A stretch of 64,000 nucleotides of DNA, taken from positions 124,001 to 188,000 of the forward strand of contig CDRNVI010000140.1 of assembly GCA_977017575.1 (NCBI GenBank), given 5' to 3'. Origin of the DNA: Paramoeba atlantica. Lineage: Eukaryota > Protista > Discosea. The notes under the pieces were generated by a model, which worked only from the letters and a program-made list of their open reading frames with translations, was not told the DNA's origin and ran no database searches. This document shows, one piece after another, positions 1 to 64,000 of this stretch; the first letter of the stretch is position 1; every line of letters starts with the position of its first letter. The position numbers and the translations under genes were made by a program.

Positions 1-129
1 GAGTCTTTTAGGAGAGAGAGAGATTTATGCTGTCTTTTGTAATATGTCTCAGGTTCATTTTTTGTTCAACAAAATTCTTTTCTCCTTTAATTTGTTTCTT
101 ACCTTTTTTCTTTCTTTCTTTCCTTTACA

Positions 130-3100
130 GCTGGCAGATGCCAATGAACTCGTCTTGCATGACCTTGAACGGGAAGTTGTAATGACTGAGACAGAAGATA
201 TTTGCATCGGCAGAATCTTTGAATCCCATCTTGAGGTGCACATTTTTCCCCCATCTCCGTTTTGTCTTTCCTTTATTTTAATGTCAACAAAATAGAACTT
301 AATGCCACTCTATGCGATTTTTTGTGTCAATCAATCACGAACAATGCGTTTGCTTGAATTACATAAAGAACAAAATAGCCCTTTTGCTCAGTTTGTCGAA
401 GAGATGATTTCTGATCAAGAGTTGAGTGGTTTACCTCTTCTCAGTTACGTCATCAAACCAGTACAAAGGTTGTGTAAATATCCTCTTTTACTCCGGGAGT
501 TGATAAAAGCAACCCCTCCATCCCATCCTGACCATTTCCCTATCCTTTCTGCGTTTCAAAGAACACAAGAGCTTGTGGATGAAGTCAATGAACTTCAGGT
601 TTTAAATATTTTGGGTGGAAAGAATCTATCTTGAAAATTTACCTTTGTTTGGACAGAGATTATCAGATACAACAAGACAACTATTGGAAATTGAAAAGCA
701 GTTGAATGGAGCGCTTGACACACAATTGCTCAAACCTGATCGGCATCTCATTAAAACTGGCAGGTTTTTTCCCTTTTTCAGTCTTTTTTTTCATTTTTTT
801 CGCCTAACTCTTATTTTTGCAAATTAATAGAGTTGAGAGTGGCCAACAAGTGTGGTTATTTGATGATGCTATTTTATTTGCCGTTCGGCAGCGTAGTATT
901 TTAGGAAATGCCTTTGGAGATGCCTTTTTAGGAGATACCAAGTTCTCTTTCATTTTATTATCTCTCCCTAGCTTTTTTTCTCTCTTTAGCACCTCCTTAT
1001 TTTTCACTCCCTTACAAAATTGACAGGTATGATGTGGAAGTGTTTTTTAGCTTAAAAGGTAAGAATATGAACCTGAGCCAGTGTGAAGATGGTAAAGTTA
1101 ATACGGAATTGGCAATTGATGGGCAGGTATATTTTTCTTTTCCACAAAAATCAAAGAAGTTAGGAGAAAGAGACATTCTGGAAGAAGAGGGAAGAGAGAG
1201 AAAAAAATCCTCTGAGTTGTGATAAAAACAGATTCTGTATTCTTTTGTTATTGGAGAAAATTCTGTAGAGTGGCCGAAGGCAATTCGATCTTCGATTGAT
1301 CGCGCAAACGGATCGAAGTTCTTCTGCTGTTCTTTTTTTCTCTATTATTTCGTTTTCTGAATGAACCTAAACAGATGTACTTGCTCAACTTGTGCTGGAG
1401 TGGCAAATCCCCCGCCCAACAGAAACTATGGGACAGAAGAAGAAGGGGCTAAAATTTGTTTGAAATATGTTGATCCGGAAGAACGCATTTTGGGTTGGAA
1501 TAGTCTCACCATGAGGACCCTTGTCCTTGAGTCAGGGGGTTTTACACTCCGTTCTGATGAATCTCAGGTTAATTCTCATTCCTTTCTTTGGTAATAAGGG
1601 TTCGAAAAAAGGATTGGGTAAGTGAATGTTAATGATGACCTTTTTTTTATTTTCAGAAACGATATTTATATTTGTTTACTGATGCATTGGTGATTACGGA
1701 ACGAGTATCAGCAAACTTTTTTGCCTTTAAAAAATTGATTATTTTGAAGAATCTTCGAGTCTTGGAGACAGAGGTTTTCTTTCTTTTTTTCCCTCCTTTC
1801 CTTTTTGTTCTCTCTTTCCTCTGAGATAACCATCCCCTGTGAATAGGAGAAAAATGGCCTCCCGCTTGTGTATGTTCGGAAAAATGGGCGTTATCTCTCC
1901 TCGACTTTCAATTGTAATCGAGAAGTTGCAGCTCTTTGGATCGAAGTTTTGAAAGAAGATCTTAAAGTTAAAACAATAGCTGAATCTGTACTCTTTTTTG
2001 AACTGTCTTGAGTGTGACTCCTCTTTTTCTGATTCCCAAATAACAGGAAATTTCATCGCGAAAAAAGAGAGGAATCAAAGAAAGACTCAGTTCATCTTCA
2101 CAACAACAAAGACAAATTAGGGGACTTAGAAAAGATTTGCGGCAATCTCATGATGGATCAGAATTTTCTTCTGTTTCTGCTTCCACTCCTAATCTCACAA
2201 CAACCCCACCTACTTCTCCCTTCGGCTCTCTCCGTTCAAAAAACAAAAAGAAAATCGAGCTTGGAAGTGTCTTCTCAAAAACAAAGGAAGGAAGTGGAAA
2301 GGAGGAGAAAGAAGAAGGAAGGGCATTTCCGGGTATTCGGATGGGAGCTCCTGCTTCTCCTTCGGAGAGTGTGCCTGATATGAAATTAACTCGAAAGGTA
2401 TCATTTTTCTTCTTTTCTTCTTTTCCACCTCTTCTCTAATTTTTTTGGTTCTTAGACATTCGAAAAAAGGTCGTCTCAATTGAAAATGGTTTTCTTTTTT
2501 CTCTTTGATTTTTTGTATTCTTTAATTCATGGTTTTTACTAATCACTTTTTTCATAGAAATTGCAAAAGCAGCGCTCCAAAGACAATCGTTTGGGACCAA
2601 CCAAATGTAAGTGTTGCAATGAAGTAGTCACAGAAGATCATTTTGTTTGTCTTGATTGTAAGAAAACCACTTGTGGTCTTTGTCTCTTGAAGAAAAAGTG
2701 TCATCTTTGTCAGGGTCGTGATTCTTGCCCACGACAAGCATTATCTCCCACCGTCGGATCCCCTATCGGAACACATTTAGCACCCTCGTCTCCAAATCCT
2801 TTACCTTTATCAAATTCGCCAGTTGCAGCTTCAGGGGTTACTTTTTCGCCTTCACAGGGCCCTGCAGTTTCGCCACTTCGTAAGACGTCGTTTTCACTCT
2901 CTGGGCAGTCGCCTTCAACCAGCCCAGAGCCGAGCAGAGAAATTGAATGCCCTCGCAAAGTCTTCTCTGAGACTCCAAATTCTCCATCCTCAACCTCAAC
3001 AGAGAAAAGTCCCTCGACAGAGAAGACTCCCCCTCAAGAGTTCTCGATGGAGAAGAGTCCTTCTCCTCTCTCTCTTGCAGCATCCCCTCCTGCATCAAAT

Positions 3101-3721
3101 GTAGGATCTGTTTCTCCGTTGAATCCCTCAGTACCAAAATCACCTCGAACAAAACACTCTCCAAAAGCGGTTCCTTCAAAACCTCTTCCTCCACCTCCAT
3201 CAAAGGCGCTCCCTGCGCCACCTTCCAAACCTCTTCCTGCACCTCCATCAAAGCCTCTTCCATCTTTACCCCCAAACTCCTCCTCTCCTAGTTCATCAAG
3301 TCTCATAAGCCCTCGAAATACCTCAACTGATTCCTCTTCACCTCTTTCCCGTTCCTTTGAATCCGGACCACGGATAACCCGAATCTTTGACAAAGACCGA
3401 GATGATGGTGTTGCGAATGATAGCAAAAGTGTTTTGAAGAGTGGATTTTTGACCAAACAAGGAGGTAATTTCAAGTCATGGAAGAAACGATGGTGTGAAT
3501 TGGAGAAAGATGCGTTGTTGTATTATCGAGGGAATTGTGCCACTTCATCTAGTTTGTGTGGAAAGATCGAGTTGGAGGGTGCTGTTGTTCAAGAACACAC
3601 TTCAACTCCTCGAAAATTTACATTTGAAATTCAAACAAGCGCTCGTTTGTATTTCCTGACTGCTGAATCAGAAGAAGAGACCAAAGAATGGATTCAGGCT
3701 ATTAACGACTCAAAAAAGTGA
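130..3721 (+). CDS. RhoGEF (DH-PH) protein with additional PH domain(s), Cys-rich finger and Pro/Ser-rich linker; 5'-truncated by the window edge, multi-exon
   Basis: The DH C-terminal motif LLSYVIKPVQRLCKYPLLLRELIKATP (302-634) is followed by PH-like exons (QVWLFDDAILF). The last exon (ORF 2561-3721) has CKCC..CLDC..CGLC..CHLC, PxxP repeats, and a terminal PH domain KSGFLTKQGGNFKSWKKRWCEL...EWIQAI; stop TGA at 3719-3721. Internal exons were not fully resolved. Confidence 0.85.
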
Positions 3722-3895
3722 CTTTAACAAAAAGAAAGGTCATTGTAAAAAAAGAAAAATCAAAGTTGAATAAAAAAAATGACAACAAAATCTCTTCCCT
3801 TCTCTTTCTCCTCTCTTTTTCCTCCAATTTCTTGAAAACTGTGTTCTTTTGCTTCTCGGTTTTTTTTTTCTTTTTTTTGTTCAGGGGAAAAGAGT

Positions 3896-4894
3896 ATGAG
3901 AGAGATGACTTCTTTCCCAAAAGAGGATGCAACTTTTCAATTCAAAAACCCTCCAAGGTCGGTCCTGTTGGTCAAAAAACCAGACTCGATGGTGGCAACT
4001 TCTTTTCTCATCGCTGCTTCTCGCTATCTTGTTGAAGAGAAGAAATTGCATGTTTTTGTTGAACCAGATGTTTTGAGTCAAGAGATCCCAAACCAAAAAA
4101 AGACTTTGAAATCTTGGAAGAAAGGTTCTGGGGGAGAAAAGCTCTCTCTTTATATTGATTTTATTGTTACGATTGGAGGAGATGGAACTATTTTACATGC
4201 CGCCTCTCTTTTTCCGAACCATTGTCCACCGATCTTGGCTTTAAATTTCGGTTCTCTTGGCTTTCTCTCTCCTTTCTCCCCGAAAGAGTTTCGACCAGTA
4301 ATTGAAGAGATCCTTTCCGGGAATCCAATGAAGATTTGTAATCGACAGAGGATAATGTGTAAAATTGTGAACAAACATGAACAACAAATACACCAAGCTG
4401 TTGCAATGAATGAGATTGCCATCACGAGTGGTTCGTCAAGCCTTTGCACAACAGAAGTTTCAATGAATGGTCAGTTTGTAACTCGAATTGATGCGAATGG
4501 GGTTTTGATTGCCACTGCAACTGGATCTTCTGCTTATTCTCTTTCGGCTGGAGGGGCTTTGATGCATTCGACAGTTGAAGGAATGCAATTAACACCAATT
4601 GCAGCCCATTCTCTCACTTCCAGACCCATTATTCTCCCAAAAGATGTCCATTTGCAAATCAAAGTTCCAGATTATTCGAGATATGGGGCGATTGTCTCGG
4701 TGGATGGGAAAGCTGATGTTCCTCTTGATACGGGGGACTTTGTTGAAGTGACTGCGGCTCCTCATCCTTGCCAATGTTTCTCTCGTGTTTCTTCTCTTGG
4801 AGATTGGATTGAAAGTCTTTCTGAATGTTTGAGTTGGAATGCTGACCGAAAGAATCGAGGGGAGAGAAGAGGGTATGAAAGAGCAAAACTCTGA
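3896..4894 (+). CDS. NADK: NAD(H) kinase, intronless, C-terminal PTS1-like AKL
   Basis: Contains the NADK signatures IGGDGTILH, GSLGFL, NE (AMNEI) and GVLIATATGSSAYSLSAGG; ends ...ERAKL*. Confidence 0.93.
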   Translation: MREMTSFPKEDATFQFKNPPRSVLLVKKPDSMVATSFLIAASRYLVEEKKLHVFVEPDVLSQEIPNQKKTLKSWKKGSGGEKLSLYIDFIVTIGGDGTILHAASLFPNHCPPILALNFGSLGFLSPFSPKEFRPVIEEILSGNPMKICNRQRIMCKIVNKHEQQIHQAVAMNEIAITSGSSSLCTTEVSMNGQFVTRIDANGVLIATATGSSAYSLSAGGALMHSTVEGMQLTPIAAHSLTSRPIILPKDVHLQIKVPDYSRYGAIVSVDGKADVPLDTGDFVEVTAAPHPCQCFSRVSSLGDWIESLSECLSWNADRKNRGERRGYERAKL

Positions 4895-5246
4895 AAGAAA
4901 AAAAAAACAAAAAATTGATTTGAAAAAAAAAAAAGAAAAAGAAACATTGTAAAAAGACAAAAAAGTTTTTTCGCAGTACCAAAAAAACAGGGCCCTATTT
5001 TTTTGGATTGGTTTTGCTTGTTCGGTTTCTTTTTTTTGTGGGGTTTTTCTTTCTTTTTTTTGTTGTTGTTTTTTGTTGTTTTGGGTTGTATTTTTGTGTG
5101 TGTTGGGAGTGAGTCTTTATTCCTTTTTTCGGTCTCTTGTGTTTTTTTTTTTGTGTGTATTTGTGTATGGGTCTCCTTCCTCCTTCTCAACAAATCTGAT
5201 TGGTGTGTCATTTTCGATCGTCTGCTTGTTTTTTTTATCTTGAGAG

Positions 5247-7869
5247 ATGAGCCAGACCGACTTCTTCTCGTCTCGAAGACCGAACTCAGAGCAATCCCCA
5301 CAACTCGAATTACACGAAGAAATCTCTCAAAATGGCCCTCAGGATCGCCCATCACCAAGAAATCTCCGAATCCTCCCAAAAGATGGGTCACAATCACCAC
5401 GCCAAAGACGAGAAGCGATTTCACCTCGCGGACAACGAACCATCTCACCCCATCGCAGCAGAAAAGATGGGAGTGAGTCTTTATTGTCTAACTCTCCAAC
5501 TCGATCTTCTTCTGGGGGTTCGTCGTCCAGAGAGCTTTCCGTTTTGTTTCAAAAGGTTGAGCTGTTTGTGATCGAGGGAGATGATGATAAACCTGTGCTC
5601 AATCAATTCTATATCTCGGAAGATGTCAAACAACTCTTTTGGGGGCCTAGTGGGAGTGATTCTTTTCGCTCGATTGAGACTGCGAATGTTCATTCTTTTC
5701 AACCTTGTTTTGACGCAAGTTTGTCGAACTACGAACTTCGTTTCTCCATCAAATTCATGTTAATCAAACTCCAACTGATGTGTACGGATCTCGTTCAGTT
5801 TGACAAAGTCTCCAAAGCATTCAAGGCTCTCATACGTTTATGCCAGGCAGTCTCTGGAATGAGCTTTGAACCTGTTGATGTGGAAATCCTTGAATCAATT
5901 CCTCGAACTAGAAACGCGACGCCAGTCTCTTCTTCTCCAGTTCCTCGAATAACAGGACTAGGGCCCGGCTCTCGTCCTCGAAATGATTCTCCATACTCGA
6001 ACCAAGACCTAATGGCAATTTCTTCATGGAAGACTCTTAATTCTCTTTCTCTTCCCCAAATTGAAAATGTACAAAGTCTAGGGCAAGACAAACTACAAAT
6101 TCTACTCAGTAGTTATCGACTTGAAAACCATTCAGAGGATTCAGGATTATCGATTTTTGTTGATCAATTGAAGAATTTTCGAAAGCAGTTTCATCAATTT
6201 TTTAATCAAGCTCTTCAATTGGCTTCTGTTGTTTCTGAAGCAATTGATTCGCATGGATATCGTGAAACATTTTCCGTCTTTTTTCACATTTATGGTGGTC
6301 GAGGTGGGGCTGTTGGACCAATCTTAGAACCAAATGTTTTTGAGCAATCTACCCGACTGTTTCAGAATTTCCATAAAATTCTTTCGTTTTTGGTTTCTTC
6401 TGAAGTGGAAGAAGAAAATTGTGATTCTCAAAAGAAGAAAAAACTCAAGCAACTCTTTCGGTTTCCCTCTTCAAAACAAAAGTCATCAAAATCGAAGGTT
6501 GAAGATCGAAAGGAGAGTGAAAGAAGAAAAGTTGACAAAGGATCGCGAAACGATGAGATTATCCATGATGTACAAGTTGTAAAAGAGCTTCTTTCTTTTT
6601 TGGAGAGTCATCTCGAAGATCCATCAGGATCAATTGTTGGGAAAGTTCCTTGTGAAGAGTTATTAAATGAAGTTTCTTGTTTACAAACACTGGCAGCTCT
6701 TATTCGCGAACAGAATCGATACAGTACTCATCAAAAACAAGAAGAAGACAAAAATTTGAGAGCGATATTCAAGGAGATGCAATCAAGCTCCACTGGAGTT
6801 CCAATGAAAAAGAGGTATCTTGGGTTTCGAAGTATTGATAGTTGTGTTTCAGGAAAGGATCTTATTGTTTGGATTGTGGAGAATCGATCAATGAATAAAA
6901 CGGAAGCTCTTGGTCTTGCACAACAATTATTTAAGAACGGATTTTTGGTCGCAAGTGAACCAACTTCTTCTTCATCTTCAACTGACTTTCGAGCTGATGA
7001 TTTTTTTTATCGTTTGCAAGAGCCACCTCCTCTGGAAACTGACGGGACGACTGAGTTTGGACTTGTGTCATCTCTTGAGAGTGGATCGATGTTCCGTTCT
7101 GCTTCTCCGATGCCCCACTTTGATGCCCCCGCTTTTAGTTCTACGAGAAAGTCGTCAACTCAAAAACGAAAATTTGAAGCTTTTGTACAAAAACCTCAAG
7201 AAGAAGCTCGACCTTCTTCCCCAGGGAACAGTTGTCTTGTTGCGAGCCCCTCCTTTGGGGGTTCACAAACAAATGTTTTTCCTGAAGCTGCCCATCTTTC
7301 TCCGATTACTTGTCTAAACCCAAACCTGGCGCAGTTCCCAAACCGACTCCAAATTATTAAACGAGTTGTGGAGTGGTCTGAACTTCTTCAAGATCAAAGC
7401 GAAACAGTTCGAGAAAAAGCTGAAAACTTTCTTGAAAGTGAAGTTTCTGAAATGACAAGGATATTGAAAGCGGAGGAGGAATTGGAGCGGGTTTGGGAGG
7501 GGCGGGATCTCAGACTTGGGGATATTGTCATGGGGGTGATTCATGGACAAGGACAGAAAGAACAACTTGTTTTTTGTCGTTTTCTTCAGGGTCGAACTGG
7601 TGGGATGAGTGTTTATACTAGTCCGAGAGAGTCCAAGAAGAATTTGACTCTTCTTTCTTGGAAGCAGGCTGCTCCTATTCCTGCCAATTGGAAGGAGCTT
7701 CTTCAAGGTTTTTTTTTAGACTTTTTTTTATTTTCTTTTTATTTATTTTCTTTTTTTATTTTAAATAAAAAAGATGAAAAGTGTTTCTCTTCTTGTTTCT
7801 AACAATTCTCATGTAGATGGTTCTCAGCGCGCTCTTTCCCAACTTGTTGATGGCTCAGAAAAGCCTTAG
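5247..7869 (+). CDS. DEP-domain signalling protein (N-terminal PH-like region); 2 exons
   Basis: The 851-aa ORF contains a DEP-like segment KRYLGFRSIDSCVSGKDLIVWIV..TEALGLAQQLFKNGFL..FRADDFFYRL. A GT donor at about 7708 joins an AG acceptor at 7816, giving a short last exon DGSQRALSQLVDGSEKP*. Confidence 0.7.
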
Positions 7870-8395
7870 TCTTTTCCCTTTTCTGCCATGGTGTTGTTGA
7901 TAATATTATTCTATTTATGTTTTCTGGGATGTCTTTCCGAGGAGGTGGGCATCAAGAAACGAGAGAGAGAGAGAGGAAGAGAAAGGACAAAAGGATCAAA
8001 AATCAAAAATTAATTCTAAAACCAAAAGCCCCAAAAAAACCCAAAAACCAAAAAAAAAAACCAAAAACTTTTCATTTGATCAATCAATCACCAAAACCAC
8101 CCCCTCCCCCATGGAGAGAAAGAACTATTTCCTCCCCCCCTCCCCCCCGAAATACAAAAATGTGGAAAGAGGAAATTCCTCTCTCACCAATTCCCACATT
8201 CCCTTCATTTGCACTTCAAAAAAATTATCCACCCTCAAAAAAACCAAAATCGATTTTTCTGACCTTTGTTTTTTTTCCTCCGTTTGTTTTTGAAATTTCG
8301 GATTGCTTGCTTTTTTTTTTTCCTAAACCCTCTCTCCTCTCTTCTCTCTCTTCTCTCTCTCTCTCTCTTTCGATTTTGATTTCCTTTTTTTGAGA

Positions 8396-8605
8396 ATGTC
8401 TGGTTCTAGACGAAGAGAGCAAGTCTCCATAGCTGCTGGTTATTTCAACTGATTCGTTTTACTTTTCTCATTTTTCTCTTTTTTCTTAAGGTCTCTCCCA
8501 AACAGAACTTCAAGAACATAGAAGTGAAAGGATTCGAAAGTTGGCATCAGAAGTTCTTCAAGTAGAGCGCCTTGTCTTGGCCCAGATCTCTCCAGTTTTT
8601 TATTC

Positions 8606-8644
<39 letters not shown>

Positions 8645-11378
8645 TCATTTTTTTTCATTTTTTTTCATTTTTTTTCATTTTTTCTTATCTCTTTTCTGGA
8701 AGAAGAGAGGAGCATCGAAATCTGAGATCCGAATCTCAAATGCCGTTCTCAAAAAGAGAAACTCTTTGATGAAAGTTTTTATTTCTCTTTTCTTTCTCTC
8801 TCATTCCTTTCTTTTCTTTTGTTAGCTTCTCTATTCATTTGTTCTCTCATAGAAAGAAATCGAGTTGTTGGAAAGGCGTATCAATGAGAAAAAACGGCTT
8901 TTGGTTTTCTTTTCTTTTTCCCCTCATTCAAGAAAACAAATTGATCACAACTAACACAAATTCTTACAGTCAGCTCACAAAACAAGAGTCAGAAACAAAG
9001 TAAAAGTTGGCAATCCCTCTCCACCCCTCAAAAAGCTTTCACCACTACCACAACAACAAAGCAATGAGCGATCAACTTCACCAAAGAAAAGAGCCCCTTC
9101 TCCTCGTCCAAGGAAACAATCTCCTCGCCCAACAACACCAACACTTACTCTCCGACGATCTCCATCATCATCAACATCATCATCAGCACAAAAAGATTCC
9201 TTCTTGTCCAATACGATGAAAAAATACTTTCGGAGAGCCACTCCTCTTTCTCCCAATTCCTCTTCTTCCCCTACCTCCCCCACATCTCCTTCTTCTTCTT
9301 CTTCTTTTTTCTTATCTCTCAAATCATTCTCCCCATCACACAACACAACACAACAACAACCAAATAAATCATGGACAAAATCAGCAGACGAACCAAACAC
9401 CAATACAACAACAACAACAACAACAACACCAATCAATATCATCAAAGCAAAGAGAAGAAGCTCTCATTACAATCCCCCCAAAAATCGTCCAAGATCAAGT
9501 ATTCTTGATTCTACTTCGACGAGATCAAGCCACCTTTCTCATCGAATTTCTCGTTCTTCTTCTGATCTTCAACTTAACAAATCGCAAGAAAATATTGATT
9601 CGACCCCAACTCCCCCTTCTCCTTCTTCTTCTTCTTTTGATTCTTCAAACCTTTCTCCTTCTAATTCTTCTCCTTTGCCTTCTCCTCTCACAATCAGAAC
9701 CAACACCAACCAACGTCTTCTCTCAAGAACCAACCCCACCCCTCCCCCCCAATTTCAAAACAAAAACAAAGATGAAGAACCAAAAGTGATCCTTTCAATG
9801 AGTGACCATCGACCAGGAGAAACATTTCAAAAGAGATGGAGACAAAGAAAGGGAACCAAAAAAGAAACAAATTCTTCTGAATTTTTACTCTTGAGTTATT
9901 CAACAATTCGACATTGTTCTCTGTGTGCAAAAGAATTGTCACAACTTTGTCCTGATTTGTTGTTGTTGTTGAGGATTTCTCAAAAGACGGATTTATTTTG
10001 GAGCTTTGATCCTTTATCTGTTTCTTTGATTCCCGAAATAACTCTTCCTTCTTCTCTCTCTTCTCTCTCTTCTTCATCTTCTTATGGTTCGTTGATTGAG
10101 TGTGCTCGACATTATCCTGCCTTACTAGGGAAACCAACCAATTCCAAACGTGTTGTGAGTCAGAATTTTTCGAAAGCAGGTTTCCTTCCTTCTTTTTTTT
10201 TCCCTTTTTTTTCTTTCTCCTGTTTGAGAAACTAATACTCGAAACAAATAGATGAGGGAAACAGAGGATGTTATGTTGTTGCTGCCTGCCATGATTTATT
10301 TTGTATCGGAATCGGTGCTTCACCCAGCAAGCAAAGAGAAGAAGAAACTCAAAACTCCAAATCTCCAAAAAATGCTGTTCGTTTTGTTGTTCCTTTTGTA
10401 TCTTCGGTGATGCACACTCTTCAGACACGATTCCTTTCTTCTCAAGTTCCAGGACCACCAGTTCCACCAAGATCACAAAAGAGACCAACTTTTTCATCTC
10501 CATCTCCAAAATCACAAGAGATATTGACAGAGAAATCTGCGACTTTGACAACACACAGCCTCCTTACTGTTCTCTTTGAGGCTCTTGATGCTTCTTCACA
10601 AGCCATTACAATGTCGAATGGGGTTAGTTCTGCAATAACTGGTTCTTTTCTTTATTTCTTCTTCCTTCTCTATTTCTTTTAAAATCTTTTTTTTTATTTT
10701 GGTTATGCTTGAATAATCATTTTTATTCCTTCTCAAGGGGGAGTTTTAACAAGGGTCCATCCTTCCCTTTTGGTAGAGGGCGGACAAGAAACTGGAAAGA
10801 TCACCATCCCTCCATTCTTAAAATGGGCATATATTGGCCTCACACACGGGAATTCCACTGTTTATCGTTGTTGCTTCCAAACTGGACAGACGAAAGAGAT
10901 CTCTCGAAAAAAGAGACACCAAAATTCAGGGACTTTGGGGGAAGATTTTCGATTTGAAGGATTAGAAATATGTTTTTGTTTTCTTTCAGAAGGAGACTTC
11001 TTAATCTTTCTTTCTGATGAGGTCCTCCGTTGCCTCGATCCAATCGCTTTAAATGTGTCCCCAGCTTTTCTTGGATTTTCTTCTAACTCCTGGATTGTGA
11101 TCCCTCCAGAAGAGGCGGAAAGCTCAAGACGAAAATTTCGCGAAGAAAGGCTCACTCAGATTTTGGGGGAGTCTTTTTTCAAAAAAGAGTTCTGTGCCAA
11201 ATCTATTTCTAATTCGATCTTCTCTTATGCCAAGTCAACCCTTGGCCTTTTGCATCCCAACGAGTCAGTCTTCGAAGAGAAGCCAAGACAGGCAGATCCG
11301 AGTCTGAATTTTGAAGAGGAAGCATACATCGTGACTATCCAAGCAAAATCAGAATTTGAAGGCGAACGCAGGACTTGA
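8396..11378 (+). CDS. Multi-exon protein with Ser/Thr/Pro-rich N-terminal half and a C-terminal PP2C(PPM)-like domain of the CG9801-like type, probably degenerate
   Basis: ATG at 8396, short exons, an open frame through about 8983-10190, then exons to TGA at 11378. The C-terminal KWAYIGLTHGNSTVY and EGDFLIFLSDEVLRCLDPIALNVSPAFLGF resemble PPM motifs (SVGDCKAF; DFIIIVSDGVHDNLDP..LG.SP..LG). Recognised from memory, not searched. Confidence 0.5.
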
Positions 11379-11448
11379 AACAAAATGAAGGGACCATAAT
11401 GAACAGAGAGTAATTTCCCCCCAACCTTGTGCTTGCAACATTTTCTCT

Positions 11449-13889
11449 CTATCCAATAAACCCAATAGCAACGAGACGTTTCCGATCAGTTGAAAGGGTA
11501 AACATTCGTGCAGCAATAACTTCATCACCCACTTTCCACCAATCTTGGCTTCCCCAATCAGAAAATTCAAACAGTCGAAGCGAATAGCGAATAAAACGTG
11601 GTGGAGAGTCAGGTGGGAAAGGGACTCGATGCAAGAGAGAGAAAACAGCGGGGTTGTTTCCACTGAGAAGACGGAAAATGAAAGCTTCAAACCAAGCCCC
11701 TTTTCCAGATGTAAATTGAAGAAACCACATGCGCCAGTCAAGTCGAGGAAAATATCCAATCCCTCCAAACGATGGTTTTCGATTTGCTCTGTTGAATATC
11801 GATTAAAAAAAAAGATTGACTTGAAATGAAAACAATAAAATAGGAACCGGCTGGGTTTGCAAGGAAATTCATAGAGCTCCCAATTTGTTCCATCGTTACT
11901 TCCTTCCAAAATAATTTCTCCTGTAAAAATTGAAAAATAAATCACCAGAACTATTTTAAAAAAAATATGAACTTTGAATAATCGAAGAAAAAAAAACCTC
12001 GATCAGTGGTCATTACGGAAAAAAGGCCATAAGGACAAAATAAGCTAAACTGTTGAAGAATCCGGCCATATTCTTTCACCCATCGAAACATCCGCCCAAT
12101 TCTTCCCTCTCGAAAGAACTCAGTAACACAAGGGGGATAATTATATTTCCCTCGAAGAGTCCCTTTTACAAGTCCAATCCCCATCACCGCATTGAGGAAC
12201 AACCAAGACAGAGAGATGAAAAAAAGTAAAAGTTGCAGAAAGAAAAAGAAACTCTTCCCAAACAAAAAAAACGTTCCATCTGTCATTTTGTTCAAAGTAA
12301 AGAGCGGAAATATGGAGTTCAAGGAATCAGAGGAAAAGATCCAAGAAGAAGAAGAAGGAGAAGGAACAACATAATGGATCATGGAGGGGAGCATCTCATC
12401 TGATAACAACGACATACAAAGGGCAATAGTATTAAAGTTAAAAAATCCATAACAACCAGTAGAAGTGATCAACAACATTAACAAAATACACCCCAAACCA
12501 CCCATCGCTCTCCCTATCGTTCGAAAAAAGATAAAATATGGAAAAAAGAGCTCGATGATAAAGTGGCCATATGTCGATAAAATGTGTACTGATTTGGGGA
12601 TGAGATGGTGCCAATACCTATTTTTTTTCAAAAATGAGATACAAATATTATGGAAGAAAACAAATTACTAAAGGAAGAAAGAAAGGAAAACAATATGAGT
12701 GGAATTAGAACAAAAAAAATACCATGAAATGGGATGGGCGAGTGGCTGAGACCAATAGTGATAGAGCATAGCCGTTCCATCTCGCCAGGTTAGGTCACCA
12801 CTTGATAACTTAACAATTCCACTGCATAACAATTTTTTTTGTGTTCAATAAGGAAAGAAAATGAAGGAAAATAAAAAATAAAAAGAACCTTGAAAACATA
12901 ATTCGAAAAAGAAGAAGCCAAGCAGACCAAAGTGTCAGACAAAGAGTAATCGATCCAAATCGAACAATCAACCAATTGAAGAGACTATGACGAACACACT
13001 CATCACCCATCCAAGAAATCTCAACCATATCCAACGGAGAGGTGAAAGGAAAGAGATCAGAAGAAGAAGCACAAGAGTCATTCATCCCAGAATGCGAAAG
13101 AGAAAAAGAGAGAGGATACAAAGAAATGGCGGTGGCAATAAAAATACAGGAAACTCCTCCTTCAACAATTAAACAATCAAATTGAAGACCTGTCCATTCT
13201 CTTCCAGTCGTTTTTAAAGCCATGTAGGCCCAAAATAAGTAGAGAAAGAGAAATGGATTTAAGAGAGGAGAAAGAAGAAAAGAGGCGCCAGAAGAAATCA
13301 GTAATGATACAACACAACCAGAAATACAATAAAAAGAGAGAAGTTGATCAAAAGAAGTTCGATATTGAAGGAGGCTCTGCCAAAGAGAGAGGTCTTTTTG
13401 TTCTTCTTCATTATCGATTTTTTCTCTTTCTCCTTTTTCTCGAGAGATGTCAACAGGCGAATCAAATCTTCCTTTTGAAATTGGACCTTTCTTTTCTCTT
13501 TCTTTTTGTTGTTGAGGCGAGGAAGTGGCAAAGTACCAGAAAGGAAGAAGAGGAAACTGCCAAATACTGACATTTTTAGAGTTTTGAAAAGCTCGATAGA
13601 TCGAAACGATTTGCTCAACCGGAAGAATGCCGTTTGAACCAACCAAACCTTCAGATTGAACCCAGTAGGAATAAAAGGCCAACAAATAAACGAACGCATA
13701 CAATTGAAGAAAAAGTGATGAAGAAATCACAAAATCTGCAGGAGAAATTAGATCCAACACAACATTTGACAAGAAGAGGAGGGCTGTCCCAACAATCAAT
13801 ACCGTAAACCACCATACTTGGACAACTGGATTATTGTAAATCTTTCCCAAGAAACCAAACAACCATCTTTGAATTTCCAACAAAACCAT
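11449..13889 (-). CDS. Lipase maturation factor (LMF1/2) family multi-pass ER membrane protein
   Basis: Motifs LVGSNGILP, EWTGLQFDCLIVEGG, LLLFRIMFS, ELFFPYFIFF, GCYGFFNFNTIAL, EIILEGSNDG..W..YEFPCKP and YFPRLDWRMWF. ATG at 13889, stop TAG at 11451-11449, several T-rich introns. Confidence 0.88.
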
Positions 13890-14074
13890 TTTCAAAAAAG
13901 CAAACGAAACAACAAAGAAAAAAAAGTAAACGATACAAGAAATGAAAAAAAGTGTTAAAACAAAAAAAAAGAGAATTTGATGGGAAATTTCACTGAAAAC
14001 TATTAGAAAATTTCCAATTTCGGAAAGTTCAAGGGGACACCTTTTTTTTCTGTTTGCTTGAATCCGATTCAATC

Positions 14075-14826
14075 ATGGCAAAAAGATTTGTGATCGCTCT
14101 CGATGAATCCGAAAACTGCGACTGGGCTTTTAATTACACAACTTCAGCAATGAACAAACATTTGGATGAACTTCATTTAGTCACTATCAGAAATCCCGAT
14201 TCATCCCCTGCTCTTGGAGTTGCTGGAGCGTACGCTTACGACCTTGTTTTGAAAGAAAGAGAAGCTGAGATTCAACGTTGCAAAAAAATTCTTCGTGGTT
14301 ATGCCAGAAGAGCTCATCAACTTGGGGTATAACATTCTCTTTTTCTTTTGATTTTGCGAGAATTCTCTTTGAACTTATTTTTTTTTTATCACAGATTACA
14401 ACACCTTTAAAGCTGACTCTTGGCACCGGAGAGGTTGGAGAAATTCTTTGCGATTACATTCCTAAAAACAAAATCGATTTCCTTGTGATGGGTCGCCGTG
14501 GGATGGGAACATTCAAGCGACTGTTCCTTGGCTCAAACTCAAAGTACTGCGTTGAACATGCGGATTGCAATGTCATTATTATAAAACACCCTTTTGGTCC
14601 TGAGGAAGTACATGAAGGATCAAAAGCTGAAGCTATCGCGGCGGAAGAAGAAGAAAGACAATGGAGAATTCACGAATACGAAAAGAAACTGGAAGCTGAA
14701 GCAAAACAACAGGAAGAAGACTCAAAGAAGGATCTTGAGCTTGTAAAAAAGATGGAAGAAGAAGAAAGAGAAAGACGGGAGAAAGAAGATCACGGTGGTG
14801 AAAGTGTTTCAGGGCGAGATGAGTAA
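14075..14826 (+). CDS. Universal stress protein (UspA-like), copy 1; 2 exons
   Basis: RFVIALDES..WAF, LHLVTI, IDFLVMGRRGMGTFKRLFLGSNSKYCVEHADCNVIIIK (G-2x-G-9x-GS ATP motif). Intron about 14327-14394; Glu/Lys-rich tail. Confidence 0.92.
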
Positions 14827-15136
14827 AAACCTCCTCTCTCTTTTTTTTTTTTGAAAAAAACCCCTCAAAAAACGATTTCAATTCTCTGAACTTTGCGATT
14901 TGAATGTGGTTTTTCCCTTTTTGTTGTTTGTGGTGAACCACAGTATGATCCTGAGAGTTCCCACTCTCGGTGGTTTGGTGATGGAAGCGAGAGTGGTTGA
15001 AAACTGTGAGAAAAAAATAAAAATGGTTTCTTTAAAAAGAGCGAGCTTGATCTTTTATTTTTCAGCCAGAGCGAAATCCAAAGGCCGCCGAAAGATAATC
15101 AACTAGAAAGGAGAGTGAAAAGGAAAAGGCTGAGCG

Positions 15137-15880
15137 ATGACTTCAACAAGAAGATACCTGCTTGCTCTTGACGAATCAGAAAACTGCGAATGGGCTTTTA
15201 ATTACACAAGTTCAGAGATGAACAAACATTTGGATGAACTTCATTTGATTACAGTCAGAAACCCTGATCCAACTTGCGACCTCGTTTTGAAAGAAAGGGA
15301 ACTTGAGAAAAAACGTCGCAAAAAACTTCTTCGTTGTTATGCTGAAAGAGCTCATCGTGTTGGGGTTTGAAACCCTCTTTCGAAATCCAAGACCTTTTTT
15401 ATCTATTTCCAGATTGAATATTAACCAAGATGCTTTTTTCCCCCTTAGATTACAACACCTTTGAAATTGGTTCTCGGAGGTGGAGAGATTGGAGAAATTA
15501 TTTGTGAATACATCTCTGAACATAAAATCGATTTCCTTGTGATGGGTCGCCGTGGGATGGGAATGGTCGAACGACTGATACTTGGTTCAAATTCGGAGCA
15601 CTGCATTGAAAACGCAGATTGCAATGTTATAATTGTAAAACATCCCTTTGGTCCAGAAGAAATACACGAAGGATCAAAAGCTGAAGTTTTGGCAGCGGAA
15701 GAAGAAGAAAGACAATGGAGAATTTGTGAATATGAAAAAAAAATTGACAATGAAGCAAAGAAACAGGAAGAAGAATCAAAGAAGGATCTTGAGATTGTAA
15801 AAAAGATGGAAGAAGAAGAAAGAGAAAGAAGACAGAGAGAAGATCATGTTAGAAAAAGTGTTTCAGGACGAGATGAGTAA
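15137..15880 (+). CDS. Universal stress protein (UspA-like), tandem copy 2; 2 exons
   Basis: Paralogue of 14075-14826 with the same intron position, motif VMGRRGMGMVERLILGSNS, and a near-identical tail ending SVSGRDE*. Confidence 0.92.
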
Positions 15881-16063
15881 AACGAAACTGTGTTAACTGT
15901 GAAAAAACGAAGAAAAAAAAACTCTGAGCTCTTGTATTATTCAAAAAAAAATTGACATTGCAATCATCCAAAATGTTTCTTTGTTTCATCTTCGATGTTG
16001 AACCACCAAAGAATCTCTCAGTTTTTCTAATTATTCAATATATCCTCTTCAAAGAGTCTCCTC

Positions 16064-16807
16064 TTATTGCTGCTCGTGACTGGTGATGACAAACAAACCC
16101 AAAATTCCAATCATTGCATATTTCATCATGGGGTAATCATTCATGATGATGGTGACCATTCCAAGATAAGGAAAATAGATCCCATGTGTCACACGACCAA
16201 TTAAATTTCTGTTTTGTAACCAAAGTTGTCCCTGAAAAAGAATAACTTTCAGAACCATCCCCTTTTTTTTTTTGATCAAAAGTCTTTTGAAAAAATAAGC
16301 AAAACAAATAATAAGAATAATTAACAAACCTGTGGATATAATCCACGATCATTGACAGCGTTATTGTCACCTTTTGTCAGGATCTTTACATCATGATTGG
16401 AGTTGTTTAGAAAAGGCCGATGTACTTCTAGAACGCGGTGTACAATTGGGATATCACGTCCATCAAAAGTGAAAACCACAATTTCTCCTAACTCAACATT
16501 CTTGTTCCGATCATGGTGAAGTGAAAGGAGATCCCCACGATAAAAGAAAGGTTCCATACTTCCACTTAAAACTTTGAGGAAAGAGATTCTTTTAGGGAGG
16601 GGGTGACAAAAAAAAGGGGGAGATGGAAGAAAAGGAAAGAAAGAAAAAAAGGGGGAGCGAACCAACAACAACAGGGCTTTCACATGCAAGAACAATCATC
16701 AAAGTTTTCCAGATCATCAAAGCGGAAACTACAACAGCAGAAAAGTTTAATAATTGGGAGACTATTTGGCGAGGGGATGATTCCCTCAGTTCCTTGAACG
16801 AGTCCAT
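16064..16807 (-). CDS. SEC11: Signal peptidase complex catalytic subunit SEC11; 3 exons
   Basis: ESPVVV|[49 protein letters not shown]. Confidence 0.95.
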
Positions 16808-16934
16808 CACGATCGAGGAAGGAAAGGAGAGGAGAAACGGAGAGAAAGAAACGCCAAGGAAAAAGAAGAAAAAGAAGGAAAAAGACTTTTTGGACACTTA
16901 AAAAAACAGTTTGGGTCGATTTGGGGTTCTGAAA

Positions 16935-18431
16935 ATGTCGCCATTTCTTCGAAACACGTGGTCGATTGCAGCAGAGTGAGATCGGTGATGTTGTTTCGTT
17001 TCTCTTCCAAACCTTCTTTGCTTGGTTCAACTCTCTTTTTTCTCTCTCCCACAATTTGAGCCCAATTCTCAGATTTTACTCCTTGTTCAAAATATCTTCA
17101 GGAGCTTTTCGAAATGCCTCCTTCATCTCAACTTCAACACCTTGTTTTTCGAAACAAGATCTTCTCAAAAAGATTAAGGAATTGAGAATTTTGACTTCTG
17201 CCCCACTTATCGATTGTAAGGTTTGAAAAATTTGATTTATTGTTCAGAAATAATTCAAACCTGAATGCTCAATTATCCTCTGAATATCCCCAGAGCGCTC
17301 TTGAGGAGACCGATGGTGATCTGGATGTTGCAAAAAGTCTATTGATCAAGAAGGGGCTTGCACAAATGGAAAAGATGCAAAGTCGATCAGCAGAACAAGG
17401 ATCGATCTGGGTTGTTGGAAATTTTGAACGAGCTGCCATCATGGAGGTTTCTTTTTCAATCAAGAATCATCTTTTTTTCCTCACCTGTGTGGTGTGTTGC
17501 TGTGATTAACCCCAGTTATTTTTTTCAAGATGAATTGCCAAACAGATTTTGTTTCAACCAATGAAGCATTCAAATCAGCCTTAAATCAGTGTGCAACTTC
17601 TTTTCTGAAACAAAGTGTACAAGGTGGAGAATGGATTACTGAACAAATTGGACAAAAGGCTTCGTTCAGGTCAGCAAATATTGATTGGATTAAGGTTATT
17701 CATTTTTTCTCTTTCTCTTTTTTTATCTCTATTTTGTGTGGTGTGTGAAATTTGAAATCTTTTTTCTCTCCAAAAATTTTTTTTTTGGAGATAATATTCT
17801 TTTATTCTTGTTGTAATTTCAATCATTATTTTCTCTTTTTTGAACATCGTCTTCACAAAACAGACTTTGCAACTTGAATCACAACAAGAAACAATTGGGG
17901 ATGCTGTGGCGACCCTCAATTATACCACTGGGGAGAAAGTAGAAATATCAGTTTCGAAGATTTCTTTTTCTAAAGATTTTTTTGTTGAATCTCCTGAATT
18001 AATAATCCTTTTATTTTCAGCGTGCGTCCATTGTTGAGTCACAAAATGCTACTTTTGGATCCTATATTCATCAAGGTTTTGATTTGAGAAATTTTACCAA
18101 CAAAAAACAGACTGACACTAAACACAAAAACAAAAAGGCCGAATTGGGACAGTTGTGTCAATGACCCCAACTCCAGAGGCAAGTGAAAAAATGCAACTCT
18201 TTGCCAAAAATCTTGCCATCCATGTCGCCGGTTTTCGACCTCAAGTAATTGGAGTTCCTTCTGCAAATACTTCAACTTCCAGTGACAACGCCCCATATCA
18301 GGTTTCTTTTTTTTGTTCCTGCTGCTGCTGAGTTTTTTCTTTCAAAGAAAACATCGCTTGCTTTGCTTGAATTTTTAAAATTCCTCTCCAGGACGCAGAA
18401 ACACTTGGAGAGGTTGTGCCAGAGAGCTTAA
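16935..18431 (+). CDS. TSFM: Mitochondrial translation elongation factor Ts; multi-exon
   Basis: Transit-peptide-like N-terminus, then KIKELRILTSAPLIDCK|SALEETDGDLDVAKSLL..KG, (E)MNCQTDFV, TGEKVEI and NLAIHVAGFRP. Confidence 0.88.
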
Positions 18432-18916
18432 TGGAACAACCATTTAGTATTATGGGAGGAGGGAGTGTTGGTCAAAGACTTCTTCAATTTCAAAAAGAAT
18501 CCGGTTTACCGATAGCGATTGATTCATTTGTGTGGTGGGAAATTGGCGGCGGTGAAATTTCAAATGGATTTTGAAAAAAAAAAATTGAAGACTCATCAAA
18601 TCTTTCGAGAAAAAATTACCTCAAAGCTGCACAGAAGGAAGTTTTTGCAAAGAAAGGGGAAGAGAGAGAGAGGAAACCATAACCGTTTGTTGTGGTCGAA
18701 AAGAAACACAAAAAAAGGGAAAAAGAACTCTCGATCCGAATAAAAGTGGATTTGAACGACTTTTTTAGTGCCAAAAAAAAAAGAAAAAATTAAGATCTCT
18801 AATAATTTGTCTCACACGCTAAACTAGATGAAAAAACACGTCATCAAATAGACCATAACGGGGACCTTTTCTGTCTTTCGGTGGGTTGGTGCAGAACCTT
18901 GCCTTCTTCTTTCTTT

Positions 18917-19681
18917 ATGTCACACACACAGGTCTGTGTGCTCGGGGAGGGAGGTGTTGGAAAGACTGCCTTGACTATTCGGTTGTGTAGTGACCGTTTT
19001 GTGACTGAGTATGATCCAACGGTTTGTTTTTCTTTTTCTTGTGTGATCCTGATCCCCCCCAACTCCACTCTCGTTCCTCCCCACCCCCTCCCCCCGTCAT
19101 TATTCCCTCACCCCCACCACCCTCCTAATTCCATCCTTTTTCTCCTCTGAAAACGATGTGTTCAATCCCAGAACGTTCATTTTTATTTTCTCACGTCTTC
19201 TTTTTTTTTTTTTTTTCAGATTGAAGACTCCTATCGAAAACAACTCCTTGTCGATGGAAAGGCCGTTATGGTTGAGATCCTCGATACCGCTGGTCAGGAA
19301 GAATTTAAAGCACAAAGAGATGAGTGGATTCGAGATAGTGATGGTTTTGTGATCGTTTATTCAATTACTTCCCGTTCTTCGTTTGACAACATTAAAGAAT
19401 TTTATGATACGATTCTTCGAGTGAAAGATGGAGAAACACTCTCGATAGCTTTGGCTGGGAATAAGTGTGATTTATCTGAGAAAAGACAAGTTCCTACACA
19501 GGACGGAGAGGATTACGCAGCTAAGTTAAATGCTCGATTCAGAGAAACCAGTGCAAAAACCAGATTGAATATCGAAGACATATTCCAAGACGTTGTGAAA
19601 TCAATTTTGGACTCCAACAAAATGCAAAGTAACGATCCCGGCCCTAAACCAGTCAAGAAACGTGGGTGTACTTTATTGTAA
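18917..19681 (+). CDS. Ras-family small GTPase with CAAX (CTLL); 2 exons
   Basis: GEGGVGKT, YDPT|IEDSYRK, DTAGQEE, GNKCDL, ETSAK, ends KKRGCTLL*. Intron 19022-19220. Confidence 0.96.
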
Positions 19682-20342
19682 AAGGGGAGTTTATTGGTAA
19701 AATTAGAAAAAACGCTCTTGGAGGGGACTTTTTCTTTTCAAGTCTTTTGATGATGGTGTGGTGTGTGTTGTGTCGTGTGTCGTGTGTGTGGGGTGGTGTT
19801 GCATGTGTGGGTGAGATCTACAGTATTTTATTTTTGGGTGTATTGGTTGTGTGATGTTATGTCGCGTTAATTGGAGGCAAATTATTTTCGTTTCGTTGTT
19901 CCGGGGTTATATTACCTTAACAGATCTTTCTGATTCTCCTTTCCCACAAGAGTGAGTATCACTCTCCCTTCAATCTCCTTCTCTTTCTCTCTTCTTCTCT
20001 TTCTCTCCTTGGGGGTGTATATTTTTTGGATTGGAAAACGAGGGGCAATTTTTGCCTTTGTCTTTCAATAAAGTTTATTTATCGAATATAAAATAATTAA
20101 ATAACTTGTTGTGCTTGTTCGTTTGATAATAATTTTGAGGGAGATTTTTTTCCTCAAAGATTGAGAAAAGATTTTCCCTTGTTTTGGGATGCGGTCAACA
20201 CTCGTTCGTGGTATTGGGGGGTCGAACGAAAAACAGCGCACACCAAAAGTATCATCCCCCTCTCTTTCTTTTTCTTTTCTTTTTTTTTTTCCCACTCGAT
20301 TCAATTTTCTCAACCACAAAATAAATGAAGAAGGAGCCCCTG

Positions 20343-20819
20343 TCAACAAATCACACAATCAGACGGCTCATCAACTTTTCCGATCTTGCAACTTTTCCAA
20401 AGGTTTTGGGTCTCTCGCGAATGGAAGTTGAAATCCACGGTCGCATCAGTCCCACCCTTCTTTAAAATTGGTCGAGATCCAGCAGGGTGTTGTGAAAGAT
20501 AAGAAGTTACATCTAAGACATCACCATCAACAATCAACCAACAAGAATCTAAAGTATTATGCTTAGCAATTTCGTCCCGACGAAAGAGAGTATTCCCAAA
20601 AAAATCTTTCTTTCGTGGTGTAATTTTAGTCACAACTTCCTTTGGAGGGTTACGGGAAGGTTGTGAACAAATCAGAGTCTGAACAGGTTCATCACCGCCA
20701 ACGCTGAGATGACGTTTTTTGTTGGCGGCCAAACACGAACAATTATGGGACCCGGTACACGAACAGTTCTCTTGCGGTCTCATGGGGAGATCCATAATAT
20801 CCTCAATATCTGTTTCCAT
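20343..20819 (-). CDS. Cytochrome b5-like haem-binding protein ending in CAAX-like CVIC
   Basis: EIAKHN..DSCWLIVDGDVLDVTSYLSQHPAG..PIL..GGTDATVDFNFHS: both axial His are present. There is no C-terminal TM anchor. Confidence 0.88.
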   Translation of the reverse strand: METDIEDIMDLPMRPQENCSCTGSHNCSCLAANKKRHLSVGGDEPVQTLICSQPSRNPPKEVVTKITPRKKDFFGNTLFRRDEIAKHNTLDSCWLIVDGDVLDVTSYLSQHPAGSRPILKKGGTDATVDFNFHSRETQNLWKSCKIGKVDEPSDCVIC

Positions 20820-21159
20820 CTACGCTCTTCTTTCTTTTTTCTTCAAGAAGAAAAAAGAAAAAAAAAAGCCGAAAGTTTCGGAACTTCTTTCAAGAAGCGA
20901 AAGAACGAAAAGGAACCGAAAGAATGAACGGAAACGCAAGAACGAAAGGACAAAAGAACAAACGCACACAAGAAAAAAGGAGGAAAAGAGCTTCAAAAAA
21001 GCGCTCTAATCTTTTTTTCAATATCGGCGAAAAGGATGAACGGTGTCTCCCATTTGACACGACACCACCACCAATGCATCCATATTTGGGTTTGTGGTGT
21101 CTTTTTCCCTTCTTTGTTTTTTTTTTTCTGTTTTCGGAAACAAAAAAAAGAAACAAAAA

Positions 21160-22385
21160 ATGGTAAGCGATACAGTTCAACAAACTGTGCAAAGAGCTGT
21201 TGGAGGGAGTGTCGAAGCTGTTGCTCGGGTTCGATTGTATGAAGGTGAAAATGGTTCTTGGAATTATACTGAGCTTGAAGGTTTTGCTGCTGTCGTTAGC
21301 CAAGGAGGGTATCACACCATCAAAATCGTCGATACTGATGGTTCTGGAAATGTTGAATTTGAACAAGAACTTTATTCTGGGATGCAGTATCAAACTAATG
21401 TTGGCCATTTTCATCATTTTGAGTCTGATGAAGTTGTCATTGGTCTCTCCTTTGGGAAGGACTCAGAAGCCTCCGCTTTTGGAAACGCTGTGAAATCTAA
21501 TATCCCATCAGGACCAACTTCGATTTCTGTCACAGGTTTCACACTTTTCCCCCTCTTTTTCCAAAGAAATTTCTTTATTTTTGAAGAGAGACATTATTTC
21601 TTATCGATTACATTACTCTTCTCTTAGGTCCAACTCCAGCTGCAACTCCTGCACCCACGTCAACGGCACCCTCGGTGCCACCATCATCTCCTGCAACTCC
21701 TGCATCTCCAGCAGCAATGACTCGGGGTACCTCTACTTCCAATATGCATAGCCCTGCTTCCGCGAAAAAATCTAGGAAGAAAGGTGGAATTTTTGGTGGG
21801 TTTGCTGCCAAAGTCACCGCATCTGTAAACGACATGTTCTCTGAGAATAAGGAACCAGAGAATTTTGTATTGAGTGGACCGACTGATTTTCGTCATCAGA
21901 GCCATATTGGTTGGGATCCAGAGAACGGGTTTGATGTCAAAAATATTCCTCCAGAATGGCGAAAACTCTTCCAAGCGGCTGGTGTCAAAAAGAGTGAGCT
22001 GCAAGATGCGAACACAGCCAAGTTTATCATGCAAACAGTGACAGAAGCGATGGCTGCTGAAGGAGGAAGCGCACCTCCCCCTCCTCCTGGAGGTGGTCCT
22101 CCTCCTCCCGGTCCTCCTCCTCCTCCTGGTCCTCCTCCTCCTCCAAGTTCTCGTCCTGCGGGTGGGGCTCCGGCTGCTGGTGCAGGACGTGGTGGTTTAC
22201 TCTCGCAAATTCAACAAGGAAAGGAACTCAAAAAGGTTGAAGAACCTGATCTTAATGAACTTGACCAAGGGAAGCAAGCCACATTAGCTAATACTCTTGC
22301 TGCTGCGATGGCCAATCGTAGGGGAGGAGTCGCAGGGAATGAAGAAGAGGAAGAGAATGAATGGGACGATGATTGGGAGGACTAA
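21160..22385 (+). CDS. WASP: WASP-family Arp2/3 activator (WH1-CRIB-polyPro-WH2-C-A); 2 exons
   Basis: WH1-like exon 21160-21535; CRIB LSGPTDFRHQSHIGWDPENGFDV; poly-Pro; WH2 GRGGLLSQIQQGKELKKV; acidic tail EEEENEWDDDWED*. Intron 21536-21627. Confidence 0.95.
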
Positions 22386-22566
22386 ATCAATCGCCCTTTG
22401 TTTGTGTGAATAAAAATCCACCTCTCGTAGAGACATTTTTTTTTTTTTGGCTGTTGTTTCTGTTTTTCTTCATATTATTGGAGTGTGTTGTTCATACCAC
22501 AAGGTTTTCTTCATTAAAATATGTTGTGTCTTTATTCAAAAGAATTTTTTTGGTCTGTTTTTTGAA

Positions 22567-25500
22567 TTAATCTTCATCAAACTCAAGCATTAACTCAACC
22601 AATGCTTTCTTTCCATAAAACACCCTTCTAAAGAGCTCACCCCCATCAACATCGGATGCTGTGTCTGTGAGGATGTCATGTTGCAAAAGAGCTCTCTTTT
22701 TTTCGACTGTCATCATCCCTTTCTCTTCTCCCTCCTCCTCCTCCTCAGCTCCTTCCATCATATACTCAACCTCTTCTTCCCCCATTTCTTCGTCTCCACT
22801 CAAAGTTCCAGCGTCCTCAGTTATGGGTTCTTTTTCCTTTGGAATGAGCTCGAGTGGAGGTGGAAGCGATGCTTGTTGTTGTTGTTTTTCATTCACAGGA
22901 GAAGGGTGGATATTTTTCTCATTTCGACCATTGGAGAATTTCTCGATCTCAACAGTCGACGCAAGAGCGGCAAGGTCAGCCGGGGGATTCTTTGGTGAGT
23001 TGATTGGTGATGGGAACTGGATCCCTTCAGTTTCCTGCGACTTTGGTGAAGGAGATAGAACAAGAAATTGTTCGGCAAAAATATCAGAATGGATCATTGG
23101 ACGAGTTGCTTGCTTTTTAAATTGAGGAGGTCTTGACATCCATTCATCACCACCATCAAGACAAACATCACCATCCCCACCACCAATCTTTTTCTCACTC
23201 AGCCTTGTGGATTGGATAAGGGGAGCATGAGATAATCTTTTATCAGAATAGCGGTCTGTCTGAGCAAGAATTGATTGACTACGATTCAAACCCAATTGTT
23301 TGGCGAGCTTCTTATTGACAACGACTGGTGTTTCTTGGTTGCTTTCCATAAATTGTTCAAAAACTTGAAGACGTTGTTGGACAAGAGAGGAAATCTGTTT
23401 TTGTCCCAGGTTGCTTGATCTTTTCAGTGTCAGGGTGCTTCTAAACACAGGTCGACCAGATTCATCAATCCGCAATGAAGAAAGAATTTCTTCTGTAATT
23501 TGAGCTCGATCTTTGGGAGTTAAGGCGTCTAAGAGCGGTGTTGCGACTGTGGTAGGTAGTGGAGCAGGTCTTGTCCTCTGAAGATCTTGCGGATCTTGTG
23601 GGAGGAGAGGAGCAAGACTCTCAGGGAGTGGAGTTGACAGAGCCAGTGCAGTTGCACGTGAGTCGGGCGCAAATGTTGATTGGAAGGGAGAGGTTGGTTC
23701 AGCAGGTTCAGCAATGTAAGCAGGGACTGATGATAATGTTGGGCTATCGGAAGTCATGTGATGTTCCTTCATTGGAGGTGTTGTTTCTTCATTACTCAGG
23801 GTGGTGGGACCTGGTGGTGAGGTTACCCGTGTGAGTTTAGACGGTGGTTTTTTAGTTTTGTCAGCAGTGGAGCATGATTTCGATGAATTTTCTTTTGTGA
23901 CGGAAGAGATAATTTCAACAGCAGAACGTGGTCTTTTCTTATGTGCTGGACTTCTTTTTCCGGAACTGTCCTTTTTCTGCAAGGAGGCAGCAGTCCCCCC
24001 CTTCACAACAAAAGCAGCTTCGACTTTTGGCCTGGCTCGACCTGCATAGACATCACGTCGATGTGACTCTGTTGGTCGAAGGAGACGAGACAACTGAGAA
24101 GATGTTTCTTCTAATTTTCGATGCTGGGTTTTGAGCTGAGTTTCTAACTGTTGAATTTCCATGAGTTGATAAGCCACTTTCCGATCTAGTTTCATTCTCT
24201 CGGAAGATTCTGCTCGCCGTTTTTCTTCGAGAGTATCATAGCCGTCCTTCAGTTCTCGAATCATCTTTCGTAATACATTTAAGTCAGTTTCAGACTCATA
24301 ATTACCCAACTGCCGAGGTAAAAACTCTCGAGCTTTGACGAAATCAACTGCTTTTCCTCTTGGTTCAAGCCCAAATTCAATTGCCAAACTCTCTAACTTA
24401 TCAACTATCTCTCGACTTGATGGTCGTGATTCTGGATGAGCATTCCAAGCACGAGTAATCAAGGCCATATAATCTGGGTGGCAATTTTCGGGGATAGAAG
24501 GACGGAGCCCTTTCACAATTGCTTTTTCGACTTCCCACGCAAACCCATATTCCTCCAGAAATATCTGTTGAGTTAAGAGTTCCCACAAAATAACCCCAAG
24601 GCTGTAACAATCAACTTTTTCGTTGTAAGGGTCACCATTAATCACCTCTGGGGCAAGCCAAAGTGGGCAATCAACCACCCGCCCGACTCTTGATGATGAC
24701 AAAGAATTCACAGAGAGTCCAAAGTCAGTCACCTTCGCCATCAGATCAGCCAAATCGTCTGGTCCTCCCAGCAGTTCAGAGTACATTTGTCGTTTCGCAT
24801 CAGCCTCTTGTTTAAGAATCTCTGGGGGTTTTGGAAATGGGGCCGGTAAGACCGATTCAGTGATACTCGTGGGCGCATTTTCAGGAATTGGGCGACTCGA
24901 AAGAGGAGGTGACATTTGTTGATTAACCCCAATGACTTCTTGCATGGCCATATTATGACTGCTATCAGAAAAGCTATTTCTTCTTGGAGCTTGAGGAGCG
25001 ACCTCTCCATTCTTTTCATCAGACATCGAAGAAAGGAACTTCATTTTTAGAGAGGGCACACTTGTTTCTTTCGCCAAAGGAAGCTTGCTGACCTGGACAT
25101 TCGGATCGTCCATGGATTTTTGTTTTTCTATCATTGGAGTGCTAAAACTCTCTTCAAAATCTCGTTGAGAACTCTCAGTAAGATCAGATCCCTTTGGGGT
25201 ACCAACAGTCGAGTAAACAGTGACTTCGCTATTGAAGAAAACGCTGGTCCTTTTATCGAGATCTGGTTCTTGTGTTGGAGGAGGAGCGACACTCGGCAAT
25301 GGGACTGGAACTCCAGGAGGAGCAGTGGTTCTGCGATCATGGGAAATTGGCGCCAAATTTTTCAATGAACGACTTTTCACCTTGTTCATTTGATCTTTCA
25401 TCGAAGAGGAGACAGACGCCATCGACAATGACCGGGTTGAACTAGTAAACATAAACGAACGATTTCTGAGAGGAGCCTTTTTTAAAGGTTCAAAAGAAAC

Positions 25501-28500
25501 ATTCTCTTTCCAGTGGTCCCATTCAGGGGCACTCTCAAGGAGCTTGTCCCTTTGCAACATTCTTCGTTTTAATAAGATATTGGGGCTCTTTAGATCTCGG
25601 TGGATAATTGGAGGCGTAATCGAGTGCAAGAACATCACTCCCCGAGCAATATCAAGAGCAAGAACAATGCGAGTTTTCCAATTAATTTTGATTCCAGAGT
25701 GGATGAAGTCATAGAGCGTCCCGAGTTCCATGTATTCCATTACTAAGGCCATTGGTTTGAGAGTGACTCCAACAAGTTGAACAATATTTGGGTCCGACAA
25801 ACCAGACATTAGCCACACCTCACGACGAAATTGCTGAAATATTTCAGTTCTCGCTGAAAAAAATATCCATTTGTCAGGGGCGCTACCACACATATTCACA
25901 ACAAAAAAATACAAGAAAAAGAAAAAAACCTTGATGAGAATTAATGAAGTTCTGAATCCCATGAATTTCTTTGACAGCAACCAACTCATTTTTGTAAGTT
26001 CCTTTCAGCACACTACTCTGCTCTGTTTGCGCGATCGTTTCCTCAATTACTAAATCTTCTGGATTAATCTTGATATGATCAAATCCACCTTTAGGAAAGA
26101 AAAGAGATATTAATTCTTTTGCACATTTTGCTAAAACAAAAACGAGCCAAAAAAAAAACCTAAAGAAATATCAGGAGCTAAGCTATAAATGCTGACCGGA
26201 TGATCACGGCACTTCACAACAGTTTTTCCGTTTGCAACAGCTTCCTCTAAATCTTCTAATCGGAAACTAAATGGATCTGGTTCACCAAGATCCAAACAGT
26301 GAATACATGGAACGTTGATTCCAACAGAGACATGTAACCACTCATTGATAATATTTTCTGTTTTTTCAGGGAGGAAAAAAAAAAATGAGATTACCATATC
26401 TTTTGATAACAAAAAATATGAATAAAAAGAACCAATGCAAGACACAAGGGTTAAAAGAAGCTTGTGGCATTGAGGACCGCGAACATGGATTCGAAGAGCA
26501 AAGTCACTTTCATTTAATTCAACTCGGGAGACATGACCTTCAAAAGCCAAAAGCATCCCATTTCTCCAAACTTCTTTTAATCTGTTCAAAAGAAAAAGTG
26601 AGTCTCAACATCCATAAAAAAAACAAGAAAAGGAAATCTTCTCAGCCCCAAAAAAAGATCAAAAAAAAAATGATTGATTGAAAACTAAAAGGAGGACCTC
26701 CAGCCAGTATGAAGAACTCGAGCCATAATGACAGAAAAGAACCCTAATGGCATAAATTCAAAGTGATAGTGACGAGCCAATTCAGGTTGTCGTGGAAGAC
26801 CTCGAGGAGGTTTGGAAGGCCAAAGAGCTTCTAAAATTCCAAGAGAAGGATCCTCAGGAAGAAGGGAAGGTACTAAAACTCTCACCTTTTGAAAATTTTC
26901 TCTTGAGTTATTTTGAGAGGAGAAAAAATTAAAAGAAAAGGAACTTTGTCTGAATCTTTTCGGAGAATTGAATGACGTTTAACATTTGTATGACTTTTAA
27001 TTCTTTGTAACACCCGATTCGAAATATTTCTCTATTTTTAAAGGATAATTAGAGAATAGCAATGTGTTGTTATTCGGGAAAACTTCGTCAAAATGAGAAA
27101 AAAAATAGTTTTTTTTTTGTCATTGGTCATAAACCTGCATAGATGGAGGTAACTTATAAGCAAGTTCAAATTTCTCAAGAAGACCCAATAAATCGCTATA
27201 CAATTCTTTCGGAAACTTCGGGGGCGTCCAAATTGCTTCAAAGTCAGATGCTACAAGAATACCCTGAAAAGAAAATATTATTAAATAAATAAAAAAAAAG
27301 GAAAGAGGAAAGAAACAAACTTTTGTCTGGTCCAACTTGGAAACAGAATCCAAGAGCTCCCAAAGCCACATCGCATCAACAACAATCACATTCATCAACG
27401 CGGTCTCATTGAAATGCATAACACTGGCGACTTGAGTTAACAAATAAAGTGCATTGGAATAAAACTTTTGTGGGATTCCAGTACTTGCTGCAAGACTCTC
27501 AAATTGCAAGCGAGTTAACAAGGGTTTGTCGACATACATCTCTTTCAGACCTTCAAATTTTTCTCCAAGAGCCAAAACTGCTCTCGGAATAGGTCCTTCT
27601 TCCCAGATAACGTCCATCGCCAAGTGGGTGAGCTTCACCTGGAGCTCTTCCAGAGTAACACGGCTGCCATCATATGGAAGAAAAAAACGAATTTTTGGGA
27701 AACGAGCCGCAAACCTCTCATTGAGGTGTACAAATATTTTGTCCAAAAAAGATCGTGGTGTTTTGGTTGTATGGAACCCAACTAAAATAATGGGGGCATT
27801 CGGAGCGCGCACTTGAATTGCTTGGAGCCAATATTCCAAACGAAATGGATCTTGTTCTACAGTTCTTAAATTAAAAGCCACCAAATAAATCGCCCTTGAA
27901 GCAAGAAATAGGAGCTGTTGTGCATTTAAATTTGCTTGCCCGAGATCCCACCCAATGAGTGTTAGAGATTGACGTGGTTTTGAACCTGGATCGACATTCG
28001 AATATTGTAGGGTATCCCAATAATTCACGGCTGGGACAGAAACTGATTGTACTCTCTCTCTCCCTCCTTCAGGCGGAGCAAGTCCCTCCTTCGGGTGGAG
28101 GGTCAGTGACATACGTTGAGGAGATTTAGCTTGTGGACGTGGTGAAAGAAATCCAGCAGGGAGTCCCCGAGGAATAGTGTCTTCTCCTCCTCCACGCATC
28201 GGATTTGGAGAGAGACGTCTTGGCAGTTTCGGAGAGAATCGCGCTAATCTTGGAGAGATTCCTCTCTTTGGAGACTTTGGAGAAGAACCCCTTGGAGAGA
28301 TGATTGAAGCATCTGTATGTGAGTCATCATCAAGGGGAATGCGAGGAGGAGAAGAATCATAAGGCATGAGAGGGACTGGAGAAACACCTCCAGGAACTTC
28401 TTGTTGTTCAACGCTTTGTGAAGGAGAGCGAAGCCGTAATTTGAGTTTTTTCGCCTTATCTCTGTTCTCCTTTAAACTTTGCGATCTTACAAGTGGACTT

Positions 28501-30280
28501 TGAGGCTGATCTAATGAGTGAAAACTTAAAATATGAGGGGGAATTTCGATATCCGAAATATCCACCTCCCAAGTTGTCACATCTGCGTTAAACATTGAGC
28601 TTTTTTCTTCGGATGTTGGTGGCATTTCTGGGGAGTGTTTTTCCTTGTCTCTTTTTCCTTTTTTCTTCTTTTTTCCAAATATCGATTTGAAAATTGTACT
28701 TTTTGGTTTCAGATTGGCAAGGGAATCGATTAAAAGACAACCAGGCTCTCCAACGCACATGACTTTCATTTTGTGTAAAAAAACTTCTTCTGAATTTTGT
28801 GATCGAATAAGCCTAAAAACCCAAAAAGAATTAATTGTTTGAGAAAATCTGACCACCCACCACAAAGAATTTTTTTCTTGGTTGGAAAAATTACAAAATG
28901 GAAAAGGAGATGAATAAAAAACCTGGCAAGATCAACAGGAGAGAGGGAAAAGAGAGCCGGCTGAAGAAACCCAGTGTTTCCCTCGATTAATAAATATTGA
29001 AGTCTTGGAAGACTCCCCAAAAAGTAAGGAAGGGAGTGGATCAGATTATTGGAAAGATCAAGGGTCTCCAAAGAATAAAGAAACCCAACAGACGGAGGGA
29101 GCGATTCAAGTCTTGAAATCGAAAAATAGAAAAAAAAAAAAGCACGATTTAAAAAAAAATAAAAGGGAAAAAAAATCCGGTCAACCGGAATCGAACCAGT
29201 GACCTAGAGATGTCTACAACTTGCTACAGTCTCCCGCTCTACCAGCTGAGCTATGACCGGATTTGTGGAAAAGTATGCAAATTTTGGTGTTCTTATGTGA
29301 TGGAAAAAGAAAAAACCTGTTGTATGATAAATCCAACACTTTTAACTGTGAAAGGCAATTGATTTGAGGTGAAATCTTCGTAAGTTTGTTGTGTCTTAAT
29401 GATAAATTCTGTGGTGGGAAAATATTAAATTGGTTTCAAGGAGAAAAAGAGCTTTTGTCGCCAAGTTTTTCAAAAAAAAAACCTGAAGGTTCATTAAATG
29501 CAGGATCTCAGCTGGAAATTCAACAAAATCATTTCGAGAAAGGTTTAAGGTTGTCACATGTAACATCGAGCTCCCAAATTTTGGAAGAATAGTCAAAGTT
29601 CGATTTCGAAACGATAAGCTGTCCTTCCTTTTCAACCGACACAACCTCAAGTCGTCATTCGAAGCTAAACATTCAAATAAATCAACAACTTCTTCGACAT
29701 TCTTTGGGAGACTGCCAACAATCAGTTCTGATGGGAGTTGGATTGAATCAATTTCCAAAGAAATTAAAGTAAAGTTACGACGAATGGCTGGTAAAACAAC
29801 AGATGTCAACTTCTCAGAAATGGGATTAGCAGTTAAGTCAAGCTTTGCAAGTCCCTTTGATTCTTCCAAAACTTTGACAAGAGCTTTTCCAATTCCATCA
29901 GTAATTTCATTGTGAGAAAGGCAAAGAGTCTATTAAATAAGAATAATAAAAAAGGAGAGATGTCAGAAAAAAAAAGACAACAAAATCCCAAAAACAAAAA
30001 AAAAAAGAAGAACTTTTAGTGTCGGGTGAGATGAAACGGAGTGGAACAACAAACTCGCTGAATCAACATCAAGATGAACCCCTTGGGCAACTATCTTTCG
30101 AAGACAACTATTGAGAGAGAGAGCAGAGATCCAGTGAGCGTGAAGTGGCGCGAGATTTTGACCCACTTCCGGATTGAAAACAACTGAATCAACGATCAAA
30201 TTTCGAAGTCCTTGATCATTTTCCTCGATTCGTTTGACCGTTCCGTTCCATTTAGCGTTTCTCTCTTTCCAATGTTCCAT
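22567..30280 (-). CDS. Roco-type protein: LRR - degenerate ROC - COR - TKL kinase - coiled coil/low-complexity tail; many exons
   Basis: LRRs (LKVLDLSYNRLESLP; LETLDLSNNLIHSLP); ROC-like KMKVMCVG..WDLGQ..FLASRAIYLVAFNL..LEYWL..APIILVG; COR-like WRNGMLL; kinase VAVK, REV..M..L.DPNIVQL, HRDLKSPNILL, KVTDFGLS, WLAPEV, DCYSLGVILWEL. Confidence 0.87.
29176..29260 (-). tRNA. trnY-GTA: tRNA-Tyr(GUA) with a 12-nt intron (29223-29212), nested in a Roco intron
   Basis: The reverse complement folds as a cloverleaf: acceptor CCGGTCA/TGACCGG plus discriminator A, D arm GCTC-AGCTGGTA-GAGC, anticodon arm GGAGA-CTGTAG^A-TCTCT, T arm ACTGG-TTCGATT-CCGGT. A poly-T Pol III terminator follows immediately. Confidence 0.97.
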
Positions 30281-30509
30281 AGAGGAGGAATTACAATTAC
30301 TTTAACGTTCGTGTTTCACAACATCCACGGTGTGATCAATATAAAACCGCAAAACAGACAGGGGCGGTGGAAAAGTAGTGAAAAGAATTTTTGGACTGCC
30401 TGATTTACCAACAAAACCCAAAACAAGAAAGAGAAATCCACGTCATTATTTTTTTTCCTTTTTTTTTTTTCAAAGTCGAGCGGCGAAACTTGACAACAAG
30501 AGAAATCGA

Positions 30510-31226
30510 ATGTGGAGGGGTTGTCTTTCTGGTTGTCTTGCTGCACGGCCTTTGAGAAGTTCTTATCCTTCTTACCAGACCATCTCTCCACCAAAATTAT
30601 TTCCAAGTTATTTTTCTGGTCTCTCCTCACAATTTTCTTCAAGAAGTGTTGCTCTGGTAATTAAAAACACCAAAAAAAAATAGAAAGTCTCCACAATGAG
30701 AATATCATCCCACTAAAAGGGACGAACCCAACAAGAGAAAGGCAAGGTCTCACTCTCTTTTTCAAAGTAAAAAAAAATGATTCTTTTTGTTTGATGAAAA
30801 AAACGATTTTTTAGAGGCAACCAAGCCATCAGCCGAGAGAATCAGACAATTGACAGAGCTTTCATTGAAAGAGAAAATGGAGGTTTTTCTTTATCTCTTT
30901 TCTTTCCTCCAAACATTTCAAGTTCAAACTGAGAGTAATTTCTTTTTTTTTGAAGAGGGAAGAATATCTTCAAAAAATTCAAAGTGGGGAAGCTTCTCCA
31001 GAGGATGGTTCTTTCTTTTGTTTCCTTCTTCGTTGAGAATTCCGTTGAGATTTTTTTTAACAGAGGTTTATGTAAATGAGGAAACTGGGGAGGTTGGAGG
31101 ACCGAAAGGGCCTGAGCCAACAAGGTTCTCTTTCTTTTTTTTCTTGATTTGTTTTGAACTCCTCTAACTCTCAATTTGTGAAGACACGGCGATTGGCACT
31201 TCAAGGGGAGATGCACTGACTTTTAA
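30510..31226 (+). CDS. SDHAF4: Succinate dehydrogenase assembly factor 4 (DUF1674), mitochondrial; multi-exon
   Basis: Arg/Ser-rich presequence (MWRGCLSGCLAARPLRSS); C-terminal signature ETGEVGGPKGPEPTR|HGDWHFKGRCTDF*. The first intron boundary is uncertain. Confidence 0.88.
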
Positions 31227-32180
31227 TTCAAAATTAAACTCTTCACAGAATCTTCTCCTCTTGGTTGATAGATATTTGTTGAAGTTGCACTTTCGATTGA
31301 CATTTATTTATTTGGTGGTTAATTTTCGATGACATTTTTGTGCCTGAACTCCTTGTCAATAAAGGTGGATTTTGGTGAGACCAATTTCGGTTTTGAGATG
31401 AAGGCGAAAACGACACACCATATTGAAGATCACCTTTGAGCTAACCAAAATCTGAAATTCTGAAATCTCACAACCCGAGCGCTGTGGGGAGGGAGAAGGT
31501 GGAAAAAATACAAACACTGAAGCTCGCAGTCCATGAAATCTCCTTTCAAAAAGTATTTCACAAATGAAAACCTGAAAACCAGGATCCCTCATGTTGATTC
31601 AAGGAAGAAGGGACGGAGGTTCGCCCCAGCCGTTTCCAAATTTGCAAATTTTTGTTGCTCCCGCTCCATTTTTCAAGAATTTTCTCCCTCCTTTTCTTTT
31701 GTTCTACGAGCTCTCACACCAAACTTTCCACACTCTTGAAAATCCACAAAGTGGACCACTTTCACTTTCTCGTTACCGTGACGCTGCGGTGACGCTCACC
31801 GAGAAGAGAATTTGGCACGTTTTTTCTCCCATAAATGTGTGTGAATTTGGCCGGAAAAAAATCTCCAAAAAAGAGGAAAAAAAGAATTTGTCTTTGTCCG
31901 TTTTTGACTTTTTGTGAGGTGATTTTCGGAGAGAAAAATAAAAATAAAAAGACCCCATGTTTTTTGAGAAGGTATCGTTGTTCCCGTTGTTCCGAGAAAC
32001 CCCGTTTACATCCTCCCGTTTTTAAGTTTTTTGTTACTTTTTCTGTTGTCTTTGTCTTGTTCTTTTCTTCCTCTTTTGAAGCTTTCCTCTCTTTCAAGAG
32101 GTTTCGCGCCTCCTTCTTCCTTTCTTCTTTCTCTCTTCTTTCTCTTTTTTTTTTTTTTTTCCCTCCCCGCATTATTGAAG

Positions 32181-35100
32181 ATGCTCTCTTCGCTTTTCTT
32201 TTCTTGTCTCTTGTTGAGCCAAGCTTGGAGCTTTGCAAATATTAAAGAGAAGAGCATTCATTATTCCACCTCTTTCTTTGGCGATATTAGTTTTGGAACT
32301 GTCAACCCTCGAATTACGTTTGATCAAGACCTTTTTGTTGGCGAAGATTTTTTTTGTTCAAGTAACTTTGTTCCATCAATTCCTGAGTGTATCCCTTGTA
32401 ATTATTCAGGGTTAAGCGGAGCAGGTCAAAAAACTTTTTTTTTGTTATCCCAAAATCTTTCTTTTTATTACAATTTTTTTTTTCTTCTCTTAAAAACTTT
32501 TTTTTTCTTTTTAAAAGATGGAAAGTGTCTCGAACCGGAGCTCAATACGCGAGATGTTCCAACTTTAACAGAAGAACAGAAAAATACTCTTCCAAATTGT
32601 CCATGTGAACCAACTTTTTGTGATGGAGAACTCCTTTCGATTGGAGAGAAACCCAAGAAAGTAGTGATCACAAAAAGTGAAGCAAGAAAGATTTTCAAAT
32701 TCGAAAATATTCATTGGGACCGAGGTTTTGTGGTTCATGTAGTGCCTGAGTCTGAAGGACAATCTGATTATTTTATTTCGACTTCCAATCTTCTTGAGGC
32801 ATCAAAGGTTAGTTTTTTGGCACTCTTCCTTTCGAAACTTTTTCGTTTTTTTCAGTTTTTGAAAGATTTTTTTTTTTGAACCCTTTGCATTTTCTTTTTT
32901 TTCCTTTTAGATGTATGCTTTTTCATCTTTCACCGATCCTGTGGAACACTTGTTGGCTTGTCCTTCTTTTCCTCAATTTGGAGCCAGTACAGGGACAATT
33001 ACAAACTTTCTTGTCATTGAACCTTCGTCGAATACGCCGATTGTCAGTTACTCGATCAGTATTGAGTATCTCCCTTTTTTGGATGGTAAGGATTCTCTCT
33101 TCATTTTATTGACAAAACCGTGGGTTTCGTCGTCCTTCCTATTATTCACTTCTTTTACTTTTATCAGAGGGAGAGAGGGTCATTCCGACAATCCATGAAA
33201 ACTCGTCCTCTTTTTCGAACCCACTTCCCATTGGTGATTCGCCAACTCACTTCAAAGGCAATTTTCTGAAAAATGAAGATGGGGTTTCCCCAAATTATTA
33301 TCGCAATATTCTGATTTTTGGACCGTTCGAAGAGTGCACAACACTTTCCATCCATGCGGAAATCTTGAAGCTCGATCTTGAGACTAATTATTTTGGGGTA
33401 CTTCGGACTTCTTTTGGATTAATTTCAGAGAGCGGGTTGAACTACTTGATGGAGAGGACTGCAAATTCCCGCCCTTTCAAAGATGAACAAGTTGTTATCG
33501 AAAATTATAACCAATCACTCTATTATCCCATGGGAAGTGCTGGTAGATAATTATTCCTTTCCTCTTCATAGAATTTCTTTTCTTTTTGTTTTGTCGAAAA
33601 TAATATTATTAACTTCTTATCTTTTTTTTTTGACAAAAGGATACGTTGCAAGTGTTTGCCCTTACCAAAATGCTGATCATTCTGGTTACGAGAAGACTTA
33701 TGTCACTTGGAACGTGAATTCAGGAAGAATTTTTCAAGATTATGAGATGTTACTCTTTGTCCGGCCTGTGGCGACTTCTCCCTTTTTTTCCAAAAAAAAA
33801 ATTGGGGAAATGCCCCCAATTCAATTTCAAACTGTGAGTTTTCCCATTTCACAACATTTTTTTTTATTTATTGACAACGATATTTTTCTATTAGACCTTG
33901 CAATCGTCCATCATTATGAGTTGTCCTTGCATGGGGACTGATAATTGCTCTGATACAGTCTTTGACGCTGAGTCAGGTTTTCAAATTATTTTGGAAAAGG
34001 AGATTATTTAAAAAAAGGCAAAGATAGAACATCGTTGTCCTCTCTCTTTGTTGCAAAGTTAGCTCTAATTTGTGTTTTCTTTTTCCAAGGTTATCGCTAC
34101 TTTAATCGGATTAGCCGAATGAATGTGAAGAATTATCTCGGCCTTAAGAATGAGTTTGTTCATGGAAGCGATCTTTCACCAAAAATCGGGGTTCCAATTC
34201 AAAAGTTTGAAGACTTCCACGTTTTTCTCTTTCGGTGCTATCATTTAATGTATCCTCCTTTCTTTTTTTCCTTTCTTCTCCCCTCTTGCTTACAACTCAA
34301 CCTCAAAAATCCCCAGGCGAGACTCCAGCTGTAGTGTGATTCGGCCTATTCCCGTCTTGGAAACCCAAAATCCAATCATTTATCCTGCACCAAATATTGC
34401 AAAGTTTGAAAATGCCATTCTTTGTGATTCTCGTTTGGACGAGGTCCCTCGTCCTCCAATCTTGAATAATTCTATTAGTCTTTTGATCTTTAAGAATGTA
34501 GAAAGTGTTGATTTCTTTTCTCTCGAAAGGTTTATTCTTTCCATTCACAAAATTTTTCATTTCTTTTGAAAGCTCACAAAAAAAAAATCAGATTAAGCCA
34601 GTGTATGATGAGTTTCCCTCTCCCAAGTCGATTAATGACGGAAGATCTTTTGCCACCCTCGCAGGAGGTTTCTTTCCGAGATTCTTATTATTAATAACCC
34701 TTCATATCTCCTGCTGACATTGATCGATCACAGATGATATATTTTTCTTCTCTTGAAAACCCTCTTTCAAACTGTTCAGCCCAAAAGTTTTCGAGAGTTT
34801 CAGAAGTTCTCACCAATTTAGAAGACGAGTTGGGCGAGATGGTTGATCACACACTTGTCGAAGCCTCCGAAGAAGAGGATTTTTTTGAAATTGAAGGATA
34901 CAGTCGTACCTGTGGTTTGCAATATGGATCTTTTGAACTTCTTTTTTCTGATGAGTGGCAAAGGTAATCCTCTTTTTTTCCTTTCCGTTTTTTTATATTG
35001 TTTGACTTATTTTTTTATACTTCTCTTTTAGTTGCCAAAACCTTGCAAACTCTTTTTTGAATTTTGAGACAATCGAGACTGAAATTAAGGACACCGCTGA

Positions 35101-38100
35101 GTGTGTGGAATTTGTAGCAACTGATCCTTGTTGTAATGATTCCCTTTCTTGGGACCAATGCTGTGTCATAGAGGTTTTTTTTTTTCCACTTTTTTCACCT
35201 CAGTAATTTTCAAAATAATTACTCATTTTTTGGGTTCATTCTTGTCTTAGGGTCGTGTCTCTAGAAAAAATGCATCCATTCCTGTTTCCACAAATGATCC
35301 AGAAATTTTAACTTGTAATAATGCTGATTGCATGAAAACTTTTGTATTAGACTACCAGTTTCGTTTCTCTTCCTTTTTTATGAAGGTGTTTCTTTTGTAA
35401 AAGAGAATCTTATATATTTGTTCACCTGGAACCAGGGCTTCTTGGAAAAGAGTTAACCATGAACAGCTTTGTGATTTAAACAATGAGCTTGGGGAGACAC
35501 CGGACATTTACATTCGAGAGTGCAAAACAAAGTGGATAGGAGATGATCTAACAGGTATGCCCTGTGAAATGAATGAAGACTGTATCTCTCTTTTTGGAAC
35601 TGGAACATGTGACCTCACCAAGAATCGTTGTGTTGGGATAAGAAAAGAGATGGAACTTGGATTTTTGCAATGTCTTCTTGATCACATGAATGCTGTCACG
35701 AAATCTTCCTTTTTTACTGGTATTACTGCCACTCTCAGATTGGAGCATCGAAACACTTCTATTTTGACTGCTGAATTTTTGAGAGATTATTTGAAACATG
35801 AAGAGTGTGTAAGTGATTATGGGCCAATGTCTCCTCTCCGAGAGCATTATACAGCCTTGTCTTTGTTGCCACCGGAAGGACAATTATGCCCAAGTGTTTG
35901 TGTTTCTTTTCTTGCTGATATTCGAGATTTTGCTACTTCTGATTGATTGTTTCTTTTTCACACAGTGTTTTGATGTTTGGTGTTTAATGGGATTAGGTTG
36001 CGATTGGCCTTTGCAGGTATTTAATTTAGATTTTTGGAGTCAATATCCCCCCCCCCTTTTTCTTAACTATTCATTAATAGTGTTTGGATGAAAGAGAAAT
36101 TTGCCGTCCTTCTCTTGGTCGTGTTTCATCCAATTGCCAGCCTCCACTTAGCGAAGCTTCTCTTTGTAATTGGGACAATGAGCTGGATGAAGATAATTGC
36201 AAGACTGGTTTTTTTTTTTCTCTCTCTCTCTCCTTTACTTTGAAAGTAATTTTTTTTTTCTAATATGAGATGCAGAGGAATTCCAATGTCTGTATTGTCA
36301 TAACTCACTCAATTGTGTTCCTCTCCCTGCAACCACCAAGGAAGAATGCGAATCAACTCCTATTTGTGTGATATCAAATGGTGAAGTCCGCTGGGATGTT
36401 AGTCAGGTGAAACACAAAAAACTTAATTATTCTCTCTTTTAGAAAATTAATTTGGGTTTTCCAGGAGGATTGTGCTGCAATTCAATATTGTTCAGAGAAG
36501 TGTCTCGGCGCGGAATGTGAAAATCAAGAACAATGTGAAACTTTGAGTGGAACATGTTCTGATACTGATTTAATCATTCGATCAATTCAAGTTAATATTT
36601 TTTTTTTTTACCCCCAACCCCCTTTTCTTTGCTTTCTTTCTCATGAGGTATCTTGAAGCACGCTGTTGATCAATTTCCACTCCTGGGAAATGCTCTGAAT
36701 GGAGTTTGTGTGCGTCCTCTCAATGGGTACAATGCGCCTTCGTGTCCCTATGTGAATGTATTTCGAACAGACCATAGATTTGGGCTTGGTTCTGGAGTTC
36801 TTGATACTTCGATTGGGAATTCCTATGACTTTACAACACAAAGAGGGTTCTTATTATTTCTTCATTACTTTTATAATTTCTGAACTTTCTTAACAACTTT
36901 TTATTTTTATTTTTAGGTGTATCATTTTTTCTAACTGTTCACAAGCTGTGCTTTACTTTGGCATTGGAACTGGAGGCGGAGTTCTTCCGCCTTATTGTGA
37001 ACTCTACGCAAATACAACTGAAACTTGCGCTGAGTGGAACGGTCGATGGCTTCCTCTCCCTATCCAAGTCTTTTTTTCCCCCCTAACTTCTTGATTCAAA
37101 AGTTTGTGCTCTAATAATGGTTTTTTAAATAGAATCAAGAGGACTGTGAAAACCCGTTAGGCCTTGGCGAAGAGGAGTTCCCCGGATTTTGTCAAGAAAG
37201 GGGGGTTCCTTACTATTCCCAAAAAAATCAGTTTGAATGTGAGGCTTGTGGTGGGAAACCAACAACTCCTGCTGATTGGAAGAAAGGGGTCTGGGTGATG
37301 GGTTTTTCTGAAATGGCTCAGTGGAGGTTTACCTTTTTTTCTCTCTCTTTTTTTTTAGAGAATAGAAAATTTTTAATTTTTTTTTTTATTTTCACACGAA
37401 AATTGAATTAATTTTTATATTGCAGACAAAATGAGATGGTTCGAGAATATCAAGTTGTTGATGACACAATATCTTTTTCGATGTTGAACGAACTTTTTGT
37501 GAGGTCTGTTGATGCTGTGGATGCTTTTACGGAACAAGCTGAGATTCACTGTAAAATCTCTTCGTTTACTCCGTATTTGAAGCTCTTAAGTTGTGATTGT
37601 GCTGGTAGTTCTTCTCTCATTTTGCTTTGTTAATAATTGTTAAAACTGATTGCCAAAAAAGGGAATGGAACGGAATGTGAATCACCTTATTCTGATCAAT
37701 CAAAAGAAATTGGTTTTGTCTGGTTTTGTCCTGGAGTTGACTTTCAGGTTTTTTTTTTGACTTTTTTTTTCCTTCTTTTCAAGCTGGAAGTTTTTTTAGT
37801 TTTATTTTCCTTGAATCTTGAATTAACATTTAACGTAGGGATTAAATGGGCAAGTTGTCGTCCAAGGCACTGATGTTAGCGGAGTGATTTGTAAATTGTC
37901 TTCTGTCTCCCTTGCTCCTGTAGAAGTGTTTGTCGGAAATTGGATTCAGTAAGAAATCTCATTTTTTTGTCAAAGAGGGAGAGAGATAGAGCAGGTTAAT
38001 CGAATAGGTGTAATTTTGTATTTATTTCTTTATTTTTTTTTAGGGTTCCCTTGACCATTTTAGGAGATCCGAATGAAGTTGATCCTCTTCCTGTTCGAAA

Positions 38101-39449
38101 CGATGTTGGTGCAAGTGTTGGAAAGGTTGTGGGAGATGGGTTTTCTCTCAATGACCTTGGGAGTGATGTTTGGGGTGGAGATGTTCTTGCAAGTTTGTTT
38201 TCTTTTTTTTTTTTCATTGTGTTGAATGCTTGCTCATAAATCATTGGCAGTGTCTGTACGATTTTTTGGAAGAAAAGATCTTCTTGCTGATTGTGACCCT
38301 TCCCATTACTTCGATTTAGGAATTGAAATTACTGATCTCAAGGAAAAGTTCTATCCAAATCAGGTTTTTCTGAAAACAATTAGTTTCTTTTTTCTGAAAA
38401 AATTCTTCTTCTAAATTTGAACCGCCAAAAGATCGAAATTCGGCCATTGGATGCCCCATCAGTCACCCCCATTTTTACGGTGGGATCTGTTGTTGATGAT
38501 GATGTTCAAATTACAGGACAATGGCTCAAACCTCTTTCATATGAATCAAAAACTCGTTTATATCCAATTGTTCGACAGATTGATTGGAAAAATGGTTTTT
38601 TTTTTCTTTGTCCTTTCTTCTTTCTTGTTGAATTTTTCTCATTCAAAGAAAACAGAGGGAAAAAATAATATTCTCTCTGATGGTGAAAAAGCGATGGTCG
38701 CAGTTTTTGCTGCTTTGTATGGGGTAGGGTTTGTAATATCTTCCATTGTGTTAGTTTACGTGATCCTGAAAGTCCAATCCCTGGCAAATATTATTACTTT
38801 TATCCTCTTCTTCATGATTCTTGCAACTCACCTGTTTCGGTGTGTCTACTTTTCTCTGTTTGCTTCTGGGCATCTGCAGACTGAGGATATTTCGTCTTAT
38901 GTGTTGGTGGAACCGCCATCTTTCTTTTTGATTTCTGTTGGATCAATTTTGTTGATGTCATTCGCTTTTTGCGCTTATTGTTTGAAGACTGCAACTCCAC
39001 AACAAGATGCTTTTTTTCGTTATTGGAGCCTTTGGGGTGTTTCAAATATATTCTTGTATCTGATGTTGGTAGTCGTTCTGGTTGTTTTGTCCCAAGTTGA
39101 GACAAGCGACAAGGTGATCGAAGATTGTTTTGGTCGGGAGGTTGAAACAAACCAAAATTTTAATGTCCAAACTGTTCGAATTGCGTACCATTCTTTCTTG
39201 TTGGTTGTGGCGACCATCTCTGTCTCCCTGATCCTCTATTTTAATCGACAAATGGAACAAAATATTCAAGTTCGATCGATGAAACTCTTAACTATCATCA
39301 GCGGAATTTCTATTTTCTTGACAAACTTGTTATGGGTGATCTATTCAGGTGCGTCGGGTTCTTCTCCTTATTTTGTAATTCCTTTGTGGTTTTGTGAGGG
39401 CCTTCCCTTGACGGTCATCCCATTTTTAGTGTTCCCAACAAAGGAATAA
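32181..39449 (+). CDS. Large signal-peptide, Cys-rich ectodomain protein with a C-terminal 7-TM (THH1/TOM1/GPR137-like) domain; many exons
   Basis: Signal peptide MLSSLFFSCLLLSQAWS; numerous Cys-rich plus-strand exons (e.g. CEMNEDC..GTCD..KNRC); final exon with about 7 hydrophobic helices incl. VLVEPPSFFLIS, ending FPTKE*. Continuity as a single gene was not verified exon by exon. Confidence 0.6.
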
Positions 39450-39561
39450 TTTTTTTTTCATTAAATTAATTTGAATTTTTAATTTTTAATTTTTTTGTTG
39501 TTATTTTTTACTTCTTTTCTTTTTGAAGTTGGTTAAGTCGGAGAGAGAGAGAGAGAATCTC

Positions 39562-41615
39562 TCAACTCAATCGTTCATACTCATAATAACTCGTTAACAC
39601 CCTCCTTGAGAAAATCAACTCCTTCCAAAAAACTTGGACGAAATTATGTGTCATAAAAGATATTAAAAGAACAACCAATAAGAGGAAACAAACGATACCG
39701 TTAAAACAAAGAATGAAAATAGGCCAGTTTTTCTCCTCTTCACACAGGGTGGGGTTGATTCGGGGGTGAGAAGCAACACACTTCAAGTAATTTACTCTTT
39801 CGGTATAATTTTCACGAGATGGAATCGAAATTAAGATAATGGCGAGGATTTCTATGCAAAGTGAGTAACCTCCAGCAACCAATGATCGCCTAAAAAAAAA
39901 TTCAAAAATTATCTTGTGGATTGGAAAAATTTTTGTTCCTTCAATTCAATAGTCAAATCACAAGATGAAGAAGAAGAAAAAAGGAGAATCAAACACAAAC
40001 CATTGAAAATAAATAATATGCTTCCCCCGTCTCATAAACAAAGCAGCTGCAAGAACCAAAAATGTCAGACTCATCACTCCACCAACAAGAAGAGAGCCGA
40101 TATAAACCCACTTTCCAAGAGGGGATGTCGGAAAGGGAGAGTCAAAAACTGGCAATGGGAGAAAGAATTCGTTTGTTGAATTGTCAAGAAGACCTAAGAG
40201 AAAGAGAGATGGTACAAGTGAATATAAAATGCACACCCCTTCCATGAGGAGAACAATTGAGAGTGAGACTGGCTTTCCAATAAACTTTTCGAATTTTGAT
40301 GTGAAAGGCCTATTTGAAATTGGGAAAAAAGGAGAAAGGAATTAATAAAAAAATAAAAAATCCATTCCTTTTCCTTGACAAGATTTCCATTCACTTCTCA
40401 TTACAACCAACCAAAAGAAATTTAAAAAAACCAAACCTCGCTGCATTACAAAACAAATTGAACGAAAAAAGGGTCCAGTGGGAAGTAGACAAAGAAATAA
40501 AAAAGAATGAGAGAAAATATTGCACAAAAGATCGTGGGGAATCACCATACTGTCCCAAAGCTTTCAAATAATTCTTCTCTCCTCCACAAATATATGAATC
40601 AGCTCCTGGTTTACCATAAATAATAAGTTCACAAAGAAATAAAAAAATTAGTTTCTTTCTTTTTGAACAAAAATGAAACCTTCGAAAATGACCCATAATT
40701 CCGTCAAATTGGCGAAAACGAAAGCAAAAAAAGCCACAAAAAGAACATAGTTTGGATAGCTATTGTGCTATTGTTAGAAAAGAAGAAGAAGAAAAATCAA
40801 TCAAAATTATTAATAAAAATCAATCTATTGGTTATTCTCAAAAATAACAAATTTTCAAAATATGATTATAAATAAAAGAAGAAAATAAGAATAAAAAAAC
40901 AGAAAAAATAAAGAAAGAACCTGAAATCACCAACAGCAAGAAAAGGAAGAGCGGCAACAAACAAAACCAACAAAATAGCGATCATCAGAACCAAAGAAAA
41001 GATCCTGATCCCTCTCTCTCTCTCTCTCCCATACAAATATTGGGGACATTCAATGACACATTCTTCATCATTGTCATCTTTTATGAATGGTCCAATGCAA
41101 CATTCCATTGTTTCTTTTGTGCTGTTTAGACATGTTGTCACTGCGATTGGTTCTTTTTGGGCTTGTTGGATTTGTTCTTTGACTTCTTCTTGACAAATTG
41201 TTGAAAGAAGAGAAGGAGAGGGGGGTGGTGAAGGAGTTGTACAATTCAGAAAAGGAAAGTCATCAGAACATTCCTCTGAAACTTGAATACAATACTCTTC
41301 TTCCAAACACTGCTGTTCTTCAGGGGGAGAAGGAGAAGGAGAAGAAGAAGAACTTTGACAAACAAACGCTCCAAACATCACTTGGCAATAATAAGAAAGA
41401 AAAGATCTTCGACAATTTGGAGTTCTCATTCGAACATCTGAAACAGTTAGAGACAATTCTTGGTCAAAGAAATTTTGTTGTTCATTTTCTTGGATTGAGA
41501 CATTCCCAAGTATTGGTGTACATTCGTTGTTGAGAGTGTATTGAAAACATTGAGGGTCAGATTTTGAGAGATTAGAGAAAGAGAGGAGGATGACCAAGAA
41601 AAGGCTCACAAACAT
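39562..41615 (-). CDS. Frizzled/Smoothened-like GPCR (Fz-type CRD + 7TM), copy A
   Basis: Signal peptide; CRD CFQY..C..CRRSFLSYYCQVMFG..C; linker ECC..PF....CVIECPQY; TM exons; last exon YLKCVASHPR..C....FWKELIF. Confidence 0.75.
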
Positions 41616-41942
41616 TCACAAAACAAACATTCACAAAACAAACATCAAGAAGAAAGATGACGAGAGAGAATAACCAAACAAAAAAACAAGCAACAAAAAG
41701 GTGTGTCCTTCGAAAAAAGAATCAAAATCGGCAAAAAGAAAGAAAACGGAAAGAAAGAAAGGTGTGGTGTTCAACAAGAATTTTTCAAGAAAGGTTGTGC
41801 TTGGCTGAGGCGCTAGATTTAGCCCTTCCCCCTTTCTTTTTTTGTTTTTGTTTTTGTTTTTGTTTTTGTTTGTTTGTTGTCAAGGAGGTCCCAATTTTGT
41901 TTTGTGGATCGAGGAGAACCTCCTCAATATCAAATTAACTCG

Positions 41943-42002
41943 ATGAAAAGATGACCAAGCACATGAAAAGATGACCAAACACACGAAAAGATGACAAACA
42001 AC
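41943..42002. repeat. 3 x 20-bp imperfect tandem repeat (atgaaaagatgaccaa[g/a]cac)
   Basis: Units at 41943-41962, 41963-41982 and 41983-42002 lie in the region between divergent GPCR-A and Ras. Confidence 0.8.
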
Positions 42003-42148
42003 TCGAAACAGTTTCGCTGATTTTTTGTGTCACGATCGACTGAACAAAAGTCTGAGGACCAACGATCCAAATTTCGACAACCAACTCTTTTTTGGTTTTG
42101 CAACCACAACACAACACAACAAAAAACAACAAAAAACAAAGACAAAAA

Positions 42149-42972
42149 ATGGGATCTTTTTGGAGTCGAAAATTGAGAGCATCATGTACACCACGACCAG
42201 AGATTTCAGAAGAAGAGCGTCCAAGGAACTGTTCTCATCTCCAAATTTGTGTTCTTGGAGAAGGAGGAGTTGGAAAGACAGCATACACCATTCGATTTTC
42301 TTCTGATCGTTTTGTGACTGAGTATGACCCAACCATTTCTGGTCTTTTTCTTTTGTTTGCTTGTTTGTTTGTTTGTTTGTTTGTTTCTCTCACATTTTTT
42401 TGAAGATTGTGTTGATCTAGAGAGAGAGGAGAGGGAAAGGGGGGGATGAATGAACTCAAAAAAATTATATTTCAGATTATTACAGGAAGCAAGTGGTTGT
42501 TGGGGGTAAGGCAAGAATGATTGAGGTCCTTGATACAGCAGGACAAGAGGAATTTAAAGCGCAAAGAGATGAGTGGATTCGGGATTCCGATGGATTTTTG
42601 GTTATGTTTTCGATCACAAACAGGAATTCTTTTAACCAGGTTGATGAATTCTTGGAGACCATCATGAGAGTTAAACAAGGAGATGACTGGCCAATTCTGA
42701 TTCTGGGAAATAAGTGTGATTTGGAAGACAAACGACAAGTTTCGACGTCTGAGGCGAAGAGCAAATTCAACCACATTTATATGGAGACAAGCGCAATGAC
42801 GAGAACGAATATTCAAGAGGCTATGGAACGAATTGTTTCCATGTTTATTTCTGGAGAGAATTCTATTCCTTTCAAAACCAACATTAAAGGTGCAGTTTCA
42901 CGATCTTGTGTTGCTCAAAGACAAAGAGCAAATTCCTTTGCTGATTTGAGTGATGTTGATCCTTTTAGATGA
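42149..42972 (+). CDS. Ras-family GTPase, N-terminal MGxxxS extension, no CAAX; 2 exons
   Basis: MGSFWS..., GEGGVGKT, YDPTIS|DYYRK, DTAGQEE, GNKCDL, ETSAM, ends DVDPFR*. Intron about 42342-42475. Confidence 0.92.
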
Positions 42973-43239
42973 AGAAAAAAGGTGGATGAATAGAGAAAGA
43001 CAAACAAAAAAACAAACAACCAACAAAAGTTTGAAAAAGAATCAAAATCGTCCAAAAGAAAGAAATCGGCATTAAAAAAAAATCGAAAATAAAAAAACGA
43101 GACCGAATTTGATTTTAGCCTCGATAATTAAAAAATAGAGCTTTATTTATTTTTTACCTCTTTTTCTCTTTTTTGCTTTGTTCGTTCTTTTGTTCGCTTT
43201 TTTGTTTTATTTTTTTTGTTTTGTTTTTGTTTATCAGGG

Positions 43240-45219
43240 ATGTCCCAATATGGTTTTGTGGGTCAAGAACAAGAGTATCAACCTGTTCGACAACATATTG
43301 TTTATGATGGAAAACGTCTTCGAAAAAGAATTGGTCCTCGAAAAACAATCGATTTCAATCCATCTGTTTTACTTCGTTGCGAAGAACGCGCAACAGAGAG
43401 AGACTATCGAGACAGACCTTTCATTCCTCCTCGATTGTTCTTTCTTTCTCGAATGTTTCCTGCAAATTCGACAACAGAACAATCTGCAACTGTTTTTTGT
43501 ACAAGACATGTCAGTACTGCAATGAATAAAGTTCGTCATCCTGTGAATGTTGTTTCTTGGATGCCTGAAGGACGTCGGTTGGTGACTGGGAGTTCGAGTG
43601 GTGAGTTGACTTTGTGGAATGGTTTGACTTTTAACTTTGAGTTGGTTTGTTTTCTTTTTTTTTGATTCTCTTTTTTTTCATTCACCTTTTCTTTTCAACA
43701 AAAAAAAAAAGTCTTTGTGAATTGATCTTTTCTTTTCTTTTTTTCTTTAGGTTTGGCAAGCCCATTATACCGCTGTTCGAGCAATTGTTTGGACACACAA
43801 TGGAGATTATATGATTTCTGGTGATAATAGTGGGACAATTAAGTATTGGCAACCAGATATGAGTGATGTTAAAGATTTTAAGGTTTTGATTTTTAACTTT
43901 CAAAAAAAATAAGAGAAAAAAAATCGAAACGATCCTCAGTGTACACATTTTAAATTCTCTCTTTTTTCCTTTTTCACTTCCAGGCACATACTGAATCAGT
44001 AAGAGGGATCACTTTTGCTCCAACTGATATCAAATTTGCGACTTGCGCGGATGACAGTCTTATCAAGATCTGGGATTTTGCGACTCATAAGGAAGAGACA
44101 GTTCTTCAAGGTCACGGTTGGGATGTGAAAACCATCGCTTGGCATCCTTATAAAAATATGCTTGTTTCTGGGAGTAAAGACAATCTTATTAAGATTTGGG
44201 ATCCAAAATCAGGAAACACAGTTTCGACTCTTCATGCGCATAAAAACACCGTTGTTAAAGTTGATATCAATCGAAATGGAAATTGGTTATTAACCGCATC
44301 TCGAGACCAATTGATCAAACTTTTCGATATTCGAACAATGAAGGAAATTCAAACTTTCCGAGGACATAAACACGAAGTTTGTACGACAGCATGGCATCCG
44401 TTTCAAGAAGAACTGTTCGTCAGTGGTGGGTCTGATGGGTCAATCTATTATTGGCTTGTTGGAATGGATAATCCTCAGGCTGAGATTGTTGGCGCACATG
44501 ATAATATCGTGTGGTCTCTTGATTTTCATCCTCTTGGTCACATTCTCTGTAGTGGCGGGAATGATCACACAACCAAGTTTTGGACTCGAAGCCGCCCAGG
44601 TGACGAAATCACAGATAAAGAAAAGACTGGAACCACCTTTGGGATGTCCTCGCATGTCGTTTCTTTTGATTACACTCAAAATACACAAAAGAAAGAGGAA
44701 TTAAAAGCAGGAAGTTCGCGTTATGCTTTGCCAGGACTGACAACTCCTGGACCTGGTTTTTCGATCCCTGGTCTCTCAGGAAGTTCTCGTCCATTTTCTG
44801 CTGGGGGAAAGAGTGCAGATGTAAAGTCATTAAGTCTTTTTGATTTGCCAAAAGCTCCTTCTGGTTCTGCGACTCAAACCGAAAGAGGAGGAGGTCAGAA
44901 AAGAGAGAAGAATCAACAACAAGGGAGATATCAGGTGGTACCGACACAACAACCTCCTCCTCCTCCTCCCCCAAGCAATAGCTCACACCAGTTTCAAGGA
45001 CAACCATATCAGCAGTTTCAATCGGGACAGCAACTCCAAGCTCAGGGACAGCATCAAGATCCTCAACAACAAATGCCCCAATTTCAACAACAACAAATGT
45101 CCCAGTTCCAACAACAACAACAACAACCATTCCCACCCCAACCTTCACCAGGAGGACAATTTCCCTTTCAACCTCAACAACAAATTCCTCAGCAAGGAAT
45201 CCCACCACAACAATATTAA
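43240..45219 (+). CDS. WDR33: Pre-mRNA 3'-end processing WD40 protein WDR33/PFS2/FY
   Basis: [56 protein letters not shown]40 repeats, [10 protein letters not shown]; Gln/Pro-rich tail. Confidence 0.95.
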
Positions 45220-45656
45220 CAAAAAAAAAAGCTGTTGAACAACCAAGACTCAAAAAAAATATCTCAGAGCAGTTTTTTGTTTTTGTTTTTACTTTTCGTG
45301 AGGGTCCTTGTTTTGTTGAGAGTTCCTCTCCGAAGATGAATCACTGTGCCTTTTTCCTCGTTGAATTTTTTGAAAAAAAGCTGATCGAGGATTTTTTGGT
45401 CGATCCCCACAACTTTTTATCTTTTTGGGATCAAAAAAACCAAGCCGAACCTTTTCCTTTTGGGGTTTCGAAGTTTCTAAAATCATTTTGGTATTTTTGA
45501 TTTAAAAAACAATAATCAATTTCAATAAAAGGGTTGTCACTACCGTGATCAGCGATGTAGTGCACGTTCAGTTTTTTGTAAATTCTGGGGTTGGCAAAGG
45601 AGGAAAGAAGAGAACAAGAGAAAAAGAGAGAGAGAGAGTACCCCCAAGAGACACAA

Positions 45657-48406
45657 TGTCATCCAGGAAAACGAAAGAAGATATGGACGACGCGATTGCA
45701 AAATGGGCAGGGAAAGATGAGGTCGCTCTCTCCCTTGAGGCGAAACGTGCTGCTGCTTCACCTCGAGTTCCAAAGTTGAAAGAGGTCAAAGTTGAAAGTG
45801 CTGTCAGCGCTTGGCTTGGTGATGGGGAGAAAGGAGCAGGTTTTTTTCTCTCTCTCTCTCTCTCTCTCTTTCTTTTTTCTCTCTCTTCCTCTTTTCTGAT
45901 GCTTTTTGAAGATAAACGCCCAAAGTCAGCTCGGGGAGAAAGACCCAAAAGAAGCGGACCGCAGATGACAAGTCTCCCCTCATTCAGCAAAGACGATATC
46001 CAACAACCACAACCTGATTTAAGTCAATCTTCAGGTTCTCTTTTTTCTTTTCGCTGTTCCAAAAACTTTCTTTCTCCAAAACAAAATTTCGTAACCATTC
46101 CACACACCTAAAAGGGAGAGAACCTTCCACGGCAGAACCCGTATCCCCGGGATGGCAAGGTCCAAAAAAACGACAACCAAGAGTTGCAGGATCAGCAATC
46201 TTCAAAGAACAAAACCGAACTCGAAAACAAGGTGGTTCTGTTTTAAATTTGCATACAGCGAGATCATCCCTTTCAGATGCTCCTCTTCCTCCCCCTCTCT
46301 CTCCAAACGTAGGGGTTATTCGTCGTTCAACCCCCATTTCACCTACAACTTCACCCACAAATTTTGATTCATCAGGATCTTTTATAGCAGGAGATGAATA
46401 CTCTCCAGTTCAAACACCAGATTCTCCAGTTCGGAAACCATTATTATCTCCCGATCCAGGAATGCTTTATTCCCCACTCCCAGGAACTCTCAATCAACCT
46501 ATGTCCTGGGCAGATCAACAACAACTTCTCCAACCTCTCAATCATGTTTTCTTTTTTTTTTCTCTCTCTCTTTTTTTGATCAATATTTTTTCAATTGAGT
46601 TGGCTCAACAAAACAATTGACCAGGAATCTAAATCCGATGAAGACCGTGCGAAGGAAGGGGCTGATGATGATAAACGCAGTGAAGAATGTGTTTCCCCAA
46701 ATGAAGAGACAAATGGAACTGAGGATGCTAAAAAAGAGGAGGAAGAGAGGAGGGAGGAGAAAGAGAAGGGAGAAGAGGGGAGGAGAGGGGAGGAAACCGA
46801 TGAACAAGGAGGGGCTGAGACTGAAAAACGAAAGAAAAGTGAGACAACAACGATTGATACAACAAAATGTCAGGAGAGTAGTGGTCAAGAATACTTACCA
46901 AGCCCACGTGCGAGAGGCACAAGAGGAGAGCGAGGATTTCAAATTGGAGGGCGATGCAAAGAAAATGCCCCGACTGTGAAAAGCTGGTGTAAAAGCCAAG
47001 ATGGATCTGAAACTTGTGGGGGAGGGGGAGGGGGAGATGATCGTCGAGAAAATTTCTCAACAAGAATGAGGAATAAGACCATGTTGGTTGAGGAGATGGG
47101 AGTTTGGATGACTGATCGCTCTGCTATTACGGGTGTGATGGAAGGAAAATCTCCTCAAACCCAGTCGCCGTCGTCAACTGTGGGGGGTCATGAAAGGAAA
47201 AAGCGAGTCTTAAAATCAAAAGCCACAAAACTTATGAAAGGAAAACAACAACACAAAGAGACAATCTTCGAGCAATCGTTGAACGAATTGTTTATGGCTT
47301 CTGGTTCGCCTATTCCTTTATTTGTGGTTCAATGTATAAAGTATTTCAAAACCTCTGGGGCACTGAAGCAGGAGGGTGTTTTTCGTGTCAGTGGTTCGAG
47401 GGATGCCGTTGCAGGTTTGAAAGCTCATTTTCAGATTGCAACAGATCTTCTTGACCTGGATGAACTCACTGATGATCCGAACGCTGTCGCATCGTTGTTG
47501 AAATCTTTTTATCGTGACCTTCCGGAACCCATTATGACCCATTCTCTCTCTTATGAAGCGTATGAAAACTTTCAGACTCAGATGGAATCTGAAGGACGAA
47601 TCGAACAAGTGAGGGAAATGATTGGAAAACTACCTCTTTTGAATGCGATTAATCTTCGTTTTTTAATTGAATTTTTGAATACGATTTTGATCTATTCAGA
47701 GAGAAACAAGATGACTTCGGAAAACTTAGCGATTGTGTGGGGTCCGAATCTGTTTCGTGTCTCTCAGGAAAAAGACTCTATGAATGTGGTTGCTTCTCAA
47801 TTTGATAAAGTTGTGACTGAGTTTTTGATTGAACATTACGAGAAAATCTTTGAGGGAGTTGCGACACAGAAGTTAGAAGATCCAAACAAGCGAAAAGGGA
47901 ATTCGATCAAATCATCCGAAAGAGGAAAGTCCTTTGTTGTTGAGTACGCTCACTCTGCGATGTTGGACAAAGAATTATCGTTTGGAATTGGAGATGAGTT
48001 AGTACTTCTTGGTCCTGGACCTTCAGAAGGAACTTTCTTGGCTCGAAATAGCAGTAATGAAGCAGAAGGGCTGGTTTCCTGCTCCGTTGTCCCAGCTAAT
48101 CTCGTCCAACGTTTTGCTTTAGAAGCCAAAACACAAGATGTGGTAACTTGGCCTTTTTGTCCGCACTCCGGAACTGTTCAACGAAAGATGGTAGTGAAAA
48201 AAGATCGAACTGTGAATGAAGTGTTGAAATCTGTGGCTATTAAAATGGCTGCTGATCGATCAGAATTGCAACTTGTGAGAATTACTGTTGAACCAATTGA
48301 AGATAGTGCAAATATGTTAGAAGTCTTAGCGAAGAATGAGAATATTGGAATAATGTGGAATGGAAAATTGAGTGATACTGTCACAATTCCTCCCAAAAAA
48401 GAATAA
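45657..48406 (+). CDS. RhoGAP with degenerate SH3-like and ubiquitin/RA-like C-terminal regions; multi-exon
   Basis: IPLFVVQCI..EGVFRVSG (Arg finger), DPNAVASLLKSFYRDLPEPI, NKMTSENLAIVWGPNLFR; ELSFGIGDELVLL..EGLV; low-complexity N-terminal exons. Confidence 0.9.
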
Positions 48407-48491
48407 AATCAAAATAACAAAAACTTTTTATTAAAAACATAAAATGTGTTTGGGAAGAACTTTCAGAAAAGGAAAGTGCACCTTGTACGTT

Positions 48492-48533
48492 GTTACCAAC
48501 TCGTAGTTACCAACTTGTAGTTACCAACTTGTT
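48492..48533. repeat. 3 x 14-bp tandem repeat (gttaccaactYgta) spanning the CTSZ-a stop codon
   Basis: Units start at 48492, 48506 and 48520; each carries AGTTGGTAA on the minus strand. Confidence 0.85.
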
Positions 48534-49748
48534 GGGACTGCAGAATAAATCAGTATTTTAAAATCAATGCCATTAGGGTGAAAAGGGAGAAAAAATATTT
48601 AAAACTTACCTCCCCAACTACAGTGATGTTCAATCCCAAGATTGCAGTCCTGAGTTCCATTGTTCTGAACAATTCGGAAAAGACCTTGTTCTCCATAATA
48701 AGCTCCCCATGAATTTCTGACTTGCCAAAAAGCAACACCATTCTCTTCACCAAAACCAACAATGCTCACAACATGGTTGCTCACAACATGGTTATGGCAT
48801 TCAGAGTAAATTCCGCCAGTATAAGATTCAAGACCCTCGGTTGCCATGATAGTACAAGAAATTGGACCTCTTTGGTACACCTGAGAAGTGAAACAGGGGG
48901 GATGAATATCTTGTTTTTTTCAAAAGATTTCATCGAACAAATTTAAATTTACTTTAAAAGAAACAACCAAGGAAGAGGAAAAATAAACCTCAGATTTGAT
49001 TTGCTCAGTCCCCCTGACTTCACCATAATCACCAACAGTATATCTCTTGTAATAACTTGATGGGACAGAATAACAATTTCCAGATCCTGGATCACAATTC
49101 CCACAAGTATTGAAATCATTACACTTTTGATTCTTCGCTTGGTAATTGTTGCAAGTTTCATCAACAAGCCCAACTCTGTGAGCATACTCCCATACCCCAA
49201 GATCATCTCCACCATCGCAGCTGCCAGCTAGGGAGCAGTCAATGATTTCTTGAACACTGAGGTATGCACTGGGAAAAGCCCCTCCACGTTTAATGTTCAC
49301 ACGATCAGCAAGAGCACTTGATGAACCATGTGCCCAGCAGCTTCCGCAATACTATTCGATGAGTCAGACAAAGCGAGGGTGGGGGCTGGGGGGAATGACC
49401 CTCCCTTCACCAAAAGGTAGGAACCTGGGGGATGTGTTGGTTACGGATGGTGGAAAGATAGCTTTTTCCATTCACATTCAACCAAGTAAAGTTACCTGGG
49501 GTTTTTTACAAAAATGTCAAGACAACTTTCCTTTTTTTTTTTCAAGGGGAAGATAAAAGAAGACCTGGGATCTCGTCTGCTTTCAATATCTCCCAAGGAA
49601 GGGGTTCCGTAATCCTCTCCTTTCGAGAAGGATCATTTCGGAGTTTTTCATCAGGAGTAAATCCATGATTGTGAGAAGAGCAGTGGACAACCACAAAGAA
49701 GAAGAGGAACAACAAAAAAAATACCAAAACACCAACTTGACTCTTCAT
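48521..49748 (-). CDS. CTSZ: Cathepsin Z/X-like papain-family cysteine protease, copy a
   Basis: Signal peptide; RNQHIPQ|YCGSCWAHG (HIP insertion + catalytic Cys), [10 protein letters not shown] (His), RNSWG (Asn); last micro-exon VPTSW*. Confidence 0.93.
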
Positions 49749-49885
49749 TTTTCTCCCAACCGTCGCCTCAAACACGCACCACCAAACAAATAATGATAAT
49801 GAGGGTCATTTGAGTGGATTCCAATTGTGGACGATTTTACGTTCCTTCCTTTGTGTTTTTTCCAAACCGAAGGAGGAGATTGACG
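49749..49885. promoter_or_regulatory. Putative bidirectional promoter between cathepsin Z a and b
   Basis: Only 137 bp separate the divergent ATGs (49748 minus, 49886 plus), so both promoters and 5'UTRs must overlap or be shared. Confidence 0.55.
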
Positions 49886-51041
49886 ATGATGAGATTTTCG
49901 GCGTTAGTGATTTTGGTTTTTGTGGCGATTGCCCACTGCTCTTCTCACAATCATGGATTTGTTGCTGATGAAAAGCTTCGAAATGATCCTTCCAGAAGAG
50001 AGAGAATCACCAAACCCCTTAAAATGTTACCACTTGATCAGATTCCAAGTAACTTGGTTCCTCAATGGAATTCTCCCATTCTCTCTTTTAATTGACGACC
50101 TTTTTTTTTCAGCCAACTTTTCTTGGATGAACATGGATGGAACCAACTATCTTTCTACGATTCGTAACCAACACATCCCTCAGGTTTTTTTCTCTCATCC
50201 CAAACAAATCTTGTTTCTTTGTCAAAACTTGATGATTCCTTTATTGAATCTTTTCTAGTATTGTGGGAGTTGTTGGGCGCACGGAGTTGCAAGCGCTCTT
50301 GCAGATCGCGTCAACATGAAACGTGGTGGAGCTTTCCCCAGCGCATACCTCAGTGTTCAGGAAGTGATTGATTGTGGAGGAGCTGGAAGTTGCAATGGCG
50401 GAGATGATCTTGGGGTGTGGGAGTACGCAAACAAGGTTGGTCTTGTTGATGAAACTTGCAACAATTACCAAGCTATTAATCAAGAATGTGATGATTTCAA
50501 TACTTGTGGGAATTGTGATCCTGGATCTGGAAATTGTTATTCTGTCCCATCAAGTTATTACAAGAGATATACTGTTGGTGATTATGGTGAAGTTCAAGGA
50601 ATTGATGAAATCAAAAATGAGGTTCAGTTTTTTGAAGAGATTCTTTTTTTTTTTTTGAAGAAATTATTGAATTTTGTTTGATTTGTTAGGTTTACCAAAG
50701 AGGTCCCGTCTCTTGCAGTATTATGGCAACCGAGGGTCTTGAATCTTATACTGGAGGGATCTACTCTGAATGCCATAACCATATTTTGAGTAACCATATT
50801 GTGAGCATTATTGGTTTTGGTGAAGAGAATGGTGTTGCTTTTTGGCATGTCAGAAATTCATGGGGAGCTTATTATGGAGAACAAGGTCTTTTCCGAATTG
50901 TTCAGAACACTGGAAATGACGACTGTAATCTTGGGATTGAACATCACTGCCATTGGGGAGGTAAGTTTTTTGTTCTAGCAACCAAAAAGAAAGGAAGATT
51001 TTGTTTTAACATTTCTTTTTACAGTTCCAACAAGTTGGTAA
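49886..51041 (+). CDS. CTSZ: Cathepsin Z/X-like protease, copy b (head-to-head with copy a)
   Basis: Same motifs (QHIPQ|[24 protein letters not shown]) and intron positions as copy a. Confidence 0.93.
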
Positions 51042-51114
51042 AAAAATCAATAAAATTCTTCGAAAAGAAGATCAGTTTTTCAAAACCTCTTCCGTGGAAC
51101 TTCTCTTTCTCTCT

Positions 51115-53001
51115 CTAAAGAGATGTACTACTACTCTTTTTTGAACCAATAGATCCACTATTCCTTGTGAAAATCATGTCATCAAGCTCTGCCAAATTGT
51201 GAATAACTCTCCGATTAAAAAAGAGTTCTTTCCACCAAGAGTACACTCTCTGATCAGTAAGAAAAATAACACTGCAAACGATAATTGGGAACAGGTAAAC
51301 TACCAACAAGGTGAACAAATACATTATTCGCCCTGCACCAGGTTCTTTTTCACAAGGAGGAGGATCAAAACGTGGATGAGAAGCAACACAACCAATGTAA
51401 TCAAACACAGCTGTATCGAAATCGCTAATCACAAAAAGCCAAAGAAAAAACCCATAAGCAACAAAGAAGTAAAGTTGGACAAAGAGTCCTCTCCATTGAA
51501 GGTAAAAAATTCGAAAATTGACCAATAAGACCATTGTTGTGGAGCAAATAAAGAGGAAGGTAACAAAGGATGTCAAAATAGCACTGTAAACTCGATACAC
51601 TGTAAAAAGAGGATCCCTTGCTGGAAGTGCTGCAGAAACAAATGACATTGGGGCAACATAAACATCATCAAAAGGAGAATCGTGGGTAAAAAAGAAGATC
51701 ACAAAAAAGAGGAAAAACGCAAAGGGAATGAAAAAACAAGCTCCAATCATACATATTTGAATTGATTTGGAAACAGGATGTTCCACAAATCTTCCAAAAA
51801 ATTTCCATTTTGCCCTGACCACACATTAAATTAAAAAAAATAGAATTTGAAATCATTGAAATAATAAGAAACTACTTGGCAACAAAACAAAATGTTGAAA
51901 AGGATTGGAGAGCCCAAAGATTCATTGTTGTGTTGATGAACAACACTGAAAAGCTCATTTGGACTCACGCTCTCCGAGATTTTCCAAATTCGTTGAGTGC
52001 AATGAAATAATTTTCTTCATTCCCACAAACCCATTCCTTTCGTCCACCTGTTCTCTCCATCTCATTAAAATGGTCTGATTTTCATTTCCCAAGTTGAAAA
52101 AAGAGAGAGAAAAACCTGCAAAAAATGCAAGAGAAAAGAAGAGTTCTGCGAAAAGGTTTGCAATGAAGGCGAACATCAAAATATAAGCTGGATACCTTAC
52201 ACATTTCCAAAAAAAAAGTCAATCATCAAATCAAAAAAAGACTAAAATTCTTTCATCTTTTGCTCACCTTGTATTCAAAGACATCATAAAATGTGGATAT
52301 TGAGTGACAAAGACAATCAAAACTCCAACCCAGAACAACACAAACAAAGTAGTTGCACCCGATTCTTCATATCGTTCCCCATACGCATATTGTGGACATT
52401 CAACAACACATTCTCCTTCAAAATCAACAATAAACGGATCTGGACAACATTCAATCGTTTCTTTTTGTTCTCCCAAACATGTTTCCACTTTGATTCCGTT
52501 TTCTGTTGCTTCTTCAATTTCCTTTGAAATTCTTGTTGAACATTCTTCATCTTCTTCTTCCTCAAAAGATGGAAAAAGACAATCAAAAGAAAGATCAAAT
52601 GGTTCACATCTTTCGTTAACTTGATGACATCCTTCAACTTGTCGACAAAATTGTTCTTCTATTGTTTCAGAAGGACAACGAGGAAACACCAATCCACAAA
52701 CAAACCACAATAATGGTCTTCGACAATCTGATGGAATCATTCGAATATCAGAAACATTCAAACTGATTACATCAAACAAAATTAGTTGGGTTGTAGAGTT
52801 CACATTGATATCACCCAAAAGAGAAGAACATTCGTTTTCGAGTTTGTATTCAAAACATGTTTCGTTTTCGTTTGTTGGAGGAGAAGGGGATGGTGGTGAT
52901 GGGATTGGAAGGTTTGGGATGGGTTTTCTGAGGTTTGTTGTGGTAATCAAGTTGAGGTTGAAGAAGAGGAGGAAAACAACCAACTCAGACAAAACAGACA
53001 T
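51115..53001 (-). CDS. Frizzled/Smoothened-like GPCR, copy B
   Basis: Signal peptide MSVLSELVVFLLFF; CRD CFEY..C..CRRPLLWFVCGLVFPRC; ECCPDPF..CVVECPQY; TM exons; YIGCVASHPR..WWKELF. Confidence 0.78.
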
Positions 53002-53582
53002 CACTTGCCTTGCCAAAGTTGCTGGAAAACCTGAGGGAACAGTTCCCAAATTTCGTGTGAGAAAGAAGGAGAACAACCAACTCAAACAATAAAATGTTCA
53101 TTCGTCTCGGACACCAAATTTTCTTTTCCACTCTCAAATCAAAGGGGGCTTTTGAAAAAGGTTCTTTTCACTTTCGAATAGTCTTGACGAAAAAGACTGA
53201 TTTTGTCAAACAAACAACAAGAAAGAGAGAGAAGGAAAAAACGGACAAAGGGAGACGGAAAAGGACACGATTTTTAGGGTGTTTTTAGGTTTCTAATTTA
53301 GCGATAGTTTTTCTTTGTTGTGCTGGCGTTGACCTCGTTGGGAGAAAATTTCAATTTGGATTGATTCTTGGGAAAGTGGTGAAGGAAGGTGTGGTGATTG
53401 AGAAAGATGGGAAAAAGAGATTTTTGGACAATTGATGATGCCTGCAGCTGAATGATGAATCCCCATTGCTCTCCGGATCCTGGATTTCTGCTTCAGAGAG
53501 GGCAAAAAAGAGAAAGAGATTAATAGGTAGCCAAACTAGAAGAACAGGTCTATGAAGCTGTGATGTTAAAAAAAACAGGTCA

Positions 53583-53630
53583 AAGATTTTGTTTTAACGT
53601 TTCTTTTTACAGTTCCAATCAGTATGGAAA
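53583..53630 (+). pseudogene. Remnant of the cathepsin Z last intron and terminal micro-exon
   Basis: aagattttgttttaacgtttctttttacagttccaatcagtatgg matches 50995-51041 (last intron + VPTSW* exon of CTSZ-b), but no upstream CTSZ exons are present. Confidence 0.7.
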
Positions 53631-53741
53631 ATAGTCAATAAAATTCGAAAAGAAGAGCAGTTTTTCAAAACCTCACTTTCCCAAAAGAGATTGGTGGATC
53701 ATTTATCTGAATGGAGTTCCATGGAACTTCTCTTTCTCTCT

Positions 53742-55620
53742 CTAAAGAGATGCACTACTTCTTTTTGAACCAATAGATCCACTATTCCTTGTTAAAATCG
53801 AGTCATCAAGCTCTGCCAAATTGCGAATAATTCTCCGATTAAAAAAGAGTTCTTTCCACCAAGAGTACACTCTCTGATCAGTAAGAAAAATAACACTGCA
53901 AACGATAATTGGGAACAGGTAAATTTCCAACAAGGTGAACAAATACAGTATTCGCCCTGCACCAGGTTCTTTTTCACAAGGAGGAGGATCAAAACGTGGA
54001 TGAGAAGCAACACAACCAATATAATCAAACACAACTGGATCAAAATCGCTAATCACATAAAGCCAAATAAAAAACCCATAAGCAACAAAGAAGTAAAGTT
54101 GGACAAAGAGTCCTCTCCATTGAAGGTAAAAAATTCGAAAATTGACCAATAAGACCATTGTTGTGGAGCAAATAAAGATGAGGGTAACAAAGGAAGTGAA
54201 AATAGCACCGTAAACTCGATACACTTGATAAAGGGGATCCCTTATTGGAACTGCTGCAGAAACAAATGCTACCGGGGCAACATAAACATCATCAAAAGGA
54301 GAATCGTGGGTGAAAAAGAAGATCACAAAAAAGAGGTATAATGCAAAGGGAATGAAAAAACAAGCTCCACCCATACATATTTGAATTGATTTGGAAACAG
54401 GATGTTCCACAAATCTTCCAAAAAATTTCCATTTTGTCCTGACCACACATTAAATTAAAAAAAAAGAATTTGAAATCATTGAAATAATAAGAAACTACTT
54501 GGCAACAAAACAAAATGTTGTAAAGGATTGGAGAGCCCAAAAAGTTATTGTTGTGTTGATGAACAACACTAAAAAGCTCATTTGGACTCCCGCTCTCCGA
54601 GATTTTCCAAATTTGTTGAGTGCAATTAAAAAATTTTCTTCATTCCCACAAACCCATTCCTTTCGTCCACCTGTTCACTCCATCTCATTAAAATGGTCTG
54701 ATTTTCATTTCCCAAGTTGAAAAAAGAGAGAAAAACCTGCGAAAAATGCAAGAGAAAACAAAAGTTCTGCGAAAAGGTTTGCAATGAAGGCGAACAATAA
54801 AATATAAGCTGGATACCTTCACAAAAAAAAGTCAATCATCAAATCAAAAAAAGACTAAAATTCTTTCATCTTTTGCTCACCTTGTATTCACAGACATCAT
54901 AAAATGTGGATATTGAGTGACAAAGACAATCAAAACTCCAACCCATAACAATACAAACAAAGTAGTATCGACAGATTCTTCATATTGTTTCCCATACCAA
55001 TATTGTGGACATTCAACAACACACTCTCCTTCAAAACCAACAATAAATGGATTTGGACAACATTCAATCGTTTCTTTTTGTTCTCCCAAACATGTTTCCA
55101 CTTTGATTCTGTTTTCTGTTGCTTCTTCAATTTCCTTTGAAATTCTTGTTGAACATTCTTCATCTCCTTCATCCTCAAAAGATGGAAAAAGACAATCAAA
55201 AGAAAGATCAAATGGTTCACATCTTTCGTTAACTTGATGACATCCTTCAACTTGTCGACAAAATTGTTCTTCTATTGTTTCAGAAGGACAACGAGGAAAC
55301 ACCAATCCACAAACAAACCACAATAATGGTCTTCGACAATCTGATGGAATCATTCGAATATCAGAAACATTCAAACTGATTACATCAAACAAAATGTGTT
55401 GGATTGTTGAGTTCACATTGACATCACTCAAAAGAGAAGAACATTCGTTTTCGAGTTTGTATTCAAAACATGTTTCGTTTTCGTTTGTTGGAGGAGAAGG
55501 GGATGGTGGTGATGGGATTGGAAGGTTTGGGATGGGTTTTCTGAGGTTTGTTGTGGTAATCAAGTTGAGGTTGAAGAAGAGGAGGAAAATAACCAACTCA
55601 AACAACAAACGAACAAACAT
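53742..55620 (-). CDS. Frizzled/Smoothened-like GPCR, copy C (recent duplicate of B)
   Basis: Near-identical to copy B in exons and introns; ATG at 55620. Confidence 0.78.
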
Positions 55621-55919
55621 CACTTGCCTTGCCAAAGTTGCTGGAAGACTTGAGGGAACAGTTCCCAAAGTTTTCACTTTCGAAGAGTCTGATGACGAAA
55701 AAGACTGATTTGGTCAAACAAAACAACAAGAAAGAGAGAAGGAAAAAACGGAAAAACAGAGAATCTCTTTTCTCTCCAAATTTGAAAAAATCAAATTAAA
55801 ATTTTCTCATGAAAAATAACCGTCAAATGGGAGCAACTTGATTCCAGTCGATAAATAAAGCCCTTTTGTGGTCGATACCCAATTATGAGCTTTTTTGTTT
55901 TTTTTTGGGGTTGGCGAAG

Positions 55920-57174
55920 ATGAGTTTTGTTGTGTTGGTTTTGATTTTTGTGGCTGTTGCCCACTGCTTTGATCCCCACAATCACGGGTTTGTTGCGGAT
56001 GTTCAATTTAGAAATGATCCTGCGAGAAGAGAGAAAATTACTGAACCTCTTAAAATGTTACCACTTGATCAGATCCCAAGTAATGATTCTCCCTTCTTTC
56101 TTTCATCTTTTCCAAGCGAAGACTGACTTTTTCTATCCAAGCCAACTTTTCTTGGGTGAATGTGGATGGGACCAACTATCTTTCGACCATTCGTAACCAA
56201 CACATCCCCCAGGTTTTCTCAATAAACAAACATTGTTTCTTCTGATTCTGAGAATACCTTAAAACTTTCTTTTTAAAGTATTGTGGGAGTTGTTGGGCGC
56301 ATGCTGTGGCAAGCGCTCTTGCAGATCGTGTCAACATCAAACGTGGAGGAGCTTTCCCCAGCGCATACCTCAGTGTCCAAGAAGTGATTGATTGTGGAGA
56401 CGCTGGAAGTTGTAATGGTGGAGATGATCTTCGAGTTTGGGAGCATGCTCACAGAGTTGGGCTTGTTGATGAAACTTGCAACAATTACCAAGCTATTAAC
56501 CAAGAATGTGATGATTTTAATACTTGTGGGAATTGTGATCCTGGATCTGGAAATTGTTATTCTGTCCCATCAAGTTATTACAAGAGATATACTGTTGGTG
56601 ATTATGGGGGGGTCAGTGCTGATCAAATCAAAAATGAGGTTCTTTTCTGACTGTCCATGTTCGTTGTGTTGTTGCGTTGTTAATATTCTGTTATTTGGTT
56701 GAATTTCTTTTTTTCATTTTCATTTTCTTTTCCTTTTTTCCCCCAGGTTTATCAACGAGGGCCAATTTCTTGTGGGATTATGGCGACCAGCGGTCTTGAA
56801 TCTTACACAGAAGGAATCTACTCTGAATATCATGCTGTAAGTGTTTTTCTTTCTCTTTTCTTCTATTGACAATAAATTCTTATTTTTTTTCAACAAAATA
56901 GATCATAGAGATTAATCATGTTGTGAGCATAGTTGGTTTTGGTGAAGAGAATGGTGTTGCTTTTTGGCAAGTCAGAAATTCGTGGGGTGCTTATTATGGA
57001 GAACAAGGTCTCTTCCGAATTGTTCAGAACACTCAGAAGGGGCTCGATTATAATCTTGGTATTGAAACTGACTGTCATTTTGGAGGTTTTCTTTTTCTTT
57101 TCTCATTCCTCTCTTCGTTTTCTCTCCAATTCAATGAAGAACTAATTGTCCTTGCAGTCCCAACAAGTTGGTGA
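55920..57174 (+). CDS. CTSZ: Cathepsin Z/X-like protease, copy c
   Basis: QHIPQ|[30 protein letters not shown]; has an extra intron near 56837 relative to copies a and b. Confidence 0.92.
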
Positions 57175-57375
57175 TGTGTGGTTGCGAAAGGAACAGATAA
57201 TAATTCTTTTTTGTTTTTGGTCCAAACTTTATTTTCAAAATAATGAAAAAAAGAGAAAAATGAGATTTTTCTCCTTCATCAAACTTGGCGGTGGAATAAT
57301 ATTAATTTTAAAAGATTTAATTTTCTCTGTTTTTCAGTTTTTCAGTTTTTTTTTTGCCCCTATTGCACAGGATTT

Positions 57376-60300
57376 TCAGTTTTCTGTTCGAATCTTCTTC
57401 TGTCGAGGAGAAGCAAACTCTCCCTTCACAGAACCCCCTTCCTCTTTTTTCTCATTCTCATCAAGAACAAAGGGAGGGATTGGTATTGGATCTGACATGA
57501 GAGTGTTTAAAGGTGAGATTACTTCAGAAACAGAATGATGTGCATGGAGTTCCCTTGGATTACTCCCCTCATACTCGTAAGAACGAGGCTTTCCGTTTGT
57601 TCGTTTTCTTTTCTTTCCTGGACCAGATGAAGCGGATTGTTCGACATTGAGAGCGGCAATGGCAGCAGTGAAAACACTTGCAATTTTGGAGCTTCCTTCT
57701 TCTCTCATCTTTTCCTCAGCAAGAGAACTCTTTGTTGTGCTTCTCTCTTGTTCATATTCATCCATTTGGTCCAACGAACGTGTAAATTGAGATAAATCTT
57801 CAGCAATTTGAGCATCTTTTGCAATCATCCTCGCTGCGAACAGCACCCCCAACAAGTTAATATTCATTGATTTTGTTTGGGAGAGGATGGGGACGTCTTC
57901 TAGCCATCCTTTGGGATGGTCAGAAAATTCGGCAAGGAGATCATCCGCGAGTGCTGAGATAAAATTTTGATTGTAGACCTGCAGTACCGATCAGAAAAGT
58001 TCAAAGAAGTTTTTGACACTGATACACTCATTTTTGACAAAAACAACAACACAAACAGAAAAACAATGAAAAATTCTTTCCCTTCTTCTCTGTTCTCCAT
58101 GGCAATTGAAAAAAAAACCTGGTTATCTCCAACCCAAAATACCGCATCAGCACGAAAAGTAATTGACAATTGTTGAGAAAATCGAGCGAGGTATCGGTAA
58201 TGTGTCTATTTTTTGAAAAAAAAAAATAAAATAAGACTTCTTATTCTTGCACCATGAGATTTCTTCTCATTATCAGTACTTCGAAATTGAATTTCTCTCC
58301 CCCTCCCCCTCTTTGTTCATTTAATTCATTTTTAAGAGGAGAAACGAACCTTCAATGAGTCGTGAGCGTATTTCATTGGTCCAGGGAGCTTGGCACGTAT
58401 CCTCTTCATTGCTTTGAAAATTATCTTGCTTGCTTTTGGCTGTTCCTCCTTCTCTTCTGATCCCTCTCCCTAGAAATTCCATAAGTAAATAAGCAGGGGA
58501 AGACAAGAAAATAATATTAAAAATCAAAACCTGTTTTCCTTCAGCAGAGTCAGACCAAATCCCAAGAAAATCTTCATCTCCCGGTTCGATCTTCGGTTTT
58601 TCTCCCACAAGCCTTTTTTGATGTTCCATTGTTCGTTGGGCAGTCAAGGCTCTTCCTTGTACGGATCCTGGGAAACGAGACAGAGAAAAGTGTTGAGAGA
58701 GAGGTAGCGAGAGATATTAATTCAAGAGAGAAAGAGAGAAACCTGCGGTAGCACTCAAAAGAGGAATTTCACGACCAGTTTTGTGATGTTCAATGGCAGC
58801 AAAACAATTCGCAACCCCTCTTCCGCAACAAACATCCTCCCATTCAATGGGATTGTTCGCTATATTTTTTGGATGTGAGAAGGGAAAAGACCGATAAAAA
58901 GAAAAGGAACAAAGGAACAAAAGAGAAAGACAATATTTTTTTAAGAGTAATTAACAGATAAAAAGGGGAGGAGAAAGGAGGGAAAAAAAAACCTCCATAA
59001 ATTCGTTCAGACAGATAAGAAGTGATATCATCATCAAATACTTTTGAAGAATCTTCTCCTCCGAGTGGTGTAACGTACATATGTCCAGCTTCAAGAGGGA
59101 TTACTTCCCTATTTTTTTTGTGTGTTGATATTAGAACAATACCAAAAAAATCCACAGCATTTTTTTCAAATAAATCAAACCTCATCTCTCCTTTTACAAA
59201 ACGAATTACACCACTTCCGAGTCCCTTCCCAACCCAACAAACAAGATAATTATTAAAAGGTTGAAGATTTATACTCCGGCGACCAGAATTAGACGAAGAA
59301 GAAGAAATGGGAGGTGAAGAACAAGAACTTACGGAAAATCTTGGACAAGTTGAATGTTGACAAGGAGAACATCTACAAGGAGAACATCTACAAACCGAAG
59401 AAGAGGAAGAAGAGGAAGACGATGAAGACACAAAAGACGGAGATGAAGAGGTCGAGGAAGATGATGAAAAGGAGGAGGAAGAGGAAAGAGCGGGGTGATA
59501 AGGGTCCTTCTTGGACATGGTAGCAAAGTATTCTGAGATTTGATTATCCTGTCAAGAAATATTTTAATAATCAAAGGTCGGGTTAGAAAAAAAAAAAAGC
59601 AAAACAATTCAAGTTTGAGATTATCAAAAAATGGAAAAAACCTGAGAAAGCTTCATTATCCCAAAACAAGCAGCTTCAACGTCATTCAAAAACCTTGTTC
59701 TCCCAAGAGGAAATAAAAAAGACGGCAAGTCCTCCGTCGAAATTCGAATAGAACTCTCTGTGCCAGTAGAATAACCAACTAAATCCACCTTTGTACCATT
59801 TTGAAACACTCTTCCTGCCACATCAAGCGCCGCACCAAATGCTTGGACCCCTCCAAGAGACTCAGTAACTTGCGATGCGACATCTTGAAACCCATTAAGG
59901 AGTGTTGTAACATCTGTGGCTTGGAATCGGGTGATTGTGATAAATTTTGAACCAGAAATTCCAATCACGACACGAGTATGAGATGCCCCAACGTCAACAG
60001 CAACATAGTACCGAAATTTTCCGGTCATTGAAATTGTTTTCTTGTGCCATTTCGTCAGTTTTGCCTTTACTGCGTCATCAATGACAACTCCGTCTTCTTT
60101 CTTTCTTCTTGCTGGGTCTATGAGATGTTTGTGGGGATGTAAAGAGAGTGCTTCGACACCTGGCAGTACTTTTCCGCTCAGTACAAGAGAACTCACAGCG
60201 TCACCTGGTGGTGAATTTTTTTAAAAATAAAACTAGGAAAAAACAAACAAAAAACAAACCTGTACTCACGTGGGTCAACTTTTCTTCAGTTCCCCAAATT

Positions 60301-61725
60301 CGACAAGCTTGGCAAGTATCAACTCCACACACAATCACAGTCGATCCTTTTGAAGAAGTTTCAACTAAAGAATCCATCAAAGATTTTGTCCCAACAGCGA
60401 ATTTTCCAAATTCATAAACACCGAGCGGGCCATTCCAGATGACGGTTGCTGCTTGTTCCACAACAGATTTAAAAAGGAGACGCGATCGAACTCCGATATC
60501 GAGTGCCATCATTCCTGGTGGAATTCCTTTGTTTCATCAAAGATAAGTTTTGTGTGAAAAAGGGGAAGAGGCCTTAAATTAATCAAAGATAAAAGGAAAA
60601 GAAGAGAAAGAGGAAGGAAAACCAGTTGAATCATCTGCGAAATCAACGACCCCATCATAAGCGAAACGATCAGCAATTACATAATCAACCGGAAAGTAAA
60701 GTTTGACTCCATTTCGAATCGCACTTGCCTTGTTGATTTAGAAAAAAAAAAAAATGTTAGAAGCAATTTTGTAAAAAGATATAAAAGAAGAGAAGCAAAA
60801 GTTTTCGGAAAGGGAAGAAGAAAAAAAAAATCCATTTTTACCTCGATCTCCTTGACAAAAGGTTCCAAATCTTCATTAAAAACCGAACTTCCAATGGGGA
60901 TATTATTTAAAAACTTCTTCATTGTAAAAGCAGGAGCACCAGCAATAATCATCATATCAACCTTGGTAATCAAGTGACGAATCATATCTTTTTTTGCCAT
61001 CAAACTTGATCCCCCAATAATCGCCAACAGAGGTCTTTGCGGAGATTCGAGAGCTTCTGAAAAATAATCGAGTTCTTTCATCATTAATAACCCTGCAGCA
61101 CGTATAGGGATATCAATTCCAATAATTGAAGAGTGAGTACGGTGCATTGTCGCAAAAGCATCTTGAACATAGACATCCGCCAGAGACGACAGAAAATTTC
61201 GGAATTGTTCCACTGCATCTTTACTAACATCGTTGCCTGTTTCTTCATTGTGGAAGCGAAGATTTTCGAGCAGAATAACTTCTCCTGGTTTGAGATGTGC
61301 ACATCTTTCTTTCACTTCACTGGTTTTTGGAAAAAAAAATCATTAAGGAGGTGTGGTGTTTTGGGGGTGGCGAAAAAAAAAAGGGGGGGGGAGAAGGGGA
61401 AAAAAATAAATTATAAAAATAGAAACCTTCCCATACAATCACTTAAAAACTCAACTGGTCGATGTAATCTTTTCGAAATCTTTTCCGCAAAAGGAGAAAG
61501 AGAGAGCTGAGGAACAAATCTGCCATTCGGTCTCCCAATATGGCTGATGAGTATCAGAGCCCCTCCCTTTTCCAAAATATATTTCATCGTCGGAATTCCC
61601 TCCATCAATCTTCTAAAGCTTACAACATGCCCATTTCGCATCTCCACATTCAAGTCCGTTCGAAGGAGGACTTTTTTCCCATTGAGTTTGACTTGGTCAA
61701 TCCCCAATTTGAGAAGAGAAGCCAT
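57376..61725 (-). CDS. Phosphoglycerate kinase-like / glucokinase fusion protein (about 1086-1110 aa, 11-12 exons)
   Basis: Exons 61725-61427, 61319-60842, 60728-60623, 60526-60260, 60204-59642, 59548-58993, 58859-58743, 58667-58531, 58469-58350, 58205-58119 and 57978-57376 are all GT-AG and phase-consistent (sum 3333 nt). PGK motifs: RTDLNV, SHIGRP, LLENLRF, WNGPLGVYE, GKVLPGVEAL. Glucokinase motifs: VDVGAS, LFPLGRTRFLNDVEA, GKGLGS, PLEAGH, WEDVCCGRG, VGDNQV, NINLLG. Confidence 0.9.
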
Positions 61726-62284
61726 TTTTCTTTCTCACTTTTTGAAAGGTTCTTTCTTTGAAGGAGAAAAATAAGACTGAGAACATGAAGTAGAAGCACC
61801 CTATCGTTTTTTTTTTCTCTTGCCTTGGTCTCTTCTTGACTTTTCTTTTGGTCTTTCTTCTTTCTTTTTGGGTTTTTTCTTGGAAGAAGTGTTTTGTCTT
61901 TTCCGTTCGCGAAGCGCTCTTTTTTCAAAGGAAGAATGCGTCCCGAAATGAATTTGTGAAAAGACTTTTTTAGTTTTCCAGTCCCCTGAAAAAACCTTCA
62001 CCGAATGAGAAAACCGAGATTTCCCCCAAAATTTTAAAGGATGCTTTTTTTTCGACTGCGCGAAAAATTGGAAGATTTTTTCTCCCGTTTTTTTTGATTG
62101 CAAATTTTTCGCCAAGCGATGCGAGTTTTCTTTGCTCCGCCGAACTTTCATTCTAATTTCGCCAGCCACCAAAATTAAATTAATTTTGGAGGAATATTCT
62201 CCTCTTTTTTTTTTGTTTTGAGGGCTTCTGTCTCTCAAAGAGTTGTTTAGAAGTTTTGAAAATGTTTGAGAACGAGAAAAAAGA

Positions 62285-62722
62285 TCAATATTTCTTTGCT
62301 GGTTTGACAATGGAAGTTTGGAGATGTTCTTCAAAATATTTGATGATCTTATTTTCCGTGCTTTTACTGACATCTCCCGTCGCTTGAAAATCCCAACGCC
62401 ATTCGCAACCCCTTTCTTCCAAACGAAACTCTTTCACTGCCTCCTCTTCAACCACAGAATCTCCACAGTCAACCCAAATGAACAGATATTTTCCCTCCAG
62501 TCCATTGAGAAGAGCCACCAATCTCTCAAATTTTTTTACTTCATCTTGAAACACCTCTTCCTCTTTGAAGTCAGCTACAGGTAAGTACAGAAGTCCGTCA
62601 AAGAGGTCACCATCAGAGATCTTCTCTTCTGATTTGAAGAAGACTTCTGATGATCTTTGGTTCAAGGAATCGGGGATGTGAGGCCAACCTAAATTCACCA
62701 AGACCTTTGGTTTGTCGTCCAT
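62285..62722 (-). CDS. Hypothetical acidic protein (about 145 aa), intronless
   Basis: Clean ATG-to-stop ORF with non-T-rich, protein-like composition (MDDKPKVLVNLGWPH...), divergent from the ankyrin gene; no family recognised. Confidence 0.55.
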   Translation of the reverse strand: MDDKPKVLVNLGWPHIPDSLNQRSSEVFFKSEEKISDGDLFDGLLYLPVADFKEEEVFQDEVKKFERLVALLNGLEGKYLFIWVDCGDSVVEEEAVKEFRLEERGCEWRWDFQATGDVSKSTENKIIKYFEEHLQTSIVKPAKKY

Positions 62723-62951
62723 CAACAAACAAAACAAAACAAAAAGGAGAATTGGCAAAACCAAAAACTGAAAAATGAGTTTCGGTTTAGAGCTCTTTTT
62801 TAGCCTTTTGAAAATTTTGATTTTGTGGGAAACAAACAAACACTTTCATTCTTCACTTTCATTCTTCACACACTCACACCCACACCTTCTCTTCTTGTTC
62901 ACACCCCAGTTAGTTGTGTGCAACACCACACACATACAAAAAAGAAAGAAG

Positions 62952-64000
62952 ATGGATGAAGAAGAAGAAACTCCAAACGAAGAAACAAAGAAACTATTTG
63001 ATAGTGTCGAGAAGGGAGCTGAAGAACTTGTCAGAGTTCTTCTCCTTGGAAAAGAAAACAAACAATTCAAACTTGATCTCAACTTTCAATTCAAAGACCA
63101 GGTCTTTTTTTTCAACAGTAGACATTTCTCTCTTGTTTCTTCTTTTCTTTTCTTTCTTTTTCGTTTTTTCTTTCTTTCTCTTTCTCTTGTTTTTTTTGCT
63201 TTTATTTTTTTTCCAACTTCTTTTTGTTCAGTATGGAGAGATCACCGCTCTTCACAAAGCTGCTTCCAAAGGATTTAAAGAAATTGTGAAGATTCTTATT
63301 GAACATGGATCCAATGTTGATCTTCAAGATAAAGTTTTGATTTTCTTTTTCTTTTATTTGAATTTCTCATTTTTATTTTTTTTCTTCTTTTTTAAAAAAC
63401 TCCTTTTTGTTCAGGGTGGCTGGACCGCTCTTCACTTAGCTGCTTCAAAAGGATTGAAAGAAATTGTGAAGATTCTTCTTGAACATGGATCCAATGTTAA
63501 TCTTCAAGCTAAAGTTTTGATTTCCTTTTTATTTTATTTTATTTTCTCATTTTTATTTATTTTTATTTATTTGTTGTTTAATTGTTGGTTCCTGATGTGT
63601 TGTGTGTGATAATTTGTTTTGTTTTGTTCTTTTTTCACAACTTTTTTTTGTTAAGGGTGGCCGGACCGCTCTTCACTTTGCTGCTCAGTGTGGTTTTGAA
63701 GAAGTTGTGAAGATTCTTATTAAACACGGATCCAATATCGATCTTCAAGATCAAGTTTTGATTTTATTTTATTTTCTGATTTTTATTTATTTGTGGTTAA
63801 TTGTTAGTTGTTCACGTTAGTTCTTGGTGTGTTGTGTGTGATAATTTATTTTATTTTATTCTTTTTTAACAACTTCTTTTGTTAAAGAAAGGCTGGACTG
63901 CTCTTCACATGGCTGCTCAGAAAGGATTTGAAGGAATTGCGAAGATTCTTATTGAGCATGGATCCAATGTTGATCTTCAAAATACAGTTTTGATTTTCTC
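62952..64000 (+). CDS. Ankyrin-repeat protein, one repeat per exon; 3'-truncated by the window edge
   Basis: Exons 62952-63101, 63232-63333, 63415-63513, 63656-63754 and 63888-63986; each repeat exon encodes G.TALH.AA..G..EIVKILLEHGSNV.LQD, with phase-0 introns. Confidence 0.93.

What the first reader, a model, noticed from the sequence alone, without database searches (positions are those of the whole stretch)
57376..61725. Phosphoglycerate kinase-glucokinase fusion gene
Seen in sequence: a full-length PGK fold runs without a stop into a glucokinase. The fusion does not depend on my splicing model, because the PGK C-terminal signature (SGKVLPGVEALS) and the glucokinase first motif (YVAVDVGASHTRV) lie in one uninterrupted exon (60204-59642), about 45 aa apart. 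All 11 exons are phase-consistent. Established: PGK fusions I know of are PGK-TPI (Thermotoga) and PAS-PGK (trypanosomatids). The glucokinase resembles group-A bacterial/trypanosomatid Glk (LFP.G....LND.EA, SEYF, PLE.G, VGDN.V, NLNL.G) rather than eukaryotic hexokinase. Inference: joining the first ATP-consuming step of glycolysis to the fold of the first ATP-producing step may form a feedback-regulated kinase or metabolite sensor. I know of no description of this architecture, but could not search.
Basis: partly seen in the sequence, partly recalled or inferred. Interest (0 to 1): 0.9.

Follow-up and report, generated by a model that had tools for sequence, protein, structure and literature searches.

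The report
PGK-like domain fused to glucokinase
An amoeba gene really does join a whole phosphoglycerate-kinase fold to a whole glucokinase in one protein; relatives carry the same fusion, no paper searched describes it, and the PGK half looks like a metabolite-binding module rather than a working enzyme.

Summary
It has a full PGK fold (aa 1-404), a 21-aa linker, a complete amoeba-type group-A glucokinase domain (aa 426-944) and a tail of about 140 aa.

- **Junction:** the PGK C-terminus and the glucokinase N-lobe lie in one open exon, 60204-59642.
- **Expression:** RNA-derived contigs of a public run remove 8 of the 11 introns exactly as modelled.
- **Conservation:** the architecture recurs in four other lineages on independently assembled metagenome contigs, at 45-75% identity. 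Their glucokinase domains form one clade, so this is an old, single, maintained fusion and not a chimera.
- **PGK half:** every 3-phosphoglycerate-binding residue is kept. The phosphate-gripping and catalytic positions are replaced (K215S, GGGD to CGVD, GGG to GDA, with G395D in all five members). A conventional PGK is unlikely.
- **Glucokinase half:** the catalytic Asp and the glucose ligands are kept everywhere. The ATP motifs are canonical in two relatives but altered in this species (GAS, GKG).
- **Tail:** it varies, but ends in basic, NLS-like clusters in all four members whose tails I could read.

No long fusion protein and no paper describing it turned up in my searches. The function, a metabolite-coupled kinase or sensor, is inferred.

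The parts
57376..61725 (-). Whole coding region of the PGK-like/glucokinase fusion gene, ATG 61725-61723 to TGA 57378-57376; 12 exons, 1086 aa
   Evidence: Spliced model. RNA coverage of run X5 is confined to about 57357-61752.
61427..61725 (-). Exon 1: PGK N-domain start (RTDLNV, RR, SHIGRP)
   Evidence: Pfam PGK 7.7e-24. Intron 1 (61426-61320) is removed in RNA contig X5. The start MASL(L/R)KLG is shared with L002 and L007.
60842..61319 (-). Exon 2: rest of the PGK N-domain (LENLRFH, DAFATMHR) and start of the C-domain. GGSSLMAKK replaces GGAKVSDKI; the K215 equivalent is Ser at 61006-61004.
   Evidence: Pfam PGK 2.6e-45; alignment to PDB 3oza.
60623..60728 (-). Exon 3: PGK C-domain segment (fills Pfam HMM positions about 245-280)
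   Evidence: Continuity with exons 2 and 4 and with the L006 ORF. No RNA coverage in run X5.
60260..60526 (-). Exon 4: PGK C-domain (WNGPLGVYE kept; IVCGVDTC replaces IIGGGDTA, 60329-60318)
   Evidence: Pfam PGK 5.8e-23; alignment to yeast PGK chain 1fw8.
59642..60204 (-). Exon 5, the junction exon: PGK C-terminus (G-DAVSSLVLSGKVLPGVEALS), linker aa 405-425 (60142-60080), glucokinase N-lobe (DVGASHT 59995-59975, LND 59689-59681)
   Evidence: One open frame; PDB glucokinase hits; DNA contig X3 record 20 spans 59491-60233.
59181..59548 (-). Exon 6: SEYF helix, Ser/Cys-rich low-complexity insert (aa 592-662, 59488-59276), phosphate-2 motif GKGLG (59230-59216)
   Evidence: Intron 5 removed in RNA (loose ends at 59551 and 59641). 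The insert is absent from all relatives and is built of short tandem repeats. RNA depth is nonzero across the insert.
58993..59108 (-). Exon 7: PLEAGH glucose-binding motif (59092-59081)
   Evidence: Introns 6 and 7 removed in RNA contig X5.
58743..58859 (-). Exon 8: EWEDVCCGRG motif (glucose-binding Glu at 58845-58843, adenosine motif)
58531..58667 (-). Exon 9: start of the acidic insert (aa 781-821) inside the glucokinase C-lobe
58350..58469 (-). Exon 10: end of the insert; KLPGPMKYAHDSLK
58119..58205 (-). Exon 11: HYRYLARF...VFWVGDNQ
57376..57978 (-). Exon 12: end of the glucokinase domain (NINLLG, to 57805) and C-terminal tail aa 945-1086 (57804-57379). The tail has a conserved helix KIASVFTAAIAALNVE (57687-57640) and basic clusters PGKKRKRTN (57621-57595) and SPRQKKIR (57411-57388).

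Best explanation
This is one expressed gene of an intron-rich amoeba nucleus. It encodes a three-part protein.

1. A complete PGK fold. Its N-domain pocket for 3-phosphoglycerate / 1,3-bisphosphoglycerate is intact. Its phosphoryl-transfer and nucleotide-phosphate loops have been rebuilt, so it most likely binds a triose-phosphate metabolite (and perhaps the adenosine part of a nucleotide) without acting as a normal PGK.
2. A complete group-A glucokinase domain with an intact hexose pocket and catalytic Asp. It was probably a working glucokinase when the fusion arose. In this species its ATP-side motifs are relaxed.
3. A disordered-looking tail that ends in nuclear-localisation-like basic clusters.

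The most likely working is that occupancy of the PGK-derived module by a lower-glycolysis metabolite is passed through the very short linker to the glucokinase domain. That would tune glucose phosphorylation, or in the more degenerate members glucose sensing.

Shown: gene structure, expression, the two folds, conservation across five lineages, the residue pattern.
Inferred: loss of PGK catalysis, ligand binding, coupling between the halves, nuclear targeting.
For: - One frame, 12 exons. PGK Pfam hits on three exons. Glucokinase identity through PDB hits and a profile match at 320 bits.
- Splicing of 8 of 11 introns is confirmed in RNA contigs.
- The same architecture occurs in L002, L007, L003-5 and L006. 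L002 shares the single junction exon. L003 and L007 have a phase-consistent GT..AG intron in the linker.
- The five fusion glucokinase domains sit on one side of a branch with SH-aLRT 99, against 85 stand-alone enzymes.
- PGK half: of 111 columns at least 97% conserved in 111 canonical PGKs, 37 are changed in one or more members. None of D23, N25, R38, H62, R65, R122, R170, K219, N336 or E343 is changed. K215, G371, G373, D374, G395 and G396 are changed, with G371C and G395D in every member. The roles of these residues are taken from PMC7729029 section 3.1 and from established PGK enzymology.
- Glucokinase half: N557, D558, E700, H703 and E738 are invariant. GGT and GTG are canonical in L002 and L006, but read GAS/GKG here.
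- The second half of the 'linker' corresponds to the N-terminal helix that stand-alone amoeba glucokinases already carry. The true tether is therefore only about 20 residues.
- C-terminal basic clusters are present in all four readable tails.
Against: - No biochemical data. Loss of PGK activity is inferred from residues only, and L006 still has K215.
- Run X5's contigs are fragmentary. No listed RNA contig is shown bridging 60100-60200, and introns 2, 3 and 4 have no listed junction.
- L006 carries a frameshift in the linker. This could mean two separate products in that lineage, or an assembly error.
- The individual glucokinase exon pieces fail the Pfam threshold.
- NLS-like clusters in low-complexity tails are weak predictors.
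- I could not check whether the genome also holds a canonical PGK and glucokinase.
Confidence: 0.6

Rival explanations
1. Truly bifunctional enzyme. Both halves are active, and the fusion channels ATP made by PGK straight to glucokinase, or co-regulates the first and seventh glycolytic steps.
For: Both folds are complete and under constraint. The adenosine-side residues K219, N336 and E343 are kept. L006 keeps K215 and all canonical glucokinase motifs. Active glycolytic fusions such as Thermotoga PGK-TIM are known (PMC7729029).
Against: In the window protein K215 is Ser, GGGD is CGVD and GGG is GDA. G395D and G371C are fixed in all five members, and D374 is H or A in two of them. These positions cradle the beta/gamma phosphate and Mg2+.
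Confidence: 0.12
2. Both halves are catalytically dead in this species. The protein would be a nuclear glucose / triose-phosphate-binding regulator or scaffold, comparable to the moonlighting of nuclear hexokinases, and not a metabolic enzyme.
For: In the window protein the phosphate-1 motif is GAS, the phosphate-2 motif is GKG, and the Asn that is 100% conserved in stand-alone enzymes (TNY) is Gly. L003 is worse (GYP, GVG). The sugar ligands stay invariant. Basic NLS-like clusters sit at the extreme C-terminus in four lineages.
Against: G-A-S and a Lys in place of Thr may still support ATP binding. The catalytic Asp is kept. L002 and L006 look fully competent. Nuclear targeting is only a motif-level prediction.
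Confidence: 0.2
3. Artefact: an assembly chimera, or two adjacent genes wrongly read as one (internal promoter or polyadenylation between the halves).
For: No listed RNA contig is shown crossing 60100-60200. L006 has the two halves in different frames.
Against: The junction lies inside one stop-free exon, here and in L002. A DNA contig from another run spans it. Four other lineages in independent assemblies have the same order and linker. Depth in run X5 is nonzero in every bin from 59555 to 60496. The L006 shift needs only a 2-nt loss at a GTGT run.
Confidence: 0.05

Closest known systems
Multidomain and 'dead' PGK-like proteins of kinetoplastids and ciliates (PGKL = PGK-CNB-HTH-TMD, PAS-PGK, Tetrahymena PGK-MYCBPAP), reviewed in PMC7729029
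   Same: A PGK fold is fused to another domain. Some members have lost ATP-binding or catalytic residues and are proposed to be regulatory pseudoenzymes.
   Different: The partner domain here is a complete glucokinase, placed C-terminal. No PAS, CNB or HTH domain was found. The 3PG site is fully retained. The lineage is an amoeba, and the PGK half is about 50% identical to ordinary eukaryotic PGKs.
Stand-alone group-A glucokinases of amoebae and heteroloboseans (PDB 8dtc, 6vzz with the Balamuthia 'BamaA' chain label, 6da0 matching the Naegleria fowleri UniRef entry; Vermistella, Pelomyxa, Planoprotostelium sequences)
   Same: Same fold and motifs (LNDxEA, PLEAGH, E..D..SGRG, GDNQV, NxNLxG) and the same N-terminal helix before DxGGT. 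Identity is 34-40%.
   Different: This domain is fused behind a PGK fold and separated from the stand-alone enzymes by a long stem branch. It carries two inserts and a tail. The ATP motifs are altered in this species.
Thermotoga maritima PGK-TIM and stramenopile TPI-GAPDH fusions
   Same: Two glycolytic enzyme folds in one polypeptide.
   Different: Those fusions join consecutive or near-consecutive, active steps. This one joins step 1 to a degenerate step 7 and has no TIM or GAPDH domain.
Trypanosoma cruzi / Leishmania glucokinase (PDB 2q2r, 5brd)
   Different: A far weaker match than the amoeba enzymes (E 3e-3 against 1.6e-22 for exon 5). A transfer from the kinetoplastid symbiont is therefore not supported.

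Membership tests
Phosphoglycerate kinase (Pfam PF00162) | Full-length match to the PGK profile and fold | tested here: met
   Exons 1, 2 and 4 hit PF00162 at 85, 155 and 82 bits, covering HMM positions 1-367 of 379. PDB PGKs match exon 2 at E 1.5e-45 and exon 4 at 2.8e-23.
Phosphoglycerate kinase (Pfam PF00162) | N-domain basic patch and 3PG ligands (D23, N25, R38, H62, R65, R122, R170) | tested here: met
   All are present in the window protein and in L002, L007 and L006. None appears among the changed invariant columns.
Phosphoglycerate kinase (Pfam PF00162) | Catalytic Lys215 (GGAK) | tested here: not met
   GGSS in the window and GGAS in L002; Arg in L007; kept only in L006.
Phosphoglycerate kinase (Pfam PF00162) | GGGD(T) loop (G371-D374) holding the beta-phosphate and Mg2+ | tested here: not met
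   CGVD in the window; CGTH, CGTD and CGAA in relatives. Residue roles are taken from PMC7729029.
Phosphoglycerate kinase (Pfam PF00162) | STGGGAS loop (G394-G396) at the N-terminus of helix 14 | tested here: not met
   STGDAVS in the window. G395D is present in all five members.
Phosphoglycerate kinase (Pfam PF00162) | PGK enzymatic activity | not testable with these tools
   Needs a recombinant protein assay.
Group-A glucokinase (Pfam PF02685, ASKHA superfamily) | Match to the family profile | tested here: inconclusive
   The separate exon pieces do not reach PF02685. The spliced protein matches a profile of 52 stand-alone homologues end to end at 320 bits. Seven of those homologues were scanned and all hit PF02685. 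Exon 5 hits solved glucokinases at 1.6e-22. The ortholog fragment P0003 hits PF02685 at 1.2e-16.
Group-A glucokinase (Pfam PF02685, ASKHA superfamily) | Catalytic Asp and hexose ligands (N-D of LND, E and H of PLEAGH, E of ExxDxxSG) | tested here: met
   Invariant in all five fusion members.
Group-A glucokinase (Pfam PF02685, ASKHA superfamily) | Phosphate-1 DxGGT and phosphate-2 GTG motifs | tested here: not met
   DVGAS and GKG in the window. Canonical in L002 and L006; GYP/GVG in L003; GSS in L007.
Group-A glucokinase (Pfam PF02685, ASKHA superfamily) | Glucose phosphorylation activity | not testable with these tools
   Needs a G6PDH-coupled assay.
Kinetoplastid PGKL / PAS-PGK multidomain PGKs | PAS, cyclic-nucleotide-binding, HTH or transmembrane domain attached to the PGK | tested here: not met
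   No such Pfam hit on any exon. The partner domain is a glucokinase.
PGK-TIM fusion (Thermotoga type) | TIM barrel C-terminal to the PGK | tested here: not met
   The C-terminal half is a glucokinase.

The most novel reading that the evidence does not exclude
The protein is a dual-metabolite sensor. A PGK-derived pseudoenzyme domain reads 3-PGA / 1,3-BPG (lower glycolysis), and a glucokinase-derived domain reads glucose. The conserved C-terminal basic clusters take the protein to the nucleus, where it links carbon status to gene expression. This would be a previously unknown, amoeba-specific counterpart of the hexokinase-based glucose sensors of yeast and plants. A bolder variant, not excluded, is that the invariant Asp at the G395 position lets the pair use 1,3-BPG rather than ATP as the phosphoryl donor for glucose.
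Probability: 0.2. Interest if true: 0.8.

Novelty: new variant of a known kind. Interest (0 to 1): 0.6.

Why it matters
Fusions of metabolic enzymes reveal functional couplings that are hard to see otherwise. This one ties the entry step of glycolysis to a fold that recognises a product of its pay-off phase.

The PGK half shows a clean, conserved pattern: the substrate pocket is kept and the catalytic loops are rewritten. That makes it a good natural case of an enzyme turned into a ligand-binding regulatory module.

Across the five members the glucokinase ATP motifs range from canonical to clearly degenerate, which gives a built-in evolutionary series for study.

If the coupling is real, it would be a new allosteric design for a hexose kinase. 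The organism group includes fish-gill pathogens (Paramoeba / Neoparamoeba, according to earlier notes of this scan that I did not verify), and amoeba glucokinases are already being pursued as drug targets (PMC10644346).

Tried and rejected
- **Pfam on glucokinase exon pieces**: no PF02685 hit. I got round this with PDB and profile searches.
- **Staggered PGK+Glk alignment as a long query**: MAFFT overlaid the two halves (707 columns), so the alignment was not used. The word-indexed 5.8-billion library was therefore never searched in the 750-1250 aa range. Absence of annotated fusions rests on the length-free phmmer search of 1.84 billion representatives with exon 5. It gave no hit above 460 aa except two repeat proteins. 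Two length-limited searches also found none.
- **JGI metagenome scans**: both found nothing, even though L003-L006 are JGI contigs. That collection evidently lacks them, so the blanks mean little.
- **ESM Atlas look-alikes of exon 5**: only bacterial glucokinase clusters.
- **Transfer of the glucokinase from the Perkinsela-like symbiont:** rejected. The gene has 11 spliceosomal introns, and the domain is far closer to amoeba enzymes than to T. cruzi.
- **Ser-rich stretch as an unrecognised intron:** rejected. It is in frame, built of short tandem repeats, and RNA contigs show depth across it. A small internal intron is not excluded.
- **Canonical PGK or glucokinase elsewhere in this genome:** earlier-notes searches found none recorded. 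That is not evidence of absence.
- **Structure prediction:** not run.
Full report
**1. What is in the sequence**

The region 57376-61725 carries a minus-strand, intron-rich gene. I placed the exon borders by eye from GT..AG sites and reading-frame continuity, then spliced them in a script.

The result is 12 exons: 61725-61427, 61319-60842, 60728-60623, 60526-60260, 60204-59642, 59548-59181, 59108-58993, 58859-58743, 58667-58531, 58469-58350, 58205-58119 and 57978-57376. The CDS is 3261 nt and the protein 1086 aa. All 11 introns are GT..AG, 55-144 nt long, and 9 of them begin GTTT.

It is a single open frame that holds the PGK C-terminal motif (aa 393-404), a short linker and the first half of the glucokinase domain. 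The difference is an in-frame 72-nt intron (59180-59109).

**2. Is it real and expressed?**

- **RNA.** One public run (X5) holds cDNA-like contigs with joints at 57976/58117, 58468/58530, 58666/58742, 58859/58993, 59107/59180 and 61319/61427. The pieces of one contig also show intron 10 removed. Loose ends at 59551 and 59641 read straight from exon 6 into exon 5. So introns 1 and 5-11 are removed exactly as modelled. RNA depth is confined to about 57357-61752, which matches the gene's ends.
- **Gaps in the RNA.** The assembly is thin. It has no depth over 60497-60967, so introns 2 and 3 are untested. No listed contig is shown bridging 60100-60200, although every depth bin from 59555 to 60496 is nonzero.
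- **DNA.** A contig of another run (X3, record 20) covers 58664-60233. A 44.6-kb ENA assembly contig carries the identical junction ORF.
- **Conservation.** This is the strongest argument against a chimera. A phmmer search of exon 5 against 1.84 billion representatives found ORF fragments at 52-65% identity. Their contigs carry PGK exons followed by glucokinase exons in the same order. They are L002 and L007 (two contigs of one ENA metagenome), L003-L005 (three JGI samples, one lineage) and L006 (a JGI contig with no introns in this gene).
- **Junction in the relatives.** L002 also has the junction in one exon. L003 and L007 have a phase-1 GT..AG intron inside the linker that keeps the frame. 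L006 has the two halves in different frames. The alignment shows that a 2-nt loss at a GTGT run would explain this. I cannot tell whether it is an error or real.

**3. The PGK half**

Pfam PGK hits exons 1, 2 and 4. The intronless L006 ORF aligns to mammalian PGK over its whole length at E 4e-115 and is about 50% identical to ordinary eukaryotic PGKs.

I aligned 111 canonical PGKs and listed the 111 columns that are at least 97% conserved. In the fusion family 37 of these are changed in at least one member.

*Kept:*
- the 3PG / 1,3-BPG ligands D23, N25, R38, H62, R65, R122 and R170
- the adenosine-side residues K219, N336 and E343

*Changed, clustering on the phosphoryl-transfer machinery:*
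- K215 is S in the window and L002, R in L007, and still K in L006.
- G371 is C in all four members where this region is readable.
- G373 is V, T, T or A.
- D374 is D, H, D or A.
- G395 is D in all five members.
- G396 is A, T, T, A or K.

The GGGD loop and its Asp hold the beta-phosphate and Mg2+ (PMC7729029). K215 and the G394-G396 loop stabilise the transferring phosphate; that statement rests on established PGK enzymology, from my own knowledge.

Fixed replacements, rather than scattered decay, suggest a changed function under selection.

**4. The glucokinase half**

The separate exon pieces do not reach Pfam PF02685. Other evidence identifies the domain clearly:
- Exon 5 hits solved glucokinases: 8dtc at 1.6e-22, 6vzz (Balamuthia 'BamaA' label) at 5e-21, 6da0 at 1e-12, and T. 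cruzi only at 3e-3.
- The stand-alone homologues carry PF02685: seven were scanned here and the hits list it among their precomputed domains.
- A profile of 52 stand-alone homologues matches the spliced protein over HMM positions 6-371 of 374, at 320 bits. The match comes in three segments, split by a Ser/Cys-rich insert (aa 592-662) and an acidic insert (aa 781-821).
- The nearest named stand-alone enzymes are from Vermistella and Pelomyxa. Naegleria, Planoprotostelium, Acrasis and Willaertia follow.

In a tree of 91 sequences the five fusion domains lie on one side of a branch with SH-aLRT 99 and length 0.67. That fits a single origin of the fusion.

Residue pattern across the family:
- The catalytic Asp and the sugar ligands (N557, D558, E700, H703, E738) are invariant.
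- The ATP-side motifs vary. DxGGT and GTG are canonical in L002 and L006. They read GAS/GKG in the window, GYP/GVG in L003 and GSS in L007.
- An Asn that is 100% conserved in the stand-alone enzymes (TNY) survives only in L006.

The second half of the apparent linker matches the N-terminal helix that stand-alone amoeba glucokinases already have. The true tether is therefore only about 20 residues.

**5. The tail**

After the glucokinase domain come about 140 residues with little conservation. The exceptions are an amphipathic helix (KIASVFTAAIAALNVE, with counterparts in L003 and L007) and basic clusters at the very end of each readable tail:

| Member | Basic clusters in the tail |
|---|---|
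| Window | PGKKRKRTN ... SPRQKKIRTEN* |
| L003 | TKRKAE ... PQKKKKRSIP* |
| L007 | PKKRRIS ... ERKRTRE ... SKRQRIEE* |
| L002 | REKRKEKGKRERE ... GGKRRRMAVSS* |

These look like nuclear localisation signals. That is a motif-level inference only.

**6. Organism**

Earlier notes of this scan describe the genome as a marine amoeba with a Perkinsela-like kinetoplastid symbiont. One such note lies on the same contig as this window. I did not verify the taxon.

The gene's 11 spliceosomal introns, and the amoeba affinity of its glucokinase domain, place it in the host nucleus and not in the symbiont. The genome paper for Paramoeba pemaquidensis does not mention glucokinase or PGK.

**7. Novelty**

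Full-text searches found no description of a PGK-glucokinase fusion. Neither the PGK review nor a 2025 survey of eukaryotic central carbon metabolism mentions one.

No protein longer than 460 aa, apart from two repeat proteins, matched exon 5 among 1.84 billion representatives. That library includes EukProt, MMETSP and NCBI entries.

Dead or multidomain PGKs are known in kinetoplastids and ciliates, and fusions of glycolytic enzymes are known elsewhere. I therefore class this as a new variant of a known kind: a new partner domain, a new lineage, and a distinctive pattern in which the substrate site is kept and the transfer site rewritten.

**8. Verdict**

| Claim | My confidence |
|---|---|
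| The PGK half is not a conventional PGK | about 0.7 |
| It acts as a metabolite-binding module coupled to the glucokinase domain (best explanation) | about 0.6 |
| This species' glucokinase half still phosphorylates glucose | open, about even |

Overall interest is 0.6.

Noticed in passing
window 59276-59488 (-): A 71-aa Ser/Cys-rich low-complexity insert sits in a surface loop of the glucokinase domain. It is built from 9-, 15- and 21-nt tandem repeats (for example CRCSPCRCSPC) and is absent from all four related lineages. It looks like a recent microsatellite expansion inside a coding exon.
   Followed up: partly
window 57979-61426, all 11 introns of the gene: Nine of the 11 introns start GTTT (GTTTGT, GTTTTT, GTTTCT...) and none has the common GTAAGT. 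This is an unusual 5' splice-site preference that may be typical of this genome.
   Followed up: no
L006:1220-1260: The intronless relative has the PGK-like and glucokinase ORFs in different frames. Loss of 2 nt at a GTGT run in the linker would explain it. It could be an assembly error, a pseudogene or a genuinely split gene.
   Followed up: partly
P0008 (MMETSP Transcript_4104, 406 aa): A stand-alone glucokinase close to this family ends in -SKL, a peroxisomal PTS1-like tripeptide. This hints at a peroxisomal glucokinase in some non-kinetoplastid protist.
   Followed up: no
window about 55900-57150 (+): A cathepsin-type cysteine protease gene (Peptidase_C1 hit on the matching ORF of L001) converges on the 3' end of the fusion gene. 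Only about 200 nt separate the two.
   Followed up: no
window 29176-29260 (-): The only Rfam hit in the window is an 85-nt tRNA. That is longer than the 71-position model, so it may have an intron or a long variable arm.
   Followed up: no
window 60741-60830, 61371, 61805-61872: Contigs of runs X1, X2 and X3 differ from the window at several positions in introns and in the 5' flanking sequence upstream of the start codon (substitutions and 1-2-nt indels). These are strain or haplotype differences within the same organism label.
   Followed up: no
L002 and L007 (both from ENA assembly ERZ25074155): Two distinct copies of the fusion gene occur in one metagenome, at 143x and 180x coverage. They could be two related amoebae or two paralogs in one genome.
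   Followed up: no
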